Below are positions 1 to 36,477 of a DNA stretch of 36,477 nucleotides, piece after piece. Numbering within the stretch: position 1 is the stretch's first letter; each line of letters starts with the position of its first letter. The position numbers and the translations under genes were made by a program. The notes under the pieces were generated by a model that saw only the letters and a list, made by a program, of their open reading frames with translations, did no database searches and was not told the DNA's origin. Source of the stretch: a virus. Lineage: Duplodnaviria > Caudoviricetes. The stretch lies in IMG/VR virus record IMGVR_UViG_3300032247_000480, positions 1 to 36,477 of that record; one strand, written 5' to 3'.

Positions 1-123
1 ATTAGCACAGGAAATAATGAGCAGCTATGCACCAACACTTGCAATGCTTTACAAAATGTACCCAACACCAACTGCGATGGATGCGACCACTGCAACGGCA
101 ACAATGAAAAGCACACAAGTAAA
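1..123 (+). repeat. Terminal direct repeat, left copy (circular assembly overlap)
   Basis: ATTAGCACAGG...CACAAGTAAA is identical to 36355-36477, and the methyltransferase frame reads through it. Confidence 0.97.
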
Positions 124-447
124 AGAGGGTTCAATGCACTCAATGACATTAACGAGGCTACTATGCACACCAACATCACAAGCAAGCAGAGGGAACACAT
201 CGGACAAAAGAGGAAAAGGAAATTTAACGGATCAAATAGCAGAGTTGGAATTGACAACTTCCAAAACTTCCCAACTGTCTCCCCAGTTTGTTATGGAAAT
301 GATGGGCTTTCCGACCGATTGGACGGAATTACCTTTTCTAAATGGCGAAATGAATCCATTAAAGCAGGAGGAAATGCAATAGTTCCTCAAGTAGTATTAC
401 AGATTTATAAAGCAATAATGGAAATTGAAAACCAAACAGCACAATGA
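1..447 (+). CDS. C5 DNA cytosine methyltransferase, C-terminal part
   Basis: Same frame as the 35719 start after circularisation; includes ORF 163..447 ending in motif X (IKAGGNAIVPQVV). Confidence 0.92.
   Translation: MSTGNNEQLCTNTCNALQNVPNTNCDGCDHCNGNNEKHTSKRGFNALNDINEATMHTNITSKQREHIGQKRKRKFNGSNSRVGIDNFQNFPTVSPVCYGNDGLSDRLDGITFSKWRNESIKAGGNAIVPQVVLQIYKAIMEIENQTAQ
2..382 (+). CDS. Nested +1-frame ORF within the methyltransferase (putative beta subunit), C-terminal part with motif IX
   Basis: Contains TPT repeats (YPTPTAMD, LCTPTSQ) and LSPQFVMEMMGFPTDWT, a motif IX-like sequence not seen in the main frame. Confidence 0.8.
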   Translation, partial: LAQEIMSSYAPTLAMLYKMYPTPTAMDATTATATMKSTQVKEGSMHSMTLTRLLCTPTSQASRGNTSDKRGKGNLTDQIAELELTTSKTSQLSPQFVMEMMGFPTDWTELPFLNGEMNPLKQEEMQ

Positions 448-710
448 ACATCACCACCAACACACTTGAATTGATAGAACGTGAACGCAAGTATATCAAT
501 GCTGAAATGCCGAACTATCCCGACCATATAGCCGCAAAGGCCGGGTTGATAAATGCTGATGCTGGCTTTCTTATGCAGTTATGTTTAGACAAGAAATATG
601 AGAGCAAGGGCAAGAATGAAGTTGACAAGAAAAAGATTGATGATTTAATTAAGCAGTCAGCAATTAGAGTGATTGCACAAAGTTTACGATTTATTGAAAA
701 TTTAGATTAA
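444..710 (+). CDS. Hypothetical protein
   Basis: ATGA overlap with the upstream stop; co-oriented in the early operon. Confidence 0.75.
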   Translation: MNITTNTLELIERERKYINAEMPNYPDHIAAKAGLINADAGFLMQLCLDKKYESKGKNEVDKKKIDDLIKQSAIRVIAQSLRFIENLD

Positions 711-1057
711 TGAAAGGAGCAATAGACATATTAAAGTTTTTCCATCACTTGCGTATTGCTTTTGAGTATGCAAAGAGTTTTATTAAAGACTACCCAAAGT
801 CAATATTTACTCCGCTATTAAAAGCTGCAACGCAAAAAATTGAATGGATATACATAAGTGTTATTACAAGTAACGGTGTGGCTATATATGCACCAGATAC
901 CATTCCATTATTAAAGCAAAAGTGGGAAGGTAGTAATTGGGATGAAATTGCCGTTGTTGAGAAATTAGGGTTGATGAACGACGAACAAATTGAAATGATT
1001 GAAAAGATTATTGATAGTATGTTATTAGGCGAAGAAATTACAACTGAAGTAAAATAA
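710..1057 (+). CDS. Hypothetical protein
   Basis: TAATG coupling to the upstream gene; 115 aa. Confidence 0.75.
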   Translation: MKGAIDILKFFHHLRIAFEYAKSFIKDYPKSIFTPLLKAATQKIEWIYISVITSNGVAIYAPDTIPLLKQKWEGSNWDEIAVVEKLGLMNDEQIEMIEKIIDSMLLGEEITTEVK

Positions 1058-1063
1058 ATTTTT

Positions 1064-1342
1064 ATGAATAAATCACATTGGACAGAAAACCAGCAAGCAT
1101 ACCTTGAAGCTAACATCAAAATGGGTATTGATCAACTTGCAGCGATATTAGATGTAAGCACTAGAACTATCAGAGATAAGATTAAGATTTATGAGCAACA
1201 ACATAAAGTAAAACTTACCAGAGAATATGTTAAGCAAAAAGTGAAGCGAGTTGAAGCACCTCTGGTAATTGTAAGACCACCGAAAGAATACACTAACAAG
1301 AAAACAGGGAACGATTTAATAGAATTAATTTTAAATAGTTGA
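1064..1342 (+). CDS. Helix-turn-helix DNA-binding protein
   Basis: WTENQQAYL...IDQLAAILDVSTRTIRDKI matches an HTH pattern. Confidence 0.7.
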   Translation: MNKSHWTENQQAYLEANIKMGIDQLAAILDVSTRTIRDKIKIYEQQHKVKLTREYVKQKVKRVEAPLVIVRPPKEYTNKKTGNDLIELILNS

Positions 1343-1377
1343 TTTTTAGAAAAAAAATAGCTGTAATATTGCAGCGT

Positions 1378-1492
1378 CTTAGAAGTAGAACACTAAGTCA
1401 TTGAAAACATTTAACGCCTCTAAGGCGGTAAGGTCTTGGTTTAATAAAGTTTAAACCAATGTTCTACCCTTACCATCTTAGAGGTTTTTTTT
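1378..1492 (+). promoter_or_regulatory. Structured leader RNA (small hairpin, long terminator-like hairpin and T8 tract) upstream of the replication initiator
   Basis: CTTAG/CTAAG hairpin at 1378-1397; long stem 1417-1433/1468-1484 with inner stem 1436-1444/1451-1459; loop GTAGAACA complementary to bulge TGTTCTAC; T tract 1485-1492. Confidence 0.65.
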
Positions 1493-2203
1493 ATGGCTAA
1501 AGACCCAGCATTTTTATTTTATCCGAATGATTGGCTTGGCGGAACTATGTATATGTCATTTGAGCAAAAAGGTTGTTATTTAGAATTATTAATGCTGCAA
1601 TTTAATTGTGGCAAATTTACAATAACACAAGTGGAACAAGTGTTAAACAAGTGTTTTTCACAATGGGAACATATAAGCAACAAATTTGTAACAGACGGCA
1701 CTTTTTTTTGGAACAAAAGGCTTAGTGAAGTTATGGTTAAACGCGGCGAATTTTCTGAAAGCAGGCGAAATAATAGGCTTGGTAAGGGTAAAAAAACAAG
1801 TGTTAAACAAGTGTTAAACATAAGTAAATCAAGTGAACAACTTATGGAAAATGGAAATGAAAATGAAATTGAAAATATAATTTTAAATAAAAATGGTTTT
1901 TTTATAAATGAAATTTCAAAAAATATTTTGTTGAATAAAAGTGAAATTGACAATACAAAAATATTTATTGAGGTACAAACAAAAATAAATTTAACTGATG
2001 AAGATGTCGGCAAATATTTTGAAGCATTTAAAATTGACAATTTTGATAAAAAAGAATGGTATAATTCACACTCCGATTTCATATCTCATTTTAGAAACTC
2101 TTTAAAAATTAATTTAAAAAATGGAACACATCAGCAAAATAATCAAGCACCAGCAAAGCATGGAACTAGCAACGCAAGAGTTGAAGCCCTTAAAAAATGG
2201 TGA
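1493..2203 (+). CDS. Phage replication initiator (DUF1376/YdaU-like N-terminus)
   Basis: N-terminus MAKDPAFLFYPNDWL...MSFEQKGCYLELLMLQF is typical of DUF1376; low-complexity linker and internal iteron-like repeats. Confidence 0.75.
   Translation: MAKDPAFLFYPNDWLGGTMYMSFEQKGCYLELLMLQFNCGKFTITQVEQVLNKCFSQWEHISNKFVTDGTFFWNKRLSEVMVKRGEFSESRRNNRLGKGKKTSVKQVLNISKSSEQLMENGNENEIENIILNKNGFFINEISKNILLNKSEIDNTKIFIEVQTKINLTDEDVGKYFEAFKIDNFDKKEWYNSHSDFISHFRNSLKINLKNGTHQQNNQAPAKHGTSNARVEALKKW
1627..1840 (+). repeat. Iteron-like repeats (A)AACAAGTGTT inside the initiator gene; candidate origin
   Basis: Tandem copies at 1635-1655 and 1794-1815 plus degenerate copies, followed by an AT-rich stretch at about 1850-2000. 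Confidence 0.6.
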
Positions 2204-2879
2204 TGTTGATATTTTTAAAAGAAGTCTTTTATCGTATCAGATTAAAAATAGCTCTGAAAACGATTTAAAGTCGGTTTTAAGGCAAGTTATGCTGAAAGTG
2301 GGGCTACGAGCTGCCAACCTTCCAAATGATGAAGAAAAACAAATTTTATTAGCTTTTATAAATCAGAATTATGGGAATCATACAACGGGCGAAATTATCT
2401 TGGCGTTTGATTTGGCAATTGCCGGCAAATTGGATTTAAAAGAAGTTAATTGTTACGAGAATTTTAGCTGCTTATATTTTGCTTCAATTATGAATTCTTT
2501 TAGAAAATGGGCAAGCGTTCAAGTTATGTATATTCCTGATGAAGTTCAATTGCAATTACCAGAACCACCACCAAAACAAAGTAATGGAGAGTTTGTATTA
2601 TTCTGGCTTAACGAATGGCGAGAATCAGCTACTAAAAACTATTTTTTATTTGGGCAGTTTGCCAAAGTTTATGAAATTCTTACTGAGAATAATTCGATCG
2701 ATTTAACTGAGAAAGAAAAAGAATCGATAAAAACTAAGGTAAAAAATGATTTAATAAATAGTTGCCGCAATGAAAATGAACTTGTAAAAATGAGAAAGAA
2801 TATATCTAATGAAAACTATTTAAAACCTCATTGCAAAAAACTCGCAGTTGCTAATTATTTTAATCAAATAATTTGGTAA
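2121..2879 (+). CDS. Hypothetical protein, possible helicase loader/replication partner
   Basis: 252 aa ORF overlapping the end of the initiator, in the lambda P position; function inferred from synteny only. Confidence 0.6.
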   Translation: MEHISKIIKHQQSMELATQELKPLKNGDVDIFKRSLLSYQIKNSSENDLKSVLRQVMLKVGLRAANLPNDEEKQILLAFINQNYGNHTTGEIILAFDLAIAGKLDLKEVNCYENFSCLYFASIMNSFRKWASVQVMYIPDEVQLQLPEPPPKQSNGEFVLFWLNEWRESATKNYFLFGQFAKVYEILTENNSIDLTEKEKESIKTKVKNDLINSCRNENELVKMRKNISNENYLKPHCKKLAVANYFNQIIW

Positions 2880-3016
2880 CGAACAGGTATTGCTTTGCAG
2901 TTGTGGAATTGGCAGCACAACTGTTGAATAAAAAACGAATGATGCCATGTTGCTCAACTGCCACATTATTAACGTCAAGCCACAATTGCAGCAATATCTT
3001 TGTTGGCTGTAGTTGC
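2877..3016. repeat. attC-like imperfect inverted repeat, site 1
   Basis: Left arm AACGAACAGGTATTGCTTTGCAGTTGTGG (2878-2906) pairs with CCACAATTGCAGCAATATCTTTGTT (2980-3004), with bulged bases; bounded by AAC...GTT. Confidence 0.7.
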
Positions 3017-3048
3017 GGTCAAATTATAAAACTTTAAAAACAAAATAT

Positions 3049-3294
3049 ATGCACTACAAAATTGTTGAAACAGGAAGCGGAAGCCCTGATGTTTTATTAC
3101 ATAGAGATAGAGATGATGAAGGCGAATTTGTCCGAATATTCGCCATAGGAATGATGGAAGGCGAAGAAAATATGTTTGCCATAGAAAGAGTTGATTTTGA
3201 AAACTACACAACTGCCATTCGCTTTATTAAAGACTTTTCAAAATTAGCTGCCGAAGAATGGTGTGTCAAACAATGTATTGATTACTGGGTGTAG
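3049..3294 (+). CDS. Hypothetical acidic protein (cassette 1 gene)
   Basis: ORF 3013..3294; the likely start is the ATG at 3049 after an A-rich leader; it lies between attC-like sites. Confidence 0.7.
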   Translation: MHYKIVETGSGSPDVLLHRDRDDEGEFVRIFAIGMMEGEENMFAIERVDFENYTTAIRFIKDFSKLAAEEWCVKQCIDYWV

Positions 3295-3502
3295 CAATTA
3301 CACACAACGAACAGGGCTTGGCGATGGTTTGGAATTTGGAAATCGTCAGTCCGTAACCGAAGTACAATAGAATTACTAATGTTTAAAAACTTACAAAAGA
3401 TGAATACAGATTTTCCTGATTGGTATCAAGCTGAATTAAATTCAAATGCCGATGATACTTCCGTCCGCCAAACTATTGCCAAACCCAATGTTGTAGGCAG
3501 TT
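3294..3502. repeat. attC-like imperfect inverted repeat, site 2
   Basis: Has the same AACGAACAGG as site 1 (at 3306); GGGCTTGGCGATGGTTTGG (3314-3332) pairs with CCAAACTATTGCCAAACCC (3468-3486); GTT at 3490. Confidence 0.7.
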
Positions 3503-3858
3503 TAGTCAAACCACACGATAGGTTTAAAAATGCAGCTTTATTTCTTTGTGGTTATTTAAAATATTCAGAAGATAAGGTTGATGATGTTGCAAGTGTAATA
3601 AGGCGTTACGCTGCATTAAATGAGCCTTACGAGTTATGCACTTGTCAAAAGTGTAATCAAGTTGTCGAATTAAATTTTTATGAAGGTGATGATGAAGAAT
3701 GCAGCCACCCACATTATACTTGCCCATATTCTCAATGTCGAGCCATTTATTACGACAAGTTTGGCAAAGAAAGATGGGAAGAACTTGAATACCATTACAA
3801 AAAAATTGAAGAAAGTTTTAGAGAAAGGCAGTTTGATTTTGATGATGATGACTGGTAG
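3379..3858 (+). CDS. Hypothetical protein with a Cys/His zinc-binding cluster (cassette 2 gene)
   Basis: CTCQKC...CSHPHYTCPYSQC; its N-terminus is encoded inside attC-like site 2. Confidence 0.7.
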   Translation: MFKNLQKMNTDFPDWYQAELNSNADDTSVRQTIAKPNVVGSLVKPHDRFKNAALFLCGYLKYSEDKVDDVASVIRRYAALNEPYELCTCQKCNQVVELNFYEGDDEECSHPHYTCPYSQCRAIYYDKFGKERWEELEYHYKKIEESFRERQFDFDDDDW

Positions 3859-4021
3859 CCGTCAAATTGCCTATAAATCATAAATATCCGCACATCAACA
3901 TAACCAATTAAATATCAATGTTACAAAATACAATTTATTACGATAACGTATGGAAACTAATGAAAGAATAAGTATGAAGGATTATTATAGCAAGATTTTT
4001 TTAACAAGAAACAAATAAACA

Positions 4022-4240
4022 ATGAAACATCTACCTAAAGATAAATATGGGATTCAAGTTAAGATAGGAGATAAAGTAAGGGGTTTTGGATTTATTGTAT
4101 TTCAAGATGGATTTAAAATAGACAGAAGCCCCGTTGTAACTGCAAATATTCAAAATGGCAGGCTTTACTTCGGCAACTTATCTTATGAATCATTTAACAA
4201 CAATTTTGAAATAATAAACAATGAAACAAACACCGCTTAA
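4022..4240 (+). CDS. Small hypothetical protein (YopX C-terminus/SH3-like pattern)
   Basis: KDKYGIQVKIGDKV motif; A-rich start context. Confidence 0.6.
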   Translation: MKHLPKDKYGIQVKIGDKVRGFGFIVFQDGFKIDRSPVVTANIQNGRLYFGNLSYESFNNNFEIINNETNTA

Positions 4241-4286
4241 TAATAACACCGCTTTGGTAGCAGTATTAAGAGTAAAGAAATTTAAA

Positions 4287-4318
4287 TAAAATCCCCCAAC
4301 GTAGAAACGCCAGGGGAT
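4287..4318 (-). terminator. Intrinsic terminator-like hairpin with a CGTAGAAACG core, after the lysis cassette
   Basis: ATCCCC...GGGGAT stem (4291-4318) followed by a T run on the minus strand; lies between convergent operons. Confidence 0.65.
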
Positions 4319-4347
4319 CAACCAAAAAACTGCTTGTATGCAAAAAG

Positions 4348-4857
4348 TTATGCTATTGCTGTTAATGAACTTTTATATAAGCTCATAAAATCTTTTTTAG
4401 CTTCTGCCGTATCTTCTTTCGGATTTGCTACCCATTTCTTTTGATAGATATTATAAAGATCATTTGAATCAGCAATTCCTGCAGAACCTATAAACATTCC
4501 ACGTTGCTGAACCTTAAAACATAAAAACTCAAAACAAGCTTGATAGCCATTTTCATTAAAGCAAATAAATCTTCTTGTATCGCCAGCACCGTCAACTTTT
4601 ATTGAAGTACCAATAACATTACTCAAGTCTAAACCCTCCCATTTAGCGTTGTCGGCTTGAATGCCGCCGTAATTATTGTTTACTCCGCTTTTACCGTTAG
4701 CTGATTCATTTCTGAATATACAATAAGCCATTCGCACAACTTCCTTTGGATATTTGCCAACCAATGACTTTGCAAACGCAACTACTGTAGGCATATCAAC
4801 AGAAGTTCTTTGATATGGAATTTCTGGGAACTGAGGGTAATAATTTTTAATACTCAT
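4348..4857 (-). CDS. Putative endolysin (lysozyme-like/glucosaminidase fold)
   Basis: ESANGKSGVNNNYGGIQ resembles the GH73 ES-x-G...NN-x-x-GI motif; last gene of the cassette containing holin- and spanin-like genes. Confidence 0.6.
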   Translation of the reverse strand: MSIKNYYPQFPEIPYQRTSVDMPTVVAFAKSLVGKYPKEVVRMAYCIFRNESANGKSGVNNNYGGIQADNAKWEGLDLSNVIGTSIKVDGAGDTRRFICFNENGYQACFEFLCFKVQQRGMFIGSAGIADSNDLYNIYQKKWVANPKEDTAEAKKDFMSLYKSSLTAIA

Positions 4858-4890
4858 TTTATTTTGAATTTATTTTTTAGTTATTTTTTT

Positions 4891-4981
4891 TTGGAAATTT
4901 GTAAAATATCTATTGTTTAAATTTCCAATATTTTTTATAAAGCCTTATTTAATAATGGTTTCAGCGTTTACAAATTTCCAA
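4891..4981. repeat. Perfect 15-bp inverted repeat with an internal partial copy
   Basis: TTGGAAATTTGTAAA (4891-4905) and TTTACAAATTTCCAA (4967-4981); a third AAATTTCCAA at 4919-4928. Confidence 0.75.
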
Positions 4982-4983
4982 TT

Positions 4984-5625
4984 TTACACAAACATCAACA
5001 CTTTTGCCAACCAACTCGGCAACTTGTCTTTGTAATATTTTAACGTGAAATAAACAATTGGGATAAGCAATAATAACAGCCACCACAAACTGAAGCTATG
5101 TTTAACCTTAGTTGTGCTAACGGTCTTTAATTCCTTCCTTAAATTGGTAGAATCAAAGGTTGATTTGCTGCCACTATCGCTATTTTTATAATCAATTTTA
5201 GTTTTAGCTAAACTATTTTGCACATCCTTTTTTGTACTTGATTGCTTAGTAGTTTCTGTAACAGATTTTAACGGTTTATTGCTAGTGATTAACTTAACTC
5301 CTGCACTATCTTTTAAAGTAACTTTTGTAGGTTCTGATGTGTGAATGTAGCCACTGTCAAAGGTAATATTCAAGGTGTTTTCGCCATCCGCAATAGTTGT
5401 TTTGTCGCTGCTGTTACTTTTCGTTTCTTCAACCAAACTATCAATAAAACTGTGAATAGCACTATCTGACTTGTGAACACTAACGCTATCTTCTTTTAGA
5501 TGTTCAGTTGACCTTGTTTTGTTTACTGAATTGCAGGAACACAATCCTAATACTAATAACGCTATTAACATTACGCTTATAATGGTAGCAATTAACTCCG
5601 ATATATTTATTTTAAGTTGGTTCAT
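4984..5625 (-). CDS. Putative unimolecular spanin (lipoprotein with C-terminal TM helix)
   Basis: Hydrophobic N-terminus with lipobox LGLCSC, Ser/Thr-rich middle, C-terminal SLWWLLLLLIPIVYF; lies between holin and endolysin. Confidence 0.65.
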   Translation of the reverse strand: MNQLKINISELIATIISVMLIALLVLGLCSCNSVNKTRSTEHLKEDSVSVHKSDSAIHSFIDSLVEETKSNSSDKTTIADGENTLNITFDSGYIHTSEPTKVTLKDSAGVKLITSNKPLKSVTETTKQSSTKKDVQNSLAKTKIDYKNSDSGSKSTFDSTNLRKELKTVSTTKVKHSFSLWWLLLLLIPIVYFTLKYYKDKLPSWLAKVLMFV

Positions 5626-5626
5626 A

Positions 5627-5908
5627 TTAGTTTGTTTTAGGTTCGTCAGTTGGTGCCGGTGGAGGATTATTACCTTTCAATGTGCCAATAGCTCCTATTA
5701 TCTGAGCTGTTGTAGCCAAGCCAAGCAATACACTTGCAAAAACTATTAATGTTGTCAATACATAGTGGTCGAATATCTTGCCAACGTGAGATGTGTATAT
5801 AGCAATGTATAATACTGTAATTACCGTTGCTGCCGCCAATACTCTTTTGCTTGATGGTTCGCCATTTTCGCTTAAGCACTTCCAAAAAAAGTTATTTGAT
5901 AAATTCAT
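5627..5908 (-). CDS. Putative holin
   Basis: 93 aa with two hydrophobic helices after an SSKR motif; in the lysis cassette. Confidence 0.65.
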   Translation of the reverse strand: MNLSNNFFWKCLSENGEPSSKRVLAAATVITVLYIAIYTSHVGKIFDHYVLTTLIVFASVLLGLATTAQIIGAIGTLKGNNPPPAPTDEPKTN

Positions 5909-5914
5909 TTTATT

Positions 5915-6313
5915 TTATTTTATTGGTTCTGAAAACAAATTTTTTGTTTTAACTTTTGAGAATATTTTATTAACACTAATCTCAAGGTTATTTATCACTT
6001 CTAAAGCTCCTTCGTCTTTAATATGATACTTGCTGATGTCGGCAAGTAGAACAAAGGATTCTACCAATGATTCAATCGAATGTCTTAACAATTGTACCTC
6101 TTCAGTTTGTTTTGCCACAACTTCTAATATCTCTTTGTTTTTAGAATTAAATTCAAGTGTCATAGAAGCAATGTATCTATCACACTCTTCCTTAATACTC
6201 ATTCGCATTTTCAGTTCAGCAAGTTTTTTATGTTCTGCTGAATTAAAATACTTTTGAAGGAAGCCGAAAAAAGCAACTATTGCACCGCCTACTCCTATGC
6301 CTTGAATATCCAT
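5915..6313 (-). CDS. Membrane-anchored coiled-coil protein (holin/antiholin-like)
   Basis: N-terminal hydrophobic segment followed by a helical region; next to the lysis genes. Confidence 0.55.
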   Translation of the reverse strand: MDIQGIGVGGAIVAFFGFLQKYFNSAEHKKLAELKMRMSIKEECDRYIASMTLEFNSKNKEILEVVAKQTEEVQLLRHSIESLVESFVLLADISKYHIKDEGALEVINNLEISVNKIFSKVKTKNLFSEPIK

Positions 6314-6315
6314 TT

Positions 6316-6510
6316 TTATAAATCTTGTTTTTTAACAATTAATTTCTCCCTAGTTGTTTTATGCTGAGCCATAAACATCCCATCTTCAATCCTACCATAG
6401 TTTTCAATCTCAACCGCATCGCCTTTACTGCCAAACAAAACTTTCTTTTTGCCGGTTCCAATAAATAAATCTTTGCTTAATCTTATGATTGCTTTATTGG
6501 TCATTACCAT
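6316..6510 (-). CDS. Hypothetical protein
   Basis: Small ORF tightly packed in the late operon. Confidence 0.6.
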   Translation of the reverse strand: MVMTNKAIIRLSKDLFIGTGKKKVLFGSKGDAVEIENYGRIEDGMFMAQHKTTREKLIVKKQDL

Positions 6511-6700
6511 CGTTTATTTTTTCAATATTCTTATCACTTACATAATCTAAGCCTGTATATTTCTCTGGCTTTTCACCTTCTACAATTTCAAATAACTCCG
6601 GATGTTCAACTATGCTTGGATGCGTAGAAAGCTCCCCAATAAAATCTGTAGTATCAACTACAATAATTCCTCCCTCTGATTTTTGCTTAATGTATGCCAT
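6494..6700 (-). CDS. Hypothetical acidic protein, possible fibre chaperone
   Basis: Directly follows the fibre-like gene; role inferred from position. Confidence 0.6.
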   Translation of the reverse strand: MAYIKQKSEGGIIVVDTTDFIGELSTHPSIVEHPELFEIVEGEKPEKYTGLDYVSDKNIEKINDGNDQ

Positions 6701-6711
6701 AAAATAAAAAT

Positions 6712-8181
6712 TTAATTGTCAGTAAAGTATGTTAACATTATAGTGTACTTACTCACCGTATTACTAGTATGATTCAACTGTATTTTTTGTGCCCTTGTTG
6801 CCGTTGCTGTACCTCTTACAATGTAGCATAAGACGTTGTTAACACCACTTAAAGTATTACTTGTATTTGCGTTCCCCATATACCATATTTCATTATCATT
6901 TGCTGTGTAGCCAGTCATTGAACGCGGCACTGGCATATCTGATGGAATATCAAGCAAAACTTGTGTAACTCCAGAACCGGTATTTGCATAGTTTAATTTT
7001 AAACAAAGCGTTACAACTGTTCCTCTTTGACTCCAACAATACTGATTGTTGGTAGTTCCACTTGGTGCTGAAGATGCTGTGAAATTGATGGTACCAGTAT
7101 ATGCTTTAAAAGCACTATCAATACTCTTAACGTAGGTAATTGTTCCTGATGTAGAGTATACTAATCCAGTTCCGTTTAATACAGATTGAACTTGCTGCCT
7201 AGAAATTCTATTACTATTTGCGGTATCTACCACTAACCCCCAAGTTTTGCCGGTAACAGTTGGCAATGAATCTTTATTTAAAATTAATGATGTCCCTGTA
7301 AGCCTACTTGATAAAGTACCTCCTGTTAATGGTAGGTATGTTGCTGCTGCTGTTGATGATGTTAAATAAGTCGCTGATGCTCTTTGCCTAGTTAATATAC
7401 TTGCATCACTTGTATCTACTGCTATTGTGATATTTGGGGTTGTTGTTGAATTTGCTACACTTGCCGAAATACCTAATCCGTTTGTTCTTGCTACACTCGT
7501 AACTGTGCCATTTATTGAAATAGGAGCATAAGTAGCAGCAGCCCTTTGTCTTGATAAAATAGATGTGCTTGATGTATCAACTAATAATGTTCCTGTCGTT
7601 GTAATAGTACCACCACTTAATCCTAATCCTGTTGCAACACTTGTAACACTACCATTACCTTTTGCAGCAATTGCAGTCGCTAAAACTAAACTATCATTGT
7701 AAGCCTTGCCCAATGTTGCAACGCCTGTAAATCTTGTTGTAGTGTCTATTTTAATAGTGTTACTTGTAATTGATAACGGGGCATTTGCTGTTGTTATTCT
7801 GTTAGTATAGGCGGCATCCCATAACGCTTGCGATGCAGTTGTTGGTAATGAATAACCACTAGAATAAGTTATTGCAATAGTACCAGTATCTGTTATGGGT
7901 GAGCCTGTTGTTGTTAACCCTGTTGGGGTTGTTAATTTTACACTTTTAACAGTACCGCCGCTTCCCCCCAATTTTTGCCAAACACTTTTGTATTTAAACC
8001 ACAACGAACTATCCGCACGTCTCAAAATTATTTGAGAACTATCGGAAATATCGCCCATAGTAGTGTCTTTTGTTGGCAAACCTAACCCATTTGTAAATCT
8101 TTGTTTACCTGCAATTGGTGTCCAACTTTGCGAATGTGCAACGCCGCTAATAAGTAATAGTAAAATAAATATAAATCTCAT
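6712..8181 (-). CDS. Tail-fibre-like Thr/Gly/Ser-rich repeat protein with an N-terminal Sec signal peptide
   Basis: MRFIFILLLLISGVAHS|Q signal; G(T/S)V(T/K)SV repeats, VDTS-x-SIL-x-RQRA-x-ATY repeats and a YLPLTGGTL fibre motif. Confidence 0.7.
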   Translation of the reverse strand: MRFIFILLLLISGVAHSQSWTPIAGKQRFTNGLGLPTKDTTMGDISDSSQIILRRADSSLWFKYKSVWQKLGGSGGTVKSVKLTTPTGLTTTGSPITDTGTIAITYSSGYSLPTTASQALWDAAYTNRITTANAPLSITSNTIKIDTTTRFTGVATLGKAYNDSLVLATAIAAKGNGSVTSVATGLGLSGGTITTTGTLLVDTSSTSILSRQRAAATYAPISINGTVTSVARTNGLGISASVANSTTTPNITIAVDTSDASILTRQRASATYLTSSTAAATYLPLTGGTLSSRLTGTSLILNKDSLPTVTGKTWGLVVDTANSNRISRQQVQSVLNGTGLVYSTSGTITYVKSIDSAFKAYTGTINFTASSAPSGTTNNQYCWSQRGTVVTLCLKLNYANTGSGVTQVLLDIPSDMPVPRSMTGYTANDNEIWYMGNANTSNTLSGVNNVLCYIVRGTATATRAQKIQLNHTSNTVSKYTIMLTYFTDN

Positions 8182-8729
8182 TATGGTTTTATAATTTCTG
8201 TGTACAAAATAAATAAAGTTTCACCAGCAGACAAACTATTTATTAAAGTAAGCACGCCTGTAGTCTTGTTAAATGAATAATCTGTTGTTAATAGGGGTTT
8301 AATTTCTCTTTCAATTTGCAAAATATCTTTGCCTTGTAATGCAATAAATGTAATAACACTTTCGCCATCTGCCGTTGCTGTGTAGCTTGTAGATGAAGTC
8401 TTTTGATAATAACCCACCGGCAATGCAGCCCCTCCGCTTGGTGCAGGTGGTTGATAGGCTGCAGGAGTGCCCCCAACAATGTAAAATGTGTTATTGTTAC
8501 TTTCCGAACTTGTAGCGTATTTGATTGATCCATTAGCTGTTGATATTTGCACCAATCCATCTTTAACAAGGGTTTCATCCCATTTAAACTGCTGCCCTGT
8601 GTATGGTAATTGATTAGCATTAGCAATATTATTATCTTGTAATAACTTCACAAAATAATCCATTGTTCCGTAAGTGTTCATACATACGTCTGCCAAACTT
8701 TGCCCATTAACTGCTTTAAAAATCAACAT
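8181..8729 (-). CDS. LysM-like tail/baseplate protein (P2 gpX-like) with an extra C-terminal domain
   Basis: GQSLADVCMNTYGTMDYFVKLLQDN LysM-like motif; baseplate context. Confidence 0.7.
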   Translation of the reverse strand: MLIFKAVNGQSLADVCMNTYGTMDYFVKLLQDNNIANANQLPYTGQQFKWDETLVKDGLVQISTANGSIKYATSSESNNNTFYIVGGTPAAYQPPAPSGGAALPVGYYQKTSSTSYTATADGESVITFIALQGKDILQIEREIKPLLTTDYSFNKTTGVLTLINSLSAGETLFILYTEIIKP

Positions 8730-9027
8730 TTACATTTGGGTTTATTGTTAGTAACCCTGATGCGTTCAAGGTTACATAATTTGAATTTAATGTATATCCG
8801 TCCGCTTGCAATTGCGTTTTAACATTTTTATTTACTTCTTGAGCTGATGTATTCGATTTCATATATCGCATTAATCCTACGCCCATAAATGGGTATTCTT
8901 TCCACCATCCTGGGAAGGCATTTATAATATCAATAATATGCTGCTCATCACTTTCGGCAACATACATATCCCCATTTACGAAAGCAATGTCGTTGTTTTC
9001 AAGTGCTATATCGTAACGTAATGCCAT
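8716..9027 (-). CDS. Baseplate wedge protein (gp25/gpW-like)
   Basis: PGWWKEYPFMGVGL motif; about 100 aa, following the spike gene. Confidence 0.7.
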   Translation of the reverse strand: MALRYDIALENNDIAFVNGDMYVAESDEQHIIDIINAFPGWWKEYPFMGVGLMRYMKSNTSAQEVNKNVKTQLQADGYTLNSNYVTLNASGLLTINPNVNVDF

Positions 9028-9551
9028 TATTGTTTTATTTTAGTGTTTTCAATATCACCTTTAACAGTTTTTGCAAGCGGTGTTTCTGCCCAAGTTGTTG
9101 ATGTTGCTTTTAATGCAGCACCGCCATCGCTTGGTACGGGTGACCAACTGCTAAATGCTTGTTTTAAAGACTTAATATCATCCTCAATATTATTCAACCT
9201 TGTAACTAAATCATTTACTTTTACCAATCCGCCTAACTGCCCACCAAAGAACTCAACACCGTCCAAATCGCTACATTGCACAATTACCGCATCTTGTTTA
9301 GTTGCATAAATCAACGTTACATTTGAACCAATGGAAGGAATTAATAAAATGCCATCCCCAACCATTGTTTGTAATTTAACGCCTTCTAAATTAACCTCAG
9401 TTTCATTCGTTAAAATAGCAACGGTGCAGGTTCTCGTAGCCTTATCAACGCTCACAACTTCGCCAACGGCAAGCGTAACGCCTTGCTTGCCAAATGTACC
9501 AGCCATTTTAGCAATACTTGTTGTTATACTTCTATCGTGTTGGCTATTCAT
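9027..9551 (-). CDS. Baseplate spike protein (gpV/gp45-like OB fold)
   Basis: GEVVSVDKATRTCTV...LIPSIGSNV OB-fold pattern; follows the hub gene. Confidence 0.7.
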   Translation of the reverse strand: MNSQHDRSITTSIAKMAGTFGKQGVTLAVGEVVSVDKATRTCTVAILTNETEVNLEGVKLQTMVGDGILLIPSIGSNVTLIYATKQDAVIVQCSDLDGVEFFGGQLGGLVKVNDLVTRLNNIEDDIKSLKQAFSSWSPVPSDGGAALKATSTTWAETPLAKTVKGDIENTKIKQ

Positions 9552-10837
9552 TATTTTATTTGTATTGGTTTTCCGTTTGCGTCCAATGATGTTATTAAAT
9601 AATCAAGTATGATCGTTTGCCTATGTCCTTGCACTCCGCCGTTATACTCAACCCCTTTAACCTTATATCTACCATTCCTTTCGGGCAAAATATCGTCTAA
9701 AATATTAACGTTATCCCCTTGCTTGATATAAGGAATTCCAAAAGTAACAAATTTTCCTTTGAACCCTGTGTAAAAATATTTTTGCAATTCCTCAATCCCT
9801 TTTTGGAACAATTTTTTTTCATTAAGAATATTAATAAAATGCAGCGTTCGGCGTTCCCCTTCCACGTTCGGCGGTAACTCTACATTTTTTAGTTTTTTGA
9901 TGTAATCCCAATCGCCCAAACTGCCGTCCGACTTCTTTTTTTTCTTATTCCAAAATACCAACAATTGCAGCTTTTCTTTTTTAGTCTTTGCGAAGCCGTC
10001 CGCCGTTTCGTCTCCAGTAAATGTTTCGTAGTTGCTGTTTACAATTGCACTCAATATAACATCATCTTTACGTTTGTATTGCAAGTCATCACTAATAATG
10101 TTTTGTTGAAATTTGAAAGTGGTTGATATTGCATTTCCATTTGCATCTACATTATCGCTATCCAAATAAACTTTACTACCAACTCGAAACTCACTTATTA
10201 CAGTTCCGTCCTTTTGCTTTACGTTCTTAAAATAACACTCTAAATGTGCATCCTTACGCAATCTATCGGCTAATTGTGCAACAGTTTCGTTTAATATCAT
10301 AAACGGCCCAATAGTCGTTTGCGTTAATCTGTTTACAGTAAACTTAGTATCTTTTAATAATGATGCAAACAAATCTTCTACAGTACCTTTCCACGTTTGG
10401 GGCGTGCAGCTAATTTGCTTTAACAAATACATATTGTCTTCACATTTCAGCGTTATAGGCTTTTTGCTTGACACTTCTACAATGTAGCCGTCAAACACTT
10501 GGGCAACTTCTTCTACTTCGTTAATGTGGTTTATTTGGTCTAAATAATATCTGTAACCGAATGAAATTGTAATCTTATCCCCACGCAAAAATAGTGGTGT
10601 GTTGTTATCGAAACCTCCGGCATTTTTACTTGGATCACCTAAATAAAACAAATTATCTTGCTCATCCCTAACATAAATATTTTTCGGAAATTTTACCTCC
10701 GCCTGGTTGGTTAAATCCACCCAAGTATCAGTAGCGTTAAACTCATTCACAAAGTCGAAAGAAAGGGTCTTGTTTCGCCCCGGCTGCTGCCCTTGCACAA
10801 TCTTAATATATGTTACACACCTAAACATTGTTAGCAA
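9551..10837 (-). CDS. Baseplate hub protein (late control D/gp44-like)
   Basis: VFDGYIVEV...LKCEDNMYLLKQ and GFKGKFVTFGIP...GRYKVKGV motifs; synteny. Confidence 0.75.
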   Translation of the reverse strand: MLTMFRCVTYIKIVQGQQPGRNKTLSFDFVNEFNATDTWVDLTNQAEVKFPKNIYVRDEQDNLFYLGDPSKNAGGFDNNTPLFLRGDKITISFGYRYYLDQINHINEVEEVAQVFDGYIVEVSSKKPITLKCEDNMYLLKQISCTPQTWKGTVEDLFASLLKDTKFTVNRLTQTTIGPFMILNETVAQLADRLRKDAHLECYFKNVKQKDGTVISEFRVGSKVYLDSDNVDANGNAISTTFKFQQNIISDDLQYKRKDDVILSAIVNSNYETFTGDETADGFAKTKKEKLQLLVFWNKKKKKSDGSLGDWDYIKKLKNVELPPNVEGERRTLHFINILNEKKLFQKGIEELQKYFYTGFKGKFVTFGIPYIKQGDNVNILDDILPERNGRYKVKGVEYNGGVQGHRQTIILDYLITSLDANGKPIQIK

Positions 10838-11483
10838 TCTTTAATTCAACAGGCAAATCACTAATGCAATTCATTGTAAAAGTTTGGTAACTGTAACCGC
10901 CTGCAACTTGTGGTAAAGAACAATCCTCGACAACTAAGCTATTAATCCCCAAAGTTTGGTTAAGGAATGAAGATGTAACAGCCTTTGCTACTGGCGCTTT
11001 TCGCCAAAGATTCAATAGGTTTACTTCATTTTGTGGGTAATGCCCGTTGTAACCCGATATAACCCCTTGTATTGCAATCTTAGCGTCATCTTGCCCAATA
11101 TATTCTTTTACACTACCATCACGCCCTTGTATTTCAGTTTTTATAATCCTTGCCACAAAATCAACAGTCATTATAACCGTTGCAAATCTTATCGTTGGAA
11201 ACGTTATGTCTTTTTTTAAAAGGTTATCATAATACACACCTCCATTTAATGTAAGGTCGGCAAATATTGGTGTACCTAATAAGTTTTCGTTATATTGGTT
11301 TTGCGGAGTGTTTAAAGCAATATCGGCACCGCTTTTTGTAGGGTCGCCACTTAATACACTTGGATTGTACTTGTTATCCCTTGCATCGGGTACGTGAACA
11401 TTTTTTAAGTTTAAAGCACGAATTAACCCTGCTGTATTAGCAATGATATTAAGTTGTTGATTTATGTTGTCTAATGTACTCAT
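10821..11483 (-). CDS. Tail tube initiator-like protein (DUF6046-like)
   Basis: IIKTEIQGRDGSVKEYIG motif and C-terminal CISD; lies between tape measure and hub. Confidence 0.7.
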   Translation of the reverse strand: MSTLDNINQQLNIIANTAGLIRALNLKNVHVPDARDNKYNPSVLSGDPTKSGADIALNTPQNQYNENLLGTPIFADLTLNGGVYYDNLLKKDITFPTIRFATVIMTVDFVARIIKTEIQGRDGSVKEYIGQDDAKIAIQGVISGYNGHYPQNEVNLLNLWRKAPVAKAVTSSFLNQTLGINSLVVEDCSLPQVAGGYSYQTFTMNCISDLPVELKIANNV

Positions 11484-12100
11484 TATATTCCTGCGGTAAT
11501 GTTATATTTTGGCTTTTTAATTTTGCCATAAAGATAACTTTTTATTATAGCTTTTGAATAAATAGTTTTTTCGGAAGCTTCAATTATTGAACCATATAAA
11601 ATACCATCAATTGAAACTTTTGCCCCATATCGTTCTCTTTGTGTTGCTTTCATTTTTTCAATATCCCCCAAAATCCTACCTTTTAATTTTAATTTTAAAT
11701 TTTCCTTAAAAGCTTCACTCCTTTTTTTACCTCGATTACTTTCGTGTAATCTTTTTAATTGTTCGTAATTTACTAATTTCTTTTTTTGCCCATTTGACAA
11801 TATGCAACTAAGTTCGTTGCTTGCTCCGTTTCCTATTCTCAAATTAACTAATGGATATTTTTCAAAATATAAATTAGTCCAGTAAATTTCACGTTCTACG
11901 GCTATTTCATTGCTTACCTCTTCAATTAACAATATTCCTATCCCTTCCCTTGTTTGTGCATCTCTTATCCAAACTTCACGCTTACAATCCCCTTTTGAAC
12001 ATTTATGAGATTTTAATCTTGTTTTTAATTCTTGTTTTGTCATTCCAACATACATTGGAATATTAACACCAATTTCGTATAAATAGTATATTTTTTTCAT
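11483..12100 (-). CDS. Free-standing GIY-YIG homing endonuclease with NUMOD3/NUMOD1-like DNA-binding repeats
   Basis: IYYL...YVGMT...RLKSH...ERE...N nuclease motif; NRGKKRSEAFKENL and YGSIIEAS. Start placed at 12100 because a TATATTTG promoter box overlaps the longer start. Confidence 0.85.
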   Translation of the reverse strand: MKKIYYLYEIGVNIPMYVGMTKQELKTRLKSHKCSKGDCKREVWIRDAQTREGIGILLIEEVSNEIAVEREIYWTNLYFEKYPLVNLRIGNGASNELSCILSNGQKKKLVNYEQLKRLHESNRGKKRSEAFKENLKLKLKGRILGDIEKMKATQRERYGAKVSIDGILYGSIIEASEKTIYSKAIIKSYLYGKIKKPKYNITAGI

Positions 12101-12104
12101 AGTG

Positions 12105-12112
12105 CAAATATA
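12105..12112 (-). promoter_or_regulatory. Bacteroidota -7 promoter box (TATATTTG) of the endonuclease gene
   Basis: Minus strand reads TATATTTGCACTATG; matches TAnnTTTG. Confidence 0.55.
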
Positions 12113-12127
12113 CATATATTCTCGCTA

Positions 12128-13756
12128 CTATATGCCAGAAATAATTTGCGAATCATTTACAGCACTCAATAAAGTTTGTGCAACCAATTCTCTAACCTTA
12201 CTACTACTTTCTTGAATGTTTGCTGTTGATATTTTAAAAGTTTCAATCATTTTAGCAATTGAAATGTTAATAGTTACTACTTTTTGACCTGTTGCCCCTT
12301 TTGGTGCAAGGTCTTTTACTGGTTCGTCGTGATTGCCTTTTGTTTTAGCAACTTTGCTTTTACCTGTATATGTAGCAGTTGTTGCTAATCTAGCTTTTAA
12401 AGTTTCAATATCCCCCTCCAACTTCTCTTTTTGAGCCTCAGTATGCGATAAAGATTGCCACCAAAAACTATTACTTTCTTCTTGCTGCATAGCAACCAAT
12501 CTTCTTTCCAAGGGTTCTAACTCCTCTTGTATTTTCTTTTTTTCATCAAGCAAAGAAAATAATAAAGCGTCCTCTCTCGTTTTGCCTAATTTTTCATATT
12601 TGCTTATTAATTTATCAATAGTTTCCTCTTCATAACTACCGACAACACTTGCATATTCATCGTGAACCCTTTGCAAATTCTTTTCTGCTTCACCTGCTGA
12701 ATAGTAAGCAAATGCTAGCGTACCCAATGCTGCAACTAATAACCCAACGGGCCCAAGTGCTAATGTCATTGCTGCTTGAAATGCTGTTGTTGCTTCCGCC
12801 GTGCCAACTAAAACGGGTATTAATCCACTAAGTGCCGATGTTACACCTTGCAGTATTGAAGCCCCTTTAAAAGCCAACCATAAACTACCAACTGTTTTGG
12901 CAAGCGGCACTATTGTATCTTGGTTTCTTTTGACCCACTCCCATCCTTGTTTTAATTTTTCTATTAACCCAAATAGTGTTTGTATAGTCGCGGTTATTGC
13001 TGGTTTTAAATCAGTAAACATTTTGTTTTTTAACTGAAACATAGCATCGCCCAAATTAGATATTTGAACACTTGTATTGCCTGCCATATTTTCTAATCCG
13101 TGATAATAAATACCTCCCTCAGCGTGTGCTTTTTTCAAAGCCATAGTTAAATTATCATAGCTTATTTCCATATCCTTTACTTTGGATATTGGTTGTCCCG
13201 TTGCATCGGCTAAAACTTTGTAAATATTAACGCCTGCATAAGCAAATTGCTTAATGTCTAATGCGGTTGCCTTACCAGCATTTTTAATTTGTTGTAAATT
13301 TACAACCATTCTTTGCAATTCAACATCACCTCCGCCTGTTGCTGCAATTGCGTTTGATAAATTCAAAACATCTTCTCTTGCTTGTTTTGATTCAACACCT
13401 GCACTAATTAAGGCTTTATTGGCAGCTAATAACCCCTCAAATGCAAATGGAGTTTTTTGTGCATCTTCCATAGTGTTTTTAATAACACCCGAAGCCTCAT
13501 TACTATCTTTTAATAAAGTTGTTAATCCTGTTTGTGCATTTTCAACAGTTGTACCTGCTGCAATCATTGACATCCCAAAATCTTTAATTGCACTTAACCC
13601 AAAAGCAATACCAATAGCAGCCCCTACTTTTCCAATAGTGCCTTGCAGCGTTGACATAGTTCCGTCAAGTTGCCTTGCATTGTTATCAGCTTCTTTAATT
13701 TTGCCACTAAGCAAATCTTTAAGCGATAACTCATATTCTACTTTTTCTGCTGCCAT
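12128..13756 (-). CDS. Tail tape measure protein
   Basis: Tape-measure N-terminal domain (AQKTPFAFEGL...LSNAIAATGG...QFAYAGVNIY); Ala-rich and helical; follows the chaperone genes. Confidence 0.9.
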   Translation of the reverse strand: MAAEKVEYELSLKDLLSGKIKEADNNARQLDGTMSTLQGTIGKVGAAIGIAFGLSAIKDFGMSMIAAGTTVENAQTGLTTLLKDSNEASGVIKNTMEDAQKTPFAFEGLLAANKALISAGVESKQAREDVLNLSNAIAATGGGDVELQRMVVNLQQIKNAGKATALDIKQFAYAGVNIYKVLADATGQPISKVKDMEISYDNLTMALKKAHAEGGIYYHGLENMAGNTSVQISNLGDAMFQLKNKMFTDLKPAITATIQTLFGLIEKLKQGWEWVKRNQDTIVPLAKTVGSLWLAFKGASILQGVTSALSGLIPVLVGTAEATTAFQAAMTLALGPVGLLVAALGTLAFAYYSAGEAEKNLQRVHDEYASVVGSYEEETIDKLISKYEKLGKTREDALLFSLLDEKKKIQEELEPLERRLVAMQQEESNSFWWQSLSHTEAQKEKLEGDIETLKARLATTATYTGKSKVAKTKGNHDEPVKDLAPKGATGQKVVTINISIAKMIETFKISTANIQESSSKVRELVAQTLLSAVNDSQIISGI

Positions 13757-13926
13757 TAATTACTCCATTGATTTGTTTTCTTTAAAGCATATTTTAATCT
13801 GCCTACATACCTTGCAAATTTATCCTCATCCAAAGTGTCCGGGTCAACGTGAAAATAAAACTGTATTAAACTTTCCCACTCTGTTATCGCATCACAAGCC
13901 GAATCGTCAATAATTGCCTCAGCTAT
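13756..13926 (-). CDS. Tail assembly chaperone -1 frameshift extension (gpGT-like; not in the ORF track)
   Basis: The -1 frame after TTT AAA AAA AAA reads IAEAIIDDSACDAITEWESLIQFYFHVDPDTLDEDKFARYVGRLKYALKKTNQWSN*; its stop overlaps the tape measure ATG; it has no in-frame ATG. Confidence 0.8.
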   Translation of the reverse strand: MAEAIIDDSACDAITEWESLIQFYFHVDPDTLDEDKFARYVGRLKYALKKTNQWSN

Positions 13927-14258
13927 TTTTTTTTAAACTGATTAATTGACATTGAGATAAGATTGTAAGCCTCCCAAACTGCACCCAAATAATATTTGTC
14001 GTTTTCAGGCTTTTCATCATAAATACAACTATCACTATCAGCTTTCAATAAATACCCGTCTACAACCTCCGCAGCACTTGTCATAGGTGCATTCATAGCC
14101 TTATCCATTACTCTAAGTTTAACAAACCTTGGAGGCTCTTTTATAAACCCTACAACTTGTTCATCTTCACCCTCGGCTTTAAACACCAACGGATGAACCT
14201 TACATTGTTCTCTAATGCTAAGTTCATCCGCTTTTGCTTGTATTTCTTGTTCTGTCAT
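13923..14258 (-). CDS. Tail assembly chaperone (gpG-like)
   Basis: Between tube and tape measure; ends FKKK* on an A9 slippery run. Confidence 0.8.
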   Translation of the reverse strand: MTEQEIQAKADELSIREQCKVHPLVFKAEGEDEQVVGFIKEPPRFVKLRVMDKAMNAPMTSAAEVVDGYLLKADSDSCIYDEKPENDKYYLGAVWEAYNLISMSINQFKKK

Positions 14259-14284
14259 AAAAAATAATTTACGACAAAAGTAGG

Positions 14285-14698
14285 TTATTTATCAATTAAA
14301 CCAATAATCAAAGGTATTGTTACCATTAATTTTGTGTCCCCTTGATTTGCCGTTAATGGGTCTTCCATAAATTCAACACTACGCAAAACATCTTTTTCAG
14401 GTGTAATGCCAGCACCAGCAAACACAACTTGAATATCGAACGGAGGAATAGCCAATGGGTCACGCCCTGGGCTTGAAGCAATGATACGTTTCCACTCGTC
14501 AACGTACAATTCAATGCTACCCTCATATTCATAGTTACCATAACCACGACTTGTAGGCTGTGAACCTGCCCCGTAGTTATTTTCTTTTTTCTGTTTACGC
14601 TTGTATTCAATTTTAGTAATTCCCACAACTGGCACTCCAAAAAGAACCAAAGAAATTGTTGACCAACTGTAATTTATGCCATTAATTAAAGGTATCAT
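14285..14698 (-). CDS. Tail tube protein
   Basis: INGINYSW...GITKIEY...YGAGSQPTSRGYGNYEYEGSIEL; follows the sheath. Confidence 0.85.
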   Translation of the reverse strand: MIPLINGINYSWSTISLVLFGVPVVGITKIEYKRKQKKENNYGAGSQPTSRGYGNYEYEGSIELYVDEWKRIIASSPGRDPLAIPPFDIQVVFAGAGITPEKDVLRSVEFMEDPLTANQGDTKLMVTIPLIIGLIDK

Positions 14699-14704
14699 AT
14701 CTTA

Positions 14705-16228
14705 TTAAATTTTAGTTGTGAAGCCAATATTTACGGTGATTTGTCTTGCAACACCTATCGGCAATAATTTTACTGTAACATTTAGATTGCTTGTAGATAG
14801 AACGTTTTGCGTTGGATCAACAATAACAGAGTATGCACTCAATTCGTTATCCCTTGCCATTTGTGCAAGTGGTAAACCCCCTTGGCTTTCAAAGTATGCT
14901 ACTGTTGCATCTGTTAAAGTTCCATCTGCATTAAGTTTTAAAGGGCTGTTTAAGTCTTGTATTAATGTAGAATAAACTCCTCTAATTGCCTTATCAATAG
15001 TTCTAACGTTTTCAATGTAAGCGTAATCGCTTGATATAGCAATTGAAGTATGACTATCGTTCCAATAAGTACCTGTTACACCTACATACTTAATTAAAAA
15101 AATGTATCTGTAATCGTCCAATTGGTTTAACAATTGTTGAGATATTTCGCTTAACAATTGACCGTTTGCAAATCCAACTGTGTCGCATTCTACACCATCA
15201 GATATGTTAAAGTTTGCAACCCACGCAATATCTGTACTTACTTTTGCAGCACTAACAGAACCAGCTAACGCTCCAATATTGGTAATTGAAACCCCAGCGT
15301 GTTCAAACAAATAACCTCCTAATCCACCAAAGTCTTGGCTAATTACAGCACTAACATTTGAAGCCGTTAATGTTTGCAAGTTTAACAAATCAGTTGATAA
15401 ATCGTACTCGATTAAATTAGACCCATAAAGAACGCTGAAAGGTTTGTGATTGGCGGCGTTTGTATCACACACACCTTGTATGGTCGTAAGGCTTGTAGTG
15501 TCAAAACTATAATCTAAATGATAAATAGCTATTTGTCTACACTTGCCATTTGCTGCGGTTTGCAGTAATGTTAGTTCTTCAAAATTATACCCCATTGTAG
15601 GTGCATAAATTCCAATAAATAACTTGCCTGTTGGGTTTAATCTAAAGAACTCGCTAATGTGGTAATGATATAAAGCAAGTTTGCTATAAGTACCATCTGC
15701 AAACTGCACAACGGTACTATCTACAGATAATTGACACGATGTAGGCGAATATGTTGCAAATAATTTTGTGCCGGTATTAAGAAATATACCATTTCTTTTT
15801 GGTGCATAAATGATGCAAGCCCCATCTTCTTCGGCTGTGTAACCGTGTTGATACGTGCCTGCATTGATTACATTTGCCAATGCAGCATGTTGCTGTGCTT
15901 GCGTTGTTTGAGCAGAAGTTTTAGTGTAAGTTCCTAAATTTATACTGCCATTAATATCTTCAACAGTAATAGTAACTTTATCTCCATTATCTCCAATGGT
16001 ATCAAAATATATTACTCCTTGTGCTTTAATAGCATCACTATAATCGTTTACAATTCCCAATGCTTCAGCTTGTGCAACACTTAATACAGGTTTTACCCTG
16101 TCCGTTGAATCAAAGCCACTTGGTAAATCGTCAGAATATAGCAATAAACCACTTATAAAATCTTCGCCTTGTGCGGGTCTGCCTAAGCCACCCTGCCCTT
16201 TAACGAATACTATGTCATTTAGTGCCAT
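14705..16228 (-). CDS. Tail sheath protein (DUF2586-like)
   Basis: KGQGGLGR N-terminus, YHISEFFR, SDYAYIENVRTIDKAIR and PIGVARQITVNIGF C-terminus. Confidence 0.85.
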   Translation of the reverse strand: MALNDIVFVKGQGGLGRPAQGEDFISGLLLYSDDLPSGFDSTDRVKPVLSVAQAEALGIVNDYSDAIKAQGVIYFDTIGDNGDKVTITVEDINGSINLGTYTKTSAQTTQAQQHAALANVINAGTYQHGYTAEEDGACIIYAPKRNGIFLNTGTKLFATYSPTSCQLSVDSTVVQFADGTYSKLALYHYHISEFFRLNPTGKLFIGIYAPTMGYNFEELTLLQTAANGKCRQIAIYHLDYSFDTTSLTTIQGVCDTNAANHKPFSVLYGSNLIEYDLSTDLLNLQTLTASNVSAVISQDFGGLGGYLFEHAGVSITNIGALAGSVSAAKVSTDIAWVANFNISDGVECDTVGFANGQLLSEISQQLLNQLDDYRYIFLIKYVGVTGTYWNDSHTSIAISSDYAYIENVRTIDKAIRGVYSTLIQDLNSPLKLNADGTLTDATVAYFESQGGLPLAQMARDNELSAYSVIVDPTQNVLSTSNLNVTVKLLPIGVARQITVNIGFTTKI

Positions 16229-16233
16229 TGTAA

Positions 16234-16461
16234 TTATTTTTTCTTGTTAGTAGATGTTGTGTCCGCTTTTGCGATTGGTTCATTCGGTTGTGATGCTGGT
16301 TCTGCAACCGGTTCGATTGGTTTATTTGGTTGTGCTGTTTCCCCTAATTCTACTTTTTCAGCACCTGCAACCTCTTGAATAAAAATGTTGTTATCTTTTA
16401 CCCAAACTGTTTTAACGTGGGGTAAATGTGCTACCGATTTTTTTATTACTTCTAATTTCAT
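16234..16461 (-). CDS. Hypothetical small protein with a Pro/Glu-rich tail
   Basis: ORF between the capsid module and the sheath. Confidence 0.65.
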   Translation of the reverse strand: MKLEVIKKSVAHLPHVKTVWVKDNNIFIQEVAGAEKVELGETAQPNKPIEPVAEPASQPNEPIAKADTTSTNKKK

Positions 16462-16478
16462 AAATGTTTTTGTTTTTT

Positions 16479-16508
16479 AAAAAGGCTCACTAATTAGCAA
16501 GCCTTTTT
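16479..16508 (-). terminator. Intrinsic terminator
   Basis: AAAAAGGCT...AGCCTTTTT inverted repeat just after ORF 16518-16946. Confidence 0.65.
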
Positions 16509-16517
16509 AGTTTAATA

Positions 16518-16946
16518 CTATTGTACTGTTCTATCTACTTCGACCCATTTTGCACCGTCAAAAACTAATTGAATAACGGCTCTGCCTACGCTTGATAATG
16601 TGGCTGTACCTGTTGATAGCCAATTTGAACCGACAAACTTTAATTTTTTGCCACTTGCTCCACTTGCAATAATTAATATATTATCGCCTGCATAAGATTT
16701 CACAACGCTTGGGTTTTTAAGTGAAAAGCTATCAGTCAATGCAATTCTTACAATTGTTTTCCAATTGCTAGGCACTAAATAAAGGCTATCAGCACCAGCC
16801 GCATCAGTAGCGTTAATGTACTTGTAAGTTAACACACGCCCTGTATTGTCATCTCCTGCTACTGTGCCGAATCTTGGCGTAGTCTTTTGGGCATTGCTCA
16901 CTAAGCCAATAAAGGCAAAAAATAAAACAAATAATAATTTTTTCAT
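16518..16946 (-). CDS. Signal-peptide-bearing beta-rich protein directly downstream of the major capsid gene (decoration-protein position)
   Basis: MKKLLFVLFFAFIGLVSNA|Q Sec signal; C-terminal LVFDGAKWVE. Confidence 0.75.
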   Translation of the reverse strand: MKKLLFVLFFAFIGLVSNAQKTTPRFGTVAGDDNTGRVLTYKYINATDAAGADSLYLVPSNWKTIVRIALTDSFSLKNPSVVKSYAGDNILIIASGASGKKLKFVGSNWLSTGTATLSSVGRAVIQLVFDGAKWVEVDRTVQ

Positions 16947-16963
16947 TTTAAATAAATTTTTAT

Positions 16964-16984
16964 AAAGTAGCCCCGAAGGGCTAC
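16964..16984 (-). terminator. Hairpin with a UUCG loop after the major capsid gene
   Basis: Minus strand GTAGCCC-TTCG-GGGCTAC-TTT. Confidence 0.7.
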
Positions 16985-16995
16985 CAAGTTAATAA

Positions 16996-18039
16996 TTAAG
17001 CTGTGATGGTTGTGTAAATAACCAATTGATCTGCAAAACCGATTTGCGTATCCATCTTGAACAATCCTTTAACAAAGAACAATTCACTATTGTTTTGCAA
17101 TCTCATTAATTGCAATTGGTTGTCCTCAGTTGAGTTGATACCTAACCATAAGTTAGAATCAACATCAGGCTTAGATATACACACCACAATAGTATTATCA
17201 GGCATACCGGCTAAAGGAGCAACTGTGTAGCCTTTATAAAGGTTTTGACCTTGTTCTGTAAAGTTGTTGTTTTTGAATACCGCAGTAGTGGTTAACCATT
17301 CTTCAAAAATCAATTTTGTTGCGTAGCTAACGTGAAATTTCAAACCTGCAGCACCATACTTAAACAATAACGCTTTTGGCACGGCTTTTAAACAACGTAA
17401 AAAAGCATCTCCAATATTTTCCTCACCACTTCCAGCAGTACCAGCTACTAATGTTGCAGGTGTTGAAATTTTGATAGTATCAGCAGCATCTAATGCTTTT
17501 TTCATAATACCATCAAAGTAGAATAATGCAGGCAAACCATCGGTATCATAAAAAGGTGAACCACTTGAAGCCTCGCCTTTTGTTGTTGGGTCAACCGCAT
17601 CCCCTGTTGGGTCATATTGCACACGGCTTCTCCAAATAGCGTTCTCAAAAAACTCATTTAAACGCTTCATTGTTTGCATCATCATAAAGTTTTCAGCGTT
17701 AACCGGTAACTCACGACCTAATAACTTTGGTTGCAATTGTTCAGCGTAAAAATGTTGCTCGTAATCACGAGGATTAAACTCATAATAAAGCATCAAATCT
17801 TGCGGCGTTAAAACTCTGCCATCTACATCAACAGTACCTTTACTCACAGGAGTTGCAGTACGTTTTTGCATAAAATTTGAAACTTCAATACGAGGGATGG
17901 TTTTCTTTTTGCGTATGCCATCTTCAACGTAAATGCAGCCCTTTTGAATTGTATCGGCAGCAACTACTGCACGAGTGATCATATAACTCGCAGCAGGACC
18001 ACTCCACGAGGTATCTGTAATGTTTAATGCTTCTGACAT
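16996..18039 (-). CDS. Major capsid protein
   Basis: 347 aa directly after the protease/scaffold gene and followed by a strong hairpin; size and position fit an HK97-fold capsid protein. Confidence 0.8.
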   Translation of the reverse strand: MSEALNITDTSWSGPAASYMITRAVVAADTIQKGCIYVEDGIRKKKTIPRIEVSNFMQKRTATPVSKGTVDVDGRVLTPQDLMLYYEFNPRDYEQHFYAEQLQPKLLGRELPVNAENFMMMQTMKRLNEFFENAIWRSRVQYDPTGDAVDPTTKGEASSGSPFYDTDGLPALFYFDGIMKKALDAADTIKISTPATLVAGTAGSGEENIGDAFLRCLKAVPKALLFKYGAAGLKFHVSYATKLIFEEWLTTTAVFKNNNFTEQGQNLYKGYTVAPLAGMPDNTIVVCISKPDVDSNLWLGINSTEDNQLQLMRLQNNSELFFVKGLFKMDTQIGFADQLVIYTTITA

Positions 18040-18065
18040 TTTACCTTAATTTAATTGTGATTTAA

Positions 18066-19178
18066 TTATTTTGTTTCAATCTTGTTACGGATTTCATTCA
18101 TTGTGTTAGCAATAACCATTGTTTGCAACTTTTCAGTATTGGCATCACCACCACCTAAAATGCTATTCATCACCGGAGCTTTACCATTTACAGGCAATTC
18201 CTCAAGTAATTCTTTTGTGCCGTCAAAATCTGCTATCGCTCTCGCAGTCCATTTTTCAACACTTTCATTTTTGATTTTACCAATTTTCACAAAGCCCTCA
18301 ATCATATTCTTTGCTTTGGCTGCTTTAGCTTCATCCTCAGCTTTTTTCTTGTCTTCGTCTGCTTCTTCGGCTTTCTTTTTAAAAGCGTTCATTTTGTCCT
18401 CCATTTCGCCTAATTTAGCTTTTGCTTCGGCGTAATCGTCCTCCATTTTTTTCATTGTTTCGCTATCGCTTTTAGCTTTATTTTGTAAAGCATTTATAGC
18501 AGCAACAATAGAATCTTCGTTTGCATCGGCTATAAGTCCGAGTTTGTTTGCAACATTTGTCATTTTACTTGATTTTATATTTTGATTAATAAAACTATTT
18601 GCCATTACCTTACCAGCGTCCCACATTGCCTTAGTGTTGCCGTGTTTAACGTTATAACTTGCACTTTCCTCAATGTCATCGCAAAACCCTAATTGCTTCG
18701 CTTCCGTTGCAGTCATCCACGTTGTTTTGTCCATAATCTTCAACACCGCCTCAACACTTTTACCGCTTCTCTCTGCTATCATAACCGCAATGCTTTCACG
18801 CATTTTCTTTAACTCTACGCTATCCCCTCCGTAAGGGTTGTGATACATTAACAAGCTATAATCAGCCATACAACAGTTTCTACCAGCTTGAAATATTACC
18901 GCTGCTATACTTGCTGCTATTCCTATGCAATAAGTATCAACTTTGGTTTTTGTTTTTAAAATGGCAGAATAAATATTGTAGCCATCCATCACAATACCAC
19001 CAGGGGAATTTATCCAAATTTGAATTCGCTTTTTATTCAATGAATCTAAGGCTAATAATTCTTGCATAAATATAGAACCATCAACGCCCTGCCCCTCGAC
19101 ATCATCGCTTCCAATATGCTTGTTTATTAGCATTATTGGCTCTTCCGATTCCGCATCTATGGTGTAGATATATTCCAT
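18066..19178 (-). CDS. ClpP-type head maturation protease fused to a scaffold domain
   Basis: INSPGG, GIAASIAA (catalytic Ser), LMYHNP (His), WMTATEAKQLGFCD; charged coiled-coil C-terminus. Confidence 0.92.
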   Translation of the reverse strand: MEYIYTIDAESEEPIMLINKHIGSDDVEGQGVDGSIFMQELLALDSLNKKRIQIWINSPGGIVMDGYNIYSAILKTKTKVDTYCIGIAASIAAVIFQAGRNCCMADYSLLMYHNPYGGDSVELKKMRESIAVMIAERSGKSVEAVLKIMDKTTWMTATEAKQLGFCDDIEESASYNVKHGNTKAMWDAGKVMANSFINQNIKSSKMTNVANKLGLIADANEDSIVAAINALQNKAKSDSETMKKMEDDYAEAKAKLGEMEDKMNAFKKKAEEADEDKKKAEDEAKAAKAKNMIEGFVKIGKIKNESVEKWTARAIADFDGTKELLEELPVNGKAPVMNSILGGGDANTEKLQTMVIANTMNEIRNKIETK

Positions 19179-19231
19179 TGTGAGTGCAATTTATTTAAGA
19201 CTTAAAAATTGAATGGGTTTGTGTGGTACAT

Positions 19232-19261
19232 AAAAAACCCCAACGTAGAAACGTTGGGGTT
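19232..19261 (-). terminator. Intrinsic terminator with a CGTAGAAACG core
   Basis: AACCCCAACGT-AGAA-ACGTTGGGGTT perfect stem (19236-19261) with a T tract on the minus strand. Confidence 0.75.
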
Positions 19262-19290
19262 AAAAACAAAAAAAACTATGAGAAAAACTA

Positions 19291-19494
19291 CTAATATGTA
19301 TTTCGGCTTCTTGCCTTGCTTAGATAAATAATTTTTTCTTCGGGCGGCAATCTGCTAAAAAAATCCTTAACCATTATATTCACAGCCTCGCTATCGCTAA
19401 CTTCATTGGTGGATGTAAACCCACGAAATAACGCTTCGTTCTTAGGTTTTAAATAACCTGTTACTTTATTTGGATGTGTTCGCTTTTCGCTCAT
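19291..19494 (-). CDS. Small basic protein, possible ribbon-helix-helix regulator
   Basis: VTGYLKP strand followed by two predicted helices (SDSEAVNIMVKDFF). Confidence 0.6.
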   Translation of the reverse strand: MSEKRTHPNKVTGYLKPKNEALFRGFTSTNEVSDSEAVNIMVKDFFSRLPPEEKIIYLSKARSRNTY

Positions 19495-19498
19495 TAAT

Positions 19499-19735
19499 TT
19501 ATTTTATAAAACAAATTGTCTGACCTGTTAAATACTTATATGAATCAATAGCAATCGTAGTGTCGCTAGTATTATCGTTATATTTTACACCAATAATTTG
19601 TGAATGTTTACCATCAAATGTAGTGTCTTTCTCGTACACAATAACACCGCATTTGGTTAGATAAAATGGCGATAATTTGTCTTGTTTTTTGCAAGCTGTA
19701 ATTAATACAATTACTGCTAATATTATTTTTTTCAT
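19499..19735 (-). CDS. Small lipoprotein
   Basis: MKKIILAVIVLITA|CKKQD lipoprotein signal. Confidence 0.75.
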   Translation of the reverse strand: MKKIILAVIVLITACKKQDKLSPFYLTKCGVIVYEKDTTFDGKHSQIIGVKYNDNTSDTTIAIDSYKYLTGQTICFIK

Positions 19736-19745
19736 TGTGTTTGTT

Positions 19746-20582
19746 TTAAATTGCTTTATAAAATATTTGCCCTGTAATAACTATTGCAGATGTTGTAGAA
19801 TCTGTTATTGACACAAATATTTTGTTGCTTAAATCTGTTAAATCATTATACTTCTGCATTGATAAATATGCTAATTTTTCTGAACCACTATTATAAATTC
19901 CAATAGATTCTGCTGCAATATCATTTACAAATAGTGAATAAGATTTATCAGGTAAAGGCAAATCGTCCATATCAATATAAAACGATAATTGTCCGCTAGA
20001 ATAAGTTGATGGCGTTAATACTAATGCGTAATTTAATGCAACAAAATCACCTTGTTTAGTCCAGGCAAATTGATAACTTGAAAATGTTGCAGTTCCTCCG
20101 GTTGCGTGGAATTTACTGCCTGCATTAGAAGCCTTATTGCTTTGATAAATCAATGAACTAAAATTAACATCACCACTACCACTTGCACCACTTGCAAACA
20201 CAACTTTTCTAACTTGTAAAACATTTCTTGCTACACTATCTGTAAACGTGATAGGGTCTGCATTTGCACCACTAAAAAAAGTTGTCGTAATTGTACCTAC
20301 AGCCACATTTGAACCTGTGGCAGTAAATGTAAAAGCATCTACTAAATAAACTTCGCCGTTAAAAAAAACAGCCCCAGCACTTACAGTATATATTGGTGCT
20401 GTAGTTGAATTAACGCAACCGTATAAAACATAAAACTTTGTTGAGTCATAACTACCGCCAATACTACCTTTTACAATAGCATCAATAACTTCTTGATAAG
20501 CCGACTGTAAATGTGAAAGAACACCGCTTTTAATCGGCATCCCAATGGCAGTAGTAATATTTGATAAATCAATTTTTTTCAT
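19746..20582 (-). CDS. Tail fibre/baseplate-attached protein
   Basis: Follows the baseplate J/I-like genes; VLYGC...VSAGAVFFNGEV N-terminal module and beta-rich C-terminus. Confidence 0.65.
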   Translation of the reverse strand: MKKIDLSNITTAIGMPIKSGVLSHLQSAYQEVIDAIVKGSIGGSYDSTKFYVLYGCVNSTTAPIYTVSAGAVFFNGEVYLVDAFTFTATGSNVAVGTITTTFFSGANADPITFTDSVARNVLQVRKVVFASGASGSGDVNFSSLIYQSNKASNAGSKFHATGGTATFSSYQFAWTKQGDFVALNYALVLTPSTYSSGQLSFYIDMDDLPLPDKSYSLFVNDIAAESIGIYNSGSEKLAYLSMQKYNDLTDLSNKIFVSITDSTTSAIVITGQIFYKAI

Positions 20583-20584
20583 AA

Positions 20585-21253
20585 TTAATATGTTGCTATG
20601 TTATAATTTAAACCAATTGTGTTGTATTTGTTCGCAAAGTTTCTAACTGTACTTTCACGCTCCGCATCATTACTACCTAATGAATTATAAACTGATGTAG
20701 GTATATTGATAGTATAATTGTTAAACGTTGCAAAACTATAACTATTTATAACAACTTCATTACTATTCCCACTATACACAATACTGCTTTCATCTTCAAT
20801 TGCACCTACAATAAAAACATTTGTGTTTGGTGTATTGGTTGTAATGTAAATATCGCTTTGTGTTGGCGGTTGATTAAATAATGTACCAAATCTTTTGTTT
20901 AAAGCGTACTCAAGTGTTAGCTTAATATGGTTATACAATATCCTTTCATCAACGCCTACAAAATACGCCAAATAAACACGCCAATCGCTTACCGTTGTTG
21001 GGGTTGCTGTTGTACTACCAACAATAACTTCATAAACACTCTGCCCATAAATAACCCTATTGCCTATGGTATAAGTGCCGACCGACCACGTTGGATAATC
21101 AGAACCAACTTTATAATCGCCTAGTATTTTATCACGGCAATATTGCACTTGTGATAGCAACGCTTTAACCCACGCTACCATCTTATTACCTCTCTTATCG
21201 GGAGGCAATAATTCAACTGCTTTCTGATTATAATTTATGTCAAAAAATCCCAT
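20585..21253 (-). CDS. Baseplate wedge protein (gpI-like) with an inserted carbohydrate-binding-like module
   Basis: ELLPPDKR...LEYALNKRF core; insert WSVGTYTIGNRVIYGQSVYEV...P...W. Confidence 0.65.
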   Translation of the reverse strand: MGFFDINYNQKAVELLPPDKRGNKMVAWVKALLSQVQYCRDKILGDYKVGSDYPTWSVGTYTIGNRVIYGQSVYEVIVGSTTATPTTVSDWRVYLAYFVGVDERILYNHIKLTLEYALNKRFGTLFNQPPTQSDIYITTNTPNTNVFIVGAIEDESSIVYSGNSNEVVINSYSFATFNNYTINIPTSVYNSLGSNDAERESTVRNFANKYNTIGLNYNIATY

Positions 21254-22095
21254 TATTCAGCTATGAATGTTAATGTATCAGCAAGCGTATTGCTTGCCGT
21301 TGTTTCGCCTACTATGTAACCTGCAACAGTTGCCCATTGTTTAGTTATTACTGTGTTTGCCAATACTAATGATGTTGCAGCACTTAGAGAATCAGCATCA
21401 CGCCTGGCTTTTACATTGTTAAATATCACATCATTTACTCCTTCAGTATTTCTTATTGCAATTTCTAAATCACTAATTTTTAAAGTACCATTGAAAGGCA
21501 AAGAACCTAAATAAGTTTCAATAGCCGCAATAACATTAGCTTGAATAATTGCCGAATAAGCACCAGCGAAATACACTTGAGCTTGTATGTAAATTTTATC
21601 GCTATTGGTACTACTCACAACGTATTTAATACCTGCAACGCCCAATGTGTTTACATACGTTTGCAAAGCCGATATTTCGGGGGACGTTAAAGCCTCAGGC
21701 GTTTCACTTTTGGCAACTTTTACCAACACCTTATTTGTCAAATTGCTTGTAACGCTGCACCTTGTTACTATTCGCTTTGTTTCGTCTGTTATTGGGTATT
21801 GTGGCACTAAGTCAATCAACTGTAAAACCTGCGGCGTTGTTGCGTCATATTGAAATTTAAACACCCTATCTTGTAGCCATTGTGCAGTTTGTGGTGCTGC
21901 TAAATTTATAATAGCTTCATTGTTTGATTGAAAAACATCTTGCAATTGCTCTAATATGGCAATGGCTGTAGCAACAATAAATGTCCACAACCTCCATATT
22001 GCCGTTTGACTAGTGGATGCAGCTTGGGCAAGGTTTGCGTCCGCTTGCACACTTGCTATAATTGCTGCCTGTATTTCTGCTATTGAACGTGCCAT
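21253..22095 (-). CDS. Baseplate J-like protein
   Basis: MARSIAEIQ N-terminus; YLGSLPFNGTL...IRNTEGVNDV C-terminal J-like motif. Confidence 0.75.
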   Translation of the reverse strand: MARSIAEIQAAIIASVQADANLAQAASTSQTAIWRLWTFIVATAIAILEQLQDVFQSNNEAIINLAAPQTAQWLQDRVFKFQYDATTPQVLQLIDLVPQYPITDETKRIVTRCSVTSNLTNKVLVKVAKSETPEALTSPEISALQTYVNTLGVAGIKYVVSSTNSDKIYIQAQVYFAGAYSAIIQANVIAAIETYLGSLPFNGTLKISDLEIAIRNTEGVNDVIFNNVKARRDADSLSAATSLVLANTVITKQWATVAGYIVGETTASNTLADTLTFIAE

Positions 22096-22096
22096 T

Positions 22097-22603
22097 TTAT
22101 AAATTTTCCTCGGTAATTGTTAATGTTATTGGTGGATCTTTAACCACAAAATCTATTTGCTCATCAATACTACCCTTTGTGTCAACAAAACTACAAATAA
22201 AATCAATGGTGTAATGATAAATGTTTGTATGAACGTTGTCGCTTGCTTCGCCTTGCTTCTGTAAATGGCTGCAATTTGTAGGCTTGAATGATGTAAGCAA
22301 ATTAATAATGTAATCTCTATAAGTAAACACATTTACATTTTCCTCAAAGTTGCCACTACCTGCGTCATACTCTTCGTGTCCGATATGTATTTTAACAACC
22401 AAATCACTAACGTTGTAACCTTGACCAACTTGAAACCCTGTTGACGGAACAATCTCAACAAATGCACAAGGAAAAGGAAAAGCATAAGTTTCTCCGTCCT
22501 CTAATTGTTGTATTTGGTTATTCCAAATATGCACAAATTTAAAGGCTGTGTTAGTCTTTATTTTAGTGATTATGCTGCTATATACTTGTGCTATGCCTGC
22601 CAT
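22097..22603 (-). CDS. Tail terminator/completion protein (Mu gp37-like)
   Basis: IWNNQI...FPFPCAFVEI motif; follows the virion morphogenesis gene. Confidence 0.65.
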   Translation of the reverse strand: MAGIAQVYSSIITKIKTNTAFKFVHIWNNQIQQLEDGETYAFPFPCAFVEIVPSTGFQVGQGYNVSDLVVKIHIGHEEYDAGSGNFEENVNVFTYRDYIINLLTSFKPTNCSHLQKQGEASDNVHTNIYHYTIDFICSFVDTKGSIDEQIDFVVKDPPITLTITEENL

Positions 22604-23043
22604 ACTGCTTTTACTGCTTTATTTATTTTTTCACGCTGCAATTTACGCAATGTTTCGCTGTCACCCATAAATTTACGCTTTGGCATTTTGCCGCCTCTTA
22701 TTGGTAACCCATCATTGTGTACTGCTGCATAAGGTAAATTAACAACAAATTTAATTGATTGAAATGTTTTACTAATTAAACTGCCTGCAACTGTTCGCCT
22801 TAATCGTCCTGTTCCTACCAATGTTGCCCTTGTATGCCTTGCACTTGCTCCTTTTTTTGGGTACTTATATTCAGGCGTTCCTGCAATCTTTCTTTTAGGT
22901 GTTTGCCACGTATTGCCATCCCACCCTTGTTTTATAAATGATGAATTAAAAAACCTTTGAGCATCGTTAGCAAGAACAATAGGCAAATCTCGTTTGAGTT
23001 GCTCAATGTTTCGCTGCACGCGTTCAAAGTTAAATTTACTCAT
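22591..23043 (-). CDS. Phage virion morphogenesis protein (Mu gpG/P2 gpS-like)
   Basis: LVGTGRLRR...PYAAVHNDG...MPKRKFMG motifs. Confidence 0.85.
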   Translation of the reverse strand: MSKFNFERVQRNIEQLKRDLPIVLANDAQRFFNSSFIKQGWDGNTWQTPKRKIAGTPEYKYPKKGASARHTRATLVGTGRLRRTVAGSLISKTFQSIKFVVNLPYAAVHNDGLPIRGGKMPKRKFMGDSETLRKLQREKINKAVKAVWQA

Positions 23044-23351
23044 TATGCTTCTGCTAAGGGTTTATAATATTCAATCACAACGGGTTTTATCTGAAACATT
23101 GCACGTTCAATATTCACGCCGTCAAATTGAAACGCATCGGGTTCATCTAACTTCTCCATCATATCCTGCCAACCTTCGGGCTTCTTTGTTTCCAATATTG
23201 CCTTAACGCCAGCTTTAAACAGTCCGTAATAACTTTTTTCAAGTCGAAGCGTTTTAATCGGCTCGCCTTTCGCACGCCCACAAGCGATAATGTTTGCACA
23301 AAAATCAATTGCTTTGTTGTAGGTTGGTTCGTAGTTGCTAAATGTGAACAT
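23043..23351 (-). CDS. Hypothetical protein
   Basis: Translationally coupled in the late operon. Confidence 0.7.
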   Translation of the reverse strand: MFTFSNYEPTYNKAIDFCANIIACGRAKGEPIKTLRLEKSYYGLFKAGVKAILETKKPEGWQDMMEKLDEPDAFQFDGVNIERAMFQIKPVVIEYYKPLAEA

Positions 23352-23556
23352 CTGAAATAATCTTTGCGTTTAAAATTAAATTAATCCCCTCATTTATATA
23401 CATAATCGGTTGGTTGCCTTTTGAAACCCCATTAGCTGGCAACCCCAAACATTTTTTATGTAAATCTTCTGCCCAAACAACGTTATCACTAATAAATGTT
23501 ATTCTTACATTAATTTTATCAATTGGGCAAAATACTATATCACCTTCTTTAATCAT
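23338..23556 (-). CDS. Hypothetical protein
   Basis: Small ORF with a TAAATTTG box just upstream. Confidence 0.6.
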   Translation of the reverse strand: MIKEGDIVFCPIDKINVRITFISDNVVWAEDLHKKCLGLPANGVSKGNQPIMYINEGINLILNAKIISDVHI

Positions 23557-23565
23557 TTTACAAAT

Positions 23566-24744
23566 TTAATCGTTTTTGGGAATAGGTAAATTAAAATTGT
23601 TTCGGGCCAATGCCTTATCCCCTTTTGCTACTTCAAAATAAGGATGTTCGGGTGAAAAAATATAACCATCCTTGCCGGGGTTCATTTTAAAAGTATCATC
23701 CATTTTTGCGTCCATTTCTTTCGCAACTTGTTTAATCCTTGCATCGCTCGACTGTTTCGCTCCTTCGTATTTGTCTATTTTTTCGAGCAAACAACGGCAA
23801 TTGTGAACCTTAACACCATTCGATAATGTATAACTTTCATCTTCATCAACCATTAAATTATACACTAATCCATTATATTCTTTCTCTTTTATTGAAACAA
23901 TTTTTGTGTAAGAATTAAGCCCACATTTTATAAAATCAAATTCTTTTAATTCATTTGCTTCAATCCATTCATCACCTAAACATAAAAATTTTAAAAATTT
24001 ATGATTAGGAGTACAATTTACAACAATTTCACTATTAGAAAACTTTATATTTTTTAATAACCCGTCAAATTTATTAATGTGTATATGCAAAACTTTTTTA
24101 TATTGTTGGTTATGTGTTTGCACGCTATCTCCAATATTTACATTTTGTATATTTACCAACCCTTTTTCTGTAACAATTTTTGTTTCACCTGTGAAGCAAT
24201 TAAAATGATTTAAAGGTGCGTGAACGTTCCAAAATGGATCATCAACTGGTCGGGTAATACCATCAAGCGGCCGGCAAATATCGCTTGTGTTTGCATCCAT
24301 AACAGCACTATATCTAAGCAAAGGGAACAACTCTTTATTTTCCTCAAATCCAGCCCACGCTTTCGCCGATTGTGCTTGCCCTATTGCTGTGTTATATTCA
24401 GCCTTTGCCCAATCAACATTATACTGCTCGTAAGTCTTTTGAGCTTGTTCGTAAAAGTCTTTAAAGGTTTTTGAGTCGGCAACAAAACTGCTAAATTCCC
24501 TTACTTGTTGGTAGGTTTTTGCACCACTAAATAAATATGTGTTTGTCCGCAATTCGTTTAATAATTCATAATCAGTTCCCCCAAATTCAAAGTCGGCTAA
24601 TGTGCCGCCAAACCCTTCGTATAACCCACGTTTAATATAACCAGCAATAGCAAAATACAAGTCTTCGGGAAGATTATCAACTGTAATCAACCCTTCATAA
24701 ATCGACTTAAATAAATTGTCTATTTGTTTATCGGTAAATTTCAT
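23566..24744 (-). CDS. Minor head protein (SPP1 gp7/Mu gpF family) containing an intein
   Basis: AEYNTA...LRYSAVMD...C...LDG...DDPFW...PLNHFN/CRC family motif, split by a Hint domain. Confidence 0.9.
   Translation of the reverse strand: MKFTDKQIDNLFKSIYEGLITVDNLPEDLYFAIAGYIKRGLYEGFGGTLADFEFGGTDYELLNELRTNTYLFSGAKTYQQVREFSSFVADSKTFKDFYEQAQKTYEQYNVDWAKAEYNTAIGQAQSAKAWAGFEENKELFPLLRYSAVMDANTSDICRPLDGITRPVDDPFWNVHAPLNHFNCFTGETKIVTEKGLVNIQNVNIGDSVQTHNQQYKKVLHIHINKFDGLLKNIKFSNSEIVVNCTPNHKFLKFLCLGDEWIEANELKEFDFIKCGLNSYTKIVSIKEKEYNGLVYNLMVDEDESYTLSNGVKVHNCRCLLEKIDKYEGAKQSSDARIKQVAKEMDAKMDDTFKMNPGKDGYIFSPEHPYFEVAKGDKALARNNFNLPIPKND
23800..24198 (-). mobile_element. Mini-intein, 133 aa, without a homing endonuclease
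   Basis: Starts CFTGETKIVT (block A), has CTPNHKF (block B) and VYNLMVD (block F), ends VHN before the Cys+1. Confidence 0.9.
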
Positions 24745-26062
24745 TTAACCTGTTTTGTATTTTTGGATTAAATGATGTAGGCGTTGGCGTTTCTATTTCC
24801 GCAGTTGGTATTCCTGTTCTTTCCTCAAAGTAGGCTGCATCCATCTTTAAGCCTGCATTTTTCATTACTAAGGCAATGTCAGCCGTTGCCTTGTTGCTTT
24901 CATCTTCACGTTTTCTTGCTTCCTCTTTTTCAGCATCGTTTTTAATCTCAAAACGCAAATCTTCACTAATGGCAAAACCAAATTTTCGCAAACGTGGCAA
25001 TAGTTCGGTGTTGATATTGTTTTCAAGAAACCGCGTGTCAACAATTTGTATGTGTTCCAATGCTTGTGCAACCGGTGATTCCTCGCCGCTACCTCCGCCT
25101 AATTTGCCTGGCACACTATCCAATGCGTCTGCGTGTCCTAAAATAATTTTACTAATCTTCTTTTCACATCGTTGCTCTAAACTTTCGTAAATCTTAAACC
25201 CTTGCCCATTGCCCTTAGTTTCCAACAATTCCAACTCATCCATTGAATCCTTTAATATCCAACCGCTTGAAGCCATATCACTTAATGCCTTAGCATATTC
25301 AGCCCTTTCATCTTCATTTGTTTTAGATGTGCTTCCAACCCTTGTAGGCATACCATACAACTCCGCAGCATCGCTGTTAAACCCTAATATATTGCGACAA
25401 ATAATCTCATACATTGCCACCTTGTATAAGTACCCATAACCGCAAAGACTAATCCCTATTTCAGTTGGTGTTGCTACCCACACATTCCAATCATAATAAG
25501 GCTCATCGAGAAATTGGGCCCCACTTAATGAATAAACATAACTTGTTACATTTAATCGGTCTGGCGAAACGTTAAACCTTCTTATCGTTGTTAAATTAGG
25601 AAAGTTGTCGGCAACAATATCGCCTAATGATATAAGACTATATCCGAACGCTTGAGCATCTAACACATAACCGCAATACAATTCAAACCATTTTGTTTTT
25701 AATAACTTAGTAGCCTTTTCATCTTCTTCGCCTAATTCATTACACAGCTTAAAATCTTTTAACAACGTTAAATTTCTACGCTTATCCATACAAGCTGCAA
25801 CGTGTCCGTTTAATACAGTATCAATGAATAAACGCTGCATCCTTACGCGGTGTGGATACCACGCTTGCTCCGCTTCTGCACACGCTTGTCGCCACATCTG
25901 CACATCGTGACGAACCCTTTGAAGTTGCACAGGTGTGATATAACTTCTTAAATGCCTTTCTGGGTTCTTAATATCCCGCCATTCCCCCGCGTGTTCTTGG
26001 GTAAGTGGGTTGTCGGGTGTAGGGAATAAATAGTTTGCTACCCTTGTTAGTATATTAGCCAT
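24728..26062 (-). CDS. Portal protein (DUF935/Mu gp29-like)
   Basis: ELYGMPTRVG and KISKIILG motifs; lies between the gp36-like and gpF-like genes. Confidence 0.88.
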   Translation of the reverse strand: MANILTRVANYLFPTPDNPLTQEHAGEWRDIKNPERHLRSYITPVQLQRVRHDVQMWRQACAEAEQAWYPHRVRMQRLFIDTVLNGHVAACMDKRRNLTLLKDFKLCNELGEEDEKATKLLKTKWFELYCGYVLDAQAFGYSLISLGDIVADNFPNLTTIRRFNVSPDRLNVTSYVYSLSGAQFLDEPYYDWNVWVATPTEIGISLCGYGYLYKVAMYEIICRNILGFNSDAAELYGMPTRVGSTSKTNEDERAEYAKALSDMASSGWILKDSMDELELLETKGNGQGFKIYESLEQRCEKKISKIILGHADALDSVPGKLGGGSGEESPVAQALEHIQIVDTRFLENNINTELLPRLRKFGFAISEDLRFEIKNDAEKEEARKREDESNKATADIALVMKNAGLKMDAAYFEERTGIPTAEIETPTPTSFNPKIQNRLNEIYR

Positions 26063-26064
26063 TG

Positions 26065-26814
26065 TTAATATGTATTAATATTTTTTATTTGCCCACCAAA
26101 CCTAATCCTATTTCCTTGTTTTGGCTGCAATAGCGGCAATGCTGGTGTAATCTCACCCGTTGCACACATCTTCAACCAATCAATTGCAGCATCGTAACGC
26201 TTAACTCTTAAATCGGGGATATTACGCGGTGCAATTCTACTATGAACGTGGAATAGTGCAATGTCAATTAAATACATTACCATTTGGGCATCTCTTGTGT
26301 CCGCTTGTTGCCAATAAGTTGTGTTTGTTATTGCCGTTCCTGTTGGTACTGAATAAGGAACACCAACACCCCAATATTCTACACCATTAACAATGTTATC
26401 GGGTTGCACATTTGGATAAGGTAAGTTTTCGTATGTTCTATATTGTAGCCCTGTTTCGTGGTCAATTATTGGCGTTTGAATTTTGCAAGTGTATGTTTTA
26501 TCCTTCCAAAATACTTGATCACCTATATTGTAAAGTCCTTGAAAATCAAATTGAGGATGTGGGTAAATGGCATTGTAAATATTATTGCTATTTGTAACCC
26601 TTGCACCAGCTTTATAGCTATTAGTATCTGCCCACGCTGTTGTGGGTTGAAACTCAAAATCTAAATTATATTTTTGCCTCAAATAGCTTTTACATTCAGC
26701 TTCAGCGGCTAATATTGCAGCATCTAAAATAGTGCTATCATTGCTTATAATCTGCTGCAAATTTGCATCTTGGATAGTTTTATTAAAATCTGATTGTATG
26801 AGATAAGTTGACAT
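26065..26814 (-). CDS. Head-tail adaptor (Mu gp36/DUF1320-like) with inserted carbohydrate-binding-like modules
   Basis: AEAECKSYLRQKY...DIALFHV...RYDAAIDWLK core, interrupted by about 110 aa with Y-x-x-G-x-x-V repeats. Confidence 0.8.
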   Translation of the reverse strand: MSTYLIQSDFNKTIQDANLQQIISNDSTILDAAILAAEAECKSYLRQKYNLDFEFQPTTAWADTNSYKAGARVTNSNNIYNAIYPHPQFDFQGLYNIGDQVFWKDKTYTCKIQTPIIDHETGLQYRTYENLPYPNVQPDNIVNGVEYWGVGVPYSVPTGTAITNTTYWQQADTRDAQMVMYLIDIALFHVHSRIAPRNIPDLRVKRYDAAIDWLKMCATGEITPALPLLQPKQGNRIRFGGQIKNINTY

Positions 26815-28205
26815 TAATAACTATTTTTTGAATGTTTATTTTTTCCAAAAGTAAATGAATTTTGAATATCACCACGCTGATAGTTTACAAATTCATTTGC
26901 AAAGGCTGTGCACATCAAGTAATCGAACAAATCTGTAAAGTGGCCCACCTTTTGAAATCGCACCTTATTTGCGTTCGTTTCCATTTCTTTATTCTTAGTG
27001 CCGTCCGCAGCTTCTTTGGTGTTTATAAAGTCGTTAATCGTTTTTTTACAATTATCACTAATGATTATTTTAATACCTCCCAACTCTTTTTCCAGCACTG
27101 TATTAAGCCACATTCCCCTCATTGCAACACTTGGGTTACTCTTGCTTATTCTCATTGAGGGTTTATATTCTTTTAATTCATCTTGTATCAATCGAAAGAA
27201 ATTGTAACCCTTTTCAAGTTTAGTATCTTCTTTTTGGGCGGTTGCATCACCATACACAAATAACCCTGCTGTATGTGCTAGATATTTACGCTTAAATTCA
27301 TTGCAAACGGCTTTGATAGTGTTGTTGGGGTTTTCGCCTGCAATCTCATCAATCATTCTAACATCTTTCCCTTGAATCTGAAACACGCCACAAGGTAAAT
27401 AAGGGTTTACGTTATCGTCCCAGCTAATATGTAATGGTAGTTCTGGGTTGTAGATAGTTTTGCCCACGTGTTTATCCAATTCAAAACATTTATAAAACTC
27501 GCCCCCTGTTTTTAAACTCACATCCCAATTTCCTTCGACAAAAACTTCATATTGGTAACGTGGCAGCATTTTAAGGCTTTCAAAATATTCTTTGGGAATG
27601 TATGGGTTGTCAAAAATCTTTGCAGGAACGTAAGCCATACCATCTTTTAACGAGTCATTAACCCACTTATTATAAAAGTTTTCTTTTAACCAATTTTGGC
27701 AAGGGTTGGCACTCATCAATATTTTACTTGGACAACCTGGAGAATGAAACCAGCTCCCAGCCCTTTCAATAACTTTGTTAAATGTATTTTCTTGCAGTTC
27801 GTTTGCTTCGTCTAAAAACGCTCCATTAATTTCAAGCCCACGAAACCTGTTTAATTCCTTATCTGTGTCGTAACTTTCAGCCATTATAATTATTTGGCTG
27901 CCGTTCGTCCACGTTAAAGTAAACGTTTGTTGGTCAAATGACTTAACATAAGGTTGAAATCCATCCGCAATAATCTTATTAAGTGTAGGTAGTAAGTTAC
28001 GTTTAATCGTTGGTAGATTTTCACGCAATATCAGCCAGCGTGACTTAGGATATTTGAAACAGTATGTAATTAATGCAAGGCAACCCCAATAGGACTTGCC
28101 CCCTCTGATAGCTCCGCCGTAAAGTGTAATGAAGTTTTTATCGGCAATACTATAAGCCTCACGTTGTTTCGGTGTCGGTGTTATTATATTCGCCTGTCCA
28201 ATCAA
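26814..28205 (-). CDS. terL: Terminase large subunit
   Basis: Walker A YGGAIRGGKS, Walker B AFLDEA, motif III SANP; C-terminal nuclease domain (SWDDN, YGDATA, HFTDLFDY). Confidence 0.95.
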   Translation of the reverse strand: MIGQANIITPTPKQREAYSIADKNFITLYGGAIRGGKSYWGCLALITYCFKYPKSRWLILRENLPTIKRNLLPTLNKIIADGFQPYVKSFDQQTFTLTWTNGSQIIIMAESYDTDKELNRFRGLEINGAFLDEANELQENTFNKVIERAGSWFHSPGCPSKILMSANPCQNWLKENFYNKWVNDSLKDGMAYVPAKIFDNPYIPKEYFESLKMLPRYQYEVFVEGNWDVSLKTGGEFYKCFELDKHVGKTIYNPELPLHISWDDNVNPYLPCGVFQIQGKDVRMIDEIAGENPNNTIKAVCNEFKRKYLAHTAGLFVYGDATAQKEDTKLEKGYNFFRLIQDELKEYKPSMRISKSNPSVAMRGMWLNTVLEKELGGIKIIISDNCKKTINDFINTKEAADGTKNKEMETNANKVRFQKVGHFTDLFDYLMCTAFANEFVNYQRGDIQNSFTFGKNKHSKNSY

Positions 28206-28665
28206 TGATTATAGGTTTAGATACTGTTAATTCAGTTTGTTGTTTTGTTGGTGCGTAGCTTCCATCCATTTTATTCAATTCAGCAATTGCTTTAATCCTG
28301 TCGTTGTGGTCGGGCTCACTTGGATATTCCATTATTTTACCTGCAATAACAAATGGCTTTTTAATCTTTATTTTGCCATCCATTATTTGCGATAAAAGTT
28401 CCATTCTTTCGGCAAGTGATTTTATGCCGTTTTTAGCCGTTTCTGCGATAGCTTCTATTGTTGCTGCCTCTACTATTGCTGCTGCTTTATTCTTTTCCGT
28501 TTCAATTTCCTTGGCGTATTTCTTAGCTAATTTACTTGCTTTACTCTTAACAGATGCTATGGTTGCCCCTTGGTTGCCCACGGTTGCCCTATACGCTTGT
28601 GCTTGGGGTTGCCCTGCTGCAACTTGCTTTATAAATTCAATATGTTTGGCTGGTATATTAGGCAT
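28159..28665 (-). CDS. terS: Terminase small subunit
   Basis: QAYR N-terminal HTH; DRIKAIAELNKMDGSYAPTK; immediately upstream of TerL. Confidence 0.85.
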   Translation of the reverse strand: MPNIPAKHIEFIKQVAAGQPQAQAYRATVGNQGATIASVKSKASKLAKKYAKEIETEKNKAAAIVEAATIEAIAETAKNGIKSLAERMELLSQIMDGKIKIKKPFVIAGKIMEYPSEPDHNDRIKAIAELNKMDGSYAPTKQQTELTVSKPIIIDWTGEYNNTDTETT

Positions 28666-29356
28666 TGTATATTAATTTTTTAATCCCTTCCAACCCTTTC
28701 TGAAATACAACTGTTTTGAAACTAATATGAGTTTCCCCTCTTTTATCTTGCCATTTCGTTTCAACTACTCTAAACCAGCCCATATCACAATATTTCTGAT
28801 AAGGAGTATTATTTGCCATTAGCACATTCGATTTTCTTAACCTTTCAAATAAAGTTGTTCTACCAAATCCAAGATTAAGAACCTTTGCGGCTGTTCCAAT
28901 ATCTACACAATCATTACTTTGAATAACGGCATCGTAAAAATCAATTTTCGGCTTTGCTTCATTCAGTTTTATTTGTGCTTGTTCCAGTTCTAAAGCTATT
29001 CTGCCAGCTTCAAGTAATGCTTCAGCGTAAGACTTTGGAACCTGGGCATGTTTAAGTTGTTTTTCGCACTCAATAAAATATTTTCTAATTTCCTCGCCTA
29101 CATTGGTTCTTGCCATCATTGCAATTCTTTTGGCAAATGGAATAGAAATGGCATAATCTTTTGTTTCATTACCGTTCGTACTTACTACGAACCCCACCCA
29201 ATCTTCATTTTCTAAAGCAAACTCATTTTCTACAATATTTTTTCTGTTCCAAGAAGCCCAATTAGATTTATCAAAACCAAGTTTTAAATACAATTCTTTT
29301 GCACTTACAACTTGTTGCTGGTTCTCATTTATTTTAATCTTAATTAATTCTTGCAT
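28658..29356 (-). CDS. Phage antirepressor (AntA/AntB N-terminus plus KilA-C domain)
   Basis: VSAKELY...AKRIAMM...IRKYFIECEK, PKSYAEAL, and KPKIDFYD...PYQKY...VFQKG. Confidence 0.9.
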   Translation of the reverse strand: MQELIKIKINENQQQVVSAKELYLKLGFDKSNWASWNRKNIVENEFALENEDWVGFVVSTNGNETKDYAISIPFAKRIAMMARTNVGEEIRKYFIECEKQLKHAQVPKSYAEALLEAGRIALELEQAQIKLNEAKPKIDFYDAVIQSNDCVDIGTAAKVLNLGFGRTTLFERLRKSNVLMANNTPYQKYCDMGWFRVVETKWQDKRGETHISFKTVVFQKGLEGIKKLIYNA

Positions 29357-29362
29357 AAAATA

Positions 29363-29683
29363 TTACTTATAATTTATAATTGAATGGTTTATAATATCTT
29401 CGATACATCTACACTCAATACCAACGCCACCAGCTTTATTTACATACTCCAAAAACAACTTTTGCTCTGGGCTTAATTTATCCCGACCTACTTTAATTTC
29501 AACAGCTATAAATCTTCCATCTTTTTTATTAAACCCGATTATATCGGGAACGCCAACCCTTCCAATAAACGCCCGACCTTTAACGGCTAAATTATTATTC
29601 CGCCACACTACCCAACCATTTAATTTAAGAACTGTTAATGCTTGCTGTGTTAAGGTATTTGCCGTTATTTTATTTGCTAACAT
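29363..29683 (-). CDS. VRR-NUC domain nuclease
   Basis: GVPDIIG...IAVEIKVGRDKLSPEQKLFL. Confidence 0.9.
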   Translation of the reverse strand: MLANKITANTLTQQALTVLKLNGWVVWRNNNLAVKGRAFIGRVGVPDIIGFNKKDGRFIAVEIKVGRDKLSPEQKLFLEYVNKAGGVGIECRCIEDIINHSIINYK

Positions 29684-29689
29684 TTACGG

Positions 29690-29735
29690 CAAATATATAA
29701 TTAATTTTTTTATTTCAAATAAAACACTATTTTTG
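29690..29735. promoter_or_regulatory. Divergent Bacteroidota-type promoters at the late/early arm boundary
   Basis: TATATTTG on the minus strand (29690-29697) and TATTTTTG on the plus strand (29728-29735). Confidence 0.55.
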
Positions 29736-29771
29736 CCAAATATTTATTTACAACAATTAAAAATAAAACAA

Positions 29772-30902
29772 ATGGAATTAGAAATTTTAAAAGAAACTAT
29801 CTTTATGTATATAGAAGATAAATCTTTAAAAGAAAAAGTTGATATAATCAACGAAATTAGAGAATATATACATAATTTAAGCCCATTTAAAAATGAGCCT
29901 GTTGATTATGTTAAATGGGTTTTAAGTAGTGATGTTATTGCAAATGACTACAATCCAAACAAAGTTGCTCCGCCTGAAATGGAGTTGTTAGAAATATCTA
30001 TTATGAACGATGGATATACTCAACCCGTTGTAACATTTCCAAATGATGGCAAAATTGAAGTTGTTGACGGATTTCATAGAACAAGGGTAAGTAAAGAATC
30101 TAAAATTGTTCGTGAGCGTGTTATGGGATATACTCCTACTGTAATAATAAGGAAAGAGCAAAGCAATAAAAACGATAGAATTGCATCAACTATTAGGCAT
30201 AACAGAGCCAGAGGCAAACATCAAGTTGATGCAATGAGTGAAATTATTTTAGAATTAAAAAATCGTAATTGGAAAAACGAAAGAATTGCAAGAGAGTTAG
30301 GAATGGATGAAGAAGAAATTTTGCGTTTATGCCAAATTACAGGTTTGCAAGATATTTTTAAAGATGATGATTTTAGCAAATCTTGGGAGGCTTCGGATTC
30401 TATTGCTGATTATATACCTCTTACAGACGAATTGACGGACGAAGAAGTTGAGCATTATAGAACAGTAAACACAAATGATCCTGAAAGAATATTTCACACA
30501 TTTGAAAAATGGGAATGTCATAAAGCTGGCTTTTATGCAAGCAAAAAAGAAGGAATGACAGCCGAACAATGTGAAAAAGAGTATGCAACCTATTTGTCTG
30601 ACGAACATAGATTTAAAGAGGGCTTGAGTGGCGTTATTTCTGAATGGAAAAATAGTTGCGAACATTATCTAACGAATAAAGCTATGAATAGAATAGCTTG
30701 GCTAGGGCAGGCTGCAATGTGTTATTCAACAGGAATCCCATCTAAGTTTTGTGCAGGGTTTAATTTGCTTACAGCAGATCAGCAAGACAAGGCAAATCTA
30801 ATTGCATTAGAAGCATTGAATTATTGGATGAAGCAAAATAACAGAAATGAGGTATCTATTGAAGATGCTTTATCTATTGGCAGACAAGTAAATATTTATT
30901 AA
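29772..30902 (+). CDS. ibrB: IbrB/YbdM-like ParB/Srx protein with a fused C-terminal domain
   Basis: SPFKNEPVD...ANDYNPNKVAPPEMELL...DGYTQP...VVDGFHR...ASTIRHNRARGKH; start reassigned to the ATG at 29772. Confidence 0.85.
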   Translation: MELEILKETIFMYIEDKSLKEKVDIINEIREYIHNLSPFKNEPVDYVKWVLSSDVIANDYNPNKVAPPEMELLEISIMNDGYTQPVVTFPNDGKIEVVDGFHRTRVSKESKIVRERVMGYTPTVIIRKEQSNKNDRIASTIRHNRARGKHQVDAMSEIILELKNRNWKNERIARELGMDEEEILRLCQITGLQDIFKDDDFSKSWEASDSIADYIPLTDELTDEEVEHYRTVNTNDPERIFHTFEKWECHKAGFYASKKEGMTAEQCEKEYATYLSDEHRFKEGLSGVISEWKNSCEHYLTNKAMNRIAWLGQAAMCYSTGIPSKFCAGFNLLTADQQDKANLIALEALNYWMKQNNRNEVSIEDALSIGRQVNIY

Positions 30903-30904
30903 TT

Positions 30905-32113
30905 ATGGCAACAAAAATATATAATAATAAAACAGTGTTTCAGGCTAGCACTGAAAGAGTGGCACAAGTATTTGATAATTTTGAACGTATTTACGTTTCA
31001 TTTTCGGGAGGCAAAGATAGTAGCGTTATGTCGCATATTGTTTTATCTGAAGCAAGGAAAAGAGGCAGAAAAGTTGGTTATTTAATAATAGATTTAGAAG
31101 CCCAGTACAATGACACTATATCACATATTAATGAAATGATTAATATGTATAAAGACGTAATTGAATTACATTGGGTTTGTGCTGAATTGTTATTAAGAAA
31201 TGCAGTAAGTAATTATCAACCTCGTTGGATATGTTGGGACGAAGATAAAAAAGATGTTTGGGTAAGACCAAAACCAACATTAGCATCAGATTTAAAACAA
31301 TACGATTTTTATGTGCCTAAAATGGAATTTGAGGAATTTATGGTAATATTTGGCGAATGGTATTCGCAAGGGAAAAATACCGCTGCATTTATTGGCATTC
31401 GTGCAGATGAAAGTTTGCATCGTTATAGAGCTATTGTTAGCAGAAAAGATGGTTTAATGTTTAACAATTGGAAGTGGTCAACAAAAGTATCTGACAAACT
31501 TTACAACATTTACCCAATATATGATTGGAAAACGGAAGATATTTGGGTTTTTCACGGCAAAAACAAACACCTTATTCATAATAAAGTTTATGATAAAATG
31601 ATGATGGCAGGAGTTAAGTTAAGCCAACAACGGCTTTGCCAACCTTACGGAGATGATCAAAGAAAAGGGTTATGGTTATATCACATTTTAGAGCCTGAAA
31701 CTTGGTACAAATTAATAGCCAGGGTTAATGGTGTCAATAGTGGTGCTTTATATGTGCAAGAAAATGGAAATGTATCGGGATATAATAAAATATTTAAACC
31801 AGAAGGTCATACTTGGCAAACATTCTGCAATCTTTTACTTTCAACAATGCCACAAAAAACAGGGTTGCATTATAGAGAAAGATTTAAGAAATTTATTAAA
31901 GGTTGGCAAGATAGAGGATACTTAATTATTCCAGATGAAGCCCCTGAAGATTTAGAAAGTAAGTGTTGGGTTCCATCTTGGCGTAGAATGTGTAAAGTTA
32001 TGTTAAGGAATGACTATTGGTGCAAGGGATTAGGACAAACACAACCATTGTCAGATGCTTACCAACAATTTAAAGAAATTAAATCAAAAAGAAAAATAGC
32101 AGCAAATTTATGA
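30905..32113 (+). CDS. ibrA: IbrA/YbdN-like PAPS-reductase-family (PP-loop) protein with a DUF3440-like C-terminus
   Basis: SFSGGKDS, IDLEAQY, GIRADESLHR, YPIYDWKTEDIW, RLCQPYG, PSWRRMCKVMLRNDYWCKGL. Confidence 0.88.
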   Translation: MATKIYNNKTVFQASTERVAQVFDNFERIYVSFSGGKDSSVMSHIVLSEARKRGRKVGYLIIDLEAQYNDTISHINEMINMYKDVIELHWVCAELLLRNAVSNYQPRWICWDEDKKDVWVRPKPTLASDLKQYDFYVPKMEFEEFMVIFGEWYSQGKNTAAFIGIRADESLHRYRAIVSRKDGLMFNNWKWSTKVSDKLYNIYPIYDWKTEDIWVFHGKNKHLIHNKVYDKMMMAGVKLSQQRLCQPYGDDQRKGLWLYHILEPETWYKLIARVNGVNSGALYVQENGNVSGYNKIFKPEGHTWQTFCNLLLSTMPQKTGLHYRERFKKFIKGWQDRGYLIIPDEAPEDLESKCWVPSWRRMCKVMLRNDYWCKGLGQTQPLSDAYQQFKEIKSKRKIAANL

Positions 32114-32628
32114 GAAAGCCAACAGTAACAGAATTAGTAGGAATGCTTGATAAGCCAGCACTTTTAAAATGGGCAAACAAAATAGGTTTGCAAGGTATAA
32201 GTCTTGAAGATTATAGAAAGAAATTAACTACCGCTGGAACATCTTTGCACCAGCAAATACAAGATTATTTTTTATACAAAAAACCTTTTGAAAGTATTGA
32301 TGTTCAAAATAGGTTTAACAAATTATTTTCAGATAAAGAAATAATTGACATAGAGCAAAATATTAATACAGACTGGTTTTATGGTAGGTATGATATCAAG
32401 TTTAAGTTTGGGAATGATTTATTTATTGGGGATTTTAAAAGCAATAACAATATTTACCTAGAACAAAAACTTCAATTAACAGCATATAGAATGGCAAATC
32501 CAGAATGCAAAATTGCAGTAATAGAAATCCCGTCATTTACATTTAAGCCTATCGAAATTGATTTTAAAAAGTGCGAGTTAATACTAAAGTGTTTGCACAA
32601 AATTTGGGAATTAAAGCAATACATATAA
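32110..32628 (+). CDS. PD-(D/E)XK nuclease (phage exonuclease/Cas4-like)
   Basis: KPALLKWA, GTSLH, E...GRYD...IGDFKS...QLTAY. Confidence 0.8.
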   Translation: MRKPTVTELVGMLDKPALLKWANKIGLQGISLEDYRKKLTTAGTSLHQQIQDYFLYKKPFESIDVQNRFNKLFSDKEIIDIEQNINTDWFYGRYDIKFKFGNDLFIGDFKSNNNIYLEQKLQLTAYRMANPECKIAVIEIPSFTFKPIEIDFKKCELILKCLHKIWELKQYI

Positions 32629-32666
32629 AAAACACATACATTTGCTAAATAAATAAATATTATTAT

Positions 32667-32864
32667 ATGTTAACTGAAATTAAAAGAGTAGGAAGGAAAA
32701 CAAACGAATCAAAGGGAATTTCTAAAAAATTTACTACTACTACAGTCGTGCTGCCAGAACACAAAAAAGTAATAATAAATGCTTACGGGTCTATGGCAAA
32801 TGGGATTGAAACATTGGCAAAACTTACCGCTTGTAATGATAATTTACCGCTCATCACAAAATAG
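32667..32864 (+). CDS. Small basic hypothetical protein, possibly DNA binding
   Basis: KRVGRK motif; TACATTTG box upstream at 32637-32644. Confidence 0.6.
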   Translation: MLTEIKRVGRKTNESKGISKKFTTTTVVLPEHKKVIINAYGSMANGIETLAKLTACNDNLPLITK

Positions 32865-32933
32865 TGGCTGAATGGAAAATATATTTGGGTGGTAATTATA
32901 CCAAATATATATTTACATAAATTAATTATTAAT

Positions 32934-33191
32934 ATGTCAGTAACTAAATATCAAGAAGTAAGAAAACTAATCTATGACAGAAAGGCTTTAATTAATCAAC
33001 TAGCCGAGTTGGTTCAAGACGATTGCAATAACATTAGTTTTTTCTCACACGACAAGAAATACATAATCGATGAATTTGAGAGCAAACAAGACAAATACAA
33101 CGAGCTACTCCTCGAATTAAAATGCACACACAATAACCCTATTCAAAGCAATGCGATTGATTTAGGCGAAGTAAAAGCAAATAATAATTAA
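32934..33191 (+). CDS. Hypothetical protein
   Basis: ORF 32889..33191 with a likely ATG at 32934. Confidence 0.65.
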   Translation: MSVTKYQEVRKLIYDRKALINQLAELVQDDCNNISFFSHDKKYIIDEFESKQDKYNELLLELKCTHNNPIQSNAIDLGEVKANNN

Positions 33192-33211
33192 CCCATATAA
33201 AACCCCCTATT

Positions 33212-33400
33212 ATGTTTGTAACAGTATTTAAAACCCAAAGAGAAACGATACAAATTTTAGTACCTCCAGCATTCACTAAAGAAAGTTTTAGAAACAGCCA
33301 GCTTGAACAATATGGCGAATTAGCTGTTAAAGCATTGAGTAAAGAAGCCAGAGATTTTGCTAAACAACAATACAATCTTATTAACCCATTAAATAATTAA
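33212..33400 (+). CDS. Hypothetical protein
   Basis: Co-oriented small ORF. Confidence 0.6.
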   Translation: MFVTVFKTQRETIQILVPPAFTKESFRNSQLEQYGELAVKALSKEARDFAKQQYNLINPLNN

Positions 33401-33402
33401 TC

Positions 33403-33546
33403 ATGCAAAATTGGACTACAGATTTAACGGTGTTAATAATGCCGGCAATAGCTTTAACAATTGGATGGTGGGGAAATTTTATGCGTGAGTTTGCATTATA
33501 TAGCTGGGGCGATGAAGATTTAGGAACAACTGAACAAGATTTTTAA
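33403..33546 (+). CDS. 47-aa putative membrane peptide (not in the ORF track)
   Basis: MQNWTTDLTVLIMPAIALTIGWWGNFMREFALYSWGDEDLGTTEQDF; starts 2 nt after the previous stop. Confidence 0.5.
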   Translation: MQNWTTDLTVLIMPAIALTIGWWGNFMREFALYSWGDEDLGTTEQDF

Positions 33547-33654
33547 AATAGGTTCTCATAACAGATGATAGGGTTAAAGCCTCGTGCTTGTCTAAGTGTC
33601 GGAGGCGGTTATTAACAAAGTTCTTTTCATTATGATAACGGCTGACAAGCTATG

Positions 33655-33687
33655 GCAACTCTGATTGAAAAGTTGGAGTTGCTTTTT
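33655..33687 (+). terminator. Intrinsic terminator
   Basis: GCAACTCTGATT-GAAA-AGTTGGAGTTGC followed by TTTTT. Confidence 0.65.
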
Positions 33688-33695
33688 AAAACAAG

Positions 33696-33842
33696 ATGAA
33701 AAAAGTATTACAAATATTTATTAGATGTCTTAACTGTCGCTGTCTTAGCAATGCGAATTACACGACAAAAGACACAATAGCGGTAACAGATTGCAGGAAT
33801 TGCGGAACGAAATTAAAACAAACGGTAAATGGAAGAACATAG
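33696..33842 (+). CDS. 48-aa zinc-ribbon protein (not in the ORF track)
   Basis: MKKVLQIFIRCLNC...DCRNCGTKL has two CxxC pairs. Confidence 0.55.
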   Translation: MKKVLQIFIRCLNCRCLSNANYTTKDTIAVTDCRNCGTKLKQTVNGRT

Positions 33843-34011
33843 ATTATTGAGGGTATGTAGAAAATGCGGCAATGAAAAAGATTTGCTTGATCATTTTCAT
33901 AAATGCCCAAAGAACGAACAGCGTAGAAAAACAATTTGCAAGGCTTGTGCAAAACAATATACAGATAACAGAATTGCAAGATTAGAATTTGAACGAAATC
34001 AATTTTTTTAA
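33829..34011 (+). CDS. Small zinc-finger protein
   Basis: CRKCGNEK...F...CKAC. Confidence 0.65.
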   Translation: MEEHRLLRVCRKCGNEKDLLDHFHKCPKNEQRRKTICKACAKQYTDNRIARLEFERNQFF

Positions 34012-34012
34012 A

Positions 34013-34279
34013 ATGACAACAGAAACTAAACAACAAATAATTCACGAGCTTTTAAAAGTAGATAGTGAATCAGTATGGGGTGTTGTTATTACAAATTTTA
34101 TTGACGGCAATAATAACAAATCTGATAGTGATTACAACAATTTAATGAAGGAATTGAAGGAGGCCATGTCAGATAATCCAAAGGTGATGAAAGATATTTT
34201 AGGCGAATCATTCGATTACGTTAAAGAGTTTCAGTTGCCAACAGCATTTTCACCAAGAGAAGATGAAGGAATAGAATAA
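34013..34279 (+). CDS. Hypothetical protein
   Basis: ORF 33989..34279 with a likely ATG at 34013. Confidence 0.65.
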   Translation: MTTETKQQIIHELLKVDSESVWGVVITNFIDGNNNKSDSDYNNLMKELKEAMSDNPKVMKDILGESFDYVKEFQLPTAFSPREDEGIE

Positions 34280-34306
34280 ATTTTATAAAATAATAAACAA
34301 AAAGTT

Positions 34307-35032
34307 ATGAGTACCGAATTAGTCAAGCTAGATTTTTCAAAAGAACAGATTGAATTAATCAAATCACAAATTGCACCAAAAGCAACAAATGATGAATTAA
34401 AGCTATTTATCTACCAAGCCAAAAGAACAGGCCTTGACCCTTTAGCAAGACAGATTTATGCCATACACCGCAAGTCTGGCAATGTAGAAAAAATGACTAT
34501 TCAAACTTCGATTGATGGGTTTAGAGTTATTGCTGAAAGGTCTGGCGATTACGGCGGACAAGATGAACCAATCTTTATTGAAGATGCTAAAGGTTTACAA
34601 TGTTGCAAGGTTACTGTATATCGTTTTAGAGGTGATATTAGATATGTGGCCGCAGTTGGTGTAGCATATTGGAGTGAATATGTGCAGGCTTATAATGGGC
34701 AACCAAGCGGATTATGGGCAAAGATGCCACACACGATGCTTTCAAAGGTTGCCGAAGCCCTGGCACTTCGAAAAGCATACCCACAAGATTTAAGTGGTTT
34801 ATATACTGCTGATGAAATGGCACAAGCAAACGAACCCACTCAAGAAATTGTAAATGTTGATTATACTGAATTGACAGAATCAATACAAAAATTAAGCAAG
34901 TGTGATAATGTCGAGGAATTGAAGTTGTTAAAAGAAACACTACCTAAGTGGATAATTACCAATGTTGAATTTAAGGCAGCCGCAAAACAAAGATTTGAAC
35001 AAATTAAAACTACTGACAATAAAACAGTTTAA
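34307..35032 (+). CDS. bet: Single-strand annealing protein, Bet/RecT family
   Basis: [43 protein letters not shown]...GLYTADEM. Confidence 0.92.
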
Positions 35033-35069
35033 TATCAAACAATTATTAAAAATTAAAAACAAAAAAAAA

Positions 35070-35591
35070 ATGGAAAATTTAGAATTATCAGCACCAAGTA
35101 TTTTGCAATTATTTGAAACTACTAAGGAGCAACGTACATCATTTGTAAATGATATTATTGAAAAATTAAACGATGGTGTTATTGACCCATTGAAAGTCCA
35201 TTTGCAAGTCAAGTCATTGGAAGATATTATAAACCAATTAACAAACACAACTGAAAAAACAAACAAGAATTTTCAGGCTGCTGTTACTTATAAAAAAATA
35301 TTGTTAGAGGCTTATTCAAATTATGGTGCTGGTAAAGAATTTGAGTTTGCAAATGCAAAATTCCAACAAAAAGAGGTTGGCACTAAATACGATTACAGCG
35401 GTTGCAATGATGCTGTAATAAATGATTTGCTTGTTCAAAAAGCTGCTTTGGACGCTAAGATTAAAGAACGTGAATCTTTTTTAAAAACTATTGCTGCTGC
35501 TGGTTTAGAAACAATAGTAGAAGATGAAGTTGTTACTATTTATCCACCAAGCAAATCAAGCACAACATCTATTGCAGTTACTTTAAAATAG
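35070..35591 (+). CDS. Hypothetical phage protein in the recombination module
   Basis: ORF 34962..35591 with a likely ATG at 35070 after an A run. Confidence 0.75.
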   Translation: MENLELSAPSILQLFETTKEQRTSFVNDIIEKLNDGVIDPLKVHLQVKSLEDIINQLTNTTEKTNKNFQAAVTYKKILLEAYSNYGAGKEFEFANAKFQQKEVGTKYDYSGCNDAVINDLLVQKAALDAKIKERESFLKTIAAAGLETIVEDEVVTIYPPSKSSTTSIAVTLK

Positions 35592-35718
35592 GAAACCATA
35601 CCCCCAATGCTTAATGAAAAAGCTGGTAGAAATGCCGCCAATTTTATTAGCAACCGGCGAAATTATCAACGATACTCAAGTGGTATTGGTTGAGGAAGTA
35701 AAGTAAAAAAACAGCTAA

Positions 35719-36477
35719 ATGAACCCAACTTTTAAACATATAGGATTATTCGCAGGGATGGGCGGTTTTGAACTAGCTGCATCCTATATGCGTTGGGAAA
35801 CATTAGCTTGGTGCGAAATAAATCCTTTCTGCCAAACAATTTTAAAATATCACTTTCCTAAAGCAGCGTCATATGGCGATATTAAAACAACAGATTTTAC
35901 AATTTACCGAGGAAAATGCGACATTCTCACAGGAGGATTTCCTTGCCAACCATTCAGCGTTGCAGGCAAAAGAAAAGGGACAGAAGATGAACGCCACTTG
36001 TGGCCCGAAATGCTTAGAGCAATTCGAGAAATTCAGCCACCGTGGGTTGTGGGCGAAAATGTTGGTGGCATCGTTAGTTGGGATGGAGGGTTGGTATTCG
36101 AGCAGGTGCAAATTGACTTGGAAGCTGAAGGGTACGAAGTACAACCGTTTATACTTCCAGCTTGTGCCGTCAACGCTCCACATAGGAGAGATAGAGTGTG
36201 GTTTATTGCCTACAACAAACACAACAGGAATAGACGGAGGAAGCAACAGCCGAAAAGCGAACAAGAAAAGAATAGAGCTTTTAAAAACACCAACTGTGAT
36301 GGATGGAGAAGTAACGAGTGGAAAGAAAAACCCGGTGTCGGGGAATTCGGGAACATTAGCACAGGAAATAATGAGCAGCTATGCACCAACACTTGCAATG
36401 CTTTACAAAATGTACCCAACACCAACTGCGATGGATGCGACCACTGCAACGGCAACAATGAAAAGCACACAAGTAAA
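35719..36477 (+). CDS. C5 DNA cytosine methyltransferase, N-terminal part (continues across the junction to 447; 360 aa in total; missing from the ORF track)
   Basis: Hand translation shows motif I (IGLFAGMGG), motif IV (GGFPCQPFS), motif VI (GENV) and motif VIII (PHRRDRVWFIA), with no stop before the window end. Confidence 0.95.
   Translation, partial: MNPTFKHIGLFAGMGGFELAASYMRWETLAWCEINPFCQTILKYHFPKAASYGDIKTTDFTIYRGKCDILTGGFPCQPFSVAGKRKGTEDERHLWPEMLRAIREIQPPWVVGENVGGIVSWDGGLVFEQVQIDLEAEGYEVQPFILPACAVNAPHRRDRVWFIAYNKHNRNRRRKQQPKSEQEKNRAFKNTNCDGWRSNEWKEKPGVGEFGNISTGNNEQLCTNTCNALQNVPNTNCDGCDHCNGNNEKHTSK
35873..36477 (+). CDS. Nested +1-frame ORF within the methyltransferase (putative beta subunit), N-terminal part; 287 aa in total from the first ATG
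   Basis: ATG at 35873 follows a TAA at 35843; the frame is open (MAILKQQILQ...LLPTTNT...LLKTPTVMD...) through the junction to 382. The true start is uncertain. Confidence 0.75.
   Translation, partial: MAILKQQILQFTEENATFSQEDFLANHSALQAKEKGQKMNATCGPKCLEQFEKFSHRGLWAKMLVASLVGMEGWYSSRCKLTWKLKGTKYNRLYFQLVPSTLHIGEIECGLLPTTNTTGIDGGSNSRKANKKRIELLKTPTVMDGEVTSGKKNPVSGNSGTLAQEIMSSYAPTLAMLYKMYPTPTAMDATTATATMKSTQV
36355..36477 (+). repeat. Terminal direct repeat, right copy (circular assembly overlap)
   Basis: Identical to 1-123. Confidence 0.97.

Follow-up and report, generated by a model that had tools for sequence, protein, structure and literature searches.

The window, by which we mean the whole stretch of DNA analysed (36,477 nt), represents a 36-kb phage record, IMGVR_UViG_3300032247_000480, which is classed as complete and has direct terminal repeats. 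The phage carries a Mu-like portal gene, contractile-tail genes, a gene coding for RecT (34307-35032) and a fragment of a DNA methyltransferase gene. At the end of its rightward replication operon, directly before the convergent lysin gene, lies a short array in which two long hairpins are each followed by an accessory gene, and which the initial annotation had likened to an integron cassette array in a phage lacking an integrase. The absence of an integrase was borne out: Pfam and PHROG scans of the 50 ORFs of the phage genome revealed none, and six-frame searches of the complete record with PF00589, PF00239 and an alignment of the array-associated recombinases described below (A4) returned 0 matches at E≤1, family controls for these searches being matched in 14 and 13 of 14 reference genomes. 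The record is devoid of the intI gene that a complete integron carries, and no recombinase remnant was found after the terminal site of the array. Homologues of the second accessory gene come from Niabella, Chitinophagaceae and Sediminibacterium records, suggesting that the phage probably infects a member of the Chitinophagaceae. No DNA match was found in annotated phages, a promoter scan stayed at chance level (20 found compared to 15.3 expected), and Rfam gave no relevant match over positions 1300-5000.

The left edge of the array is fixed by a gene of the replication module (2121..2879, + strand) coding for a 252-aa protein, relatives of which were not found in viral contigs. Its TAA stop codon overlaps the first AAC, in agreement with the earlier proposal that the array starts with a full site at this position. 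Site 1 (2878..3004, + strand), an attC-like hairpin of 127 nt running from AAC to GTT, displays on the coding strand the face that corresponds to the "bottom strand". Together with gene 1 (3049..3294, + strand) and a complementary right flank, it forms cassette unit 1 (2880..3307, + strand), the boundaries of which are predicted from the behaviour of the family. Gene 1 codes for an 81-aa protein of no known family with 6 homologues (59-95% identity), none of whose DNA loci was found in viral contigs or in 401 genomes. A short 32-codon ORF in site 1 (2939-3037) reads in frame through the GTT and ends 11 nt upstream of gene 1. Site 2 (3306..3492, + strand, 187 nt) holds in its loop the start codon (position 3379) and the first 38 codons of gene 2 (3379..3858, + strand), so that the GTT of this hairpin is the Val38 codon of the gene. 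The 159-aa product of gene 2 has a Cys-rich core, belongs to no known family and has 53 database matches with variable, site-encoded N-termini. Site 2, gene 2 and their right flank make up cassette unit 2 (3308..3876, + strand), which is found in many other contexts. The array ends in a candidate attI-like dock of host type (3875..3893, + strand; core, 11 nt, CG), in which AAA replaces AAC and which is followed by no recombinase gene. On recheck, the AAC (2878-2880 and 3306-3308) and GTT (3002-3004 and 3490-3492) cores lay where they had been placed, and the 10-mer common to both hairpins, AACGAACAGG, had no copies in the window other than those starting at 2878 and 3306. Pfam, PHROG and the ESM Atlas yielded no function for either cargo gene. 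The best ESM Atlas scores for the two proteins, 0.86 and 0.83, are leads only.

The outer flanks of the units had been described as pairing across each gene rather than across each hairpin, and this was confirmed. Positions 3002-3016 match 3294-3308 at 12 of 15 positions and 3491-3502 match 3865-3876 at 10 of 12, compared to 5 of 15 and 9 of 15 for pairing across sites 1 and 2 themselves. Complementary ends, as expected from an opened circle, also characterize the family as a whole, with a mean of 5.4-6.3 of 7 paired positions between unit ends versus 3.3-3.6 across the same hairpin. Folding energy alone was not significant and did not single out the two sites (z for site 1 of −1.0 on the + and −0.8 on the − strand, for site 2 of −1.9 and −1.2); likewise, a generic inverted-repeat scan placed site 1 in the middle of its top 12 matches, and site 2 was not among the matches listed. 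A detector of AAC...GTT arms, tuned on such arms, retrieved only sites 1 and 2 in the window and nothing in three 36-kb Markov controls. A pattern search with two matches was circular, its pattern having been built from the two sites themselves. A gapped motif derived from the shared 5′ arm and searched in the viral collection gave 120 loci that looked like chance, the best arm reaching 27 compared to 31-32 in the window, and was discarded.

We thus rely on comparative evidence for the reality of the stems. When 75 sites of 121-128 nt were aligned (site 1 of the window and 74 others, less than 80% identical to one another), compensatory changes were found in 15 of 17 stem pairs, and 93% of the cells pair. 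The covariation score of this set was 0.687 compared to 0.176 for shuffled and at most 0.11 for slid controls, figures that are upper bounds since the 75 sites were selected by arm pairing. A covarying family of such hairpins, which the initial annotation made a touchstone of its proposal, does therefore exist elsewhere, and its members share with attC sites an imperfect, AAC/GTT-bounded hairpin with a covarying stem. The likeness to attC extends to this architecture and stops short of the classical details. The R boxes of attC sites read RYYYAAC and GTTRRRY, and 2-3 extrahelical bases lie on the arm opposite the crossover AAC, according to the available part of Nivina 2016. Both the RYYY and RRRY flanks are present in only 4 of 217 sites here, and neither site of the window fits on both sides. 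The bulged bases noted earlier hold for site 1, which has a 2-base bulge, but the main stem of site 2 is free of bulges, and none is conserved in the 75-site consensus. Across 158 phage and metagenome sites, 52 bulges fall on the AAC arm versus 3 on the opposite arm, where attC sites carry their extrahelical bases.

Related phages vary at this locus in the modular manner anticipated. A close strain, a single 26,667-nt contig from run X2 (a different sample from the same study), agrees with the window at about 90% of positions over 2700-2883 (18 differences), diverges at 2883, three bases past the first AAC, and rejoins at 3866, matching 3866-4009. It carries about 3,335 nt in place of the 982 nt of the window, one 36-nt piece of which resembles an arm of site 1, and it retains the terminal dock. 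Only a small part of the window is represented in runs X2 and X3. A distant complete phage (G410), whose lysin is 85% identical and whose DNA similarity amounts to five short stretches only, bears five other hairpin-plus-gene units in the same slot, with a dock-like end and no PF00589 gene; the lysin relative at L293 has no array. Assembled contigs, which drop rare forms, revealed neither a circle nor an empty dock nor an excision joint. With the gene-2 loci presented next, these observations leave us very confident that cassettes are exchanged as modules.

Relatives of gene 2 were found at 54 other loci, of which 7 are viral, 45 metagenomic and 2 from genomes. The analysis covered 53 loci, made up of 52 of these and the locus of the window, and in them gene 2 almost always lies between the same two flanks. 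Its neighbours change: 36 types were counted downstream in 41 loci and 35 types to the left in 40, and the upstream hairpin bodies of gene 2 form 13 clusters in 41 loci. At the downstream AAC (36 unique of 41 loci), mean pairwise identity falls from 0.85 in the preceding 25 nt to 0.33 in the following 25 nt. Ahead of the upstream GTT (44 unique of 51), it still reaches 0.70 over 25 nt, and 0.85 when only the last 9 nt are taken, compared to a background of 0.38 for unrelated 3′ arms (20 of 21). This break-point comparison, in which three AAC positions were set manually, includes the locus of the window. Since similarity is lost past the downstream AAC but reaches into the upstream hairpin, the unit consists of a hairpin followed by its gene, and its main break lies within the AAC(G) core. 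Among six pairs of sites at least 90% alike, counted outside the sites preceding gene 2, two shared only the GTT side, none only the AAC side, one both and three neither; for five such pairs of host sites, the corresponding numbers were two, none, none and three. The proposal of a site-then-gene unit breaking at AAC thus survived the comparison.

The exact position of the cut is a different matter. No core variant fixed it to one bond, only AA/TT pairs being found among credible cassettes. The dock of the window has AAA with unchanged spacing to CG, and a cut exactly between A and C would follow by analogy; in other words, AA|C is taken from integron chemistry, and the data bracket the break to the AAC(G) core. 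The link between hairpin and gene, although mostly kept, is not strict either. The leader encoded by hairpin 2 also occurs fused to YopX-family genes (P0051 and P0053), and a hairpin body resembling that of site 1 precedes another gene in L159, which implies a rarer exchange at or near GTT. As loss of extrahelical bases favours recombination of the top strand (Nivina 2016, available part), this rarer exchange would fit top-strand recombination, and equally well homologous exchange by RecT.

The layout had been called the reverse of the classical one, and this is correct relative to the genes only: on the other strand, dock, crossover and hairpins follow the order of a classical integron, and host arrays combine such sites with genes in the classical direction. 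Of 28 viral cassettes, 22 have their ORF on the AACG...TGTT face and 6 are unclear, with none opposite; of 20 host cassettes, 16 have it on the other face and 4 are unclear, again with none opposite. Metagenomic cassettes gave 35 on the AACG face, 6 opposite and 15 unclear, five of the six opposite cases belonging to two host-type arrays (L175 and L167) and the last being marginal. Genes precede their site in all 16 resolved host cassettes and follow it in the phage units. The hairpins themselves do not change face. According to the available part of Nivina 2016, the recombining bottom strand of attC is stabilised by G.T pairs and has the lower folding energy. Here, the AACG face is richer in G.T than in C.A pairs in all sets (99:31, 153:76 and 57:23) and has the lower folding energy in 46 of 53, 60 of 78 and 8 of 11 short sites. 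Since phage and host share this face, the geometry of dock, crossover and hairpins is likely classical and only the phage genes would be inverted. An ATG within the site opening a frame of at least 40 codons through GTT is found in 28 site-frame cases for 57 viral sites compared to 3 for 37 host sites. L175, a contig of a metagenome-assembled Chitinophagaceae genome, combines both orientations: five hairpins present the same face, the host genes occupy the minus strand and a gene-2 unit the plus strand, and the array includes a gene for a beta-lactamase-family hydrolase, with arr-family and DinB-family genes nearby. We take this as the most direct sign of phage-type units entering host arrays.

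Hairpins of this kind were also found near tyrosine recombinases, as the initial annotation had surmised for Bacteroidota genomes. A profile of the recombinase family matched 84 of 201 Chitinophagaceae-family genomes (the family of G008), and arrays of at least two hairpins adjoin 7 of the 12 host recombinase regions examined. On the phage side, one of the 7 viral records with gene 2 encodes a PF00589 protein, a 294-aa tyrosine recombinase located right after the array. A dock lies 40-64 nt before the recombinase gene in 16 of 19 viral loci of the family (distances from 13 distinct docks), and the same recombinase and dock occur with different adjacent cassettes in L177 compared to L178 and L179, where the cassette carries gene 2, and also in L180, L181 and L183. 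In a quick tree, the host enzymes (about 400 aa) and the phage enzymes (about 290 aa) fall on separate branches, 15 phage enzymes forming their own with an SH-aLRT support of 95, and both groups branch apart from the hosts' own Xer proteins, with long branches and an unsure root. The insertion specific to IntI is the I2 domain of the integron integrase (Escudero 2016, available part). It is missing from the associated phage and host enzymes, which have 58-62 residues between two catalytic motifs compared to 99 in a Shewanella phage IntI. TIGR02249 scores of 143.7, 187.9 and 174.8, each split into two stretches, stayed below the cut-off of 265, and the best NCBIfam match of phage and host enzymes was NF040815 (187-212 bits, cut-off 220). 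Although the recombinases are linked to the arrays by adjacency only, enzymes of this family very probably carry out the recombination.

The docks differ between phages and hosts, and this difference bears on the origin of the enzyme. In the phage type, the last cassette ends in AAC, followed by 11 nt, CG(A/C)A (TG in one dock type) and a nearby start codon. Host arrays start at the reverse complement of a dock motif (CG, 11 nt, GTT) in 14 of 36 loci, and when 40 further host regions were taken with no CG requirement, 7 of 11 first-cassette starts had CG and the other four CA. Of 28 cassette ends lacking a hairpin, 14 are followed by CG at the dock spacing, or 8 of 21 when the training set is left out, compared to 0 of 98 ends that have a hairpin. 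Positions 3875-3893 of the window rank first of 72,750 genome positions under host-dock profiles with the core excluded from scoring, a likeness that was spotted before the profile was built, the window being absent from the training set. The site keeps this rank with a profile of only the 11 host docks found without the CG filter, and is 14/16 identical to the dock of L305. As a phage-type dock it fitted weakly and was rejected, ranking 332 of 72,750 with the core included, where true docks reach 10-20 bits in leave-one-out scoring. The earlier notion that the array ends in a half site can thus be refined: the terminal site is recognisable as a dock of host type with an AAA core, a candidate counterpart of attI in that it forms no hairpin and lies at the variable end, where units would insert. 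At 3877, where C is missing, the dock seems to carry a variant base, the spacing to the conserved CG being kept, and the array may no longer accept new units.

Taken as a whole, these data make it fairly probable that the locus is an array of swappable hairpin-plus-gene units, excised and inserted as circles at a host-type dock by a host tyrosine recombinase without the IntI insertion. The coding strand would fold into the hairpin and be cut between AA and C by analogy with integrons. Excision between two sites would release a circle in which the two flanks complete the hairpin, and insertion of the circle at the dock would leave a full site first and the other half of the dock last, in which case the unit adjoining the dock, that of gene 2, would be the youngest. 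The inverted phage genes would be read from the upstream early operon, with the hairpin loop able to supply a start codon and the first codons, and a rarer second exchange near or at GTT would swap hairpin bodies, hence protein N-termini, between genes. We favour action of a host recombinase in trans, as initially put forward, a deduction drawn from the host character of the terminal site.

The same cassettes could instead be served by the roughly 290-aa recombinase of a co-infecting or resident phage, or by an enzyme that the ancestor of the window phage has lost. The viral recombinase loci with a dock (16 of 19) lend this some weight, and gene 2 adjoins such a dock in L178 and L179, beside a phage-encoded recombinase of a separate clade, which makes a helper phage a conceivable supplier. 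The dock of the window scores 14.7 bits under the 17-dock host profile and 1.4 under the 13-dock phage-recombinase profile, no recombinase remnant follows it, and PF00589 is encoded in only 1 of the 7 viral records with gene 2, all of which render a phage-borne source unlikely, though one worth keeping in mind. It is a good deal harder to view the hairpins as dispersed repeats or RNA regulatory elements among which genes are shuffled by homologous or micro-homologous recombination. T4 promoter stem-loop modules offer a parallel for such repeat-driven shuffling. The phage does encode RecT, hairpin bodies are swapped between genes, start codons lie in loops, and a RecT route may account for these rarer swaps; yet homology at the main break is confined to the 3-4 nt core, homologous exchange does not explain the complementary unit ends, and a dock and recombinases are associated with the arrays. 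The G.T bias is on the same face whether this face is transcribed, as in phages, or not, as in hosts, which argues for a DNA rather than an RNA structure, and as a general account we judge this shuffling very unlikely. Finally, a classical cluster of attC sites lacking integron integrases (CALIN), with gene-then-attC cassettes from an IntI integron and a G|TT crossover on the coding strand, would match the AAC/GTT cores, the cross-gene complementarity, the similar site lengths and the recombination by IntI1 of the terminal site of Polaribacter phage P12002L (Qi 2023, PMC9892861, available part), but it is largely refuted by the co-segregation data, the downstream hairpin not travelling with gene 2 (36 types in 41 loci), and is hardly tenable given the scarcity of sites with both RYYY and RRRY, the lack of conserved extrahelical bases, and enzymes that have no insertion and score below the TIGR02249 cut-off.

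Returning to the account of host-served cassettes, we suggest, tentatively and with our judgement leaning slightly against so broad a claim, that Bacteroidota may possess a second, widespread integron-type system whose recombinases would act on folded single-stranded sites without the I2 domain or the extrahelical bases usually taken to define this chemistry. Phages would tap into it through mirror-image cassettes and a copied host dock, with exchange in both directions, the hairpin serving as a portable translation start and a second crossover at the GTT valine codon recombining N-termini. As the recombinase family was matched in 84 of the 201 Chitinophagaceae-family genomes sampled, current surveys would lack a route of gene capture, and the arr-family and beta-lactamase-family hydrolase genes of the host array L175 exemplify the cargo that such surveys would miss. 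A recombinase working on hairpins without I2 would test how integrases shifted from double- to single-stranded substrates, and the array would provide a concrete site-specific mechanism for accessory-gene mosaicism in phages that encode no recombinase. The locus amounts to a minimal test set, as it combines two sites and a dock with a naturally occurring strain variant and a host array containing the same cassette.

Comparison with known systems places these arrays close to integrons. Both have a tyrosine recombinase (PF13495 and PF00589) beside a non-hairpin dock with a variable cassette next to it, imperfect AAC/GTT hairpins, complementary cassette ends and a strand that folds better owing to its G.T pairs. 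The host array L175 moreover contains an arr-family gene, and such genes are typical cargo of integron cassettes. They differ from integrons in that the host recombinase gene lies upstream of its cassette genes and in the same direction, and in that phage genes point the opposite way with respect to the sites, their start often lying within the hairpin. XerC/XerD and the archaeal XerA-type enzymes (NF040815) have a catalytic domain of similar length; the targets here are cassette hairpins and a dock rather than dif. The two sites without an integrase in the window fit the architecture of a CALIN, and attC-like clusters without integrase have been reported in virulent phages, including P12002L (Qi 2023, PMC9892861, available part). 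The two P12002L sites tested in that study, one an internal hairpin and the other a terminal site, belong to a site-then-gene array like that of the window; IntI1 recombined the terminal site (attC2) and not the internal hairpin (attC1). Only "divergent directions" were remarked upon there and ascribed to mosaicism; reversed polarity, a dock, host arrays and a dedicated recombinase are all absent from the available part of the report (Qi 2023, PMC9892861). Apart from this partial notice, a full-text search outside subscription journals found no literature on reversed phage cassettes, the dock or these recombinases. The available part of the IntegronFinder 2.0 report gives almost no complete integrons in Bacteroidetes and names a single one in Bacteroidetes proper, in Salinibacter. 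Set against these systems, and judged by its integrase, extrahelical bases, R boxes and gene orientation, the array is no textbook integron, but it works like one.

Docks, the attI-like non-hairpin sites found at array ends, have look-alikes terminating five other arrays that lack a recombinase (L137, L156, L126, L135 and L292). The terminal sites of L156, L126 and L137 scored clearly higher as the host type, which accompanies Chitinophagaceae recombinases, than as the type found at phage recombinase loci. At the N-terminus the host recombinases are longer by about 110 aa (minus strand of locus L244, 1750-2115), a stretch that has no match in Pfam and that the phage enzymes lack.

The host cassette region in a Chitinophagaceae genome bin (L175:3737-11257, G008) contains a DinB-family gene together with genes for a rifampin ADP-ribosyltransferase of the arr family and for a serine hydrolase of the beta-lactamase family that bears TPR repeats. 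Another array, L127:250-4200 (G006), belongs to a phage and encodes its own recombinase. Judged on their motifs, three L127 cassettes look like DNA methyltransferases, and one unit has the core GTA...TAC in place of GTT...AAC.

Within the loop of the window's first hairpin site starts a 32-codon ORF (2939-3037, plus strand), which runs through the GTT of that site, where it encodes valine, and ends 11 nt upstream of the first cassette gene, with which it is possibly translationally coupled. Two related 47-nt hairpins (4283-4329 and 19227-19273) are 77% identical; the former, the sole terminator-like match within 1300-4500, is located where the early and lysis genes converge.

Elsewhere in the window, the minus strand at 23566-24744 encodes a minor head protein that resembles Mu gpF and also contains an intein/Hint domain (PF04233 and PF14890/PF13403). 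A DNA methyltransferase region spanning the origin of the circular record (35700-36477 and 1-447) is seemingly broken into several short ORFs, its phrog_363 match being confined to 163-447, and a frameshift or an inserted segment may have split it. On the plus strand, a ParB-like protein adjoins a PAPS-reductase/DUF3440 protein (29733-32113), a pairing known from DNA-modification modules.
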